A stretch of DNA of 64,000 bases, taken from positions 38,440,001-38,504,000 of the forward strand of contig OZ024743.1 in NCBI GenBank assembly GCA_964016885.1. The letters run 5' to 3'. Below the pieces are notes generated by a model. That model ran no database searches, had not been told where the DNA came from, and was given only the letters and a program-made list of their open reading frames with translations. Position numbers and translations under genes: made by a program. This document shows, one piece after another, positions 1-64,000 of this stretch. The DNA is from Eledone cirrhosa (lineage: Eukaryota). The first letter of the stretch is position 1, and every line of letters begins with the position of its first letter.

Positions 1-774
1 CACGCGTTTATACTCTGACACACACAACCAAACACACGCACACCCTGAAAGACTTCAGTACATATACATCGGAGTATGTACACATACACAGGCACTCACG
101 TTCACAAACATTATAGCATACTATATATACACACATGGCGCATAGGGGCTTGCAGCATACATGCACACAAATTTAACCATGCACACACTCTTACAAATGA
201 CCTCCAATATTCAGATACATTTTCATGAACATACATACACTCATTAACAGGCACATCCACTTATGTACACATATAGTTTAATACAAGATATAGGCCCACA
301 CTTAAACCGAACAATATAACAACACAATAATCAGACATGCACATCACATACACACAGCTTATACGCATAAAGTATGCACACATAGAAAACACACAAAGCC
401 CACACGATCACAGATATATCTTTATCTGATACAAATTTGACACACGAAATTCCATTATGTTGGACAGACATTTTAAGGCATGTATTATCATAATGGTAAC
501 ACTTTGTATTGGTCATCGTACTGTATCGAGTTACAAATTTTAGTTCTCTAATTAAAAATATGCAAAAGCTGAAAAAAATGTTCCCTGTATATATATATGT
601 GTATTTACAACATTGTACCATCACGAAGGAAAAGAAATATGCTTTAAAACATGAAGTGCATAATAAACTGTTCTCCTCTGTTGTATCGGATAATACGTTA
701 TTACTGAAGTAATATATGTTACTATGCTTTGGGTTCAAATTTATCCACTCCAGATCGATAAATCAATTGCTAGT

Positions 775-1770
<996 letters not shown>

Positions 1771-2539
1771 CGTGTGTGCCTCTTTCTCCATCTCTCTTTT
1801 AAAAGCCCTTTACCTCTTTCCATTTTTCGTAGATATATTATACAAAATAATAGTGAAACTGTCTCGAAGGTATTCGTTGAACTCAGAGAGCAGAAATACA
1901 AATATTATTTCTAAGGGAGAAATAATTAATTATTCAGCAATATTTATTTTTGATATGGTCTATTTCATCCATTAATTCCGCAAAATATGTTACGATTATT
2001 TCATGAATCTGAAATAAAAATGTATTTTTTTCTTTCATAATCCATTCAATAGATATTTCTAACGTATTTTCAAAGATTATTAACATTTTATCATGTTATT
2101 TAAATATAAATCCCATTAGCCGTAGATAAATCTAATGAGTCATATTTTTTTCAGAAACTCAAAATATGCATATTGACAAGATAATAATCTTTTCATGGTG
2201 ATGTTACATTCCGAGAAACTAGATACAGTTACGCTTATTATAAAATGCAATAAGTATAGATTCTATAGAGATGAAATCTGAGCATAAAATATCTAAGGAG
2301 AGGCTCTAAATAGAATATCTGAAGATGATACCATTCATATTGATGATCAAAAGTGCCTACATGAATTTATTGAATAATGTTTCTTGTTTAGACACATGAT
2401 ATAGGTGAGCGACAGTCCTTTTCAGGACGCATTTAGCGCAGGTGCTTCTCCTTAGCCATCAGAATCCATTTTCGTGTCCATCCCAAAGCTAATGATGTCT
2501 AGCAACGTTATTAATCAGTAATTACGGTGAATTGCCAGT

Positions 2540-2712
2540 ATCAGTAGAGTGACGGATATGCGTTCCAGCATAGTTACATCCCTTTACGATCTGTGTTCAA
2601 ATCCCGCCGAAGTTAACTTTGCCTTTCATCCTTACGGGGGTCGCTAAAATAAAGTACCATTAATATACTGCGATTATTGCTGGCCTTGTGTCAAAAGTAG
2701 AAACAGTTATTA
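2540..2712 (+). mobile_element. tRNA-derived SINE, family A
   Basis: B-box-like gttcaaatcc followed by the core aactttgcctttcatcc...ggggtcg.taaaataaagtacca and tail ggccttgtgtcaaaagtagaaaca. Several copies occur in the window. Confidence 0.75.
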
Positions 2713-3804
2713 ATCAGTAATTACCTTAATAAGTAGTTGTATGCATTTCAAGAGTCACGTGTTTATTCTCTATAAAATTCAAAGGCAAAAATATGGGAAT
2801 TTTTCAATAAAATAAATTGATTAAAACACGTTAGATATACTAGCAGAAAAACCTCGGGTGGTTTTCTGCTGGAATGTGTAGTGTACATATTGATATTATA
2901 CGCAATTAAAATCGTAAGTGACAATATCCTCAGAAACTGAACGAACACTGCGTTACACTCTCTTATGTAATCAGTAACGTAATCCATGATACATTAAAAA
3001 AAGACGATATTATATATAAACGGCATTAGGAGAAAATTAGTGACGGAAATATATGAATGTTTATTTCAGCGATCGCTAACCGGAAGTGTAGACATTTGAA
3101 CATTTTAAAGAAGTGAATCTTTAAATAAACAATGAAATATATTTAATAAACAGCTAGGAAATTTAGTAGATAAATTATGTAATATTCATTATTATTTTTC
3201 AAAGTAATCCATCTTATTTTACTAATGGGATACAAAATTATACCGTTCGCAGTCCCGCACTCATTACTTTATTATAGTTTAGATGCCTGTAATTTTACCT
3301 TCCCTACTCCATCTACATATCCATTGTCTTTAATAAATTCAGGGATATAGCGACGAGAGAAATTGCATAAATATTCTGCCACCTCTCCAACATTTGGTTA
3401 TTCCCGTCACAATTGGATAATCTAAAACATCAAGCAACAACATGTCACTCTCTTAATTGTCATTTACCTCGTTATTTGTTATTCAAGAGCAAACTCTCAT
3501 TTTGTATATTTTGTGCATATTTGGTCCTCATCCTAAATCTGTTATCACGATATATTTTAAATTAAGCCTTTCTTTTTTATTGTGTATTGTAATTTCCCAT
3601 ATAAACATGGCATTTATGACATCATGTCATTTAAAAACCCTAAACACGTCATTTATCAAAGATAAATCTTCTAGAGAACTTCAATCAAAATGTCACTTCC
3701 ATTTCGATTAAATTCATCAGCATCAACACTACAATTAATACCAATTTTCACCTATCTATCCTTAATCATTGAGAAACTTTATCGTAACTCATCCGTCTCT
3801 AAGG

Positions 3805-4137
3805 ATCATATATAATTCTGAACTCGATATATTTGATATATTTCACATAGTGTAAGATAAAGTTGATTAAGTTAGATATACACATATACTTGAGAAGAAT
3901 GTTTCATACATTCAAAACATAATCACAATCATTAGGTATTCAGTGATACATGAGATATAACTACATTTAAATTGAAGACATTTAGATAATCTGGAATGGC
4001 TATACATGTTATCACTCTTTTGATAGTAACTATGCTTTAATTTTATTGTAGGCCTTCTGGTGTTTACCTGAATAATGTCTGGCCTCGGGTGGTTAATTTT
4101 ATAAAGAATATTTACTAAGTACACTCCGCATGTATTA
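3805..4137. repeat. Left arm of a ~330-bp inverted repeat (partner 6819-7151)
   Basis: Highly similar to the reverse complement of 6819-7151, e.g. tttactaagtacactccgcatgtatta / taatacatgcggagtgtacttagtaaa. Confidence 0.9.
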
Positions 4138-4191
4138 TATATATTTTTGTTTATTTTTTATATTATTTCGTCTTATTTTGTAATTTGATAT

Positions 4192-4221
<30 letters not shown>

Positions 4222-4225
<4 letters not shown>

Positions 4226-4854
4226 AGTATGTATACGTACATACATATATGTATACAGACATACAGTAGTATGTATATATATATATAAACATTCATGCAG
4301 ACATACATATATGTACGTATGGATTCACCGAACATTTATTATAATGCTCGGTGTCTTTGTAAACAAACATACCCGTATTAAGCCGTAGTGTATAGTAACC
4401 ATCGTTGCTCGTTTGTTCAACACTGACAAAGTTGTTGTCGGTGCACCCGGGCGTTTAACCCACTCGATATGCAAATTGGGCTACACAGCTGTTAATATGC
4501 ATGAGGAAAGTATATACTTTCAGACGTTCAATCATCTGGCAGGAAAGTATACGTTGCTGACGATAGCTAATAAACTTGAAACTAGTACAGCGTTCCGTTG
4601 TCAGTGTTGAACAAACGAGCAACGATGGTTGCTAGACATTACGGCTTAATACGGGATGTTTGTTTACAAACACCCCGAGCATTATAATAAATGTTCGATG
4701 AATCCATACGTACATGTATATATGTATGCGTGTATGTATATATGTATACATACTACTGTACGTCTGTATACATATATGTATGTACGTATACATACTTATA
4801 TTTAAGTAACAGCCGTACTAAGAGTGGGAAATGAAATTTCGTTTCATTTTTTCC

Positions 4855-4860
<6 letters not shown>
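4222..4860 (+). mobile_element. Non-coding hammerhead-bearing fold-back element, family H1, copy 1
   Basis: Inverted arms at ~4222-4428 and ~4598-4800, with an HHR at 4551-4593. Homologous to 12580-13300 and 39355-39836; flanked by (TA)n. Confidence 0.85.
4551..4593 (+). ncRNA. Type I minimal hammerhead motif (family H1)
   Basis: acgttg CTGACGA tagctaataaactt GAAA ctag TA cagcgt; stem I acgttg/cagcgt (one G-U pair), palindromic stem III ACTAGT, GUA cleavage triplet. Stem II is decayed in this copy. Confidence 0.75.
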
Positions 4861-4925
<65 letters not shown>

Positions 4926-4926
<1 letters not shown>

Positions 4927-4955
4927 TAGCTAAACTACCCGTCCTGTGGATGGTT
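4926..4955 (-). mobile_element. Possible Helitron 3' terminus
   Basis: Minus strand reads accatcc-aca-ggacgggt agtttag CTAG|t: a GC-rich hairpin a few bases before a terminal CTAG, next to (TA)n. Confidence 0.4.
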
Positions 4956-5966
4956 CAAGTAGCTTTCGATGTACTTCATTAAACTAAGCAAAGTAAATTA
5001 GAATACATAGAAAAAAACGTACTTTATATAAACATGACAACCTTAAGCGAAATAATTAATATGTGAGCCCGGTGTCATCCGTTATGCCATGTAACAACAC
5101 AAATTCAATCTAGGTATGAATTTTGTTGACAACAGTAAAAGCGCATCATGAACTAGAGAACTGAAGTGAATAATAGACAATATTATGTACAAAGCATAAT
5201 ATTGTAAAAGTTATGACATCACTTAATGTATGAACATGAAGCTTGCAATTATAAATTATACAATGTCAAATCTATAACTTAACTTAGTAATCTGTTAGAA
5301 ATTGCTGGTTGTGAAATATACAAAATGATATTGTTAGTCTCAAGGAAGCGTACCTTTAGTTTCAAGTACAAAGAAAAAAATTAAAATCCGAATGAGCCAA
5401 ATTACGAAATATAACTCTTGTCTTACTTAATCACGAAAATTAACACAAATAACCGAAACTTTTAATGTCTGCAAAGTCACCAATATAGATTTTTGAGAGC
5501 CGTTGTAGATCATGTACAGTTTTTGTGTAAAGTGAAGCTCTGTAAAAAATTTCAAAGAAATTGCATGAATGGTTTAGAATATATGAGCCTTCATTAAAAA
5601 TTGTCCACACACAAACATACACACACATACAGAAAACTTCCTCCTTATTAATATATACAGACATAATGAAATAATAGACAAAAATATACCTATACAAACA
5701 TATGCCATATAATATATATATATATATATATATGTTCATTTACAAAATGTGTCGTCGTCGGCGTCGTGTTATTAGTTTACTATAGTTCACTATAGAAAGG
5801 TTATTTTATGAAAAACATATTATATTGTTTTAATTCAAATGAAAATAAACATTACTCCTGGGGACTAATACCTTATAAAATTTGATTTTATTTAATCCAG
5901 CCATTTGAGAATGCATAGGAACAGACAGAGAGACAGAGAGACAAATAATTATATATAGAGAGAGAT

Positions 5967-6107
<141 letters not shown>

Positions 6108-6263
6108 GAAACACACAGATACATGCGGACACACACATATATACATGAATGCATCCGCACCCAACTGTGAGTTAAGGGTGCCAACTTCACCGATGTTGCT
6201 CAATGAATGACTGGGACAGACCAATTCAGTTTGAACCAGACTGAACCAGTATCAGAGTTAAAA

Positions 6264-6769
6264 ATACATTATGAAGAGAGAAGAAACATTTAGATATAAT
6301 TAGTAATAAAATGTATCATACCTAAACTGTTCCTAAATTCCTCGACTACGTAGTTTCGTGGCATAAACAAAAACAATATATCAAAGATATAGAGTCCTTG
6401 CGAGGTCTGCCGACTTATCAAGAGGATACCTCATTTTACTAGTCTCAAGAACGCGTCTACACGACGTGAGAAAGAATCCCAAAAGGCGGAGGGGGAGATA
6501 GTCACGCGATATAACGGTCGAGAAACAGAGCTAAGCCTCTTATAACCACGAAGAAAATACCACGGAGGCGGAGGGGGTATTCATATCGAGGCCATATCTG
6601 TTTCTCGACCGTTATATCGCGTGACTATCTCCCCCTCCGCCTTTTGGGATTCTTTCTCACGTCGTGTAGACGCGTTCTTGAGACTAGTAAAATGAGGTAT
6701 CCTCTTGATAAGTTTAGGTATGATACATTTTATTACTAATTATATCTAAATGTTTCTTCTCTCTTCATA

Positions 6770-6775
<6 letters not shown>
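6264..6775. mobile_element. Fold-back element (family H2) with an extended hammerhead in the left arm
   Basis: 6264-6529 is the reverse complement of 6597-6775 apart from an ~85-bp segment missing from the right arm; that segment holds most of the HHR. Confidence 0.85.
6339..6426 (-). ncRNA. Type I hammerhead, U3-A8 core variant with a long loop II
   Basis: Minus strand: tcctc TTGATAA gtcggca [44 nt] tgccac GAAA ctacgtag TC gagga; perfect 5-bp stem I, palindromic stem III, GUC triplet. Confidence 0.75.
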
Positions 6776-6813
<38 letters not shown>

Positions 6814-6818
6814 ATCTT

Positions 6819-7151
6819 TAATACATGCGGAGTGTACTTAGTAAATATTCTTTATAAAATTAACCACCCGAGGCCAGATATTATTCAGGTAAACACCAGA
6901 AGGCCTACAATACAATTAAAGCATAGTTAATATCAAAAGAGTGATAACATGTATAGCCATTCCAGATTATCTAAATGTCTTCAATTTAGATGTAGTTATA
7001 TCTCATGTATTACTGAATACCTAATGATTGTGATTTGGTTTTGAATATATGAGAAAGTCTTCTCAAGTATATGTGTATATCTAACTAATTCAACATTATC
7101 TTACAATATGTGAAATATATCAAATATATGGTGTTCAGAATTATATATGAT
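6819..7151. repeat. Right arm of the inverted repeat (partner 3805-4137)
   Basis: Reverse complement of 3805-4137. Confidence 0.9.
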
Positions 7152-7602
7152 GCAGTCGGGTCATCAAACATAGAGACGTCAGAATGTCTGTGTATCAATT
7201 TAAGTACTAACATATCACATATTATTTAATACAATTTCTTAGAAAATGCAGTATTATTGAGTTATGGAAACCTAACTGAGATATTGTGGATTACATGTGA
7301 TGTATGTTATATGGTATATATTATATGTATTATGTGTTATGTATGATGTCGACGTTTCGGTCCAGGTTAGTCAAACTTTTTCTCAGTTCAGTCTTTTTCG
7401 TGGCTATGGTCACTGCGGCCCTTCTATCGGTCGCTATCTTCATTTTGCAAAGCTGTCTAAACGTAATGTTATATCTCTAGGGTTATATACCCTATCCGAG
7501 TGCTTAGCTGCACAACGAGACTGCATTTGTTAGCTTGGCTGCAACCAAGGCTTCATTGCTTCTGTACTAAATTTTGTATATATATATATGTATATATAAA
7601 CA

Positions 7603-7657
<55 letters not shown>

Positions 7658-7663
<6 letters not shown>

Positions 7664-8600
7664 ATACTTTGGGAGGGTCATGTTGCCAATAAGAAACACA
7701 CGCACCAGTAGTTTCACTTCAATTTATTATATATTTATAAATTTATAAATTTACAAATTTACAAACCTATACATTTCTGGTTGGTTGGTTGGTTCCACAA
7801 CCAGATAGTTGTTTATATATATAGTCATAGTCCTTTCGTCACACACTCTGTGACCTCTTCAGTGACTGGGGATTCCTTTCTTCGTTTCTGTGCCTTTCCT
7901 TTCTTCTATCCTAGGCCATTTTGTTTCTGTGTGTGTGTTGTGTGCTCAGTTTGCGCATGCGCCACATCCGGGTGTCTGTGTGTGTTTGTGTTCATTTTTC
8001 TATTTTTCTATTTATATTTTTCTATTTGTTTATTTATTTATTTATTTATTGTTGGTTGGTTGTTTGTTCTATGTGTGTGTGTGTTTTCATTTTGTCCTGT
8101 GTGTGTTTTCATTTTGTGTGTGTTTTCAATTGTAAGTTGTTTGTTCTATGTGTGTGTGTGTTTTCATTTTGTCCTTAATTGTAAGTTGTGATGTTGCTGT
8201 TCCACTCATATTTTCTATTTAATTTTGGTTTTAATTCTTTTATGCTTACTGCCTCTGTAATTTGCCTAAACATTGCGTCTTTTCTGTGTGTGGATTCTAT
8301 TTTTATTTCTATGCTCTCTAATCTACCCCTGTGTTCTATCTTAGCATGTTGGTAGAGCACAGATGATTCTTTATTATCTTGGAGGTCTCGCCAGTGTTCA
8401 TTTATTCGTTCCCCTATACTACGAGCTGTCTCACCTATGTACACTATATTTTTGTTTCTAGATTGTCCTTCAGTACATCTTATGCTATACACTACATTTC
8501 TAGTTTTACAGTTAATATGGGGGCTTATTTTACAGGTTATACATTTCTTATCTATACATGAGGGTCTTTGGAACGGGTATGTCTTGCTAATAAGTGTTTT
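7658..8600 (-). mobile_element. Penelope-like element 3' fragment (GIY-YIG) plus pLTR
   Basis: ORF 8175-8492 reads YSIRCTEGQ...VYIGETARSIGERINEH...RQITEAVSIKELKPKLNRKYEWN. The pLTR terminus tattgttatactttgggagggtcatg abuts (TA)n. Confidence 0.92.
7823..7867 (-). ncRNA. Type I minimal hammerhead in PLE pLTR (well formed)
   Basis: Minus strand: agtca CTGAAGA g gtcaca-gagtg-tgtgac GAAA ggac TA tgact; perfect stems I and II. Confidence 0.85.
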
Positions 8601-9199
8601 CCGTAAAAAGACTTATATAGAGGTAACTGGGAAAATAATGCAGTAAATTAGTAATTAGGATGAGATTAGCTAAAATAAGAACAATTAAAATACAGGGAAT
8701 TACACTTAGGTAAAGTACCCACCGAAACCAGTGTGTTTGTTAAAAGTTTGGTCAACATAGCGAGGACGGCCTGAGCAAATGGGCGTACTTTGAGCATAGA
8801 CAACATCTGAGGCTGCACTTGGCGACTAGGTTGATTTCAGATTTGTGGTGTTCCTAAACTACTCCTTGATGATACCTCACTTCTATTGGGGAATTCTTTT
8901 ATATTTAATGGTAATTATCACTTCTTTTCATTATTTTTACATGTGTTTATGGAATGTCCAGTCCTCGTTCTTTTGTATTCTCTTTTGTGGTTCGGTTCTT
9001 GTATCCAGTGAAGAAAGAATTATTGTTAAATAATATCAACATATTGATAAATTCATATCTATAATTCACTATGTGATGCTCTTCAATTTAAACAGACGTT
9101 TGCCAATAATGTTGGCAAAACTTGAGATATTTATCTCTTTCTAAATTGTATGAAGTTAGCAAAGTTATAAAGTAATGTGTTTTAAGATATTCATATTAA

Positions 9200-9440
9200 T
9201 CATGATGAGGACGATGTTAAGGAATACGATGGCAACGTAATGGAAGTTGAAGATAATGATACTGATAATTGGGCTGATGTTGGCTGCGGGAACTGTGAGG
9301 ATGATGGTGTCATGACGACGAAGATAATGCTGATGATGATATAGATGTTATGATTGCGAGAACTGTGATGATCATGCAGTTCTTGCTGCTGGTAATAGGT
9401 ATATTGTTATACATTATGATAGAGATAGTGATGATGATGC
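9200..9440. repeat. Degenerate (GAT)n low-complexity tract
   Basis: Recurrent gatgat/gataat units. Confidence 0.7.
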
Positions 9441-10139
9441 TGCGTGATTAGACAATATAAAGATATCCACACTGGAAATAACAAAAATGATGAAGTGACA
9501 AAAAACATATAGGCCATTCACAAAATATTTCTTGGAGTCCTATCCTGCGACTAATGATATGATCATTCAGCAATGCTTCTTTGCTGAATGAAGAATGAGG
9601 GCAGGTCAGATATATACTGCTGATAGATACAGGAGTACTTGGCAGACAATATATAAAATACACCCAGATGTTATCTTTTCACATTTGTAAATGGCCACTA
9701 TCGCTGCATACGCTATCATATATGAAAAGGTTAGTGGCATCGGATCTATGCATTGTCGTTTCAACTCACAATCCGTGAATAACTGAAGACTTTGTTAGAA
9801 CTTAACATGCGTTACTGCATTTTAAATCTCACAGTCATATCGATGATTATCTAAACAAACCTAACGTTCCCACATCAGTTCACATTATGCTCTGTATAAG
9901 GTGAAAAATAACTTATGTGAATCAACATTTGTGTCCATAATTGAAATGGACGTTTAAAATACTGTTTGAGCGATATAAGTTAATGTGGGGACACATTTTA
10001 TAGTGGTTATAGTGTTCATCTAACGACTGTGAGTTCGATTCTCAGAGAGTCATTATGGTTTTTTATGAAGACATTTTATTTCAAGTTGTTCATGTATACT
10101 CTGCTTCTATAAAGAACATTGACTTGAAATTCAACGTCC

Positions 10140-11100
10140 AGCTTTATCACACATTCTTCCAGGCAAAGTTTTCCTGAAAATTACCTTAAGGATACACTTT
10201 ATATTATAACAGCTTCAGGCATGGGTTGCATAGGAGGTGCGTCGAGAAAGGAGAAACTTAGTTACTGTCTGAGTGGTTTACAGGAAAGCATTCAATTTTC
10301 TTTCCCATTATTGGATGTAAAAGGCCCTTCGACTTGCTAGTGTTCCATACGGAGCCCAAATCGTCTTCGGTTACATGCAGAGAAGTGGCTGCTGTATTTT
10401 TGGAGATAATGTAAAATCTCGCAGGAGATACTCTCTCGGTGATGCTATTTATACGTTCAATAAACCCCTTGTTCTTTATGCCCAGGAAATATGAAGGTGT
10501 ATAATCGGTTCACTGGAAACCAGAAACACTTACCTAACCAAACCTCTTTGTGAACGACCTGAAAATGTATGCTAAGTATATAAACGGTTGGCGAAAAATC
10601 ATGCCCGGGTTACGACATTCTTGAATGATATAACAATGAGATTTGTCCAGCATCAGTATTCCTATATGACTGTAAAGCGAGGAACAATTAAAGCTAATCT
10701 AGCAACATCCCTATCAGTGGCCTTTCTGTTTCAGCCATACCTGAAGAAGACTTAAAGACACATGGAGATAGATGAAAATAAACCCTATGATGGAATATGT
10801 AACAAGCTAAGATTAACCACCGTAATATACAATCCGACTAATAAATATATGGTCTTCATAAGTCTCTATTTCCAAAATATCAATAGCTCTAAATGTCTTT
10901 GCCGTGCCTCTGGTAACACCAACATTTCGACTAATTCACGGGACGCTAGACAATATCAGGGCCACTGATGTGAAAACACGAAAAGTTCAAAGTCACACCC
11001 GAAATGTCCATATCAACAGTGGCATAGAGCGCCTCTACCTGAAATATAGCACCTGTCTAAAGATGTCATCATAATACTAATTACCTATGGGACATGGTGT
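10140..11100 (+). mobile_element. Highly decayed non-LTR retrotransposon RT relic (R4/Dong-like)
   Basis: Fragments in expected order: a KAFD-like motif (aaggcccttcgac), GDTLSVMLF (QGDxLSPxLF-like), LFVNDLKMYA (YMDDLKLYA-like) and HINSGIERLYLK (HPKSxxxRLYL-like). Many stops and frameshifts. Confidence 0.55.
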
Positions 11101-11836
11101 AGTGACGAAAGCACTATCCAATGCAATCCATGATATATATGCATACATAATATGAAAGAGAAGTGCTAGAATATTCCAGTGATGACACCAAAAAGTTGCA
11201 AATATAACTGACCAGACATACAGATATGGGAAAGAGAAAAAAAAGCATCCGCAGAAGCGGAAGGCAGCTGCCCGGCAGGTGTCAATGTAAAGCTAAATAT
11301 CAGTGATACGGAGAACATGTATCATGAACTAATAAAGATGTTGTAGATAGGAGCTGACTACTGTGGTAGGTTGGTATGTGTACATACCCACACACAATAC
11401 ATACAAACACATGTATAGAGAGAGTGTGAGGGTGTATATACAACAGTACACACATGTGTGTGTGTGTGCGTATATGCATGCATAAATATGTGTGCGTATA
11501 TATGTGTGGGGTTGTGTGTGTGTGTGTTTTTACAGTTTGTCTGTTAAAGTTACTTTCGTAGCTCTTAACTGTTGCCAATCTTCTGAATTTTGAAGAGAAA
11601 ATAACTTTTTCTTAATTCCCCTCTACAAAAGTAATTTTTCCATATACTTTATATACTCCATAAAAAGTTTTTCAAAAAAGAATTGTCCCTCTTTTTTTAA
11701 TAACATTATCTTTTCAATAATGTCACTTTTACGAATCAAAAAAGAAAAACAAACCCTTAAACATATCTCCCGTGGTATTTCCAGCTTCATCTTTTCTCTA
11801 TACCCTCTGTTTTGTATAGAATCATCTCACTTCTCA

Positions 11837-11927
<91 letters not shown>

Positions 11928-11930
<3 letters not shown>

Positions 11931-12180
11931 ACATAATCGGAAAAAGCTAATAGCGATATTCCGGCCAAATTCCAACTCACTCAACAAACATTAGGAAATA
12001 CCTGAATATATTCCTAATGAAACGTTCGGGGTCCTAACTAATTGTATTGTGTGGAAAATTGGCTGTATCATTTCATATGAGATATATCAAATATATCACT
12101 TCCCAGACGACTCGTTTCACTAAAAGATTTCTATAAGTTGGGTGAAATTATACCAATTTATGTAGAAGCTTGTATAAGAT
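11928..12180. repeat. Dispersed (TA)n-adjacent repeat; inverted copy at 57062-57312
   Basis: Shares ccggccaaattccaactcactcaacaaa.attaggaaata with the reverse complement of 57240-57280. Confidence 0.8.
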
Positions 12181-12579
12181 CAACAGATACTTGTTCAAGT
12201 GGGCTCTTATAATTCTTCAGTGGGTGCCCAAAAATATTAATATTGATAACCAAATCAACATCAATATTTAGCGATAATCACCATCAGTGCTTGAGGGAGC
12301 TGCTAGGTTGTTAGTCCAGCAGTTCTAAAGAAAATATCACACTGTCTCGAAAATAAGAGGAAGGAGACTACCGCCAAAAAACAATACATGCGCAGGTCAA
12401 TGAATTCTGAAAAGAATTCAAGCCACGTGCTAGAACTCAATTGGATATGAAAAAATAACCATATGTGCGCATCGCTTGATGGCACACATAGATATTTTCT
12501 CGGGCAAAATAACAGAATGAGATACAAGAACAAACAATCAATATTCATATAAAAAATAAACAATATATATATATATATA

Positions 12580-12705
12580 TGAATGGAAAAAAAATGAAAT
12601 TTCATTTCTCACTCTTAGTACGGGTGATACTTAAATATAAGTATGTATACGTGCATACATATATGTATACAGACGTAAAGTAGTATGCATATACAAACAT
12701 ACATG

Positions 12706-12802
<97 letters not shown>

Positions 12803-13300
12803 ACGTATGGGTTTACCGAACAGTTATAATGTTCGGTTTGTTTGTAAACAAACAGCCCGAATTAAGCCGTACAGTATTCGGCAACCATCGTTGCCCTTTT
12901 GTTCAACACTGACAAAGGAGCGAAGAACAAGTTTCTAACTTATTAGCTGTCATCAGCACCGTATACCTTCCTGTCAATCGGTTGAACGTTTGAAAGTATA
13001 TACTTTCCTTATGCATATTAACGGGTGAGCCGAATTACGCCGTACAGTGCTCGGCAACCATCCTCGCCCTTTTGTTCAACACTGACACAGGAACGATGTA
13101 CTAGTTTCAAGCTTATTATCTATCGTCAGCGTCGTATACCTTTCTGTTGGGCTGTTTGTTTACGAACAAACCGAACATTGTAATAAATATCAATGTTCGG
13201 TAAACCCAAACGTACATATATATATATGTGTGCATGTATGTATATATATACACACTACTGTACGCCTCTACACTTATATGTATGTACATATACATACTTA
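12580..13300 (-). mobile_element. Family H1 element, copy 2, with two tandem hammerheads and an inverted terminal piece
   Basis: Reverse-complement homology to 4430-4860. HHRs at 12920-12962 and 13093-13135; inverted segment at ~13150-13300. Confidence 0.85.
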
Positions 13301-13334
13301 TATATATATATATATATATATATCTATATATATA

Positions 13335-13380
<46 letters not shown>

Positions 13381-13519
13381 ATAGTAATAAATTTGAATAC
13401 TAAAATCCAAAGAGGGCTCGATAAGGATAAATATATATCACATTCTTTGCTTAAACATTAAGCTGTTATTTTAATAAATAAATAAATATATATATATATA
13501 TATATACACATATATAGTA

Positions 13520-14700
13520 AAAAATTGAACGGGAACAAAACAGAGAGGCAGTACGAACAAAGTTTTATTAGTTTCACGCTCTTGAGAGTGGGGTGGTGAT
13601 GGGGAACGACGTTTCGGGCATAAGCCCTTCTTCAGGTGAAAAGTGTGTGGGAAGAGAGTTCCAAGGGTGTGTAGGGGAGTGGTGGAGAGACATATAGAAA
13701 AAAGGGGGTGAGAGGAAACGGTACAAATGAAATTAAAAATAAAGGCATGATCAAAATAAAATTAAAAATACACATGGAGTAAAACAGGTGGTGGATGCGT
13801 GTGGGGTGTGTGGGGGCGTGGAGTGGGGAGAGGGAGACGGGGTGTCCGAGCGGGGAGGGCTGAAGGTGGTGTGTGTGTGTAGCTGTACGTGTGTGTGTGT
13901 GTGTGTGTATGTGAAAGTAAGAGTTGGTAGAATGGGGTTGCATGTTCAGGAAGAGGTGTGTGTGGGGTGGGGTGTGTGTGCGTGTGTGGATAGAGTGGTG
14001 GGGGGAGAGGATTCCGGAGGCTGAATGTGTAAATATGTGGTGGCACGCACGTGTATGTGTGGTGTTTTTGCGTGTTGTGTATGTAGGTGGCATGTGGGGA
14101 AAAAAATGTTTTTGGGTGTATGTCCGATGATGAGTCGTTAAGGTAATTCCGTAGACGGTGTGGTGGAATGCTGAGTAATATCCTTGGGATGTGGTGGATT
14201 CTCGGGATCAAGGTTCATATATGTGTAATCCGTGAAGAGATTGGTCAGAAGAGGGGAGATGTGGGGTGCGTGAGCAACAGGAAGTGGTCAGAGGGTCAAG
14301 GCAGGAGGAGGGTTGGTGTCTGTGTCTGCGGGAGGTGGTGAGAGAGGCATAGCAGCAGTAGGGTAGAATGGTAAGTGAAGAAAGTCGCTGTGTCAGTGTG
14401 TGCGGAGGTGCGGTGGACAGGGGAGAGGATGGGTAGGTGTGAAAGTTGGAGTGAGAAGGGGTGTGTGTGTATTAGTAGAGGTGTTAGTGGGATGTGTGTG
14501 TGTTTGAGAAAGGGTGTGGGGGCCGATGGAGGGGGTGTAGTGTACTGGTGTGTGTGTGCGTGTTTGGATGAGTGTGTGTGTGGTGAAGGGAGTGTTAGTT
14601 GTTGTTAGTATAATGGACGTGGAGAAAGGGTTGAATGCGGGTGTGGGTGGGGGTCAGTGGTGGTAGGGCGTGTAGAGTGGGTGGTGTAAGTGGGTGTGTG
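13520..14700 (-). mobile_element. Probable PLE pLTR / CA-rich remnant with hammerhead core at 13603-13640
   Basis: Minus strand: ttcac CTGAAGA a gggc-ttat-gccc GAAAC GTC, then aataaa downstream; typical of PLE pLTR minimal HHRs. No recognisable RT. Confidence 0.55.
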
Positions 14701-14735
14701 TGTTCGTATATACTTGTATATATACACAAAAACAC

Positions 14736-14791
<56 letters not shown>

Positions 14792-14843
14792 ATATACATA
14801 TTTATATATATATATATATACTTGTATATATACACAAAAACAC

Positions 14844-14943
<100 letters not shown>

Positions 14944-15589
14944 ATTTCTCTGCGTCTGTGGTTATGTGTGTCCTTGTATGTGTGTTTCAATTACTAGTAT
15001 AATATATTGCATGAAATCTAGAATTCGTATAGAGTACATTCCTTGAAAATGGATTAATTCTTTAAACGATAAGATCCAACAATTACACACACACTCTCTC
15101 TCTCTCTAACACACACACACACACCTACGAACACATGTTTTCTTTTAATAATTTGATATATGGGTATGGAATATTCTAGTTGTTTGCGAATACCAATACT
15201 ATTATTACATATAAATCGGATACATTAAGTACCTTTTTTATGTGAACGAAATGTCATTATAAAGATAACTGCAGTGCTTCAACACCTGCGATCACCAATG
15301 AAAGTTAGTATAAATATACGTCGTAAAATATACAGGTACGCTTTGAAGATACTGTGAATATTTGTAGCACTTCGATAGGTGATTTTGAAAGAGTCGTTTA
15401 ATGTTAATAATATACAGACGTTATATTTTAGTTGCTGGAAGTGTCTCTGCTTAGATTCATGTACTGAAATACAATAATACAAGTTAACATCCACTGCATG
15501 ACTTCCCTCCAAAACGTTAAGATATTAAGGAATTCGTACGATAGATATTAAACAGGATATTGAATACTGTTTATATATATACATGTATG

Positions 15590-16010
15590 TAAAAGGTAAA
15601 CAGAAATAACAACACAATCGGTACAGTATATGGTACAGTATAAGGTTAACGCTTGATATAGCAAGAAAGAATGCGGAATAAGATAGATTGAGGGGTCGAG
15701 CGGGGTGGATTGGAAAAAATGTCTTTAGATAAACATAACAGGTCCATTCATGTTGACATATCTAACAAAACAGTTGGTGCTGGCGTTTGTGTATGATTTA
15801 TTTTTTAGAAAAGTTGATGATGGAACGCGTCTATTTGAAATGGAAAAAAAAACGTTTTGTAAAGAGAGCTATACTTGTGCACGTGCGTAAGCATGTGTCT
15901 CTCTCTGTGTGTGTATATGTGTGTTATTATACGTTCGTACGAAGCTAAGAAGGAAAGTTCGTGTATATGTGAGTAAAAGTGTGTGTGTGCATGTAAGTAC
16001 AAAGCTAGTG
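15590..16010 (-). repeat. Dispersed pLTR-like repeat, related to 32920-33270 and 50450-50668
   Basis: Shared aacacaatcggtacagtatat...gcttga.atagca and ataagatagattga...aacaggtccattcat with the 50.5-kb copy, and cgtacgaagctaag with the 33-kb copy. Confidence 0.65.
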
Positions 16011-16039
16011 GATTTTTATTTTAAATCACGTTGAAAAAC

Positions 16040-16125
16040 GTTTAGGATAATTGGCTCACGAACGTGCGGTCTTGAATTCGATTACTGATGACGTGGTATG
16101 TCCTTGAACAAAGCACTTGCTCCGG
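16040..16125 (+). mobile_element. tRNA-derived SINE fragment, family B
   Basis: ttcgatt B-box-like motif followed by tgtccttgaacaaagcactt; similar to 26355-26470. Confidence 0.5.
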
Positions 16126-17001
16126 GACACTAGCACTTAATTATGCTTTGCACTCTCAGGTCTTAAATACTCGCCGTTTGCTATTTTTTCAGATTTTTAC
16201 CCACTCCCACACTGCTTATTAAATTTGGCTACTCTATTTCCGGCAACATTTTATTATAAGTGATGCATTTCGATAGAGCAGCTAAAGAATTTAATGATAA
16301 TTTTATTGTACATTGAAAAAAAAACATTATATATGACAAAAAAGCACATTACAAGAAATCCCATATTTACGAACGTACACTATACAATTAGCGATGACCC
16401 CACATCCCGTTTATTCCAATCCCCTGATATTTTCGCTTATTTTAGGACGATGACGTAGGAATGGATATGTATATAAACCAACGCACAGAAAGCAAAGAAT
16501 ATGTTTCGAGTTGCCATGAGCGGAGCAAGCTTTCTCTCTTTAAGAGCACATAGTCAGTCAACTACTTCTTATATCAGACCTTAATGGTGTTATACATTTT
16601 AACAGAAATGATGTACGCCACTGCATAAAAATGTGTAGATTTTGATTGCTAAACTAAAAGACAGTGTATTACATTGCTCCACGGAGAGGTACAGCGGAAC
16701 TGAATAATACAAAACACCAGTATAAAAAGTACACCATATCTGCTTGATATGGTAGCAATATTTCCATTAATATAAATATAAATATCTTTTAAATAGTAAT
16801 TTTTAATTTATTCACAAGGTCAACAATTTCGGAGGGAAATATCGATTAAATCGATCTTATTATATGATTGAAACTTTATTTTATCGAGCCAGGAAGGCAA
16901 ATTTGACCTCGACGTATTTAATCTCATCCAGATAGAATACTGCTTTTGCTTGACGGTCAAAAACTTTTTCTCAACCGGAGAATCAATGTATTATGAGAAA
17001 A

Positions 17002-17170
17002 TTGTTTCTACTATTGGCACAAGGACAGCAATTACCAGTACATTACTGGTACTTTATTTAATCGACCCCGTAAGGATGAAAGGCAAAGTTAACCTCGGCG
17101 AGATTTGAACACAGAGTGGCAAGGGCCGTAACTCTATGCGTCAAAGCATGGTGTCCGACCCTCTACCGAA
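17002..17170 (-). mobile_element. SINE family A copy (a more decayed copy lies at ~16820-16930)
   Basis: ggtacttttatttaatcgaccccgtaaggatgaaaggcaaagttaacctcggcgagatttgaac-type sequence, the reverse complement of the family A core. Confidence 0.75.
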
Positions 17171-18501
17171 ACAAGTTGGATTAAATAGTGACAAATATGA
17201 AAAAAATACATTGTTATCACTTGGATAAATTTGTACATATCTCTGCAAACATGTCCAACTCCTAACCCCCTCTACTACTACTACTCCTTCTACTACTACA
17301 GCAACTACTACTACTACTACTCAATTTACGTATACAAATACTTCTTATCATTTTAGTCGCTGTCTACACTTAAAATGTAGACATTTACTCTCAAATTCTA
17401 TTTTACATCATAAAGAGAGTTATTCATTCTAATTTTTGTTCTTTTTAATCATCCCATACTACAAGTGTAACTTATATCTCCAGTCCTTAATTAGACGCAG
17501 GGGAACGTTCTCGTTTTAGATAAATATATTAATGGTTCGAGTCGTGTTCTTCAGATTCGATTTCTGTTCAGTCTTTATCCCACAGTTGAGAGAAGAAATA
17601 AAGTAGATATACAATGATGCGGTTTGTCACTTCAGTCGTTGAATACATTTTACAGGGGAAACTTTGCCTCGTTCTATAAATATCAAAAATCAATTATATA
17701 ACTATGGACGTGTTAATTGGATTTTTAGATTTTCGCTGAGTCGAATTTTACTAAGAGCTTACAACAATTTATTTTATTATATACATTTAATCAAGTGAGA
17801 TTATTTTTTTTTTAATAAATAAAACAAACAAATCGACATGTTAACTAGAAAAGTTCGGTTTAAAAGTAGGTTGCAGTAATTACCTTTTAAGATTTGTTTG
17901 AATGTGTTTAAAGACGGTGATAGGAAAACAAATACAAACATGTTTCCCATATTATTTATATTTTTTACTTTGTTGGTCCTTAGTTTTTTTTGGGGGAAAA
18001 ATATACACACACACACACAAAAATTGAGCAGCAACATTTTATCTAAAACTTAAATTAAAACAAATAAAACAATGTAATGTTGTATATATTTTATTTTTGT
18101 TCTGCATTTAATCTTCTTGGTTGATGTTTTTTTTATTTAAATTACCAGAAGTTAAAAACAAGCGTAAAGGAAACGCATGATAACGAATACTTTTTTGTAG
18201 CGGTGCAATGCTTCAGCTTCTTTGAACTTTTATTTTATTTTATTGCATTGGCTTTTGTATTCAAGTTATGTCAAGCATTTACGTTGTAGATATCAAAGAG
18301 AGGGATTTTCTGGTTCATGACAGGATAAGAGAAAATAACTAGCCGTAGTCATTACGGCTCTTTGCGGTCCAATCCTGCAGAGAACACTAGTTTTCATCTC
18401 GTCGGATCTACTCCACTTCTCGCTCCTTCATTCTTTCTCTCGGAGAGTCGTTCATTCATGCGCTTTTCAAACATAATTAACTCTTTTGTTATATATATAT
18501 A

Positions 18502-19003
18502 CGAGGGTAATCCCAAAAGAAAGGTCTCCAAAGCGATGGGAACGCAGAGAAACTGCAATTTTCCCGGTAAAATCCTGTGGATGGTGCATCGGGAAACCTC
18601 AGGAACCTAAATGCAGAGAGCATCCAGAGTGATGCGCCGATCTTTACACATGTTTTCCTCAACCTTTGCGACTGTCTCGTTTTTGACATCCATGAGAACG
18701 TTTTTGACATCCATTGCGAACCCTTTTTGACGACTGTCCATACACTTCCGTCAATTGGCGATGAATTTCAATCGGTTCAATGCCTTTTGCGTTCAAAAAC
18801 CGAATAACTGCGCGAACTACGCACTTGGGGGTAGCGTTCAACGGGAGCTCCATTCTCAATGGCTAGATTGAGCATGCCAGCGAAGCGCGTGCATGCTTGT
18901 TTGGGAGTGAAGGAAACAACAATCACACAGTGTTACCAACAGCCGTACGAACAGTTTCTCTGCGCCCCATCGCTTTGGAGACGTTACTTTTGGGATTGCC
19001 CTC

Positions 19004-19004
<1 letters not shown>
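18502..19004 (-). mobile_element. Internally deleted mariner DNA transposon (MITE-like) with ~55-bp TIRs and TA target site
   Basis: TIRs ta|cgagggtaatcccaaaagaaaggtctccaaagcgatggg... and ...ccatcgctttggagacgttacttttgggattgccctcg|ta. The internal ORF VRAVIRFLNAKGIEPIEIHRQLTEVYG matches the mariner N-terminal HTH. Confidence 0.92.
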
Positions 19005-19048
<44 letters not shown>

Positions 19049-19049
19049 T

Positions 19050-19440
19050 AAAAGGAAAAGAAAATGCTGACAAATTGTTCGTTGTGAAAAATAGTTTAAT
19101 TAGGAATAAGTAAAAATTAGTATATAGTATTGGTTAGTATTCAGTTTTGGTTTTAAGTTTTTACCGGTTGCGCATTTCTAATGCTTTTCAAAAATAATTT
19201 TGAGATAGAGCGCCCGTGATGTTTGCTCTAATCTGATTAGTTTTGGAAATTCTACCTGTTTTATGTGAAAAAAGTGTCTCCAGATGTATTAAAATAAGTT
19301 TCGCGTCAATTCCTGTTGCAAAAATTATTGTGGTCAAAACAATTTTGATTGGCCGGTAGAGGTTATGTGAATGTTAAAAATTGATTTTGCGCCAAATGTA
19401 GGCTTGGCTCGGCTGATTGAGAAGTCACTGAAAAATAAGT
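19050..19440 (-). mobile_element. Decayed PLE 3' end with U3-A8 hammerhead relic (19158-19195)
   Basis: Minus strand: ttt TTGAAAA gcatt-aga-aatgc GCAA ccgg TA aaaa, homologous to the family H3 HHR. The upstream sequence weakly resembles a GIY-YIG C-terminus (LIHLETLF). Confidence 0.5.
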
Positions 19441-19567
19441 CTTTTAACACAAATATGTGTGTGTGTAGTAGTAGTAAAGAGGTTCATTGTTGTGATAATT
19501 GTCAGTAGGGATGTAAGTGTGAATTGCAGTCATGTTGACAGGTCAACAGTTCAGGTGCCTATTGAGA

Positions 19568-19780
<213 letters not shown>

Positions 19781-20441
19781 CAGAGTAATTCGTGGTAGAG
19801 GGATCGGTCAGTAGGAATGTGTCTGTACGTGTGTGGGGGATATTTTAAAATATATTTTTCAGCTCTTGTCTTATACGGAGAAGTGTGTGTGTGTGTGTGT
19901 GTATGTCTATTTGAATGTTAGTGTACGCGTGTGCATGTGTGTGTGTATATATATGTGTGTGTGTGTGTATATGTGTGTATGTGGGCGTGTGTGTAGGTAG
20001 ACCAGTATTTTTGTGATACTGGTAAAAATGGTGTATATTATTCGATATTTTCAGTAAAAACGATTCTCTCAATAGAACATCAAAAACCTTAATAATAAAA
20101 GGTGTGAAATGATATATAGTATTGGCATAAGACCAAGGTGTGGGTGAGTGTCCAGATTGTACGTACTGCAAGGGGAATCCATTAGGCCGTGCCGTATTGT
20201 AATACTTGTGTACAAATATCTATGTGCCCATCAGTGTGCAATGCATGTGTGCGTATATGTATGTGTGTGTGTCGGCACGTTTATATCTATAGACATCAAA
20301 AGGTATGCAAATTTGTGTATATTTGCACCATAGAACATGTGTGTTTACGTATGTCATTGTGTTTATATGTGGATAGAGATGTATGTATGATGTATGCTGA
20401 TGTAGATATGTATGTTGACGTGTGTATGTTGTGGGTTCGTC

Positions 20442-20975
20442 TTAGGGAGAAGTGTTTAGAAGGGGTCCGTATTTGTTAATAAAGTGAGATTCCTTGCTGA
20501 TGCGCTGGGTGTGGGTGGCATTATCTTTAAATTTGTAGAGGGGAAAGATTCTGAAGTTGGGATGATTTTTGGCGGCACATGTATCAATGTGTTCACTCAG
20601 TGGTATTTTCCTGTATTCCCGCATTTTAATTTGGGATCTATGGACAGTCATGCGTTGGCGGAGGCTGTTTTTGGTCTGGCCTATGTATAGTTCTCGACAA
20701 CCTGAGCAAGTTAATACATATATTAGATTTTCTGATGCGCATGTGAAATTGTGTTTTACTATAAAACATTGTCCTTGTTTGAAATAGAATTCCGAACCCT
20801 CTATTAGGTTGATGCATATGCCACAGTTGGGTCTATCGCATTTTTTACTCTGGGTTTCGTTGTTGTGGTTGGCAGTACTTTGGCATGCGTTAGGATGTTT
20901 TTCATTGATTTAGATTCTCTTTTGCTCTTTATGATATCGTGTGTTCGTAGGATTTGTTCATTGTATGGTCCTTTT
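20442..20975 (-). mobile_element. PLE fragment of a second clade: Cys-rich linker plus GIY-YIG endonuclease
   Basis: With one frameshift: ...KCDRPNCGICINLIEG...HNFTCASENLIYVLTCSGCRELYIGQTKNSLRQRMTVHRSQI...KESHFINKYGPLLN. Confidence 0.9.
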
Positions 20976-20981
20976 TTAACA

Positions 20982-21056
<75 letters not shown>

Positions 21057-21103
21057 GTGATATAAAGGAGAACAAACCGTTAAAACATGTTTATTTAAAA
21101 CAG

Positions 21104-21144
21104 CACCTACGTACGTTTCGCCCGAAAGGGCTTCTCAAAGGCAT
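21104..21144 (-). ncRNA. Hammerhead motif, U3-A8 variant
   Basis: Minus strand: atgcct TTGAGAA gccc-tttc-gggc GAAA cgtacg TA ggtg; perfect stem II, palindromic stem III, imperfect stem I. Confidence 0.6.
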
Positions 21145-21411
21145 AAAATACTAAAGAGTGTTCCTTATGTGACCCAGAATGGGTTTTAAATATAAGTTCA
21201 CATCACAGTTCATTCTTCGTAAACCACGTGTATTGATTTTGCAGTAGAACAGCAGTGTTCCCCAAGGTATTTATTACCCATTACTACTTTGTGGGTACTG
21301 CTTATATATATGTATACAGTATATATATATATATCTACGTTTGCCATTCTTCTTTGCAATTGTGATCAAATCCTTTGCAAGTGACCTTTCATTAGATGCT
21401 GTTACTCTTTT

Positions 21412-21528
<117 letters not shown>

Positions 21529-24500
21529 CCTCTTCTCCAGCCGAGTTTACACTAGCAAATACCGTATATATATTCTGCAATGTTACTTGCTTCTTCTGAG
21601 GTTTAACAAAAACATTAAATCGAATAAGTTAGAAAAGTAAGAATTCACCTGAAATATATTTGAGATAATTATATTTGCGTTCCACATATTTAACACATTT
21701 ACATTCTGAAGATCCTTGCACGTTGAAAAGCATAAACTTGTTATATTATTTATTTAGCCTTCGATCCCCCTTGGCCGTTTGGCTGATCGGTGAACAATTA
21801 TTTACGTAAATAATTAATTTTGTAATAATTCTTTTTTACTTAATTTTATTATGGATGTGATTGAAAAATTCATAAGGTGAAACATATGGACGCTCATTCA
21901 TTAAGATTATATAATAAATAATTCTGCTTGTACAAAATGATTAATTATTTATGAGGTATGTCTAAAATATCCTTTAAAATATCATACAGACATTAAAAGA
22001 ACAGTAACTGAAGGGTATCGTATGTATGTGTATCTTAATAATCGACATTTAGAAAGATAATTAAATATACTATCACTTAATATAGCTGATACATATGTTA
22101 TCTACTTCCAAATGGATAACTCTTGCTTTTGTTATTGATTACCACTTTGGTTTTTATAGTCTTTCAATCGTTATACAGATAATAGAGTTAATAAGGCAGA
22201 ATAACCATTGATTAGTTTTACTTGTTTACAATTATGTCGTGTAATTGATGAATGAAAGAAAAAAGGATTTAACACGTCATGGTGTATATCTTAAAGGATA
22301 TAAAATATTGGTAAATGGTATCATATTTACATTTCAGGGGACGTATTCGTTGTCTATTCTAAAGGTCTTAATAAATTCCGTATAAATGTTCTTCTTTATA
22401 CTATACCGTTGCTGTAACTGTCCAACCTGTCTTCAAGTTCCTTCATATATGGTAAGTGTGTGGACATGTCACCAATGATATCAAACATACTCGATGTGGT
22501 TAAATGAATTGTCCTCCAATCTACATCATATATGAGAGATATAAACCTATGTAGCCTATAGTTCTTTTTAAACAAAACCTCCTTTTCAGTGAAGCCGTCG
22601 AATTCTGTATTAGGTAAGTACAAGAATATTAGCTTAAGCAATTATTGCTGAAATACGGACAAAAACTGAATCATAATGCCCGTCTTCTCTTTTGAGAAAT
22701 AAAACATTCTTCAGATCCAGGATTACCGCTAACTAAGGTGAAAATAGATTTTTGCTCCCACTTCCTACCCTTTCGTTCCTCCTTCTCTAGGCAACTATAT
22801 TGTATCTATTCAAACCGACAGCGAAATAACCACTGCGCTATCTCGTACTGAGAACTTTGATCTACTGAAATAGATATATAGTATTATGAATATTCAAGAA
22901 TAAAATTAACTACAACTATTTCAGTGGCTCAAAGCAGAAGGAGGTGTGTATACAGTATAATGTAGCCCCGGTTACATTATTATTTACAAAAAAAAGGACG
23001 TTCAAAGCTCGAATGGATTTTCTCATAGGTGTGCTAAATCTTGGTTGACCTGAGATGTAGAAAAGAACAACTGGATAGTCAGCATCTGTTCTATCAAGCT
23101 TGATCTGGAGCTATGTAACAAAACTTAATATATATGTTGAGGTAGAAGTATTTGGGTATTCATTCTTTTTTACATATTTCTGGTGTCATAAATAATAAAG
23201 ACTATACAGCAGATGGAATCATGTTCGATAACTCGACAAATATACTTAATGTACCTTTGATTTTTTTTTTTGGCAGAATTCTCTCACAAAATTACTACCC
23301 AGTTGTAATATCCTAATATCCGAATATAACTCTCTCAGCTTACGTTAACAGATACATTAAAATATAGCTTTTCTAGCGTTACAGTATTACAAAATGGATT
23401 AGATAAGAATTACAACATTCATATATGTATATATATATATATGTGTGTTTGTGTGTGTGTGTGCGTTTTCGTGTGTATGTAGGTGTGTGCATTTGTGTGT
23501 ATATATGTGTGTGTGTGTGTGCGTGTGTGTGTGTGTATAATCTAAGTTAACTGCATTGCTATAACAACATGCATTCATCAGTCATCCATATTTTCTTTTT
23601 CTCTTTCTCATACAAATTTACTTTTCTTTACGATACATTTTCGGTGTTGTTAGTTTGGCTTCTTTTACTGTCTTTTATTTCGGAACAATGCAGCTGTGTT
23701 TGAGGAAAATCATATCATCTTTAGTATTATGGATATTGTACTAAACAAATAGACTTTATACGTCTCATCCTATATGAGGATCATGGAGGAAAAATGATAA
23801 TCAGCCAAGCGTTTAGATTATATCACGTTGTTATACGGATGAAAAATAAAATAACTAGAGGCTTCCTACTTCATTGAAGAATGAAATGCAATAGATTATT
23901 TTTGCTCTAAGAAACCTACCTTGTTGATGGAGAAGAAAAGTTGTGTAACCACAAATTGTAATGTATGTCTCTGCGCACACGCATACATACAGACACAAAT
24001 ATATATATATATGTGCACATATGTGTATTAATATGTATATTAATAATAATAATAATAAGAAGAAGAAGAATTAGAAGAGGCGTAGGAGGAGAGAAAAGAT
24101 GGGGAGAAGTATGGTCTTTCATCAGCTAGAGGCTGTGTCACTGTCTTTACTTTCCAACTTGTCTCCTTCATGTTAGATTCAACGTGTGTTCATTTGCAAT
24201 TTCTTTTCTTTAGAGTTTTCAGTATGAGTGTTTTAGCTTGTGGTTAATGCTCATTTTGTTATATATATTTTCGGTCTTCCTTTTATTTTGGTGAAAATGA
24301 GAATATATACAAAATACATAGTTTATCTATCGTTATCGTTAGTTATGTTGCTTCAGAATGTTGTAAATTATAGTTATTGAAATCATATCTGTTTAACAAA
24401 AATGGTGGACACCTTTATTATATTATAGCTTGCTGATTCATTCAAGTTTGTAAAATTGGAAGGATTCCTAGTAAATAGCGTGCTGATATTCACGAATGGC

Positions 24501-24784
24501 TTAGTGTGTTGCCTCATTTGGAGTAGCCTCTCGTATTTTACCTCAATTGAAATGGACTTGGAATTAAATGATTAAAGGTATGAGAATATGAAGCAGACAT
24601 TTTGAAATGAGGTGAAATGGCCTAATAACTTTAGGTTTGTTTCTAGCTCGTTTCATTAACTGGCATATTTAAACGCAAAGACATATGGGATTGAAGCGTT
24701 TACCAATGGATTATTCTGGGAATACTTTGGTATATTTATGGTAGCATTTTTGTCCAGATTTTAGGGCTACGTTTTATATAATAT

Positions 24785-25470
24785 AAAGGGTATCCGTAAA
24801 ATCTGGACAAATAACTAAACTTTAAATTTTCAATAAATAATTCAACAAAATTTCATTTAAATAAAATATTAATAAATAACATCCTCATTGTGATTTATAA
24901 CATTTGAGTTGCAAATTTCAATGCACTTTGTGAGATTCACGTGTACCGTATGGATCAACTTCTCATTTCTGTCAATTTGAGCATATACTTTCATGATGCG
25001 TTCCTTCAGGTGTCTCGTATCTGATTTTCATTGAGTACGCATTCTCTTTTTGCATACACCAAACATTATACCAATGGATCTATCGTCTGGTGAACGAGGA
25101 GTTAATTCCACTTGATCAGCACTTCCAATCAAGTTAGAGAAATTGCCATTCAGAAAATCTAGAACCATTGTAGTGAAACAACGCAAGGGCACCATCCTGT
25201 TGAAACCATGAGGGAGCCCATTACTTAGTCTTTGAAGTTAGGGATTAAACGGGTCTCTCAACACAGTGAGGTATGTCTCACCTCTTATATGATCATTTAA
25301 GAAAACTGGCCCTAACACGTTAGCTTTCCAAAAACTACATAACAACCTAATCATTTGCGCTCCGTCCTCTTTGGAATGGATCACACAATGCGCTTTCTTT
25401 TGTGACAATTATCGAATATTCTCTCAGTTAACCTCAGTATTCTCATTAAATGAAATGAACATTGAACATC
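24785..25470 (-). mobile_element. Tc1/mariner-superfamily transposase relic
   Basis: Minus-strand motifs WFQQDGA (~25190-25208), LIGS, TPRSPD (WPPRSPDL-like, ~25090) and GPVF; possible TIR aagggtatcc at ~24787. Confidence 0.7.
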
Positions 25471-25814
25471 ACAATAAACTAGATGTTTCCATCTAATTGA
25501 TTGGAAAAGCATTATAGTTAGTTATAAATAGCGATATTGCATCTCTCCCTCTCGCTGTCTGTCTGTCTCTCTCTCTCTGTCTGTCTCTCTCTCTATCTAT
25601 CTGTCTCTCTCTCTCTCTCTCTATCTCTTTATATATATATGTGTGTGTATGTGTGTGTACGTGTCTGTATGCGTGAATATGTGTGTATGTGTGTGTGCGC
25701 GCGTGTTTCTGTGTCTCTGTGAGTGTCTATGAAGATCCATTTATGGTTCTGTATATTATACAACTGAATGTTGCAATATAATTGTTTATAATACATATAT
25801 GTTGCATTATCGTT

Positions 25815-25955
25815 AGCGTTATAGCTCTTTACGATCTGGGTTCAAATCCCGCCAAGATTGATTTGCCTTTCACCCTTTGGCTTCGATAAAATAAAGAACC
25901 AGTAATGCCCTGGGATAATTGGTGGCCTTGTTCCAAAAGTAGAAACAATTATTAG
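25815..25955 (+). mobile_element. SINE family A copy
   Basis: gggttcaaatcccgcc...tttgcctttcaccc...cgataaaataaagaaccag...ggccttgttccaaaagtagaaacaattatt. Confidence 0.7.
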
Positions 25956-26354
25956 TAATATACCGGGATGAGTTAGGTTGGGTAATCGTTAGCATTTGGG
26001 ATATTTTGTGGCGGGTGGGTAGCACTGATTTGCCCGCTTATTAATTGTTTAATGTTATCGATATCAATCTTTGGTTCTGACCATAATCAATTTATGGGAT
26101 ATATCAATAGTTTTGATGTCTTTATTTGGTGATATAATGATTTCTAAATCTTTGATGATATTGAAATATTGTTGATTACCATGATGAATTTGGTCAACTT
26201 CTGCCTCCCCACTACCGAATTCAATAGAGATATACTCTGAAACTGGTCGCCCCTGTTGGTATTCAGTACTACAATGTGTGGCCAGCTGTTGCAGGAACAT
26301 ATATTACATGAAGCACCTCGTAAAATGTTGATTTCGTCAACCTATTAATATGCA

Positions 26355-26470
26355 TGTGGCTGATTGGTTAGACAACTGCATTTAAAATCGTGAGGTTGTC
26401 AGTTCGATACCTGGACCAGGCGATGCGTTATGTACTTGAACAAGACACTTTATTTTCACGTTGCTCTTTC
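26355..26470 (+). mobile_element. tRNA-derived SINE, family B
   Basis: A box gtggctgattgg, B box agttcgatacc, then tgtacttgaacaagacacttta. Weaker copies at ~10000-10095 and ~62070-62170. Confidence 0.65.
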
Positions 26471-28454
26471 TACCTGGAGTTGCGACCGATAGATAGAATT
26501 AGCAAGTAGAAAGATCAACGGAAACATTGTTTCCACGGTCCGATTTGTCGAAAATCGATCGACAAATGTATATATCTGTGTGTGTATGTGTGTGTTTGTG
26601 TGTGTGTACATGAGAAAAGACACCAATACAATTTATTAGAATTAGTGTAATATTGACTGTCGGAACTGAATTGTGTAAGAGATTACGATAAACATTTCTT
26701 AAACAGGAATTGTATGGGTGTGTTTAGTATTGCAGAGGATATAAGCACTTACCCGAGGAAATGTGACATATGACACCTTTACACCGACTTTCATGTCTTA
26801 AACAATAAGAAAACTTCTTATCATCAGACTAACAAAATTCGAATTCGAAACCTTATTGCTAGTAAATAGTAAAGTCGTATATTTCATGAAAACGAATAAA
26901 TACGAGGTCTCATTGTTTTGTATAGGAGGATAAAATGCACAGGCTTCCAATCATTGTTGCAGAGAAAAGAAAAGAAAAAGAAATGCAAATAATTAATTCC
27001 ATAGAGCCTTTTCCATTATATTGTAAAGCAGAACTTACTGACAAAACTCTATAATTTGCTAACGAGGAAGGACTAATATGAATTTCTCTCTACGACTCTA
27101 GCGTGGATATTCCCAACTATAACACATACAGACACAATAACAATATATGTAATGTACATAGATAGTAGCATCCATACACATTAGGCTCGAATATAATATG
27201 CCGTGAGGAGAGCTTCAACTACATCAGTTTTTTGGAAATGGTACTTATCTTTATTAACTATAATGCATAAATTACCCATGCTATATATTCACAAACCCAA
27301 TTAAAATAACATATGCAACGCTATTTGCCTCATATGATGTTTTGAATCAGAAGAAGAGTGAAGAAGACTCTATGCGGTATTTGATCAATTGGAAATAACT
27401 ACAAAGTTCAATTAAACTACACCAAACTATCGTATAGTAAGTGATGTAACAATTATGCAATAAATAATTGTCCTTAAATATAATAATTACTTACAAATGC
27501 CTAGGAAATAATCAAAGGAGGTAAATACATCTACTAAATAATTTCATGAAGATTCTTCGCTACCATTAATGTGCGATCACATGCTATTGATGTAAATCAT
27601 ACAGGATATATTGGGTCGGCAAGTATGAAATTTGTACAAAGTCTTTTTCTCTTTTACAAATATCTGCAAATTTCATACTTGACGACCCAATATAATAGTT
27701 TCAGGTTTAGGCCCTCGGCCATTAATTGTAGTCAATTAAATCGCAACAAGTACTTGAATGGTACTTTATTTTATCCTTCCAAAATGACGAAACCAAATTC
27801 AACATCGGCGTTAAAACCTGGAAGTATTTACATACGAATTTTTTCCAGACACATAAATCATTCTGTCAATCGACCCCCACCCCTAAAAATGTACGAATAC
27901 TGTGTATATTGACACAACTCCTTGTCAGTTCACGATCGTAGGACATGGGTCGAAATATAAACGCACATTAATTTGATCATCATTCTCCTGTACAAAAAAC
28001 CTTTGTAACAATTGGTCATAGAATTTGTGTGATATATCTAAAGATAGTAAATTGAAATTTTAGTTGAACGTCTCATGTGTTTGCCAATGCAAAGAGACAA
28101 ACTTCACTGATGCGATGTATTATGAAAGATATTGTATAAGAGGTTGGTTGGGCAGTCTGGCAACATTTTAGAATTAGAGACTCAAGGATTAAGTAAATCT
28201 GTGCTATCTACTGAAGTATATGTAAAGAAAAAGCCGCCATCATTGATCGATTTGTAGTTTGACGCCAAACGGCATCTATACAGAAAAGATGCAGATTCAA
28301 TTGGAAACATGTGATGTGATCTATATGCAATTGTGACAGTATATATTGATGTCGGGAAGGTCACGACTGTAAATCGATTCGGTAAAATATGATGCTACCT
28401 CAGATCCACACACACATAGACACATAAACACACACACTCACACACAAACACACA

Positions 28455-28822
<368 letters not shown>

Positions 28823-28962
28823 ATTAGAAAGTGAGGTTTTTTTTACAAAATGAAAAATAACCGAGGTGTCCTACACGAGTGGAAGTATAAAGAAAAAGAG
28901 ATGAAATCGAAAATGCAACTGAAGTCTTATTTTAAAAAAAATATATATATATTTATTTGGTT

Positions 28963-29000
28963 CCTTTACCGGTTTCGCAGTTCTTCTGCTTTTCAAAAGG
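28963..29000 (-). ncRNA. Type I minimal hammerhead, U3-A8 variant
   Basis: Minus strand: cctt TTGAAAA gcag-aagaa-ctgc GAAA ccgg TA aagg. Confidence 0.8.
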
Positions 29001-29070
29001 TGAGTTGAGATGGAGCGTCTGTGGTTTTTCTCACATGTGAGAACAACCACAGACCCTCCATCTCAACTCA

Positions 29071-29108
29071 CCTTTTGAAAAGCAGAAGAACTGCGAAACC
29101 GGTAAAGG
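29071..29108 (+). ncRNA. Type I minimal hammerhead, U3-A8 variant
   Basis: cctt TTGAAAA gcag-aagaa-ctgc GAAA ccgg TA aagg; perfect stems I and II, palindromic stem III ACCGGT, GUA triplet. Confidence 0.8.
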
Positions 29109-29179
29109 AACCAAATAAATATATATATTTTTTAAAAAAATAAGACTTCAGTTGCATTTTCGATTTCATCTCTTTTTTT

Positions 29180-29259
<80 letters not shown>

Positions 29260-29262
29260 TAC

Positions 29263-29298
<36 letters not shown>

Positions 29299-30207
29299 TG
29301 AGACAGAATTGTATGTATGTACGTATAATGATTGAATATGTTGCCTAGCTTTGGGTTACGGACTTCTCAAAAGAACATTCGTTGTTCGTCAAGAGTAGGA
29401 TGAAAAAAATTTAAGTAAATATATTCATCATTTGAAGTACTTCAACTAAAACTTCTCATCCATTATAATGCTTATTTCAAACACATTCGAGTTTAGTCAG
29501 TATACGATAAATATTTAGTCACACACGACTATTTGCTAGCATTTCCTGGTATGGTAAAAAGTCCCTTCCTTTTTCAAACTGCCCAACGTCATATGAGAAT
29601 AAGATTTAAATGGAATCAAACAATGTTAACTGATGAATGCTTTTTATCTTGTTAGCTAGAACATGTTTCATGTTATCACAACATACTTATGAGCCATAAA
29701 TCATGTCCTGTTTATTATTAAATCATGGGATGTTTCCATGGTACGGTTATTGTTTGTAAATGTGTTAAACTTAATAAGAAAATTATATAAACATTTTACA
29801 CAAAAGTATTTGACACATATCTTATATGAGATTGGTACCGGGACCAATACACTTCAAATTGGGCCCGGGTGTTCAGCTGCCATTATGGTATTACTATCAC
29901 TCGTGAATATCTCAGAGTTCATTGTTTAATCGATATTTTAAAATCAACCGGATACAAAACAAATTCAATTTCGCCTCAGAATGCCTCATCTTTCATGTTG
30001 CTGAGGAGGAGCGTTCTTTCTGGTGATAAAAAATGGGAAAATGGTATTTGCCCTTCCGGTCAACTGAAACAACTGGAGTTCCATCCGTTGCAGTAGCAGA
30101 GGCATTGCAGAGGAATTTTGTTTCTTAATTAACTTTAGAAATATAATCATACACACACACACACACACATACACCCCCCCCCCCACACACACACATACAC
30201 ACACATT

Positions 30208-30244
<37 letters not shown>

Positions 30245-30670
30245 ATCAAAAGATGGTTAAAAGAGTTCCATGTATTTTATTATGCGCATTTCATAAACAA
30301 ATATCATCATGCAATAACATTTGTGTTTTCATCAGATAAAATAGGAAGACATGATATGAAGGTTTAAAAACACTTGTGGATAGTGCAGTTTTAAATCAAC
30401 ATATGAAAATTAGTTTTAGATTGATGTGTGATATGGGGGGGGGGATGAAAAAGAGGAGGAGATGAGAGTAAAAAGTGGAGGGGGAGGAGTATAATGAGGA
30501 AGGATGAGATAGGAGGAGAGATGGGTGATAGAGAGAGAGAGATAGCTTTTATAACTGAGAATAATATATTGTTTTACATAGAGAGGTTGAAAAACCGTTG
30601 GAAGATAATGTATAAATTAAAAGAATTTGAAAATTAACGAAGAGAAAAATAATGTAAAGTTAAGGTTTGT

Positions 30671-30845
30671 ATATTGAAGGGTTTAATAATATGTGCGATG
30701 AAAAGAAATTGTTAATATGTATTAAGAATAATATTTAAGGGTTTAATAATATGTGCGATGGAAAGAAAGTGTTAATATGTATTAAGAATAATATTTAAGG
30801 ATTTAATAGTATGTGCGATTGAAAGAAAATGTTGATATGTATTAT
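30671..30845. repeat. 60-bp tandem repeat, about 3 copies
   Basis: aagggtttaataatatgtgcgatg.aaagaaa.tgttaatatgtattaagaataatattt recurs at an exact 60-nt period. Confidence 0.9.
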
Positions 30846-31258
30846 TAAAAATAGCAAAGGTAATGTAAGTAAGGATATATTGTGAAAAAAGTAGAAGATA
30901 GGATGAAAGAGATGAGCATGAAAGTGAGAAAAAATAATGAATTGAGGATGAATAATCTAACGTCAAAAAAATATTTATGTTTACGAAGGATTTTTTCAAG
31001 GTGATATGAAGTAAGAATATATTGTATTGGGTGATAATTGTTTCTATGTTAGGCACAGTGAGAAAAAGGTACAGATTAGGGGTTAGAAATTAAAAGAAAA
31101 AGAAAAGAAAAGGAAAAGGAAGAAAGGGAAGTGATAAATAGGAGTGATATAGAACGAGTAACAAGTATTATATAATGTATAATAAATAACTCTGAAATAA
31201 GGTACTACAATAAAACTCACCTCCTAACTATATATATATGTGTGTGTGTGTATGTGTG

Positions 31259-31343
<85 letters not shown>

Positions 31344-32353
31344 ATGTGTGTGCGTGTAAGTGTTAGTGTATGCGTGTATTTGTGTGTATGTGTGGATGTG
31401 TGTGTATGTGCGTGCGCGTGTGGGTGTGTGGGTGTGTCTATGTGTGTGTATGTGTTTATACAAGTTAAATGTACGAAAATATATTGCAGCTTTTCTATTG
31501 CGATGCAGAAATATGAAATATAATAGATGCTTTCATACATTAAACTCGTATATAACAGTTCCAAACGCCTTATTTTATCGAGCTCCTGTGACTAAAGTTT
31601 TGGCACCTCTTTCTAGCGGAAATGACGTGCAGTTTTGTTTGTCTTTGTTGCCTCGTGTTGAACGTTGCAATACCTTGCTAAGTTCAGCATATTAATGGTT
31701 CATATATATTATATTCGTATGAATTATATACTATATTAAAACTGTATTTTTCACTTCGAATTATATAATTGACGATTATTCTGATGATTGATTCGCGTCT
31801 CCCATAACTTAATGAAAATCGAGAGTTGGTGATCAATAATAGATTACTTAGATCAATTTCTAGTTTTGGTATTTCGAATCATGAAATAGCGCTATTAGGA
31901 ATTTGGGCTTTCTATTTGAAGTATATAGTTTTCCTTGAAATAAGTGCATACATACAAGTGTGTACTCTAAGAAGATGTATAAGAGTGGGTAATAGGAAAA
32001 TGTTTAAACCCGACGGCAGAGCTCAAGCGGTTTCGACGGCTATTTCTGGACTAAATTAACATTTTTAGCGTGGTAAATATATATATATATATATATATAT
32101 ACCTAATTTTTGCTGGATCGCCAATCGGTCTGTTTAATCAGCACTTAAATATTACCGGAATTCTATAAGAATCCAGCTCCTATAACTTTCGGCAAAGGCA
32201 GGGGAGTGTGTGGGTTTGATAAACGCCAACAACCGAGAAACTGCCTGTCAAACCCTCTCCTTTTTTTGCCGAAAATAAGTAAGTCATATAGTCATTACTT
32301 TAAAACCCATAACGAATTGTCTTCTAAATGTGTTTAAACATGCTATACATTCA

Positions 32354-32410
<57 letters not shown>

Positions 32411-32534
32411 CTAAACCCGTTGATAACACGACTTCCTTGTTCATCATCTTACCTGAAGCCAGACATTCTGATTTTGGAGTCGCAGAAACCAAATACTGGA
32501 TTTTACCATCAGTCCAGGGTCCGGGAAAGTATCA

Positions 32535-32732
32535 ACACATATATTTTTATTGTTTGACCCGAATTACTTGGTCGTTTGTTTTGGCTGTGCGGATGATATG
32601 TTTAACCATCATCTCAGTGTATTTGGCCCTTAACGTATGTTGTAGCTCTGATTCGCAGAATCATCGAGCGCTTGCCACACATATCGGATGTTGATATTCG
32701 TTAATTCCTGTGCTGAAATACGATTCTCGCTA

Positions 32733-32738
<6 letters not shown>
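32535..32738 (-). repeat. Dispersed (TA)n-adjacent repeat; related copies at 53340-53545 and ~58800-59010
   Basis: Shared aaattagcgagaatcg...agagcta.aacatacgttaa.ggccaaa.acactga...aaacgaccaagtaattcgg. Confidence 0.8.
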
Positions 32739-32778
<40 letters not shown>

Positions 32779-32919
32779 TTTATACGAATGAAAGATTTCT
32801 TGTCATTTAGAAAACATGCCTATATATAATAACGATACATATACTTTCACAATATGTTGAGAAACTGTTTTTAACTGTGGCTAAAACCCCTACACATCTT
32901 ATTTAACCCTTGAAATAAC

Positions 32920-33640
32920 AGGAGGAGGAGCTTAACGTTTTTGATGCTAGTCGTTGATCTAAAGAAAGAATGAGAAATAAGAAAGATTAAAGGGGAGGGC
33001 AGGGCTTTATCGGGAAGAAAAATCCATTCGTGTTGCCAATCTCTGTTGAGGCAAGCGTTTTGTGTGGAAAAATGGTCGATGGTGCACGTCTAACTTAAAT
33101 GAAATAAATCGTTTTGTATATAGTGCTATACATATGCGCGTGTGTATGCACGCGCTTGGGTGTGTGAATGTTATAATACGTCCGTACGAAGCTAAGAGGA
33201 AATGTGTGTGTATATAAATAAGTAAATGAGTGTGTCCGTGTGCTTATATGAAGCTGTGAGCAAATTATGTTAAAATAAGGGAGTGTTATGTGAAGCAAAA
33301 AGTATAGGTGTGTGCGTATTGGTCTGTATCAAGTATAAATTATATGTTTCTAACCATAAGAGAGTCATAGGAATATAGGTAAATTTACAAGTGCGTGTGT
33401 GGCGTCCCGTTTGTCTTATGTAAAATGACCCGCAAATGGAACACCGGCGGGCATAGAAATCGTGGGTGGATGTACAGGTGAATGGGTGGCGGATATGGAA
33501 TGAACCGTTGGTACCTGTGAGAGAGGAAAGGTTGGAAATGAAAACACAGTTGTTACAGCGGGGACGAGAACAAGGATGACAGTCGAGTGGAGAGGTAGAA
33601 GAGGAAGAGAAGGAACTGCGTACCAGGAGTCGTGGAGATT
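32920..33640 (-). mobile_element. PLE GIY-YIG fragment plus pLTR remnant, abutting the RTE 3' end
   Basis: ORF segment CHPCSRPRCNNCVFI...FHIRHPFTCTSTHDFYARRCSICGSFYIRQTGR matches the PLE Cys-linker plus GIY-YIG pattern. Confidence 0.8.
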
Positions 33641-36600
33641 CTTGGTTGTCCATCATAAACGATAATGTCATCTTCTTTATTTTAGTTCCCGTCTGCCATG
33701 GGCACCAAGTTGGCTGTGGAGGCCGATCCTTGACTTGCAGGTCCGTGAACAGTAGGAGCAAGTGAAGAGACCGGATTCGCTTGGGGCAGCTGTTGGTGGC
33801 TTTCTCCTACTTTCACGGGCCTCAGTGACCTCTGTCCGTCTCTTATCTTGAAAAGAGTCTTTGGCACCTCTGGTAAGGGCTCGCCACTCAGTCCTGTCCT
33901 GAGCATGAGACTCGAGTTGCTTTGGCGCGATTCCAGTGTTGTTGATACTGAACTTCACGCAGTTTTTGAACCTCTTGAGAGGCCTGCCCCGCTTTCGTTT
34001 CCCAGAACAGAGTTCTCCATACATCAGTTGCTTCGGAAGCCTGTGATCGTCCATCCAGATGACAAGTCCCACCCATCAAAGTTGGCTCTTCAGTATCATA
34101 GCTTCGACACTGGTTGTCTCAGCCATGTCAAGAACTTCGATGTTGAAGACCTTGTCCTGCCATTTGATGTTCATGATTGACCGCAGGCTGCGCATGTGGA
34201 ACCGTTCTAACTGCTTCAGGTGCCTTCTGTACAGGATCCCTGTCTCACATCCGTAGAGGAGGCTGGTGAGAACAACGGCCCTGTACACATTGAGCTTGGT
34301 GGACTGCCTGATGTGCTGGTTCAGGACGCATGTCCTCAGGCGGCCGAGGGCTTGACTGAACTTGCAGATTCTGGCGTCTATCTCCTTGTCAAGACTTCCA
34401 TCGCTGCTGATGACACTGCCGAGGTACTTGAAGTCGTCCACCATCTTTAGCTGGGTGCTTCCGATGGAGATGGAAGGAGGGTGGGAGATGGAGGCAGGTG
34501 CAGGCTGGAACAGGACCTCAGTTTTGCCAAGGATAATTGAGACCGAAGTGGCAGGAGGCCTCCGCGAACTTGTTGACGATGAGTTGGAGGTCAGACTCCA
34601 TGTGGGACATGAGGGCACAGACGTCAGCAAAAACTGCCTCCAGGACGATTTCTTGGCTGTCAGGCGCCGCAGGTCAAACAGCGAGCCGTCCAGTTTGTAT
34701 CGCAGAAACACTCCATGCTCGAGGTCCCTGACGGCATGATTGAGCACGCTGGTGAAGAAGGGGTTGAAGAGGACGGGAGCAGCACGCCTCCTTGCTTGAC
34801 GCCGTTGGTGATTCGGAACGGCTCGGTTGCCTCTCCGCCAGAGCGCACCTGCCCGGTCACGTCCTCATGGAGCCGTATCAGGTTCACAAACTTTGTCGGG
34901 CATCCAAACTTCGACAGGATCGACCAGATGGCTTCCTTGTTGGAAGTGTCGAATGCCTTCGTGAATTCTATGAAGACGGCAAAGAGGTCCATGTTCTGCT
35001 CGACACACCACTCCTGCACCTGGCGTACAAGACGATCATGTCTATCGTGCTGCGGTGTGGGCGGAACCCACACTGGGTCTCAGGAATGTTGTTATCCGAG
35101 ATGTTGGCAATGAGGGTGTTGAGCATGACCAGAGCCAGGACCTTCCCGGCGATGGATAGGAAAGAAATGCCCCGATAGTTGGGCACGGCTGAAGTCTTTG
35201 CGCACCTCTTCTTCCTCCCATATGCTGACGAGGAGGGTGTGGGAGGCCCCCAGGGTAGCTGGACCGGCCGATTTGAAGATCTCGGCAGGAATCCCGTCTT
35301 TCCAAGGGGCCTTTCCTGAGCTGGGCTGGTTGATTGCCTTCGTGACTTCATCCAACGTAGGTCGAGGCTGCCGACTACGGGCTTCTGTGGGACCTGGTCG
35401 AGGGCGGCAGGATCGACAGTGGAGGGCCTGTTGAGCAGGTTGTTGAAGTGCTCTTCCCAGCTCGAGTTGATGCTGCTCTTCTCCTTCAGCAGGATCGAGC
35501 CGTCAGCAGGAAGCAGCGGTGTGGTGACAGGCTTGGGGCGTCCGTAGACGCACCCGATGGCGCTGAAGAACGTCTTGGAGTTCTTTGTATCATCGTATCT
35601 CTCGATTTCTTCGGCCTTCTTTTCCCACCACTTGTCCTGCATTCTGCGTAGCGCTGCTTGGGTCTGCCTCTGGAGGTGCGTGAAGCGGTTGCGCTACGAG
35701 GTGGAGAAGCAATCATTCTGCCACTCAATGAAAGCCCTCCTCTTCTCGTCCAGGAGTTGACTGATGGGCTTATCTTTTTCATCAAACCAGTCCTGTTGGA
35801 CACTCTTCCTCGGCCCGATGGTTGCCTTGGCTGACTATGTCACCAGCGAACTGAACTGGTCCGACTGTTGAGTTGGGGGTCCGGTCAGTAGTCCAAGGGC
35901 AGTCAGCGGGCCGTCCAGATGCTCCGCGAACGCATCACGATGCTCTGGCTGCTTGATCGTGCGTCGTCGAAAGCTGGCTTACAGTATTTCGGAGTCTTGC
36001 GATGCGTCGGGGTGATGTGCAGTGACAGGATGGTCCTGACAAGGTGATGGTCAGTCCAAAACTCTGCACTACGCATGGACCTGGTGATTCCGACCTCACG
36101 AATGTCGCTCTTGCGGCATATGCCGAAGTCAATCAGATGCCACTCTTTGCATCTGGGGTGCATCCATGTTGTTTTCAACTTGTCTGCCTGCGGAACAGTG
36201 TGCTGGTGATGGTGAGGTCGTTCTCGGCGCAGAAACTCAACAGTATGAAGCCGTTAGAGTTCACCTTCCCTGTGCCGTGAGTTCCCAGCACGCCTCTCCA
36301 GTTGCTGCTGTCAGACCCGATACTTGCGTTGAAGTCCCCCAGAAGGATGGGTTTATCGCTTTGGGGGTGGGGTGGGGGGGTACGACCTTAACGAGTGTGT
36401 TGTGTTCCCCGTAGAAAGCGTCCTTTGATGCATCGCTGCTGGTGAGAGTGGGGGCCTACGCGCTGATGACTGTGACATACCGACATGGGTCGAGGGGGAG
36501 GCGGAGCTTCATCAGCCGCTCACTCACCACAGGTGTTGGGATGTCTGGTAGCTGCTTGCAGATTGAAGTCCTGATGGCCAGCCCTACCCAGTGGATTCTG

Positions 36601-37600
36601 TCCCTCGTCCTTTGCATTGCCCTTCCAGAAGGTGTAGCCTCCTTTCAGTTCTGGACCTGGTCCTTCCTCGGCAAGTCAAGTTTCGCTGAGGGCGATCCGG
36701 TAGCGAGCTAATTCCCTTATGAGGGCAATTTTTCTCTCTGGCGTCAATGTTTCCCTATCCATGTGGGTGCGCACATTCCATGCGCCAAGAATCAAGTTCT
36801 TATTTCTGTGATGTTGGTTTCGACCGCTTGCAAGGGAAAAATCGCCAGCCACGGTAGACTGGCCGGCTTTGCGTGGGACGAGCAATTGGTTAGGGCTTAT
36901 TTTATCACCCCTCCTCTCGTGCGAGGGTTAGCAGTGCTCCCCTGAAAAGGGCTGCTCTGTCGCTCGGTGGAATGCCTGTTCTTCTCTGTCATCCCAGGGT
37001 CAGAAGGAGAACGACTTGCTCATCCGGGCTGCCCACGTGTGGGTTTGAGACTGGCAAATCCCAGAGGTTACCTCCGCCTCTCGCCCATTGCTGCAGGGCT
37101 TTGGGAGTGCACACTAAAGAAGAAACTTGTGCAGGAAAGGTTTATAGTGGGCGGGCCAGTGCAGACTGACGGGCCCACTCACTCGGCGGTTGAAGCCAGA
37201 ATCCGGTGGTACGGAGAACCGTCACGACCAGGGACTTCCTTGGCTGCAGTGGATGGCCACAACCTCTGTAGTGCCTTGCCGTGCCCTAGTGCTCCACACC
37301 GCTTGCTGACGCCGCCTTCGTGTTTGTTGGGACGATCTTGTCCTCCTCCACCCACTCCGCCGTGTTCCGTCTTCGCATGCAGGGGAAGGCATCCCCTATC
37401 TAACTCACCGGGGGGTTTCAGACCCATCCGGCTAACCTCAACCTGGTTTGGCCCGCCAGCCAAGGCGGTTTACCAGGGTGTGGCCGCTGTCGCATGCTAC
37501 AGCTTCTTGGGGCCACAGGTGAGAGCTGAGTGTCAGGTGGGAACCATTGCAGGACGAGCTGTCCTGAAAAGGGCATGGCTAGCCTCCCCCCTTACATAGG
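33640..37600 (-). mobile_element. Near full-length RTE-clade LINE (APE + RT + C-terminal C2H2-like), frameshifted
   Basis: APE motifs: LILGAWNVRT, ELARYRIALSET, TTWMHPRCKEWHLID, WTDHHLV. RT motifs: NYRGISFLSIAGKVLA, PETQCGFRPHRSTIDM, FTKAFD, NGVKQG, FKYLGS, LLYGCET. C-terminus: RLPKQLMYGEL...GRPLKRFK, CSYCSRTCKSRIGLHSQ. About 0.7 kb of 5' UTR. Confidence 0.96.
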
Positions 37601-39258
37601 TACATGCCCCTCCCTGACACCCCAGGAATATACACACGTATATACTTACACATACAAATGTACATGTGCATATACATATTTACACATTTTTGGAAGGCCG
37701 TTGACTCTTTTCAGTTCTTTCGCCCTTTGTCAGTTTATTTTTTATCCTGCAGGGTGTCCAAAATAAACCTCCTCACCAAGTAAACTTGGTGAGGTTGCCA
37801 GTTTAGTCGACGACCCGACCATGCCACAGGTTGTACTGGTTTAAATGTTACCAGTAGCACTCAAGAGAGACCTGACATACGCGGAGATTACGGGCGCGCT
37901 TAAATGCGATGATAAGTGGGTTAGAACAAAATGGAGAAGTAATGAGGTTTTGAAGAGAGGGTGTGGACGGAACGGAAAACATGTCGCCGAAGGGCAACGT
38001 CATTCTAAGTATTTTCAAAGTAAAATCTGTCTCCACCTCCACAAACCCATATACATATCAATGTCTTCTTCACCCTCCTAAGATTTTCCAGCAGGCGAAT
38101 ACGCATGCTTTTGCCTCGGGGCACATTCTTCTCCCCTCGAATTGATGCTTCACATATGCTAATATATGTGAGAATTTTGAAAGTTTAAACCAAGGCTATT
38201 TCCGTATTCATGTTTATATCTGGTCCATTAAAGTGATTACAAATGATCATTTTTCTCGCGCAGAATCTCAGACCACAGAGATATATCTCTATGCATGTTC
38301 GTGTTGCGAAAGAGTTTGATCGCTTATGCTGTCAAAATCGCCACGGACTCGCAACTACAAATCACTTTCACGATGCTGTATGGCAAAAAGAAGTTTTATC
38401 ATTAAGTAAGGAGTAATCTATCAGATGCAAATTATATAAAATAGCTACTGCAATGGCGTGAACACCTTATGATGGGTGAAATAGAACAATTTCCAAAAAT
38501 AGTAAAAATAAATAAAACAAGGGACATGACAGGGATAAATAGAAAGATGATAACATGTTTTATAAATGACCGGTGGATAGAAAAATGGCATAAAGGAACA
38601 AATACAAAATAACAAGTATTGCATTGATGGTTGTAGGTAGACATTAGAAGAGGATGGTGGTCTATTGCTGCAACAGTAGAATGGAGCTTTGATAACACCA
38701 CCGTAGTCACATTATTTAAAGTACACGGACAATGATGCTATATAACAATATCCAGTAAGAAAATCATTTGCTTTAAAGATATAAAGGAAGAATAGTATTA
38801 GGTGAGTAAGAACTAAGAGAGTGTATGAGAGTGTAAAATGTTTCTAATATACAAATTTACTGGGGGGGAAGTAAGAAAAATATAATTTTCATGAATATTA
38901 CAGGGAAGAGAAGGAATACAGAGTAAGTTGAACATACGTAGATCATAGCTAAGGAAAATACAGAGATAATAGTGGGGTAAGATTAGTAGGTGATCAGAAA
39001 TGCAAAGGATGAGAAGAAACTAAATGGACGTGACATCTTATATATATGGAGAGAAAATAAACAAGTAAAGCAATGTACGAATGAAGGTACAGAATACATA
39101 AAATGCCGTGGAGTAAAAGTAGAGAAAACTGCAGTCGGGTCTTTGAAAAAAAAAGAGGTATATTTTTGTCTATTATTTCCTCATATCTTGTAATTTGATA
39201 AATAGATCTGGTTATTGAGTTATTTTAATTATTTTGATTATTTTAGCGATTCTTTGCA

Positions 39259-39354
<96 letters not shown>

Positions 39355-39355
<1 letters not shown>

Positions 39356-39833
39356 TAAGTATGTACACGTACATACGTATATGTATACACACGTATGTAT
39401 ATATATATATATATACATACATTTTTGCCATTTATCGTTTTCGGTACGCCCGGCCGACTAAATCACTCGATATGCAAATTAGGCTGCTCAGCCGTTAATA
39501 TGCATAAGGAAAGTATATACTTTCAAACGTTCAATCATCTGACAGTAAGGTATATGGTGCTGATGACAGCTAATAAGCTAGAAACTAGTTCTTCGTTCCT
39601 TTGTCAGTCTTGAACAAAATGGCAACGATGGTTGCCGACAATGTACGGCTAATATTTCGAGCATTTACAAACAAACCGAGCATTATAATAAATGTTCGGT
39701 AAAACCCTACTTACATATATATATATATATGTGTGCATGTATGAATGCATATACATACTACTGTACGTATACATACTTATATTTAAGTATCAGCCGAACT
39801 AAGAGTGAGAAATGAAATTTCATTTTTACCATT

Positions 39834-39836
<3 letters not shown>
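39355..39836 (+). mobile_element. Family H1 element, copy 3, HHR at 39554-39596
   Basis: Homologous to 4430-4860; atggtg CTGATGA c agct-aata-agct a GAAA ctag TT cttcgt; (TA)n on both sides. Confidence 0.85.
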
Positions 39837-39875
<39 letters not shown>

Positions 39876-39893
39876 GACTAGAAATAGATTTGC

Positions 39894-39981
<88 letters not shown>

Positions 39982-40162
39982 AACATATGGAACAATCACA
40001 TGCAATCATTTTTAAAGAATGTAAGCACACATAGTTAGGTAGGTAACCAATTAAGGTTTAACTATACCTTCAAATATAGATACCTTATAGTGGAATCTGT
40101 GAGCCTATTCTACAGCGGATATGGCGCATGTCTCTCAGACATGACAACCCTTAATTTACTTT

Positions 40163-40220
<58 letters not shown>

Positions 40221-40379
40221 GATATATAAATGTGTCTCGGTGTATCTGTGTGTGGGGTGTATATATATGTATGTACATATATGTATATATATGTATGTAC
40301 ATATATGTATATATATGTATGTACATACATAGGTGTAAAATACACATACAAAGTGGTGATCTTACCTTGTTGACGTTTG

Positions 40380-40680
40380 TATTCTTCTGGCATGATCGCT
40401 CTTATTTAGTTTCTTTAATCAAGATATTTTCAGGGGAATTTTTGTTGTTTGAATTATTTTGATTTCTATCCCGATTTCTATCTTGTTATAACCTATTTAC
40501 ACGACCAAAACCCACTGTGTATCTTCCTTTACTGTTCTGTGACGTCTGTAATGTTTTTCTTCGTGTTATCCCTTGTGGCCAATAAAGAAACCATTATTGT
40601 TATTATTATTATTATTACTATTATTATTATCATTATCGTTATTATTTGTGATATTATGCTCATCATTATCATTGTTATTT
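40380..40680 (+). mobile_element. 3' UTR remnant of an L1/Tx1-like LINE with (ATT)n tail
   Basis: Terminus cccttgtggccaataaagaaa matches the 3' end of the 60799-61716 element (cccttgtggctaataaagaaa). Confidence 0.6.
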
Positions 40681-41889
40681 TATTTTTAATTTTATATTTT
40701 TATTTCATTTACATGAATTAAAACTATTTAAATTGGTGCAAAAGTAGTTAATTAAATTTTCTTGAAGCCTTTGCTCAGTTTCTGTGTCAGCCGCTCACTA
40801 ATTAATGCTTGCTTTAATTGAATTCTTACGACACGCACGCTTTCTGACAGAGATGCATCATCATGTTAAATGCATCTATAGCTGTCAGTGATTAAGTCCG
40901 TGATATTAGTTTAATGTTATAGTTTGTGTCAAAATAAAATTTGCTTTATTCAATCAGACTATTTAATGAAAGAAGGAGAGATAAAATGATATTCTTCCAT
41001 AGCTTAGCATGTTCCGGTGCGAAGGCAAGAATTTGGTGCGAACATTGAGGAATAAAAACGATGTAAGCTACTTTTATGGTAACATTGTGTAAATAAATAA
41101 AATCAAAATAGATACCGAATGAGAAAGGCGTTTATATGAAGGAGGAAATGTTGAAGCCATACTCTTCGTCAAGGTGCAAAGGAAGTATAGTGGAGAAATA
41201 AAAAAGAAAAAAAATCGATATAATGATAAAATAAAGAAGCAATTAAAAAAAAAAGCATCAAATGATAAAATTAAAAATACTTGATATTTCACACAAATGT
41301 ACGAAATATAAAATCCTTTTGCACGAAGAACATGAAAAGATATAAAAACAAAAATTTCACTAATTCGAGGTATTGATGCTACGTCGATTTCAACGATGTG
41401 CATTCAGTTGCTTGTTAAACGTTACGTCAATCCTTTAAAATAATAACAAGTACTCTTAACGTAAATCCTTAGCTGAACTATCATGACATACTATAAGGAA
41501 CAACGCTGGATCGTCGAATTATAGCTACGTTTAATACAACAAGCTTCCCGTAATTTTTGTCTATCCAACATCACGCAGAAGACTTGGATCTTGCTATAGT
41601 TCGCGTAAAATCATATATCATGAATGATACGCAAAGACAACGAGCATATAAACTTACCATTGCAAAAATAATTTCGTAAAGGCACATCTATATCTGTCCA
41701 TATAAATAATCATAGCTTACGTGGAAAATCTCTAAGATTATATCGGTTAGGATTTAGACATTACTCTTGATTAACTGAGGCATGAAGTCAATCTCTATAC
41801 TTTCCGCCAGGAAAGTCACTGACGATGTCACAATCTGTAGGTCATTATGTTTTCTGCTACAATAATTGTTTCTACTTTCTTCTACAATA

Positions 41890-42060
41890 ATTGTTTCTAC
41901 AGCAATTCACCAGTGCATTACTGGTACTTTATTTTATCGACCAAGTAAGGATGAAAGGCAAAGTCAACCTCGGTGGGATTTGAACTCAGATCGTAAAGGG
42001 ACGTAACTATGCTGGAAAGCATGGCGTCCGACCCTCTACCGATACTGCCAATCCGCTCGC
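41890..42060 (-). mobile_element. SINE family A copy
   Basis: ctggtacttt attttatcgaccaagtaaggatgaaaggcaaagtcaacctcggtgggatttgaactc, the reverse complement of the family A core. Confidence 0.75.
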
Positions 42061-43493
42061 TTGAAACTGCCTCCGGTTCTAATAACAGTTCTATGATTTA
42101 AATTGTTAATGTTAAAATGTAAACGTTTCCTTTATATATTTACAAAACACATTTCCAATGTTATGTTCTAAGGATCAAGTTAAGAATATGAAGATTAGTT
42201 GATATTAAATCCATCCAAATTCCTGTTTGTTTGAGATATTCATGAAACATTACGGTAATTTTCCATAGAAATATGTTAAATATTTCTGATTGATTATTAA
42301 AATAATAAACGAAACGATAACACAGAAACATTGTAGAAGGACTCTCACATTATACGTTTATTATAAGGTACTTAAGTTATTGTATCTAGTCATTTTTCGA
42401 GTTCAATAGTCAATTACTTTCTTTTATCTATTTATTTGATCTCATTAACCATGTGGTTCTACTGTTTTCCATGTTTACTTTCATTGTACTCGCTAGGTTT
42501 TGTTTCATATTAATTTTTATTCATTCATTTTTGTAAAACACTTCTATTAAATATCTTCATTGAATCACACAACTTAAATAACTCCCGTGGCTAAATCTTA
42601 CACTCCAACCTGATGTTTGTTCCATGGCGCATCTTGTATTAAGCTAAAACAAAACAACAATAGCGAACAGTTAACGTATTTTAAAGTCTCAACATCACTT
42701 CACTACTGATGGTATTTCCATATGGCCCTGAAAAGATAATATCAAATCTGCGTTAACGGTTTATTTTCTATACGTAATGTCTATATGTTAATGGTCAATG
42801 TAATTTTGAACCCAAACGCAGAAAAGATGAAATGCAACTTAAAGAGATTTAAATAAACGTTTTACGCCTTCGCATTTTTTCTAGAAACTAACAAATGCAT
42901 CCCCAGAGCTATAACGTAATTCCCCACTGGAAAATCCAATATTGTTGAGGGGTGTGCACAAGTACTATTCATTTTATTAATTAGTTGAATGAAAGAAATA
43001 GGAAAATATCGATTATCATTGTGCCGAAATAGAGAGAGGAAAACATATTAAGAGTATATTAAGATGAAGAAAATAGAGCGTGAATATAGAAATATAGAAT
43101 AAAATCGAGCAAATATTATTAATAACCATAGTATTGAAATAATATTATGGAGATAGTAAAGGGTTACATAATGGAAAGAGGAGATAACTTCCCTGTGTAG
43201 AGACGAACACACCTTCATGCTTTGCCATGTTTCGAATAGTATGATAATTCCAGTTTTCTCATTATTAAATAGCTATAATTATTCTGTAATTTTTGTATAT
43301 GCTCTGATATGAATATGTGGAATGTATTTTTGTATATCTTTTAGTTATTGTGTTGATATGAACGTAGGCGCCTGCGTAGACATACATTACCTGGCAGCAC
43401 AATGTATATGCATGTCTCAGCATGTATTCATATATTATTAAATCATTAGTGTATTTTTGCATACATCTCTCTCATCTCTCTCTCTTTCTATTC

Positions 43494-43525
<32 letters not shown>

Positions 43526-43557
43526 GTGTGTGGGTGTGTGTGTAGGTGTGTATACAT

Positions 43558-43612
<55 letters not shown>

Positions 43613-43896
43613 TGCTTCTACGTGTATGTGTGTGTCTGTGTGTGATCGTGAGTGTTTTTTTGTGTGTTCTTCAATCGTTACTGAAACTGAGTATGATCTC
43701 TTACACGTAGGATGAAGGCAAGATTAATGAACACAATGAAGATGTAGCTGTGTCTGCGATGATGGATTGTCAAGCCCATTATTGCTTTGGTCAATAAGCG
43801 TAGGAAATGTTGGGCTCTGGGCCACTCTGTCTCAATGTCCTTAGTTTGCTCAAGGTTTGTTAGGGGTGTTTGAAGAGTGCCCACACAACACTCTAT

Positions 43897-43993
43897 GAAG
43901 AAGAAGAAGAAGAAGAAGAAGAAGAAGAAGAAGAAGAAGAAGAAGAAGAAGAAGAAGAAGAAGAAGAAGAAGAAGAAGAAGAAGAAGAAGAAG
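43897..43993. repeat. Perfect (GAA)n microsatellite
   Basis: Direct inspection. Confidence 0.99.
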
Positions 43994-44287
43994 ATATGTA
44001 TTATGATTGTCTGTGAGTGTGTATGATTATTGGCAGATATTTTTATTTATTTCATTTATAGGATAGAAACGCTTTCATACATGAGAAATCATGAAACATT
44101 TGTGGTTTCATTTTGAAATTTCAACAGATCTAGCACTCGAATCTATATAATATAAATATGTGTATATTCCACCAAGGTCTACAGTACCACATTTAACCAC
44201 GGTCATTTCCTATTCACCATCGAACCTCCATCCTTAATTGTATGTACACACTCACAAAAGCACATACACATACACACATTTGCATAG

Positions 44288-44322
<35 letters not shown>

Positions 44323-44593
44323 CGATGAATTAGTTTTGCGAGGTTTTTTATATGAAATCGTGTGTCGAAACAGATATTGTTATATTTGGGGAGGGTCATA
44401 TTTGCGTAATATTGCCAGAATTAATAACAGAACACACTCACTGTTTGGTTGGTTTTCGCTTCTCGCTGTCTTTTATATATATATATCTGCGATCTAACTT
44501 ACTCGGTCCTCAATGTTGCCATTGACTGACCGGCGGTCAAAAATAATACTGATACAATATAGACACAAACACATATATATAGTTTACATAATT

Positions 44594-44636
44594 TACATAA
44601 ATCTTTCGTTGCACATCTGCAACATCGTCAGTGGTG
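44594..44636 (-). ncRNA. Type I hammerhead in PLE pLTR (other copies at 47792-47834 and 48321-48364)
   Basis: Minus strand: cacca CTGACGA t gttgca-gatg-tgcaac GAAA gatt TA tg; core and stem II identical in all three copies. Confidence 0.75.
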
Positions 44637-44896
44637 TTATATTCATTGTTCCTCCTGTTGTGTTGTATGTCTACGCCATTTTTTTTTTTTGTTCAGTCTG
44701 TCTATATATTTATTTATTTATTTGCTTGTTTGTTTATCTTATTTTATTTTGTCTTCTTTGCGCATGCGTTTGCGTGTGTGTATAGTGTGATGTGTGACTA
44801 GTGTGTATAGTGTTGTGTCTGCTGGGTGACTAGTGTGTGTTTATGTGCTTGTGTATGTATTTATTTATCTTATTTTATTTAATTTTATTTACTTAT

Positions 44897-46348
44897 TTAT
44901 ACTTCTCTTAGGTCAGTGTTGTTTGTTTGGGTGTTGTTGTTGTTCCACTCATTCTTTCTGTTTAGCTTTGGTCTTCTAATTTCTATTTCACTGGCCTCTC
45001 TGATTTGCCTATCTGCTGGGTCATTCCTATGTTTAGATATTATTCTAATTTCTATGTTGTCTATGTTACCGTCATGTTGTTGTCTAGCATGTTCGTATAG
45101 TACTGACCCGTTTTTTCGTCCTTTTAGTTCCCCCCAGTGTTGGTCTATCCTTTCACCTATGCTACGAGCTGTCTCACCTATGTATGTTGTTGTCATGTTT
45201 CTGCAAGTACCCTCTGTACATCTTATGCTATAGACTACGTTTCTAGTGTTACAGTTTATCCGGGGGTTCACCTTACAAATGATACATTTCCTATTGGTAC
45301 AGTGGGTTTTCTTAAAAGGGTAGGTTTTGCTGATCAGGGATTTTATGGTGGTTCCTGGCTTTTCTACCACCTTTATTTTTAAGTGGGTTTTTCTCAGGGC
45401 CTTTCTACACTGGTTAGCTAATTTCCCTCCAGGGGTGGCGTCCACAAACATGACACTCTGATATCTCTGGTTGTCGTACCATGATGTGGCCTTCTCTATC
45501 TTATGTCTAGTCCTATCTAAGCTATTCCATGATTTGCTCCTGTATAGTGGGCAAATTCCTTTCATGTCCAGTTCTATGAGGGTCTTATACTTTTCCATGG
45601 CTCCTTCGTATACTCTGACTCTGTCTCTTTGGTTGTAGCCAGAGAACTGCATGCGGTTGATGAAGTGTTGGATGTGTCCTTCCATTTCTGTTGGGTCGCA
45701 CATGCTGGACACATTCTTCATCACTCGTACCAAATCTGCGATCAGAATATTAAACTTAGCACTACTGGACATTGCTGAGTTTTTGAGTATCAGGTATTTG
45801 GAGGCCATGGGTTTAGCATAGTGTGAGTGGAGAATTTGGGCTCTCTCGTCTATAGTGTTAATCCAGAGTTCTGTGTCTAATACAGGTAGTCTATTGTTAG
45901 GGTGTTTGGAAGGGAAGTCTATAGTTACAGTTATACTCTGGTGTATGGAATTAGCTATCTGCTGGATGCTTTCCATCGTGCTACGTTCTAAATCAAACTT
46001 GTTAGTGCTCTCTAGTGGGGGTGTTCTTATAACTATATTGATATCGTCTACATAACGAGAGTACATGATGAGGTCTATGGAGCTTTCATTAAGGAGATCT
46101 TTAAGTCTCCTTTCCCACCATACCATGAAAAGGTTGGCAACATCACCAGCTATGCTGACGCCGATGGCTGCTCCCTCATTTTGGGTGTAGATTTTCTCAT
46201 TGAACTTAAATATGTGGCCCTTTAGGGTAGTTTTGATACTAGCCCCTATTGCATGTGCGACCATTTTTCTTACCTGATCAGTGTTTTGGGGGGTCCGTAT
46301 AGCTTTGGTCCACCCAATCCACCTTCCTATGGGAGTCTTTTTAGCCAT
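44897..46348 (-). CDS. Penelope-like RT (C-terminal part) - thumb - Cys linker - GIY-YIG endonuclease, 483-aa open segment
   Basis: Uninterrupted ORF with RYVDD, SGY, CTNRKCIIC...NC, VVYSIRC and YIGETAR...R...H...REA...PKLN. It continues upstream in another frame (46354-46569). Confidence 0.9.
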   Translation of the reverse strand: MAKKTPIGRWIGWTKAIRTPQNTDQVRKMVAHAIGASIKTTLKGHIFKFNEKIYTQNEGAAIGVSIAGDVANLFMVWWERRLKDLLNESSIDLIMYSRYVDDINIVIRTPPLESTNKFDLERSTMESIQQIANSIHQSITVTIDFPSKHPNNRLPVLDTELWINTIDERAQILHSHYAKPMASKYLILKNSAMSSSAKFNILIADLVRVMKNVSSMCDPTEMEGHIQHFINRMQFSGYNQRDRVRVYEGAMEKYKTLIELDMKGICPLYRSKSWNSLDRTRHKIEKATSWYDNQRYQSVMFVDATPGGKLANQCRKALRKTHLKIKVVEKPGTTIKSLISKTYPFKKTHCTNRKCIICKVNPRINCNTRNVVYSIRCTEGTCRNMTTTYIGETARSIGERIDQHWGELKGRKNGSVLYEHARQQHDGNIDNIEIRIISKHRNDPADRQIREASEIEIRRPKLNRKNEWNNNNTQTNNTDLREV

Positions 46349-47280
46349 TGAGGTTATGGTGGGGGTCTACCTCTTATAGGTCTACTAGGGCAGAAACATC
46401 TAAGGTCATGGCTGTCTAGGTAGTCAGTGTCGTAGGTAAGTCTAAGTAGGAGGCCCAGTTCGTCTGTGTCGACGTCGCAGAACTCCACCTCACACTCAAT
46501 GATCATCTCCACACATCTTTTCACAGCAAAATCAATGTTAATGGATGGGTACAGTGACACCACATCCATGCTGCCTATTATGCATAATATGCTAAGATTT
46601 TCATAATTATAAATTTATTATATTCTCATAAATTTTGTAGATGAATCATTTACATAAACTGCAACGTTGACTGCTTTGGAAAACGAAACTAAATGTTTCA
46701 AATAATCAGAATTAATCCGTCAACAGGAAAGACGAAATTTCGTAGAAAATGGATGTTGGAAGTTTAGAAAAAAATGTTGATATAAAAGTTTGTGATAAAG
46801 GTCCTGCGACCCGGTGCTACACCTAGCCGTTTTTGCCTGCGGCATTTAATATCTAGAGTATAAAAACGTGAACATAACAATCTCCAAGCTGTTTCAATAT
46901 CCTCTAGTTTGCTCAGGGAGTATTCTGAATACATGAGTGCATATACATCATTGTCAACAGCAAACGGATATAATATAATAATCAGAAATGTTTGAACAAT
47001 CATATTGGTTCAATTGATTAGAAAGCAATTCAACTAATTAATAATGTTGGCCTAAGAAATCATTAATGAGATCAAAATATTCCTGCGAGTTAATTAAATT
47101 AATATTTAAGTTAATCCAAATAATCATCGTGTTAGTTTAATTTATTAGTAGTGTTAATTAGTTGTGTTAGTTTAATAACTAAATCATGCTGGTTTAATCA
47201 ATTAGTCGCATTAGTTTAATCAATATTTCATGATATTTGAATTAATTAAACTTATCTTATTGGGTATATATATTTTTTTA

Positions 47281-47399
47281 AATATAGAAATGGCTTCTAC
47301 ATGACGAGAACTGTTTCATTCGAAGGAAATCATCAGGGCTTTCCTGATGATTTCCTTTGAATGAAACAGTTCTAGTCGTGTAGAAGCCATTTCTATATT
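47281..47399. repeat. ~120-bp palindrome with hammerhead cores on both strands (family H4)
   Basis: aatatagaaatggcttctac...aaatcatcagg gcttt cctgatgattt...gtagaagccatttctatatt; each arm reads CTGATGA t ttc-N4-gaa t GAAA cagttct.GTC. Confidence 0.8.
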
Positions 47400-47541
47400 A
47401 AATATTTATACTCTGCTATGTATTATGTACCTTACTGTGGTTACCCACGATTGAACCCGGGATACAGACTCTCACACACGCACACACACATAACGCACGC
47501 ACACACACCCACACAAGCACACACATATATATATATATATA

Positions 47542-50385
47542 TGAATTAGTTTTGCGAGGTTTTTGATATGAAATCGTGAGTCGAAAGAAATATTGTTATA
47601 TTTGGGGAGGGTCATAGTTGTGTAATAATATTGCCAGAATTAATAACAGAACACACTCACTGTTTGGTTGGTTTTCGCTTCTGTGTCTTCTATATCGGTT
47701 AATTTAATTTATTCGGTCCTCAATGTTGCCATTGACTGACCAACGGTCAAAAATACAGATACAATATAGACACAAACACATATATATAGTCTATCAAATA
47801 ATTTCGTTGCACATCTGCAACATCGTCAGTGGTGCTATTATGTTTCCTCCCGTTGCAATGTATGCTTACGCCATCTTTATTTAGTCTGTTTATTTATTTA
47901 TTTATTTGTTTATTTTTTAAATTTGTTTGTCTTCTCTGCGCATGCATTTGTGTGTGTGTATAGTGTTTTGTTTGATGTGTGTTCTTGTTTGGGTGACTGT
48001 GTATTGGTTAATATATTCTATCTTAGTTTACTAGTGTGTGTTTATATTTGTTTGTTGTTATTGTGCTTGTGTATGCATTTATTTATTGTTTATTTATCGT
48101 GTTTCGAAACAAATATTGTTATACTTGGGGAGGGTCATATTTGTGTAATATTGCCAGAATTAATACCAGCACACACTCACTGTTTGGTTGGTTTTAGCTT
48201 CTCGCTTCTGTGTCTTTTATATCGGTAATCTAACTTACTCGGTCCTCAATGTTGCCATTGACTGACCGACGGTCAAAAATAATACAGATACAATATAGAC
48301 ACAAACACATATATATAGTTTATCATAAATCTTTCGTTGCACATCTGCAACATCGTCAGTGGTGCTATATTTTCCTCCTGTTTTATTGTATGTCTACGCC
48401 ATTTTTTTTCAGTCTGTCTATATATTTATTTATTTATTTGCGTGTTTGTTTATTTTATTTTGTCTTCTTTGCGCATGCGTTTGCGTGTGTGTATAGTGTT
48501 TTGTTTGCTGTGTGATGGGTGACTAGTGTGTGTTTATGTGCTTGTTGTTATTGTGCTTGTGTATGTATTTATTTATTTATTTATTTATTTTATTTTATTT
48601 ACTTATTTATACTTCTCTTAGGTCAGTGTTGTTTGTTTGGGTGTTGTTATTCCATTCATTTTTTCTGTTTAGCCTTGGCATTCTAAGTTCTATTTCGCTG
48701 GCCTCTCTGATTTGCCTACCTGCTGGGTCTTTTCTATGTTTAGATATTATTCTAACTTCTATGTTGTCTATGTTACCGTTGTGTTGTTGTCGGGCATGTT
48801 TGTATAGTACTAAACCGTTTTTTCGTCCTTTTAGTTCCCCCAGTGTTGGTCTATCATTTCACCTATGCTACGAGCTGTCCCGCCTATGTATGTTGTTTTC
48901 ATGTTTCTGCAAGTACCCTCTGCACATCTTATGCTATAGAATACGTTATCCGGGGTTTACTCTACATATGATATATTTCCTATTAGTACAGTGGGTTTTC
49001 TTAAAAGGGTAGGTTTTGCTAATCAGGGATTTTATGGTGGTACCTGGCTTTTCTACCACCTTAATCTTTAAGTGGGTCTTTCTCAGGGCCTTTCTACACT
49101 GGTTAGATAATTTCCCTCCAGGGGTAGCGTCCACAAACATGACACTCTGGTATCTCTGGTCGTCGAAACATGAGGTGGCTTTCCCCATCTTATGTCTAGT
49201 CCTATCTAAGCTATTCTATGATTTGCTCCTGTATAATGGGCAACTTCCTTTCATGTCCAGTTCTATGAGGGTCTTATACTTCTCCGTGGCTCCTTCGTAT
49301 ACTCTGATTCTGTCTCTTAGGTTGTAGCCAGAGAACTGCATGCGGTTGATGAAGTGTTGGATGTGTCTTTCCATTTCTGTTGGGTCGCACATGCGGTAAA
49401 CGTTCTTCATCACATGTGCCAAGTCTGCGATCAGAATATTAAACTTAGCACTACTAGACATTGCTGAGTTTTTGAGTATCAGGTATTTGGAGGGCCATGG
49501 GTTTAGCATAGTGTGAGTGGAGAATTTGGGCTCTCTCGTCTATAGTGTTAATCCAGAGTTCCATGTCTAATACAGGTAGTATATTGTTAAGGTGTTTGGA
49601 AGGGTAGTCGATAGTTACAGTTATACTCTGGTGTATGGAAGTAGCTATCTGCTGGATGCTTTCCATTGTGCTACGTTCTAAATCAAACTTGTTAGTGCTC
49701 TAACTTGTGGGGATCTCCGTGTTACTATATTGATGTCGTCTACGTAACGAGAGTACATGATGAGGTCTATGGAGCTCTCATCAAGGAGATCTTTGAGTCT
49801 CCTTTCCCACCATACCACAAAAAGGTTGGCAACGTCACCAGCTATGCTGACGCCAATGTCTGCTCCATCATTTTGGGTGTAGATCTTCTCGTTGAACTTG
49901 AATATGTGGCCCTTTAGGGTAGTTTTGATACTAGCCCCTATTGCGTGTGCGACCATGTTTCTTACCTGGTCATTGTTTTGGGGGGTCCGTATAGCTTTGG
50001 TCCATGAATTCTATCTTCCCATGGGAGTCGTTTTTGCCATTGAGGTTATGGTGGGGGATCTACCTCTTATGTTCTACTTGGGCAGAAACGTCTAAGGACA
50101 TGGCTGTCTAGGTAGTCAGTGTCGTAGGTAAGTCTAAGTAGGAGGCCCAGTTCGTCTGTGTTGACGTCGCAGAACTCCACCTCACTCTCAATGATCATCT
50201 CCACACATTTTTTCACAGCAAAATCAATGTTAATGGATGGGTACAGTGATACCACATCCATACTGCCTATTATGCTGTTGAATAGGTTCCTGTTTTTGTT
50301 GCACACACTGATTCTCCTCAGGAGGTCCTCTGTACTGTCACATACATCTGGAGACATCTTGATTATGGGCGTATAACCATTGAGA
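47542..50385 (-). mobile_element. Penelope-like retroelement, copy 2 (multiple frameshifts) with two tandem pLTRs
   Basis: ORF fragments 50067-50423, 49678-49956, 49454-49666, 49216-49509 and 48946-49188 closely match copy 1. pLTRs at ~47542-48100 and ~48100-48610 each carry the HHR. Confidence 0.95.
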
Positions 50386-50449
50386 GGAAGTATATATATA
50401 TGAATATAGATATATGTGTGCATATGTATATATGTATATCTTTATATAT

Positions 50450-50668
50450 ATAACGTAAACAAAAATACCAACACAATCGGTACAGTATATGAAAGGAATA
50501 TATTAGGTTGACGCTTGAAATAGCAGGAACAGGGTCTTAACGTTTCGGACGCTAATCGTACATCAGAATAAAGAATGAGAAATAAGATAGATTGAAGGGA
50601 ACGGGCGGGGTTGGAATGGGAAATATGTCTTTAGATGGAAATAACAGGTCCATTCATATTGAAATCTA
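50450..50668 (-). repeat. pLTR-like repeat with a degenerate hammerhead (~50535-50568)
   Basis: Minus strand: tt CTGATGT acg-attag-cgt cc GAAAC GTT aa; homologous to 15590-15765. Confidence 0.55.
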
Positions 50669-51372
50669 TGTATATGCATTTATATTCACACACACACACA
50701 CTCACACACACACACAAGCATTTCTAATGCTTATCAAAAATAATTTTGAGATAGAGCACTCGTGATGTTTGATATATATTCATTTATGTGTAGTGGTTCA
50801 CCATTGGTTAGAACTATGTATTCCGCTTAATACACCATGACGTAATAGTAGGAAAAGCACTCAACATTATGCAGCTCATCCATCGTTGATGTTGAATAGT
50901 GTGGTTGGTGCAGGAACGGAGCTATATATTAGTTTGGTTAATAGAACAGGAGGCCGGACCTGTGAAGTTCCTTTCACGTTTTTTGTTGTTGTTGTTGCAA
51001 AAACACTATATATATTTCAATGACCTGGTTAGGTACGATTCTGGTGACATCATAATGTTCGGATTGCATAATTAGTTGAAAATAAAGACATTATGTCAAA
51101 CACAATATAGAACAAATATTGATCCGGAGAGGGCCCACGTTTATTGTTTCCGCAAACAATCCCGAATTAAATATGTTTTCTATATTTTCTCTGTGTGTTT
51201 TGCCATAATTCCATTATGGATTAACTAATTATGCAATTCGCGCCTGATGATGTCACCAGGATCTCACTGAACCAGGCCATTGAAATATACCTAGCGATTT
51301 TACAACAATAATCGTTAAAGGAACATCACCAGGCCGGCCTCCTGTTATTTTTTCATATATATATATATAGTA

Positions 51373-51608
51373 ATGTAATAAACAACATAACATAATTATT
51401 TTATTTACCAGTCGTTTCTTGAAAGCAAACAAAATTGCTTTCATTCATCAGAATGAAAAAATCCTGGTGTCTTTATTGGCAGTGGATTTGAAAAACCACT
51501 GTAAATAAAGACACCAGGATTTTTTCATTCTGATGAATAAAAGCAATTTTGGTTGCTTTCAAGAAACGACTGGTAAATGAAATAATTATGTTATGTTGTT
51601 TATTACAT
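51373..51608. mobile_element. Fold-back element (family H5) with hammerheads on both strands
   Basis: Palindrome with ~110-bp arms around the loop atttgaaaaa; HHRs at 51400-51458 (-) and 51523-51582 (+). Confidence 0.88.
51523..51582 (+). ncRNA. Type I hammerhead, canonical core
   Basis: tttcatt CTGATGA ata aaagcaa-ttttgg-ttgcttt caa GAAA c-gactg-g TA aatgaaa; 7-bp stem I, long stem II, GUA triplet. Confidence 0.8.
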
Positions 51609-52707
51609 AACTAATGAGCTCTGTAACTTACAAAGAACACTCTTTTTTCCTGGACCTTTCCGACGGAATTACTTCATTCACATATATATATATATATGTT
51701 AACGAGATATCGTTGAAGGTAATCCAAATAGATGTTATCAGAATTCTGTATCGAGTGACGAAAGGTACAATACCTCCGACAAAATTCTAAAGTTCTTGTC
51801 TACCCGAATTTAACTCAGGTTGACCAGCCATTATGGTAGAAATCCATATACCACGTATTTGGCTCAAATCTTGAAACTCGTGCGAACTTCTTAACCAAGC
51901 AAATATGCATGTCTCATATTTACATCTACATATCGGACATATAGATACCTGTCAAGCTCTAAAAACTCAAAAGGAGAGAACCCCCAAATGGGGATATTTT
52001 AGATAACGAAAACTATACCCATTTTCACGAGAGGAAACACTTCAAACGCAAACCAAAGTAGGTGAAAGATCTCCTTGTCAGACGGGGATAGTTGAGAGGT
52101 CCGGATATACAACATTGTAGATCACAAATGACTTAGAAATATAAACCTTGGAATATTTCAAGTAATCTTTTAATTATTATTTCTAAATGATTTAATGTTG
52201 AAACTTGTGAATTCCCTACTTTATTTTTCTGCTTGTCTATTCATCCTTACTGTGCCACGTGATTAAAAAATAAAGGTGATGTCAGAAACAATTGCATCTA
52301 TTTTCAATTGCTTAAATATGTAGCCAGAAAAATCTATATATATATGAACGGAAAATTAAAGTTTTGGCTGTGGCTCTTACGGAAAGCATTACAGATTCTT
52401 GAATCTTAATTAACTGCTTCGCCCAGCGCATTAAGTTTGTCATTGCTGTTTTACGCATAGGATTTATGAAATAGAAGCCTGGTACATATATTGTTCCACG
52501 TTACATTATATTTTTAAAACTGAAGAAATATCTTTCGCCTGACAAAAAGGGTCTTTAATGTGAAAAAATATCATTAATTAATCAAACAATAAGTTAATGA
52601 ATATGCACAAACCTTAATAAGATACTTTCTTTCTTCTTTCCTCAACGAATATTAAACTGCAATAACTAAATTCAGATTCAAATTACCTTCATATCAACCT
52701 TATGTAT

Positions 52708-52834
<127 letters not shown>

Positions 52835-53339
52835 ACACACACACACACACATATATATATATACATATATATATGAGAAAGAATAACGCATCGTGCTATT
52901 AAATTACCACGTACAAAGTATAATTGAATTCTTCATATCGTAAAATAAATTGAATTCTATTCACAGAGCATAACTGTTCTCTATTTTATGACAGAAAATT
53001 TGGGAGATTATTGCTTTGGTGCCTCAACCAAAGCAATAACGAACACATTATATGAATCATCACTAAAGATTGAAAGAGATAAACGAACTGATTTATCTAA
53101 ACCTTTCTTTTCACTTAACAAAATTTCCTTTATAGAAGTTCATATACCAGGTTTATAGAGGTTAGTACATTGTGTGTCTAGGAAATTCTCTTCGCAAATT
53201 CTCTTTCGGTTTCAGATCTTTTGCATTGTGCTTTAGGAAATTTTCTTCGACCATAGCCTCAGTTTGTCGAATGTATTGCGAGTAAAGCTCCTAGACGGGA
53301 CCTGTGTGGAAGCCCATCATATATATATATATATATACA

Positions 53340-53545
53340 TAAATTAGCGAGAATCGAATTTCGGCTTTGGAATTAGCGAAAAGCAACTTCTGAGATGTGT
53401 GGCTAGCGCTAAATAATTCTGACGAACTAGAGCTATAACATACGTTAAAGGCCAAACACACTGATACGATGGTTAAACCGTCATCCGCTAGCCATAGAAA
53501 CGACCAAGTAATTCGGACCAAACAAATAAAAAAATATGTGATTGA
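53340..53545 (+). repeat. Copy of the 32535-32738 dispersed repeat
   Basis: Reverse-complement similarity to 32535-32738. Confidence 0.8.
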
Positions 53546-53749
53546 AAAAATATGTGATTGATATATAATTATACACAAAATCACACATACTTATACATAC
53601 ATCAAACACACACATACCCCCCCTCTATTATATAAGTATCATGATTTAAATGGGTTTCTCAGGATGGAGGAGGCCTAATGAATGAAACTAAAAACAAAAA
53701 ACACGAATGACAAATAATCAATCGGCTAAAATATAAGACACGTCGAACA

Positions 53750-53849
53750 GATATTTTAGAAATCTTAAAATACGTGATCTTGATGTTTTAGAATATTAAA
53801 ATACATGACCCTAAATGTTTTAGAAAGTTAAAGTACGTGACCTTGATGT
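53750..53849. repeat. ~32-bp minisatellite, about 3 copies
   Basis: gatgttttagaa..ttaaaatacgtga.ctt repeated. Confidence 0.8.
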
Positions 53850-55082
53850 CATACAGTATGTTAATAGACCAAAAGAAATTGCCGTTTTAATTCAAACATC
53901 ACCATGTTCACCTCTATGTCTTTTCTTCATTCAGTGTAGCAGTGCTCATGTGTATATATTTCTGACCATATCACAATTCGCACTGTGATATGTTAATAGC
54001 ATTGCATTTATGATAATGTCTTCTCACATAGATTCTAATTATATATTTAACAATTGTCAAATTATATTCTTAAAATGTTTAAATTAAGCCAAGGATCGAA
54101 CGTTCGATATTGGTTTTTCTTAAACTGATATTTTACTAACTCTGTAAGGTTTTGTCTATAGGTGTGTGTATGTTGGGGCTATGTATGTGTTTGATATATG
54201 TTTAAGTATGAGAGATTGTATGTGTGATTTAGACGAACCGTGCTCGGTGCCTTGATTAACATGATTGAGCATAATGAGCAAAATCCACTAAATCTGAGCT
54301 CAGATGGCTTCATGAACTTCCTGATTAAACACTGACTTACTGTCAACCACCCCATTTAACAGAGAGGTTGGAAACTATCGCGCTAAACAGTTCCCACACG
54401 ATTACGATGAACTCTGTTCAGGAAGTTCTCTAAATTTGGATGTAACAATTCCTGCATAGAAAATTCTAACTTCCTCGTCGACCCTCCCTTCCCACTTTAT
54501 CTTGCAGGTCAAGATGTGCTTCACTGCATTTTGTGCGGGCTTTAGATAAGTAGATTGTGATGAGTTGACAAGTGAACCATTCTCTTTAAACGAACATCCA
54601 GCATACATACGAAGAAATTATAGGCAATAGAAAATCAATTACTGATTTTCGACCTGGAGTCTTCGTATACGAAGTTTAATTATGGTGATCTTTGTGCTGG
54701 AAAAAGGGCGTTCATAGTAGAGAGCCTGTTACTAGAACAGCGTTTACTTTCACATTTATTGTGTGGGTCTCTCTCCTTCCTATCATTCTTTAGCGTATCA
54801 GATGTTCTTTCGCAGGCGAGATGGTAACAGCGTCCATATCTAAGATATAGGAGGACTATGGGATTAAATGGGAATCTGATTTTAGATCAGCAATTAATGT
54901 ATTCTGGTACACCATTAACTGACGTATTAATAAAATATCCTTCTCCATTCCAATTATGTTTGCTCTCACCAGAGATACATATCCCTGGGGAGTAGTAGTA
55001 AGAAGTGCGTGAGCAACCAACGTGTATGATAAAGTGTTTAACCAACTCTGTGCCAACATGTGTACCTACATAATTGATATAT

Positions 55083-55293
55083 ATGTGAGAAAAACCACAG
55101 ACCCTCCATCTCAACTCACCTTTTGAAAAGCAGAAGAACTGCGAAACCGGTAAAGGAACCAAATAAATATATATCATTTAAAAAAAAATAAGACTCCAGT
55201 TGCATTTTCGATTTCATCTCTTTTTCTTTATACTTTCACTCGTGTAGGACACCTCGGTTATTTTTCATTTTGTAAAAAAAACCTCACTTTCTA

Positions 55294-55296
<3 letters not shown>
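55083..55296 (+). mobile_element. Solo family H3 unit with U3-A8 hammerhead (55119-55156)
   Basis: Near-identical to the reverse complement of 28822-29040; HHR identical to 29071-29108; ends in (TA)n. Confidence 0.88.
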
Positions 55297-55349
<53 letters not shown>

Positions 55350-55879
55350 TATTATTATATTACATTCAAAGTAAAGGATGTCATTACTGATAAAAAATCA
55401 AACATATGTCTTTTCTCTAAAAACACCTCAAGATAGAATTCAGAGAATAAAATCTTTGAATGTAATAATTATATTTTTGAATATTTGAACATAATATTTG
55501 AATATAATAATAATATTTCTCCTCCCTATTTGGTGAGCTATTTAATATGTGGAGGGGTTGGAGTGCTATTTCTAGTGGACGAGAGCGCTTTCATGTCGTT
55601 GCGGGTGCTAAATTCATATATTGATACCATGTGATTTTAGTCTCTTTCAACACTGTATTTACCGAGATTGGGTAATTTTGAAATTCCCTCACGGACAATG
55701 CGTGTCAAAATAAATGATTTCGCCGTTATTTGGTGAAATGGAATCTGATTTTTTGGAGGTTACATATGAGAGAAACATATTGATCATGCTTCACGCTCAG
55801 AGTTGCTGAAGCATGGAACAAACTACCTGCGTCAGTTGTTAGCTGTCTAGACACTGCATCCTTTAAAACCTCCACTGCA

Positions 55880-55960
55880 GCTGGGGTCGATAAAATAAAG
55901 TACACTGGTATAATTGCTGGCCTTGTGCCTAAAGTAGAAACAATTATTATTATCATTATT
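55880..55960 (+). mobile_element. SINE family A 3' fragment
   Basis: ggggtcgataaaataaagtac...gctggccttgtgcctaaagtagaaacaattattatt. Confidence 0.65.
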
Positions 55961-56112
55961 ATTATCTGGTATTTTGTTTTAATTTGTTATTAATTTTAAA
56001 AAGATGCTCTACGAATTATGTAATCATACATTCAGTGCGGATTGTCTCTAAGGCTTTCTTCGATACATCTTAATATACGTATAAGTAGGTATGGATATCT
56101 TTCATTAAGTTT

Positions 56113-57896
<1,784 letters not shown>

Positions 57897-57917
57897 ATAT
57901 ATATATATATCCTTACA

Positions 57918-57986
<69 letters not shown>

Positions 57987-58020
57987 AATATACATATAGT
58001 AATATAGTAATATAGAAGTG

Positions 58021-58197
58021 TATTGTTATACTTTGGGAGGGTCATGTTGCCAATAAGAAACACACGCACCACTAGCTTTCACTTCAGTTTATTATATATT
58101 TATAAATTTACAAATTTAAAAATTTATAAATTTCTGGTTGGTTGGTTGGTTCCACAACCATATAGTTGTTTATATATAGTCATAGTCCTTTCGTCAC
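58021..58197 (-). mobile_element. Solo PLE pLTR terminal fragment (7658 family), truncated inside the HHR
   Basis: Close match to 7658-7842, ending at tcctttcgtcac. Confidence 0.88.
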
Positions 58198-58205
58198 GAA
58201 ATATT

Positions 58206-58361
58206 GAAGTGCTTACACAACAGTTAGTTCACCATACCGAGAACAATTGTTTCACCTCAGCGGATCCTCAGCTAGTAATTGACGTCCATTATGATCTGAG
58301 GATCCGCTAAGATGAAACAATTGTTCTCGGTATGGTGAACTAACTGTTGTATAACCACTTC
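58206..58361. repeat. Fold-back with degenerate hammerhead cores on both arms (family H6)
   Basis: Arms of ~65 bp around a ~24-nt spacer; each reads CTGAGGA tccgct.ag.t GAAA caattg TTC. Confidence 0.7.
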
Positions 58362-58431
58362 TACCTAACTGGTCCAATGGAATAAGTGCTCTACCACTAA
58401 TGTCTATTACTTTTCAGTGTTCTACCTCTAA

Positions 58432-58474
<43 letters not shown>

Positions 58475-58547
58475 GTTAAAGAATGGAAGTGTAACACACA
58501 AGTTATTATATATTGGTAAATGTCAGCATTTTGTCTTCCGTTTACCA

Positions 58548-58602
<55 letters not shown>

Positions 58603-58605
<3 letters not shown>

Positions 58606-58777
58606 TCATTTATTTATTGGTGTATGTGTATGTGTGCATGTGTCCGCGTATGTATGTATATATGTACATACATATATATATATACATAAATATATATATA
58701 TATATATGTATGTACATATATACATACATACGCGGACACATGCACACATACACATACACCAATAAATAAATGAATTT
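58603..58777. repeat. Perfect low-complexity palindrome around a (TA)n centre
   Basis: aaattcatttatttattggtgtatgtg...gtccgcgtatg / catacgcggac...caccaataaataaatgaattt. Confidence 0.9.
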
Positions 58778-59126
58778 ATATATATATATATATATATATT
58801 AGAAAGATCGAGTATCGAAAAATCGGCGCACGAGTTCACGATAAACAAAATTCGAAATGAGCGGCAGAGGGCTCAATAATTCAGATGAATCAGAGCTATA
58901 ACTATCGTTAAAATACCGTCACATATAGAACAAGTCTACAATCAACCATACGATAAAAAATCGATAATAGAAGATTCGGGACAAACAGATAAAAAATATC
59001 AATAAAACAATACATCAATAATTTAAATGAATGTAAAATCATACCCGGACCCACTAGAAAGGTGTTAAATCTAGCTTCTTGGGTTTCTGTAAATCCTTAG
59101 ACTGTACTCTATCAGCTCACATATAA

Positions 59127-60089
59127 ATATTGTTATGCTTTGGGAGGGTCATGTTGCCAATAAGAAACACACGCACCAGCTGTTTTCACTTCAATGTATT
59201 ATAAATTAAAATTATAAATTTAGGAATTTATAAATTTACGGTTGGTTGGTTGGTTCCACAACCAGACGAGACGATTGTTCATATATTGTCAAAGTGCTTT
59301 CGTCACATATTATGTGACTTCTTTAGTGACTGGGGATTCTTTTCTTTGCTTTCGTGCCTCTCTTTTTTTCTGTCCTACGCCATCTTGTTTTTGCTGTGTG
59401 CTTACTTTGCGCATGTGTTTCATCCGGATGTATGTGTGTGTTTATATTTGTTTATTTATTTATTTATTTACATGTTACTGGTTAATTGTTTGTTCTATGT
59501 GTGTGTGTTTTTCATTTTGTCCTTAATCGTAAGTTGTGATGTTGCTATTCTATTCATGTTTTCTATTTAATTTTGTTTGGAGTTCATTTATGTTTATTGC
59601 CTTTAAATACGCAATGTTTAGACAAATCACAGAGGCTTTAAACATAAATAAACTCCAACCAAAATTAAATAGAAAACATGAATGGAAGAGCAACATCAAA
59701 CCTTAAAATTAAGGATAACATTAAAACACACACACACACATAGAACAAACAACCAACCAGTAACATGTAAATAAACAAATAAATAAATAAATATAAACAC
59801 ACACAGACACACGGATCTAACACATGCGCAAACTAAGCACACAACAAAAACAAGATGGCGTGGGACCGAACAAAGGAGAGGCGCAAAAGCAAAGAAAAGA
59901 ATCCCCAGTCACTGAAGAGGTCACAGAATGTGTGACCAAAGAACTTTGACAATATAAGAACAATCGTCTCGTCTGGTTGTGGAACCAACCAACCGGACAT
60001 TTATGAATTCCTAAATTTATGAATTGAAGTGAAAGCATCCAGTGCGTGTTTCTTATTGGCAACATGACCCTCCTAAAGCATAACAATAT
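59127..60089. mobile_element. Inverted pair of PLE pLTRs (7658 family), each with a mutated hammerhead (59287-59331 minus, 59907-59950 plus)
   Basis: The two halves are diverged reverse complements, joined through the last GIY-YIG codons (AMFRQITEALNINKLQPKLNRKHEW). The cores read CTAAAGA...GAAA and CTGAAGA...CAAA. Confidence 0.9.
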
Positions 60090-60554
60090 CGGTTTCAACA
60101 CACGTTTTCAGATAAAGAATGTTGCTAAACAAATTCAGAAACGATATATATTTCTTTTTTTTTTCTTTTTTATATAGCATAGCATAGATGACCGTATTTT
60201 ATACAAATGTGAACACTTAGCACACATGCAGATTAGATACATAAAAAAAAAAACACAACGTTGAAGTTTCGTTTATATGTTCTTATTTGTTATCGAATGG
60301 CTACGTACTCTTCCCAGATGACTGGCACAAGGTTACCTGAGGAAACAATGAACCGGGCTCCAGCATCGATCTCCTCATTAGACTTGTTGATTCAGCAAAA
60401 AACACAGTATGTTTAATCACCAACTCTGACTTGCAAATAGATGCTGGAGACCGTTCCATAGCTTCCATAATTGACCTTCAGCTAATCCCCCCTAAAACAT
60501 CCCTAATCTGTCGATAATCAATAAATACATGTACATTAAACCTCATCGCTTTTT

Positions 60555-60585
<31 letters not shown>

Positions 60586-60613
60586 GATCTAATGATAGAT
60601 GTAAAGATAGATG

Positions 60614-60721
<108 letters not shown>

Positions 60722-60798
60722 AATAGATAAATAGATAGATAGATAAATAGATAGATAGACAGACAGACAGATAGATAGTTAGATAGATACATAGATAT

Positions 60799-61716
60799 AT
60801 TTCTTTATTAGCCACAAGGGAACAAAGGAAGGGGACAAATACAAATGGGGTGGTTACATACAGGTATATGAAAATAAAACTATTAATAAAATAAGAAATA
60901 ACAATTGAAATCCCCAATATTGGGGAGGCGTTATACAGGGGTTATACACACCCCGAAAACATGTACAACCCTCATTTCCAGGAGCACCAAGAGTGAGTAC
61001 TCCTCGCCTCTCTTTCTCTTTTTCCTCAACCTACAGGCTTATATAGAGAGAAGACCCAACCACACGGGCCATCTTTGCCACATTCACCCACGTTTTATAA
61101 AATTTGTTGGGGTATAGCACCTCACTCTCCATCCTGATTTTTCAAAATGATATTTGAAAAAATGAATCAGTTGTTCGCCGGATAGAAAGGTGTCTGGGCT
61201 CAGCTTTTTTAACTTCGTCCACCATATAACCTCTTTCACCATAGCCATAACACATAGGAAAACCGCCTCGCCTTCGTTTTTGAAGGAGGGTGGCGGTTAT
61301 ATCATGACAATGGACTCGGTGGTCAACTAGATTGGTCCCACCCGTGACAATAGTCCTACTACATAGTCCCACAGGTTGGTAACGCCCGGGCAGTGTACAA
61401 ATCCGTGTGCGACGGTTTCCTCGTCGCGCACGCATCTCGGACATATCTTTTTCGAAGGGTCCCTGCCCGGGCGCCCGTGTCTGTAGTGCTTGTCTCGAAC
61501 TGGTAGAGCTTCTCGGTAGCACTGCTAGGCCAGTGTCCTTTGGAACTTGTCCATCGGTCACGGGCGGAAGGTTCTACCGAACAGACTGGCCAGTTCGTCT
61601 TCCTCTACGCCTAGAGTTTCCCAGAGCGCGTCGTCGCACTTGCTGGGCACCAACCCTCTATAGAATGACGAAGTGGAGTCTCCACTGATCGACGGGTCCG
61701 CCTGCCAGAGGGCTGT
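60799..61716 (-). mobile_element. 5'-truncated L1/Tx1-like LINE (ORF2 C-terminal CCHC region plus 3' UTR) within a (GATA)n tract
   Basis: Minus strand encodes ICPRCVRDEETVAHGFVHCP and AVFLCVMAMVKEVIWWT. The 3' end has aataaa, and (GATA)n lies on both flanks. Confidence 0.8.
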
Positions 61717-61800
<84 letters not shown>

Positions 61801-61803
61801 GAT
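61717..61803. repeat. (GATA)n microsatellite
   Basis: Direct inspection. Confidence 0.99.
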
Positions 61804-64000
61804 ATAAGCATACACAAAGTAATATCAAAGTTATGTAAAGAATGTAAATTATTAGAGTCTCTAAAGAGGGTGTTTCTTTAGTGAGAAACCTAGAATTAAG
61901 CATATATTAAAGAGGAAAAATTATTCTATACGGAAGTTTAACTTCAATTTTCCACTTCACAACTTTACAAACGGTTATATTTTCTTATATTATTGATTTA
62001 TAAACATAATGATATTTGACATAGATAATGAACCGTTTCATGTAAGAGTACGGGAAATATTGGTTATACCGTTGCTCTGCCGATCAAAATGTACGAGGTT
62101 AGATTCCTTGCCCCTGTAGCGTGTTATGTTTTTCAAAAAACAAAACGATTCATGTCATGTTGCCTCAATCCATTCTGTTGAACATCTGTTTCACCAGAAG
62201 TAGTAGTTAGCGTTGGCATTGCCGCCGACCGACAAACTCATGTATTTTTAATCAAGTAGCACACATGGAATCGGGCTTCCAACCCAGCAAGTATAATAAC
62301 ATTAACTCATTAATTCCTCTACGAGTAATATCACAAGTGAAAAAGAGATTGAAAACACTATAATTGTAATTCACACTGCTGTACAAGGGCTCGCAAATTA
62401 TGCTTCTTTAAAATGTTAATTCATCTAATACATATTCGTTTAGTGATATTTTAAAATATTTGCTAATACATGACAATGAAATCCACATTAAATTCCATAG
62501 CCTTTACTGATTTGTTTCAATTTAGACTTAATTCATAGAATTAAAAGCATCTTACTTTTTTTATTTTGCTTTACAAGTGTATTTAGATTGCTGTGACAAT
62601 TACCTGTCTTTAACCTGTCGTTTAATATAAATTAATGTTGATTCGGTAAATCATTAACGTTTAAGTATAATAAATTAATATTGCTTTATCACCGAATACA
62701 TAACTTGCCTTCTTTTCATTAGATTGACTTCTCTTCATTTTTATTCGACACCCCTTTTCCTGCAATAAAGGCTAGAAATACTAACCAAATATTGCCTTCC
62801 CACTGATTATGATATTATAGGTGCGCTACAAATATATGACTGAGTGAGTATTGTGAGATTTATAATTAAACACATATAGAAAGCAAAGGTGCTACATAAT
62901 ATATATATATATATGGGATAACAACTTATTATTTTAGGTAAGCCAGTTAGAGGTTGTGAGTACTCTGTACTATGGATAGTTTTAACTTACGGCGTTGTTT
63001 AACTCAACAAGAGATTTTCTTAGTAAGGTAGCGAGTATCCGAGAATTCCTATGCAAGTCATTCTTGGAATATTAGTAGTGAAAAAGTGAAGAATAACATG
63101 GTATAACATGAGTATTCCGATGATTTGATTTGAGGCACACACTGTATTTAAGGTCGAGTGACGCAATTTCGAGTGATCAGCGGCCTTTAGACTCATCTAA
63201 TCAATATAATTGATCACGAGAAAATGTAGTAGCGAAATGAATTTCTTAACCACACAACCATGACTGTATTTTTGAAAGACATATTTTTTGTTAGGTTCGA
63301 CATATACATTTATATCTGATTGAACGTCTAAATATTATTAAATAGTACAGGGATTTGTTGAATGATAAATGGATGAATTAATTTCGTTAATATAAACTTT
63401 GTAGATTTACTATTATTATTAGTCACTATCCAGTCACTATAGTAGAATGCAAATTACTCAAAGTTCTACATTCACTGGCAGGAATTTATTATATAAATGT
63501 ACCTCGTCAGTGTACATCATTACCTAAACGTTGTGGTTGACAGTGTATAAAATGCATATATGAGATGAAGTGAATTGTTATATGAGGTAGTCAGGCAGAA
63601 AGCAATTTTTCATTTTGAATATCTGGAGGAGCAAGTCTACTTAATATAATGCAACAGAATGTATTTCGGCATCATGTCAGCTGGTACTTGCTCTTGCCAG
63701 GTATGCTGGTTAAGGAGCAAAATAAGCATTTATTGAAAGCTTCGTTGTATATTCATTGCATGAACGAATAATCCTAAACATTCCAATACCGAAAATGGCA
63801 CTAGTGATTGGAAATAATTGAAGGGAATAGCTCATGTCCAGGAAATGCCAAATTTTCTGGTTTGTGAATGGTTTGTGATTGTGTGGAATAGAATATGCAG
63901 GTAAAGATCAATATACCAATGCGGATGCTGAATCTAGAATGCAGCAGAAATAACTCGATCACTAATGAAGACTGACAGAGCCATCTGTTGTTGAGTTATC

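Follow-up and report, generated by a model that had tools for sequence, protein, structure and literature searches.

The question raised by positions 6105 to 6775 of the 64,000-nt stretch of Eledone cirrhosa DNA analysed here (the window) is why a hammerhead ribozyme motif stands in one arm of an inverted repeat and is largely deleted from the other, and what kind of element, self-cutting or not, it belongs to. The motif is probably a type I hammerhead, its helix III palindromic and its helix II 57 nt long and unbranched, carried by a 591-nt non-coding unit arranged head to tail, likely a non-autonomous Penelope-type retroelement (a non-LTR retrozyme), and predicted to cut as a dimer.

The motif lies on the minus strand at 6339..6426, with predicted cleavage between 6344 and 6343. 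Stem I consists of five perfect Watson-Crick pairs between 6426-6422 (5' strand) and 6343-6339 (3' strand), and is followed by the core UUGAUAA (6421-6415), which is of the U3-A8 type. The base of helix II (6414-6408 with 6363-6358) has six base pairs, one bulged C (6412) and the G10.1-C11.1 pair, its two strands being separated by an insert of 44 nt (6407-6364); GAAA occupies 6357-6354, C17 is at 6344, and the site is GUC. Every conserved position is present (Y3 U4 G5 A6 N7 R8 A9; G12 A13 A14; A15.1-U16.1; H17), with positions 3 and 8 paired, and three helices surround the core, with the ends of the motif in stem I, as in type I hammerheads, helix III having 3 bp in a monomer and 10 bp in a dimer. 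A descriptor fitted to the motif has one match in the 64-kb window and none in 60 block-wise dinucleotide shuffles, and a looser descriptor has five real matches, again with none in the 60 shuffles. Two still looser descriptors have 5 and 7 real matches, compared with 2 and 10 summed across all 60 shuffles, and 100 whole-window shuffles gave a similar result. The motif exceeds chance, and the U3-A8 hammerhead with a GUC site that the earlier note had read from the letters is borne out, its core and stems being located on the minus strand with no match in the 60 shuffled sequences.

The same note had predicted that short-loop descriptors would overlook such a variant, which proved correct: the published minimal descriptor requires CUGANGA and a loop 2 of 3-10 nt (PMC4209133), and Rfam reports no hammerhead family among the seven matches up to E 10 for 6150-6760, nor any hammerhead among the 150 matches listed for the whole window. 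The Rfam matches to miRNAs, with scores below gathering, are fold-back or microsatellite noise. The 44-nt loop 2 lies outside the 3-10 nt of the Penelope-type descriptor, a limit that is a search setting and no biological definition. The label "atypical" was overstated for two features that are in print for hammerheads of Penelope-like elements (Cervera and de la Pena 2014, PMC4209133), where the U3-A8 variant has about 1,300 matches in Schistosoma mansoni and a bulge in helix II is known from Drosophila virilis. The type I topology and short helix I are likewise common to those hammerheads and the present motif, which differs from the ones described there in having no extra nucleotide after A9 and no coding element attached.

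What sets the motif apart is helix II, which is predicted from folding z-scores and pair probabilities to extend over 57 nt (6358..6414, minus strand) as 6 bp with the bulge, a 6x3 internal loop, 8 bp including three G-U pairs, a 2x2 loop, 6 bp and a 3-nt loop. The 44-nt insert is predicted to be a single unbranched 14-bp hairpin (pair probabilities 0.96-1.0) connected to helix II by the 6x3 internal loop, and it folds with a z-score of -4.02 on the ribozyme strand versus -1.66 on the opposite strand. A branched loop II is 10.7 kcal/mol worse (-10.0 branched versus -20.7 unbranched). The two small hairpins formerly suggested for the insert do not both form in the model: the cct/agg hairpin has a probability of 0.00, and atatc/gatat is the tip of the one unbranched hairpin. 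The longest loop 2 among the 56 rows of Fig. S3 in PMC4209133 is 9 nt, a comparison that is partly circular because the descriptor limit was 10, and the "long" helices described for viral type I motifs have just 6-8 bp. No helix II this long was found in the literature covered, works on small Penelope-associated variants and on Terminons lying outside that coverage. As judged from the sequence records, the long helix II is the form of the family and no private insertion, because the record of an independent sequencing run (X1, below) contains 6130-6593 unchanged within the 591-nt unit. Elsewhere in the window, at 30274-30343 (minus strand), with a (TA)n tract some 30 nt away, a C3-G8 hammerhead-like motif has an 8-bp stem I, an 8-nt palindrome and a poorly paired helix II base; this second motif (at 30335), with its 36-nt helix II region containing a 12-bp hairpin, suggests that long-helix forms are not rare in the source genome.

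Helix III (6345..6354, minus strand) is a 10-nt palindrome. In the monomer it amounts to 3 bp with a 4-nt loop, at a pair probability of 0.06-0.08, so that of the two stems previously called perfect, stem I stands and helix III does not. When two copies are folded together, a double hammerhead is the minimum-energy structure (-57.3 kcal/mol versus 2 x -21.8), in which the two molecules share a 10-bp helix III, neither core is paired and G10.1-C11.1 is present. Neither this palindromic, dimer-type helix III nor the 591-nt unit had been recognised in the earlier note. A palindromic helix III that permits a dimer is a feature of Penelope-type hammerheads, and palindromes of up to 10 nt appear in the Aedes and Saccoglossus rows of Fig. 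S3 of PMC4209133. The logic of the dimer has also been published: hammerheads of Penelope-like elements occur as opposite-strand pairs 100-700 bp apart and are predicted to act as dimers (PMC4209133). By the same folding model, cleavage of the present motif is likely to occur only in pairs. Stem I has a probability of 0.00 in all 16 monomer folds with at least 60 nt of upstream sequence, under a model that admits neither pseudoknots nor dimers, and of 0.00-0.74 in eight folds with 10 nt upstream. A hairpin downstream of the cleavage site (6264..6343, minus strand; z -4.44 on this strand versus -0.29 on the other) is predicted to capture the 3' strand of stem I once it is transcribed. The competing folds upstream and downstream would thus count against easy activity as a monomer.

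These folds also bear on whether the motif cuts at all. The element could be as described and the motif not self-cutting, either requiring the assistance of a protein or persisting as a passive relic, with the long helix II as part of a generally hairpin-rich fold. This is doubtful but deserves some weight: stem I is absent from the predicted folds in longer contexts, competing hairpins flank it on both sides, and the motif of an anole element cuts only with protein and is dispensable in vitro, insertion there proceeding without cleavage (PMC11167929). The Penelope-type motifs in print cut weakly, and of nine predicted Xenopus dimers one was cut in vitro and eight were not (bioRxiv 10.64898/2026.07.22.740005). 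Against this, all core positions, G10.1-C11.1, stem I and the perfect 10-nt palindrome are intact, and the best fold of the dimer is the active arrangement.

A possible means of releasing stem I is provided by the five nucleotides directly 5' of it (6428..6432, minus strand), which are a perfect 5-bp complement of 6406-6402 in the internal loop of helix II, and which could alternatively pair with the 5' strand of stem I itself, in an inhibitory hairpin that the fold shows. The match has a chance of 0.023-0.029 under two nulls and was noticed by eye before testing, and the pseudoknot between 6432-6428 and 6406-6402 is best taken as a possible candidate and a lead. If formed, it would brace helices I and II and free stem I, and such a brace would be the helix I-helix II contact that Penelope-type motifs are said to lack. 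In the hammerheads surveyed by Perreault et al. 2011 (PMC3088659), some of which are also naturally U3-A8, a loop of helix II is likewise predicted to form Watson-Crick pairs with sequence beside stem I in about 40% of representatives, by pseudoknot statistics from which repetitive type I motifs were excluded. In the present motif helix II is far longer, and the predicted partner would be one of its internal loops.

The unit that carries the motif was delimited with the help of sequencing runs. The long copy (6105..6593, minus strand) comprises about 482-489 of 591 nt, is 5'-truncated at 6593, and has its 3' end between 6105 and 6129, abutting (TA)n. Run X1, from an independent study, contains a 621-letter record that reads from 6387 to 6130, continues through 127 other letters, and then reads from 6593 to 6358, with 0 differences; the record starts and ends on the same 30 letters and so closes a cycle of 591 nt, which may represent either head-to-tail DNA or a circle. 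Run X2, which may come from the source of the window itself, contains one 577-letter record identical over 6130-6593, followed by other sequence. Because these records include 6130-6593, the segment 6130-6263 is part of the element, and because both diverge from the window after 6593, the local copy is cut short at that point. There is no ATG open reading frame longer than 28 aa in the 489 nt in view, nor any tRNA, LTR or tRNA primer site in the 489 of 591 nt examined. The long copy is highly self-paired, folding with a z-score of -5.45 on the ribozyme strand versus -2.52 on the other, with 31 G-U among 161 pairs.

In being non-coding, a few hundred bp long and, as judged from the X1 cycle, arranged head to tail with a single type I hammerhead per unit, in its GC content below 50%, strong self-pairing and co-occurrence with Penelope-like elements, and in having neither LTR nor tRNA primer site over the 489 nt, the unit resembles the metazoan non-LTR retrozymes (Cervera and de la Pena 2020, PMC7229834; Li, Clavereau and Pollet 2026, bioRxiv 10.64898/2026.07.22.740005). 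Units of the latter, which are akin to the pLTRs of Penelope elements, measure 51-972 bp according to the preprint, a range that includes 591 nt, which is larger than the circles of 170-400 nt tested in 2020 (PMC7229834). The present element differs from these retrozymes in that its motif is Penelope-type rather than canonical, that it forms an inverted pair rather than an array, and that its RNA circles are putative; neither a tandem copy nor a target-site duplication is demonstrable at this locus. An alternative is that the stretch is the pLTR region of an autonomous Penelope-like element, the 591-nt cycle being a local tandem of such ends. The architecture is indeed that of 5'-truncated insertions of coding elements (PMC8557442), and 127 letters of the unit lie outside full view, but a 591-nt cycle leaves no room for a reading frame. 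The unit, moreover, lacks the frame and the match expected of the terminal repeat of an element encoding reverse transcriptase and GIY-YIG endonuclease: no frame was found in it, and it does not match the coding elements of the window, its sole shared word being an 11-mer held in common with another non-coding repeat. We regard the pLTR origin as unlikely.

The 11-mer occurs identically at 4125-4135, 6119-6129 and 6821-6831, one occurrence being close to where the long copy ends and the other two at the inner ends of an older pair of inverted repeats (3805-4143 and 6813-7151, 94%). With six matches at no more than one mismatch versus 1.13 expected, it is possibly a shared 3' signal.

Among 24 listed sequencing-run rows, 20 contain part of 6264-6600, and 14 rows contain at least half the words; the 20 represent 16 studies and 17 organism codes from 2022-2025, and none of those listed is recorded as RNA. 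Three of the 20 and one added raw run were checked at the level of sequence over 6130-6597, which yielded five records. Two of these, from run X15, are 151 letters long, have a depth of 2-2.6 and a loose end in each, and look like single chimeric read pairs. A search of 1,938 million letters of the raw run X22 returned 0 reads and constitutes no real test of presence, and a second X1 record (35 letters, five differences, TG-rich end) was discarded as a simple-repeat match. The sequenced copies differ by 0, 0, 0 and 1 letters and are too alike to show covariation. Library carry-over would explain the listing under many organisms as well as horizontal spread would, and no conclusion on distribution is drawn. 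Exact-pattern scans found two loci in metagenome contigs and one in viral contigs, all chance matches with the rest of the motif missing; gapped-pattern scans found none in genome contigs and none in viral contigs. By these scans there are no true relatives in the three sequence collections.

At the locus, the 5' ends of two copies are joined head to head by a 3-nt filler (6594..6596), X1 and X2 departing from the window after 6593 and the short copy starting at 6597. The short inverted copy (6597..6775, plus strand) corresponds to positions 6529 to 6264 of the unit. The 3' ends of both copies point outward and run into (TA)n, the flanking target microsatellites being (AC)52(AT)16 on the left (5969..6104) and (TA)12 followed by (TG)n on the right (6773..6813). 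The short arm has an 87-bp deletion (6326-6412, or shifted by up to 3) at 6711-6713, with the 3-nt AGT microhomology already remarked upon, and its end lies 15-18 nt to the 3' side of the predicted cut. The arms are otherwise 100% identical over 117 + 65 nt, so the opposite arm is as near-perfect as the earlier note had it, but it has not lost the whole segment: 6413-6426, comprising the 5' strand of stem I and the first core strand (U3-A9), is retained.

This remnant bears on the proposal, also made earlier, that in a minus-strand fold-back transcript the ribozyme would be looped out and free to fold. In the predicted fold-back RNA, the stretch 6432-6417 is base-paired to the opposite arm at P 0.99-1.0, and because the 5' strand of stem I and U3-U7 are locked in this way, the ribozyme is predicted to be blocked, not freed. 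It is very improbable that the deletion was favoured for leaving an active ribozyme looped out: most of the antisense copy is indeed gone, and helix II is still folded in the loop, but beyond the lock just described, the locking arm is transcribed first, and the deletion, whose recurrence the earlier note had raised as a question, is found in none of the five sequencing records. The arm junction is likewise found in none of them, and X2 continues past 6593 into other sequence. These absences, together with the 100% identity of the arms, would be consistent with the short arm and its deletion being a fold-back artefact of assembly or amplification, with the long copy alone being genomic. We consider such an artefact improbable, since contigs drop rare forms, so that absence proves little, the short arm ends independently in (TA)n, as in other families, and elsewhere in the window the arms of inverted pairs have diverged to 90-95%.

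Taking the inverted pair as genomic, the deletion looks like a one-off copying accident and no regulatory device. The preferred cause, suggested by two cases only, is that the reverse transcriptase jumped from one AGU word to another, possibly as it approached the 5' end of a template that had cleaved itself; repair of DNA within a palindrome is an equally good fit. In another inverted pair, at 4218-4804, the short arm begins about 8 nt beyond the cleavage site in the 3' direction, hence without the motif; one-sided motifs therefore arise in the window without any special deletion. A spliced intron was rejected as an explanation of the gap, none of the four equivalent placements having GT...AG ends on either strand, by eye. 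The locus is likely a dead-end copy, with a single intact motif that would be locked in any transcript spanning both arms.

The window as a whole is microsatellite-rich (about 34% GC) and contains three further hammerhead-bearing non-coding families that end in (TA)n, two of which form inverted pairs. A second family (28824-29183 and 55066-55292) has a minimal U3-A8 hammerhead with a 6-nt palindrome and a GUA site, at 28996 (-), 29075 (+) and 55123 (+); at 28824-29183 one long and one short arm are joined head to head, with a motif in both arms and (TA)n at both ends. A third family (4218-4926, 12712-13150 and 39437-39909) has a C3-G8 hammerhead with a 6-nt palindrome and a z-score of -6.3 on the ribozyme strand, and includes an inverted pair, a partial tandem (12857-13147) and diverged copies usable for covariation. 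At 21119 (-), 13615 (-), 50546 (-), 7358 (-) and 58253 (-)/58314 (+) there are further hammerhead-like cores, partial or decayed, whose helix III is palindromic.

Penelope-type elements with reverse transcriptase and GIY-YIG frames, in partial tandem or inverted arrangements, are found at 44357-46583, 47573-50275, 7577-8612, 869-1748 and 59127-60089. The first includes a 489-aa open stretch (44897-46366) with a weak Pfam match to reverse transcriptase and a GIY-YIG motif recognised by eye; GIY-YIG matches occur at 8175-8612 and 20442-20909, and four of the seven frames scanned have a Pfam match. A descriptor search of the 3' regions of these coding elements found no clear hammerhead. Broken GC-rich frames at 33677-37600 (-) resemble, by eye, a LINE-type reverse transcriptase, and the frame at 34076-34864 has no Pfam match.

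The geometry of the insertion, together with the co-occurrence of Penelope-type elements, fits mobilisation by a Penelope-like element. By analogy with published systems, head-to-tail copies would be transcribed, and neighbouring motifs would pair through helix III into a double hammerhead that would cut after GUC, giving monomers of 591 nt that may close into circles. Acting in trans, a Penelope-like reverse transcriptase/GIY-YIG protein would insert copies of the RNA into a (TA)n tract by priming on both strands of the target. This would leave two 5'-truncated copies, joined head to head, whose 3' ends lie in the microsatellite; the short one would likely have lost its 87 nt by an AGU-to-AGU jump during copying, or in later DNA repair. 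Insertions of Penelope-like elements usually have an inverted 5'-truncated copy and a bias towards microsatellites (Craig et al. 2021, PMC8557442). In the anole element, the enzyme uses AT-rich targets, primes inside the RNA and extends both strands of the target (PMC11167929). The present pair shares with the insertions described in these papers an inverted truncated copy at the 5' end, outward 3' ends, a microsatellite or AT-rich target, and ends that are internal to the RNA and not at the ribozyme cut. It differs in that its 3' ends are about 150 nt apart, compared with a tail of 30-40 nt, and in that one arm is internally deleted.

The U3-A8 core, the 10-nt palindromic helix III, the inverted truncated copies and the TA-microsatellite targets are thus already in print for Penelope-like elements and non-LTR retrozymes, and the bulged helix II for Penelope-type hammerheads. 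A more speculative interpretation, to which we give little credence at present, is that the helix II of a Penelope-type hammerhead became long and that its internal loop forms the pseudoknot, which acts both as a brace and as the release of stem I, so that a young, circular retroelement of 591 nt would contain its own switch; the motif would then belong to a class of animal hammerheads with long helices that descriptors miss, possibly one shared unchanged between species. Counts of animal hammerheads rest on descriptors with a short loop 2, and long-helix forms are missed, by Rfam as well. Here one such form is fixed in a young family, whose small, homogeneous unit, with a clear prediction of a dimer and a testable pseudoknot, offers a convenient substrate for finding out what Penelope-type hammerheads do.

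Follow-up and report, generated by a model that had tools for sequence, protein, structure and literature searches.

A stretch of 64,000 nt of the Eledone cirrhosa genome (contig OZ024743.1; referred to throughout as the window) contains a short fold-back with the same hammerhead motif on each strand, raising the question of whether it is a ribozyme element in its own right or a fragment of something larger. A first-pass annotation had described a palindrome with identical 38-nt U3-A8 hammerheads on both strands and a solo copy elsewhere in the window, and this is confirmed by coordinates and string identity. The palindrome spans 28822-29183, is centred at 29032-29039, and has long (TA)n tracts on both sides. 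Its parts and the solo unit are as follows, using the family assignment argued below:

28822-29036, minus strand: tailed arm, almost certainly the 3'-terminal ~215 bp of the pseudo-LTR (pLTR) of a Penelope-like element (PLE), from the 5' hotspot to the long 3' end, within (TA)n
28822-28885, minus strand: optional tail of ~64 bp, left arm only (tail concept from the available text of PMC3846280, PMC8557442 and PMC11167929)
28963-29000, minus strand: minimal type I hammerhead of the left arm, predicted cut 28967/28966
29032-29039, no strand: head-to-head junction CACATGTG, whose central AT is common to both arms
29035-29183, plus strand: untailed arm of ~150 bp, ending at the short 3' end of the family and followed by (TA)n
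29071-29108, plus strand: minimal type I hammerhead of the right arm, equal to the minus-strand copy, predicted cut 29104/29105
55083-55296, plus strand: solo tailed unit of the same PLE family, from the hotspot to the long 3' end, in (TA)n
55119-55156, plus strand: hammerhead of the solo unit, placed by string identity

Each arm of the fold-back is ~95% identical to the solo unit, and the arms differ from one another by two substitutions, a homopolymer tract and the ~64-bp tail that is absent from the right arm. Both start at +2, i.e. 2 nt inside the 5' hotspot of the family, and the palindrome is a typical case among the head-to-head pairs of this family. Palindromes flanked by long (TA)n are difficult to assemble, and no spanning read or contig was found for the full fold-back stretch among the records searched, as would be expected of an assembly or library fold-back artefact. 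Such an origin is nonetheless exceedingly improbable, given that the arms differ in substitutions and tail, that 55 similar pairs have varied tips with strict tail asymmetry, and that a 68-nt Logan contig (run X1) crosses the tip, matching 28989-29056 with 0 differences and including both arm-private variants. This contig reaches only ~21 nt beyond the tip on one side, less than the bridging rule, and X1 is possibly the sample of the assembly itself.

The 38-nt string CCTT TTGAAAA GCAG-AAGAA-CTGC GAAA CCGG TA AAGG is identical at +29071, -29000 and +55119. It combines a U3-A8 core and a GUA triplet with helices I and II of 4 bp each, and a palindromic CCGG stands in for helix III; positions are numbered according to the established hammerhead consensus. 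The core boxes, the 3-8 Watson-Crick pair, helices I and II, the palindromic helix III and the NUH triplet of a minimal type I hammerhead are thus all present, an architecture described in the available part of PMC4209133. The same source already reports U3-A8 in Schistosoma PLEs, which bears out the earlier reading of this pair as a compensatory core variant. The predicted fold of the 47-nt motif has helices I and II with a stability no greater than that of shuffles (z -0.81), and the CCGG helix III duplex is predicted at -10.3 kcal/mol. No hammerhead family is among the 150 Rfam matches listed for the window, the rows being microsatellite and hairpin noise. The hammerhead is identified by its core motif and stems, by the PLE setting and by the way the stems covary with a sister family; folding energy plays no part in this. 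The motif lacks a monomeric helix III and requires a same-sense partner; we predict that it is a pLTR passenger dependent on a dimer partner.

The motif is abundant in the 3.0-Gb assembly. A 24-mer from the hammerhead core has 12,324 exact matches and its reversed control has 0, so that the motif is not a chance occurrence, and a 20-mer further 3' in the unit has 17,841 (reversed control 0). Upstream of a long copy lies a repetitive 3' UTR and before that a GIY-YIG frame (Pfam E 1.5e-8). A hammerhead match is present on some strand in 19 of 20 ORF-bearing loci, and in 17 it lies downstream of GIY-YIG on the GIY-YIG strand. One locus (L106-L107) is a tandem array arranged pLTR-ORF-pLTR-ORF-pLTR, with three pLTR ends and two ORFs at a period of ~4.9 kb and the unit at each junction, and argues against the ORF-linked copies being chimeras. 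In tandem copies the tail end abuts the leader of the ORF start, with the ATG 13 nt past the long 3' end in this array. A single 598-aa frame contains RVT_1 (26.2 bits, E 7.7e-6, below the cut-off of 29.6) followed by a C-terminal GIY-YIG domain (26.4 bits, above the cut-off of 22.6), and includes DKG, YLDD, a C-x4-C-x2-C linker and a CCHH motif of two Cys and two His.

Because the unit is contiguous with an RT/GIY-YIG ORF in tandem copies, it is almost certainly, judged from sequence features, the last ~215 bp at the 3' end of an EN+ PLE pseudo-LTR. The hallmarks of this group are found together here, namely the RT and GIY-YIG ORF, tandem pseudo-LTRs, an inverted 5'-truncated copy, a one-sided tail and a pLTR hammerhead. 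By its motifs, which do not separate Neptune from Nematis, the element is assigned to the Neptune/Nematis type. The independent minimal hammerhead element proposed in the first-pass annotation is not borne out given this contiguity, and its suggestion of recent activity fares better, since the family is young, 68-77 of 77 arms agreeing with the window copy at most positions. A MITE or DNA transposon was rejected on account of unequal ends, variable centres and contiguity with the RT ORF, and a pair of matches 3 kb apart at 26.47 Mb of contig C1, considered as a full-length element, proved to be two separate insertions. The PLE 3' UTR (L106:7155-7841 and L040:2042-2700) is composed of ~330-bp tandem repeats that vary in number between copies, each with CCAAT-, E2F- and E-box-like words, and is possibly an expandable enhancer array.

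The 5' boundary of the unit was mapped in 100 listed matches of the 3' 20-mer, which lie in the first 25 Mb of C1 and were taken whether or not they contain the hammerhead. Forty-four arms start at -1 to +5 relative to the A in AGATG, and 51 at -3 to +11; a further 27 run upstream, some into the ORF, with three reaching the 1.4-kb limit of the flank examined, while 11 start at +12 to +71 and 11 at or beyond the predicted cut at +72. The boundary is thus a strong mode, not a fixed end. The defined 5' boundary proposed earlier is a true hotspot. The outcome named there as speaking against an independent hammerhead element, scattered 5' ends extending into a PLE ORF, is found in part, in the 27 upstream arms and the ORF contiguity.

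The sequence TATAAAA begins at -30 in 23 of the 24 arms that extend that far, and one natural copy has what we take to be a CCAAT box at -80 and an E2F-like motif at -110, the TATA, CCAAT and Inr labels being consensus matches in AT-rich DNA. In the sister family the TATA-to-hotspot spacing is identical and 18 of 38 informative arms start there (by eye). From its position 30 nt below a TATAAAA box, the hotspot is probably a transcription start; pLTR promoters and dimer cleavage are reviewed in the available text of PMC6765202. A splice acceptor (CAG followed by ATG) was discarded as an explanation for the hotspot since the AG is retained in many arms, as was an RT-stalling structure, the folds being weak (-7.6 to -12.5 kcal/mol).

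The arms are strongly paired. In a sample of 172 arms on C1, part of which was selected for hammerhead content (pair and arm samples were drawn from the first ~32 Mb of this one contig), 110 form 55 head-to-head pairs within 4 kb, together with 7 tail-to-tail pairs and 1 same-strand neighbour pair. One tailed and one untailed arm are present in 50 of the 55 head-to-head pairs; the exceptions are four tailed-tailed pairs, two of them more than 3 kb apart and probably separate insertions, and one untailed-untailed pair. The arms of a pair have concordant alleles in 25/26, 43/45 and 44/47 cases, against shuffled means of 14.6, 25.0 and 16.9. Among 40 short pairs examined by eye, the tailed arm extends further 5' in 21 and the untailed arm in 17, with two ties, and most tips, also by eye, have loops of ~0 nt and overlaps of 0-2 nt. 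The sister family has one tail per pair in 5 of 7 pairs and departs from this in the other two. A GTGT-NNN-ACAC hairpin is kept in the tails of both the window family (28822-28885, minus strand) and the sister family, with different loops, and is a candidate RT start signal.

The combination of one tailed and one untailed arm with common alleles fits priming at two sites on one uncleaved RNA, and we lean towards reading the fold-back as a 5'-truncated PLE insertion of two head-to-head pLTR ends formed in this way. The mRNA would start at the hotspot of the upstream pseudo-LTR with the hammerhead 72 nt in, and reverse transcription would begin shortly ahead of the ORF, ~150 or ~215 nt from the RNA 5' end. 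At a (TA)n target, each of the two nicked strands would prime at these two internal start sites on the same uncleaved RNA, both cDNAs would run to the RNA 5' end, the likely transcription start, and their ends would be joined tip to tip with 0-2 nt of microhomology or small deletions. The solo unit would be a run-off cDNA from a single priming event, and longer arms may derive from the 3' pseudo-LTR or from read-through RNA.

Several of these steps have in vitro precedents in the available text of PMC11167929, in which a purified PLE protein makes nicks in both strands of the target and extends them, begins reverse transcription at two internal sites bounding the tail, and inserts from uncleaved RNA whether the hammerhead is functional or not. 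No difference in start-site use between strands was seen in that system, which as far as this text goes does not explain the strict one-of-each pairing. We found no start-site run-off, one-of-each pairing or genomic cleavage footprint in the open-access main texts examined and searched, and no PLE paper among those listed that frames inverted copies as twin priming or the pLTR as a strong-stop.

The pairing evidence also bears on a different origin of the second arm. The same PLE end could have been copied by snap-back self-priming of a single cDNA, or from an antisense template, with later deletions at the tip. The common alleles of the two arms are as expected of such copying, or of later gene conversion, and weigh to that extent against two-site priming, as do the 5 of 55 pairs and 2 of 7 sister-family pairs that do not have one tail each. 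Where the asymmetry is at least 20 nt the tailed arm is the longer in 8 pairs and the untailed arm in 3 (by eye), and head-to-head palindromes of rotifer Penelope elements are read as self-priming products in the available part of PMC3846280. However, the untailed arm lies further 5' in 17 of the 38 untied short pairs, where snap-back needs a later deletion, many tips have no loop, and the position of the untailed end is fixed and coincides with the second RT start in PMC11167929, as far as its available text describes it. Such tip deletion is plausible, and the lack of polarity that we count for two-site priming could likewise reflect later asymmetric deletion at palindrome tips; snap-back therefore remains a real rival, albeit one we consider unlikely.

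A third possibility is that the 215-bp unit has turned into a SINE- or retrozyme-like element, transcribed independently but non-autonomous in that the PLE mobilises it in trans. Unit-length arms make up about half of the total, a start at -1 to +9 is found in 33 of 62 unpaired arms, and animal retrozymes have been linked to PLE pLTRs (preprint 10.64898/2026.07.22.740005, available in part). Against this, the subfamily alleles of the units are those of the long copies, promoter-like motifs lie upstream of the unit and none inside, starts at the cleavage site are seldom seen, and the single same-strand neighbour pair within 4 kb among 172 arms leaves no room for tandem arrays of the retrozyme type. 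We consider an independent unit improbable, and two-site priming on PLE RNA remains the reading that we favour.

If the templates of these insertions were PLE RNAs, their 5' ends also bear on whether the hammerhead cuts in vivo. The majority of arms extend upstream past the scissile bond, and their templates were thus uncut there. Counting arm starts genome-wide with matched patterns, where +1 is the predicted scissile bond, gives 96 at +1 versus 49 at +2, and arms starting at the bond are about 0.5% of all arms. At pure-(TA)n junctions (by eye) there are ~24 starts at +1, 12-15 at +2/+3, 10 at +5 and 10 at +6/+7. For comparison, 15 upstream positions together have 37 sites, and a control TA that is present in about half of the copies has 8. 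Non-redundant reverse-strand counts are 85 in a window around the cut and 22 in an upstream one. Of the ~19 arms with a partner that reaches upstream of the cut none starts at +1, versus ~13 of 39 others, a comparison made by eye on 100 rows with ~40 indel or duplicate rows left out.

The excess is partly due to microhomology of A/TA with the (TA)n target, and a sharp cleavage footprint at the predicted cut was set aside, the peak being weak and in part confounded in this way. The two- to fourfold excess of starts at the scissile bond is suggestive only, and the chance that it is a footprint of cleavage is a little below even. More tentatively, and doubtful as a whole, the thousands of short insertions may be an in vivo record of the PLE cycle in which one uncleaved RNA is primed twice, from each target strand at one of the two internal start sites, and the ~0.5% of arms that start at the scissile bond mark rare cleavage, whereas the sister family has multiplied to thousands of copies although A13C is fixed in its core. 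If this is true, one RNA primed twice with run-off at the transcription start would yield both the head-to-head palindromes and the one-sided tails, and PLE hammerheads would be dispensable for mobilisation or brakes on it, not tools that excise the template.

The transcript of the fold-back itself had been proposed as a rod-like RNA containing a ribozyme, and a functional RNA of this kind is doubtful. It is predicted to form a near-perfect duplex (-227 kcal/mol) in which the hammerhead motif is buried, the antisense arm comes first whichever strand is transcribed, and the locus has no same-sense partner for helix III. The upstream TATA and CCAAT elements are absent from both window arms. As regards viroid-like rod RNAs, the locus is a genomic insertion. 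In favour of the earlier view, that a minimal ribozyme element is active here and that its fold-back is transcribed into a functional rod-like RNA in which the hammerhead works, are the intact and identical motifs on both strands and the covariation of stems I and II with the sister family. With the motif buried, no same-sense partner, no promoter-like motif within the unit, and the locus only one among many varied by-products, we rate that reading as very improbable. On these structure predictions a working ribozyme in the fold-back transcript is unlikely; any transcription of the locus would more probably yield dsRNA as a by-product.

The window and the flanks examined contain several related elements. 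The sister family is represented by a 5'-truncated copy and its hammerhead:

19075-20900, minus strand: 5'-truncated sister-family PLE with a GIY-YIG fragment (55% aa identity), a 3' UTR and a TATA-like box
near 19192-19155, minus strand: sister-family U3-A8/A13C hammerhead, used as the comparison copy

A further sister-family copy lies near 50738 (minus strand). The sister family has 4,100 genome matches, with A13C in 99 of 100 listed copies, and its hammerhead retains U3-A8 and CCGG with helix I and II pairs changed on both sides. To our knowledge A13 of the hammerhead core is normally invariant, and the family is widely amplified with a core that from its sequence is possibly dead.

A third PLE-like family, whose hammerhead has a C3-G8 core and a long helix II, is found at 59127-60089, near 1478 (plus strand) and near 7866 (minus strand), the first of these being an older head-to-head fold-back with ~83% arm identity. 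A 489-aa frame at 44897-46366 (minus strand) with RT-like and GIY-YIG-like motifs (by eye), repeated ~3.7 kb further on, is probably a tandem PLE of another family. Long inverted repeats or palindromes beside (TA)n at 56063-57969, 3805-7151, 58580-58799, 51368-51613 and 6413-6713 may represent other families inserted as fold-backs. The broken, GC-rich frames at 34076-35693 (minus strand) look RT-like by eye and are probably a non-LTR retrotransposon. Elsewhere, an unrelated GIY-YIG frame at L037:4527-4928 (minus strand; Pfam E 0.0027, below the cut-off) belongs to yet another PLE family, and the flanks of L047, L050 and L055 contain other C3-G8 minimal hammerhead-like motifs with a palindromic loop 3.

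The locus is an ordinary PLE by-product, and it is the family that is of wider use. It provides a natural data set both on the origin of PLE head-to-head palindromes with a one-sided tail and on in vivo cutting by minimal PLE hammerheads, which is called unclear in the available text of PMC8557442; that of PMC11167929 has no reads ending at the hammerhead cut site. With more than 12,000 young copies, the 5'-end distribution and arm pairing are open to measurement base by base, and for a cleavage assay the U3-A8 family and its U3-A8/A13C counterpart are a ready-made pair. If transcribed within host genes, hairpins as close to perfect as these could enter small-RNA or editing pathways.

PLEs are already known to have U3-A8 cores, hammerheads paired on opposite strands, head-to-head palindromes, one-sided tails and (TA)n targets, and the comparisons that follow are with the available portions of the works cited. 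U3-A8 minimal hammerheads occur in the pLTRs of Schistosoma Cercyon PLEs (Cervera and De la Pena 2014, PMC4209133), and the metazoan PLE hammerheads described there share with ours the U3-A8 pair, short helix I, G10.1-C11.1 pair and palindromic helix III; those PLEs are likewise mostly single truncated copies, with opposite-strand pairs 100-700 bp apart. Helix II is 4 bp here and 7-8 bp there, however, the extra A9-G10.1 base is absent here, and our copies are about tenfold the ~1,300 reported, with much lower sequence variability.

The Neptune/Nematis EN+ PLEs (Craig et al. 2021, PMC8557442) resemble this element in the C-terminal GIY-YIG, CX2-5CxxC linker, CCHH and DKG motifs, and in tandem pLTRs, an inverted 5'-truncated copy, a one-sided tail and a (TA)n target, but the tail is ~64 bp here and 30-40 bp there. 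The Adineta vaga Penelope elements (Arkhipova et al. 2013, PMC3846280) similarly have ~200-bp pLTRs, head-to-head inverted repeats with palindromic junctions, a tail on one inverted pLTR, solo pLTRs and a TATA box with an Inr-like motif; their copy number is low, whereas ORF-less unit dimers are a main product here. Poseidon of Anolis carolinensis (Frangieh et al. 2024, PMC11167929) is alike in its two RT start sites bounding the tail, its AT-rich target and uncleaved RNA as the main template. It differs in having a C3-G8 core that overlaps the ORF start, in place of a hammerhead ~150 nt before the ATG, and in that no report of one-of-each start-site pairing was found in its available text. 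Animal non-LTR retrozymes (PMC7229834; 10.64898/2026.07.22.740005) share the short non-coding unit, the type I hammerhead and kinship with PLE pLTRs, but they form head-to-tail tandems, whereas the units described here are solo or head-to-head, with a single same-strand pair as against 55 head-to-head pairs within 4 kb among the 172 arms.

Follow-up and report, generated by a model that had tools for sequence, protein, structure and literature searches.

A hairpin with a hammerhead motif on each strand in Eledone cirrhosa is probably a decayed insertion made by Penelope-like element machinery

The analysis of a 64,000-nucleotide stretch of Eledone cirrhosa DNA (the window) indicates that positions 51368-51680 are probably a decayed insertion made by the machinery of a Penelope-like element (PLE), with two short hammerhead-bearing terminal-repeat copies placed head to head in a TA microsatellite. 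The hairpin with a hammerhead motif on each strand is a real structure, likely of ordinary origin. The PLE reverse transcriptase-endonuclease would have cut both strands of a TA run, and reverse transcription would have begun at two RNA sites, giving a short end (51613) and a tailed end (about 51670-51680). On reaching a short palindrome with which the repeat begins on its 5' side, the copies would have stopped or folded back, and there they would have been joined. The unit has since drifted, and its arms now differ at 8 of 123 positions. The role of the hammerhead in the parent family would be that of a weak RNA-processing motif, assisted by dimerization or by a protein.

A near-perfect fold-back of 246 nt, 93.5% self-complementary by self-alignment, was found at 51368-51613. 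Its two 123-nt arms differ at 8 positions (6.5%, without compensation), 2 of them inside the central loop, and both hammerhead motifs read outward from the centre at 51490.5. The 236-bp fold-back described at 51373..51608 in an earlier annotation made from the sequence alone (the first-pass annotation) is thus real and near-perfect, with a calculated minimum free energy of -163.7 kcal/mol and a z of -29 (0 of 200 shuffles as good), whereas its extent had to be corrected, as both arms are longer by 5 nt at their outer ends and the insertion probably extends as far as about 51680. The same annotation had reported no coding sequence, and no coding frame was found in the unit by an ORF check of the locus. 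The lack of similarity to other families that it also reported holds for the sequence, no homolog of the arm being found elsewhere in the 64-kb window by masked blastn; it does not hold for the build, which is shared by three more head-to-head hammerhead fold-backs in the window. The features of the unit are collected in Table 1.

Table 1. Features of the unit at 51368-51680 and of the runs that border it (positions of the window).
Feature	Position	Strand	Details
Left (TA)n run, likely insertion target	51354..51369	.	Identical to the 16 nt at 51681-51696
Left arm, an inverted copy whose short 3' end abuts (TA)n	51368..51490	-	Self-alignment and arm comparison; mirror position 51613
Type I hammerhead motif, minus	51399..51458	-	Core 51451-51445, GUA 51408-51406, helix II 9 bp
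Fold-back centre, imperfect palindrome	51484..51497	.	Becomes perfect with the majority letters of the reads at 51490 and 51495
Right arm	51491..51613	+	Self-alignment and arm comparison
AATAAA	51504..51509	+	Mirror at 51472-51477, minus strand
Type I hammerhead motif, plus	51523..51582	+	Core 51530-51536, GAAA 51563-51566, GUA 51573-51575
One-sided 3' extension, likely PLE tail, about 67 nt	51614..51680	+	Repeat family, not host flank
Right (TA)n run	51681..51697	.	Sequence inspection

Both arms carry CTGATGA (at +51530 and -51451), GAAA and GUA as first annotated, and the 9-bp helix II of the minus copy and the 7-bp helix I of the plus copy (51523-51529 with 51576-51582) were confirmed. In hammerhead numbering, the catalytic boxes C3-U-G-A-N-G8-A9 and G12-A-A-A15.1 are intact in both arms, where the U16.1-H17 cleavage site is also present (GUA, an A15.1-U16.1 pair and an open helix I). 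The canonical core claimed for both strands stands as far as these boxes are concerned, but not for the helices around them: the G10.1-C11.1 pair that closes helix II is absent, both arms having A.A at 10.1/11.1 (A51537.A51562 in the plus copy), and helix III is reduced in each copy to 2 bp, A-U and C-G, with a 5-nt loop. In addition, helix II of the plus copy has 8/9 bp owing to an A.C mismatch, and helix I of the minus copy has 6/7 bp (3 bp, a C.A mismatch and 3 bp), one of its strands being predicted to pair over the core in a competing hairpin. The unpaired base after A9 followed by G10.1-C11.1, a feature of PLE minimal hammerheads, is absent both at the locus and in the family reads described below. 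Because the G10.1-C11.1 pair fails, the locus has been filed neither as a canonical hammerhead nor as a textbook minimal one. The core pattern, which was composed after the finding had been seen, gave 4 matches in the 64-kb window against 0.04 expected and a largest value of 1 in 100 shuffles. No Rfam family reached its gathering score anywhere in the window, and no Rfam hammerhead model matched a single arm at E<=10, where 2 chance rows were all that appeared; the PLE-linked control hammerhead at 7862 was likewise missed.

Six public sequencing runs from one organism share at most 0.14 of the sampled words with the window, and they may therefore come from a relative rather than from the window's species. 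Four of the six, contigs X1 and X2 (one sample) and RAD reads X4 and X5, were compared with 51480-51678 at 80% likeness or more, which yielded 2107 and 2064 contigs and 3422 and 2849 reads, figures that are not copy numbers. Most matches were less than 95% alike, with 7/3422 and 4/2849 reads reaching 99% or more to the locus itself. The family of the arm is large, divergent and conserved, so that the absence of a conserved family, named in the first-pass annotation as what would count against its reading, is not what was found. In X4, most reads have G at 51539 (1146/1162), T or C at 51537 (1083/1162, with T in 782 and C in 301), where the locus has A, and C at 51568 (801/923), where both arms of the locus have G. 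With C at 51568, helix III and loop 3 become near-palindromic (8/9 pairs in the family majority), and it follows from these three positions that the family has an intact helix II and a near-palindromic helix III, its 10.1/11.1 closure being mostly U-A or C.A (1x1) instead of the A.A of the locus. Among the matches listed, the loose ends before 51554 and 51571 revealed a sister subfamily whose core reads CTGACGA and whose helix II strands, 10 nt each, have another sequence but are again complementary (agreement 0.6-0.86, not on one molecule); this supports selection on the hammerhead structure in the family. Pattern scans of metagenomes gave no match and then a single one (L001), which covered 23/25 nt only, lacked the upstream core and was attributed to chance.

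Analysis of the boundaries, which had been suggested in the first-pass annotation, gave a tail, flanking TA runs beginning at 51354 and 51681, and two 3' ends in the family, one short (51613) and one tailed (about 51670-51680). Sixteen identical nt stand on each side of the unit (51354-51369 and 51681-51696), a possible target-site duplication that is inseparable from plain microsatellite. Among the matches listed, (TA)n stands behind 51613 in the loose ends of 12 and 16 contigs, and 5/16 contig pieces bridge 51613 by at least 31 nt on each side with 13-20 differences; 456/586 and 395/498 molecules end at 51670, the letters behind being of low agreement. The bridging pieces and the ends at 51670 therefore indicate that 51614-51680 is element sequence and that the unit is 51368-51680, between two TA runs. 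None of the 16 contig pieces listed connects the CUGAUGA core to the tail, which tells against the PLE reading, and in many reads the match stops at 51584-51591, with 409 and 378 ends falling on 51587 among the matches listed; the 3' part is therefore shared with sister elements, to which the bridging pieces may belong. The tail of about 67 nt has the same length as in the ORF-linked PLE units of the window.

These ends and the arrangement of the arms were compared with the published descriptions of PLE insertions. An inverted 5'-truncated copy, a one-sided tail and (TA)n targets are described for PLE insertions (PMC8557442), and in Adineta vaga a palindrome is found at the 5' end of the 193-218-bp pLTRs and at head-to-head junctions, one of two inverted pLTRs carrying a tail, with self-priming proposed as the origin and unproven (PMC3846280). 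The AT-rich/(TA)n target, the one-sided 3' tail and the inverted copy adjacent at the 5' end, head to head with a junction palindrome, were all found at the locus. The locus shows those structural features of an EN+ PLE insertion unit that the sequence allows to be checked. It resembles the Adineta vaga EN+ PLE units (PMC3846280, with the scheme of PMC8557442) in the head-to-head inverted terminal repeats, the junction palindrome, the extension on one arm and the microsatellite target, and its right arm and tail, which together measure about 194 nt when counted from 51487, agree with the length of the pLTRs in that species (PMC3846280). In contrast to those units, it has no ORF; no ORF with a reverse transcriptase (RT) and GIY-YIG was linked to its family in the window, and its tail exceeds the 30-40 bp given in both papers (PMC8557442, PMC3846280), two points that speak against the PLE reading.

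Similarities were also found with Poseidon PAc of Anolis carolinensis, which cuts and extends both strands at AT-rich sites and in which two RT start sites define the tail (PMC11167929). The hammerhead near the 3' end of the repeat and the AT-rich targets are common to both, and the two ends of the locus family would match the two RT start sites of PAc (PMC11167929). The ORF of PAc starts at helix II (PMC11167929), whereas the locus has an ATG there in the minus arm only; a similar ORF start was considered for the family and rejected, as most family reads have T or C at the ATG and the plus-arm frame closes at 51612-51617. With respect to the minimal hammerheads of PMC4209133, where dual motifs on opposite strands 100-700 bp apart were noted in 2014, the locus has in common the intact boxes, the long helix II, the very short helix III (near-palindromic in the family majority), the large variable family and the closeness of opposite-strand pairs. 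It differs from those motifs by its 1x1 closure, without the bulged base and G10.1-C11.1, by its helix I of 7 bp instead of 4-5, and by the 79 nt between its cores, just below the published range (PMC4209133).

There is some chance, well short of even, that the parent was a non-autonomous, ORF-less mini-element of about 190 nt (AATAAA, hammerhead and tail, retrozyme- or SINE-like) that borrowed PLE enzymes. Only the parent differs from the explanation preferred here; the mechanism overlaps, and the confidences placed in the two are not exclusive. Family similarity is lost just before AATAAA (51504) in 442 and 333 loose ends among the matches listed, and it drops at 51504 and about 51487 with upstream letters of low agreement (0.47-0.48) rather than one ORF end, as a mini-element would have it; a head-to-tail joint of 51614 to 51504, present in one contig from X1 and one from X2, which come from a single sample, and the report that animal retrozymes are non-autonomous PLE derivatives (bioRxiv 2026.07.22.740005) point in the same direction. 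However, the same pattern would be left by solo pLTRs that carry a palindrome at their 5' end (PMC3846280). The locus is like the non-LTR retrozymes in being ORF-less, low in GC and PLE-related with a type I hammerhead (PMC7229834; bioRxiv 2026.07.22.740005), and in axolotl HHR_Amex2, too, helix II is closed by something other than a G-C pair (PMC7229834), but retrozymes are defined by head-to-tail repeats (PMC7229834), and no tandem array stands at the locus. Unlike the head-to-tail arrays that give rise to circular RNAs in retrozymes, the locus is head to head and cannot yield a monomer between two cleavage sites on one strand.

At the centre, T is found at 51490 in 134/146 and at 51495 in 297/304 reads of X4, with which 51484-51497 becomes a perfect palindrome, and the self-complementary TTTTAAAA also stands in register in the loose-end consensus before 51504. 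Sequencing depth drops there from 316 (51494-51500) to 24 (51480-51486) in X4 and from 225 to 22 in X5; about nine tenths of the reads near the centre therefore do not continue into the mirror arm, and most family copies lack the mirror arm of 51368-51613. Short-read libraries may under-sample hairpins. Strand-switch joints were found at 51487, 51491, 51504, 51507/51511 and 51554/51587, in 21 reads in all; the number is small, and chimeras formed in the libraries could account for them.

A palindromic element (MITE-like, or a hairpin retroelement) that moves as one two-armed unit would account for the equal arms and for a further strand-switch joint whose centre, 51491, coincides with that of the locus (5 reads, 2 starts). 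It would also fit the fact that both arms depart together from the family majority at 51537, 51547, 51568 and 51590. The weaker hammerhead letters common to both arms point to one source copy or to a species difference. Such an element is improbable in view of the large fraction of reads that do not enter the mirror arm, the joints at four other places, the asymmetric end with its tail and the absence of a terminal-repeat/target-duplication pattern at the unit.

The locus had been regarded in the first-pass annotation as the best candidate for an active canonical-core ribozyme among the non-coding fold-backs, an opinion that is not sustained by the missing G10.1-C11.1 pair, by a helix III palindrome that differs from the family majority or by the predicted folding. 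The active fold would be reached by a share of 2e-3 for 51515-51590 (plus) and 4e-7 for its mirror (minus), and by 5e-6 and 2e-8 for single arms, while a penalty of 75-76 kcal/mol against the active fold is predicted for the full unit; all these are nearest-neighbour values that leave out tertiary contacts, and no hammerhead of known activity served to calibrate them. Since each motif points away from the centre, transcription across the unit produces the antisense arm before the motif itself, and for five plus-strand prefixes of increasing length the core is predicted to pair with the mirror arm at a probability of at least 0.996. The hairpin is thus predicted to bury both cores, blocking the ribozymes rather than permitting cutting. 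Single metazoan PLE minimal hammerheads gave no detectable cleavage and dimers gave low cleavage (PMC4209133), and the PAc hammerhead cleaved only with the PLE protein and was dispensable for insertion (PMC11167929), which also weighs against the candidate.

An active ribozyme pair used by the host, with self-cleaving transcripts that start close to the AT-rich centre and proceed away from it on both strands, is quite unlikely. The intact C3-A9, G12-A14 and GUA of both arms and the 7-bp helix I of the plus copy would favour this, and weak cleavage is shown by the monomer of an axolotl hammerhead whose helix II is closed by U.U (PMC7229834), so that a closure other than G-C need not be fatal. 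A literature search gave no account of the effect of A.A at 10.1/11.1. Against these points stand the A.A closure itself, a helix III self-dimer predicted at -4.0 kcal/mol versus -8.2 for the family majority motif, lesions that differ between the arms as they do in drift, copies on opposite strands that cannot dimerise on one transcript, and the very low predicted single-arm shares given above. With helix III weakened, an extra lesion in each arm and a hairpin that buries the cores, ribozyme activity at the locus is unlikely, and the hammerhead of 51368-51680 is probably inactive.

That the hairpin is retained as a source of double-stranded RNA, for a microRNA or endogenous siRNAs, is very unlikely: the long near-perfect stem and some sub-threshold Rfam miRNA matches at E<=10 would agree with it, but all 31 of these Rfam matches lie far below the gathering score and reflect the hairpin alone, the arms differ without compensation, and the same build recurs in unrelated families. 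Incidental siRNA production from the hairpin is possible, with no function. An assembly artefact (a fold-back chimera) can practically be set aside, for although no contig or read spans the locus at high identity among the matches listed, the arms have 8 differences, at 4 of which the majority of the reads agrees with the left arm, and the unit has structured ends (TA runs and tail).

The surroundings are consistent with the insertion by PLE machinery that is preferred here. The window is AT-rich, microsatellite-rich animal DNA with several PLE fragments, and RT/GIY-YIG protein matches were found at 785-1220, 8178-8612, 44963-46584 and 48652-50372, the best protein match for the PLE ORFs being from Octopus vulgaris (65%, among 92 matches). 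In Pfam, the RT match was below the cut-off and two GIY-YIG matches were above it. In the ORF at 44897 the nuclease is preceded by a CX4CxxC linker, the motif given for Neptune/Nematis-type PLEs (PMC8557442), and RT and GIY-YIG ORFs with this linker lie 1-7 kb from the fold-back. With a relaxed pattern, 16 hammerhead cores were found in the window (mean of 1.26 and largest of 6 in 100 shuffles), and they include 3 opposite-strand pairs less than 200 nt apart, all head to head and none tail to tail, with no such pair in 100 shuffles; a fourth head-to-head pair, with a U3-A8 core, stands at 28996/29075. An internal control is provided by 59127-60089, where two arms set head to head each encode the C-terminus of the GIY-YIG of the 8175-8612 family and continue into the pLTR of that family; the pair at 59127-60143 is made of 5'-truncated PLE copies with a hammerhead at +59912 and an extension on the right arm only. 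The pLTR copies of the window end at the short end or about 55-60 nt further. A one-sided gap of 61-70 nt to the next simple repeat was measured in 6/8 fold-backs (4226, 28886, 47264, 51368, 58206 and 59127) and not in the other two (50945-51346 and 6267-6772), and the gap stretch is homologous to other window copies for the fold-backs at 4226, 28886 and 59127. The unpaired base after A9 and G10.1-C11.1 are present in the ORF-linked hammerheads at 1479, 7862 and 44631.

The single locus matters little, as it adds another decayed PLE-type insertion to a kind whose build was published between 2013 and 2021, and it serves as a warning that invertebrate palindromes with a hammerhead on each strand are usually PLE by-products. 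If found to be general genome-wide, tails of 60-70 nt in several unrelated families would be of interest to PLE specialists, and centres on a short palindrome encoded by the family would bear on how PLEs make head-to-head inversions, an unsettled question. It is proposed, rather doubtfully, that octopus-like genomes hold a group of PLE passengers, about 190 nt long and lacking an ORF, whose hammerheads form a subtype of their own (no G10.1-C11.1, 1x1 helix II closure, palindromic helix III), whose tails measure 60-70 nt and whose 5' end contains a palindrome from which hairpin insertions start. If such a group is real, its many independent centres would tell snap-back from two-primer models of PLE insertion. 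No description of an octopus-like family of this build was found in mostly open-access literature, Repbase being outside the search; the 1x1 closure may already be visible in the supplementary hammerhead alignments that accompany PMC4209133 and PMC8557442. For the giant squid, 235 Rfam hammerhead loci have been reported (PMC6962438).

Other repeats of the window were also recorded. The fold-back at 28825-29183 carries hammerheads at -28996 and +29075 with a U3-A8 covariant core, G10.1-C11.1 and a perfect palindromic CCGG helix III; this pair is a cleaner PLE-type motif than 51368-51613, in spite of the U3-A8 core. A single-armed copy with a tail, beginning at the centre of that fold-back, lies at 55083-55293. 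Two ORF-less head-to-head hammerhead fold-backs, 47264-47470 and 58206-58431, have their centres at distances of 6.5 and 12.5 nt from the core; both carry U.U at 10.1/11.1 and have about 60-70 nt on the right before a simple repeat. The former lies between the copies of a partial tandem of a broken PLE at 44327-50372 (RT, CX4CxxC linker and GIY-YIG), which includes three hammerhead-bearing pLTR copies (motifs at -44631, -47829 and -48359). The family at 4226-4860, 12582-13298 and 39355-39827 (hammerheads at +4557, -12956, -13129 and +39560) shows partial tandem and inverted arrangements and a 1x1 helix II closure, with no ORF seen. An older fold-back, 50945-51346, with 65-68% arm identity and a degenerate hammerhead-like motif at +51244, adjoins the locus on its left through a common TA run. 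A nested GC-richer fold-back at 6267-6772, beside (TA)n, has no hammerhead core by the patterns used, and a single hammerhead-like core with a short helix II and a CGTCG loop region, without a link to the window repeats, was found at 13635 (minus). The GC-rich region 33677-37600, with broken RT-containing ORFs on the minus strand, is likely a remnant of a LINE-type retrotransposon (Pfam RVT_1 below cut-off), and 3805-4137 and 6819-7151 form a 333-nt inverted pair with 95% identity, 2.7 kb apart.
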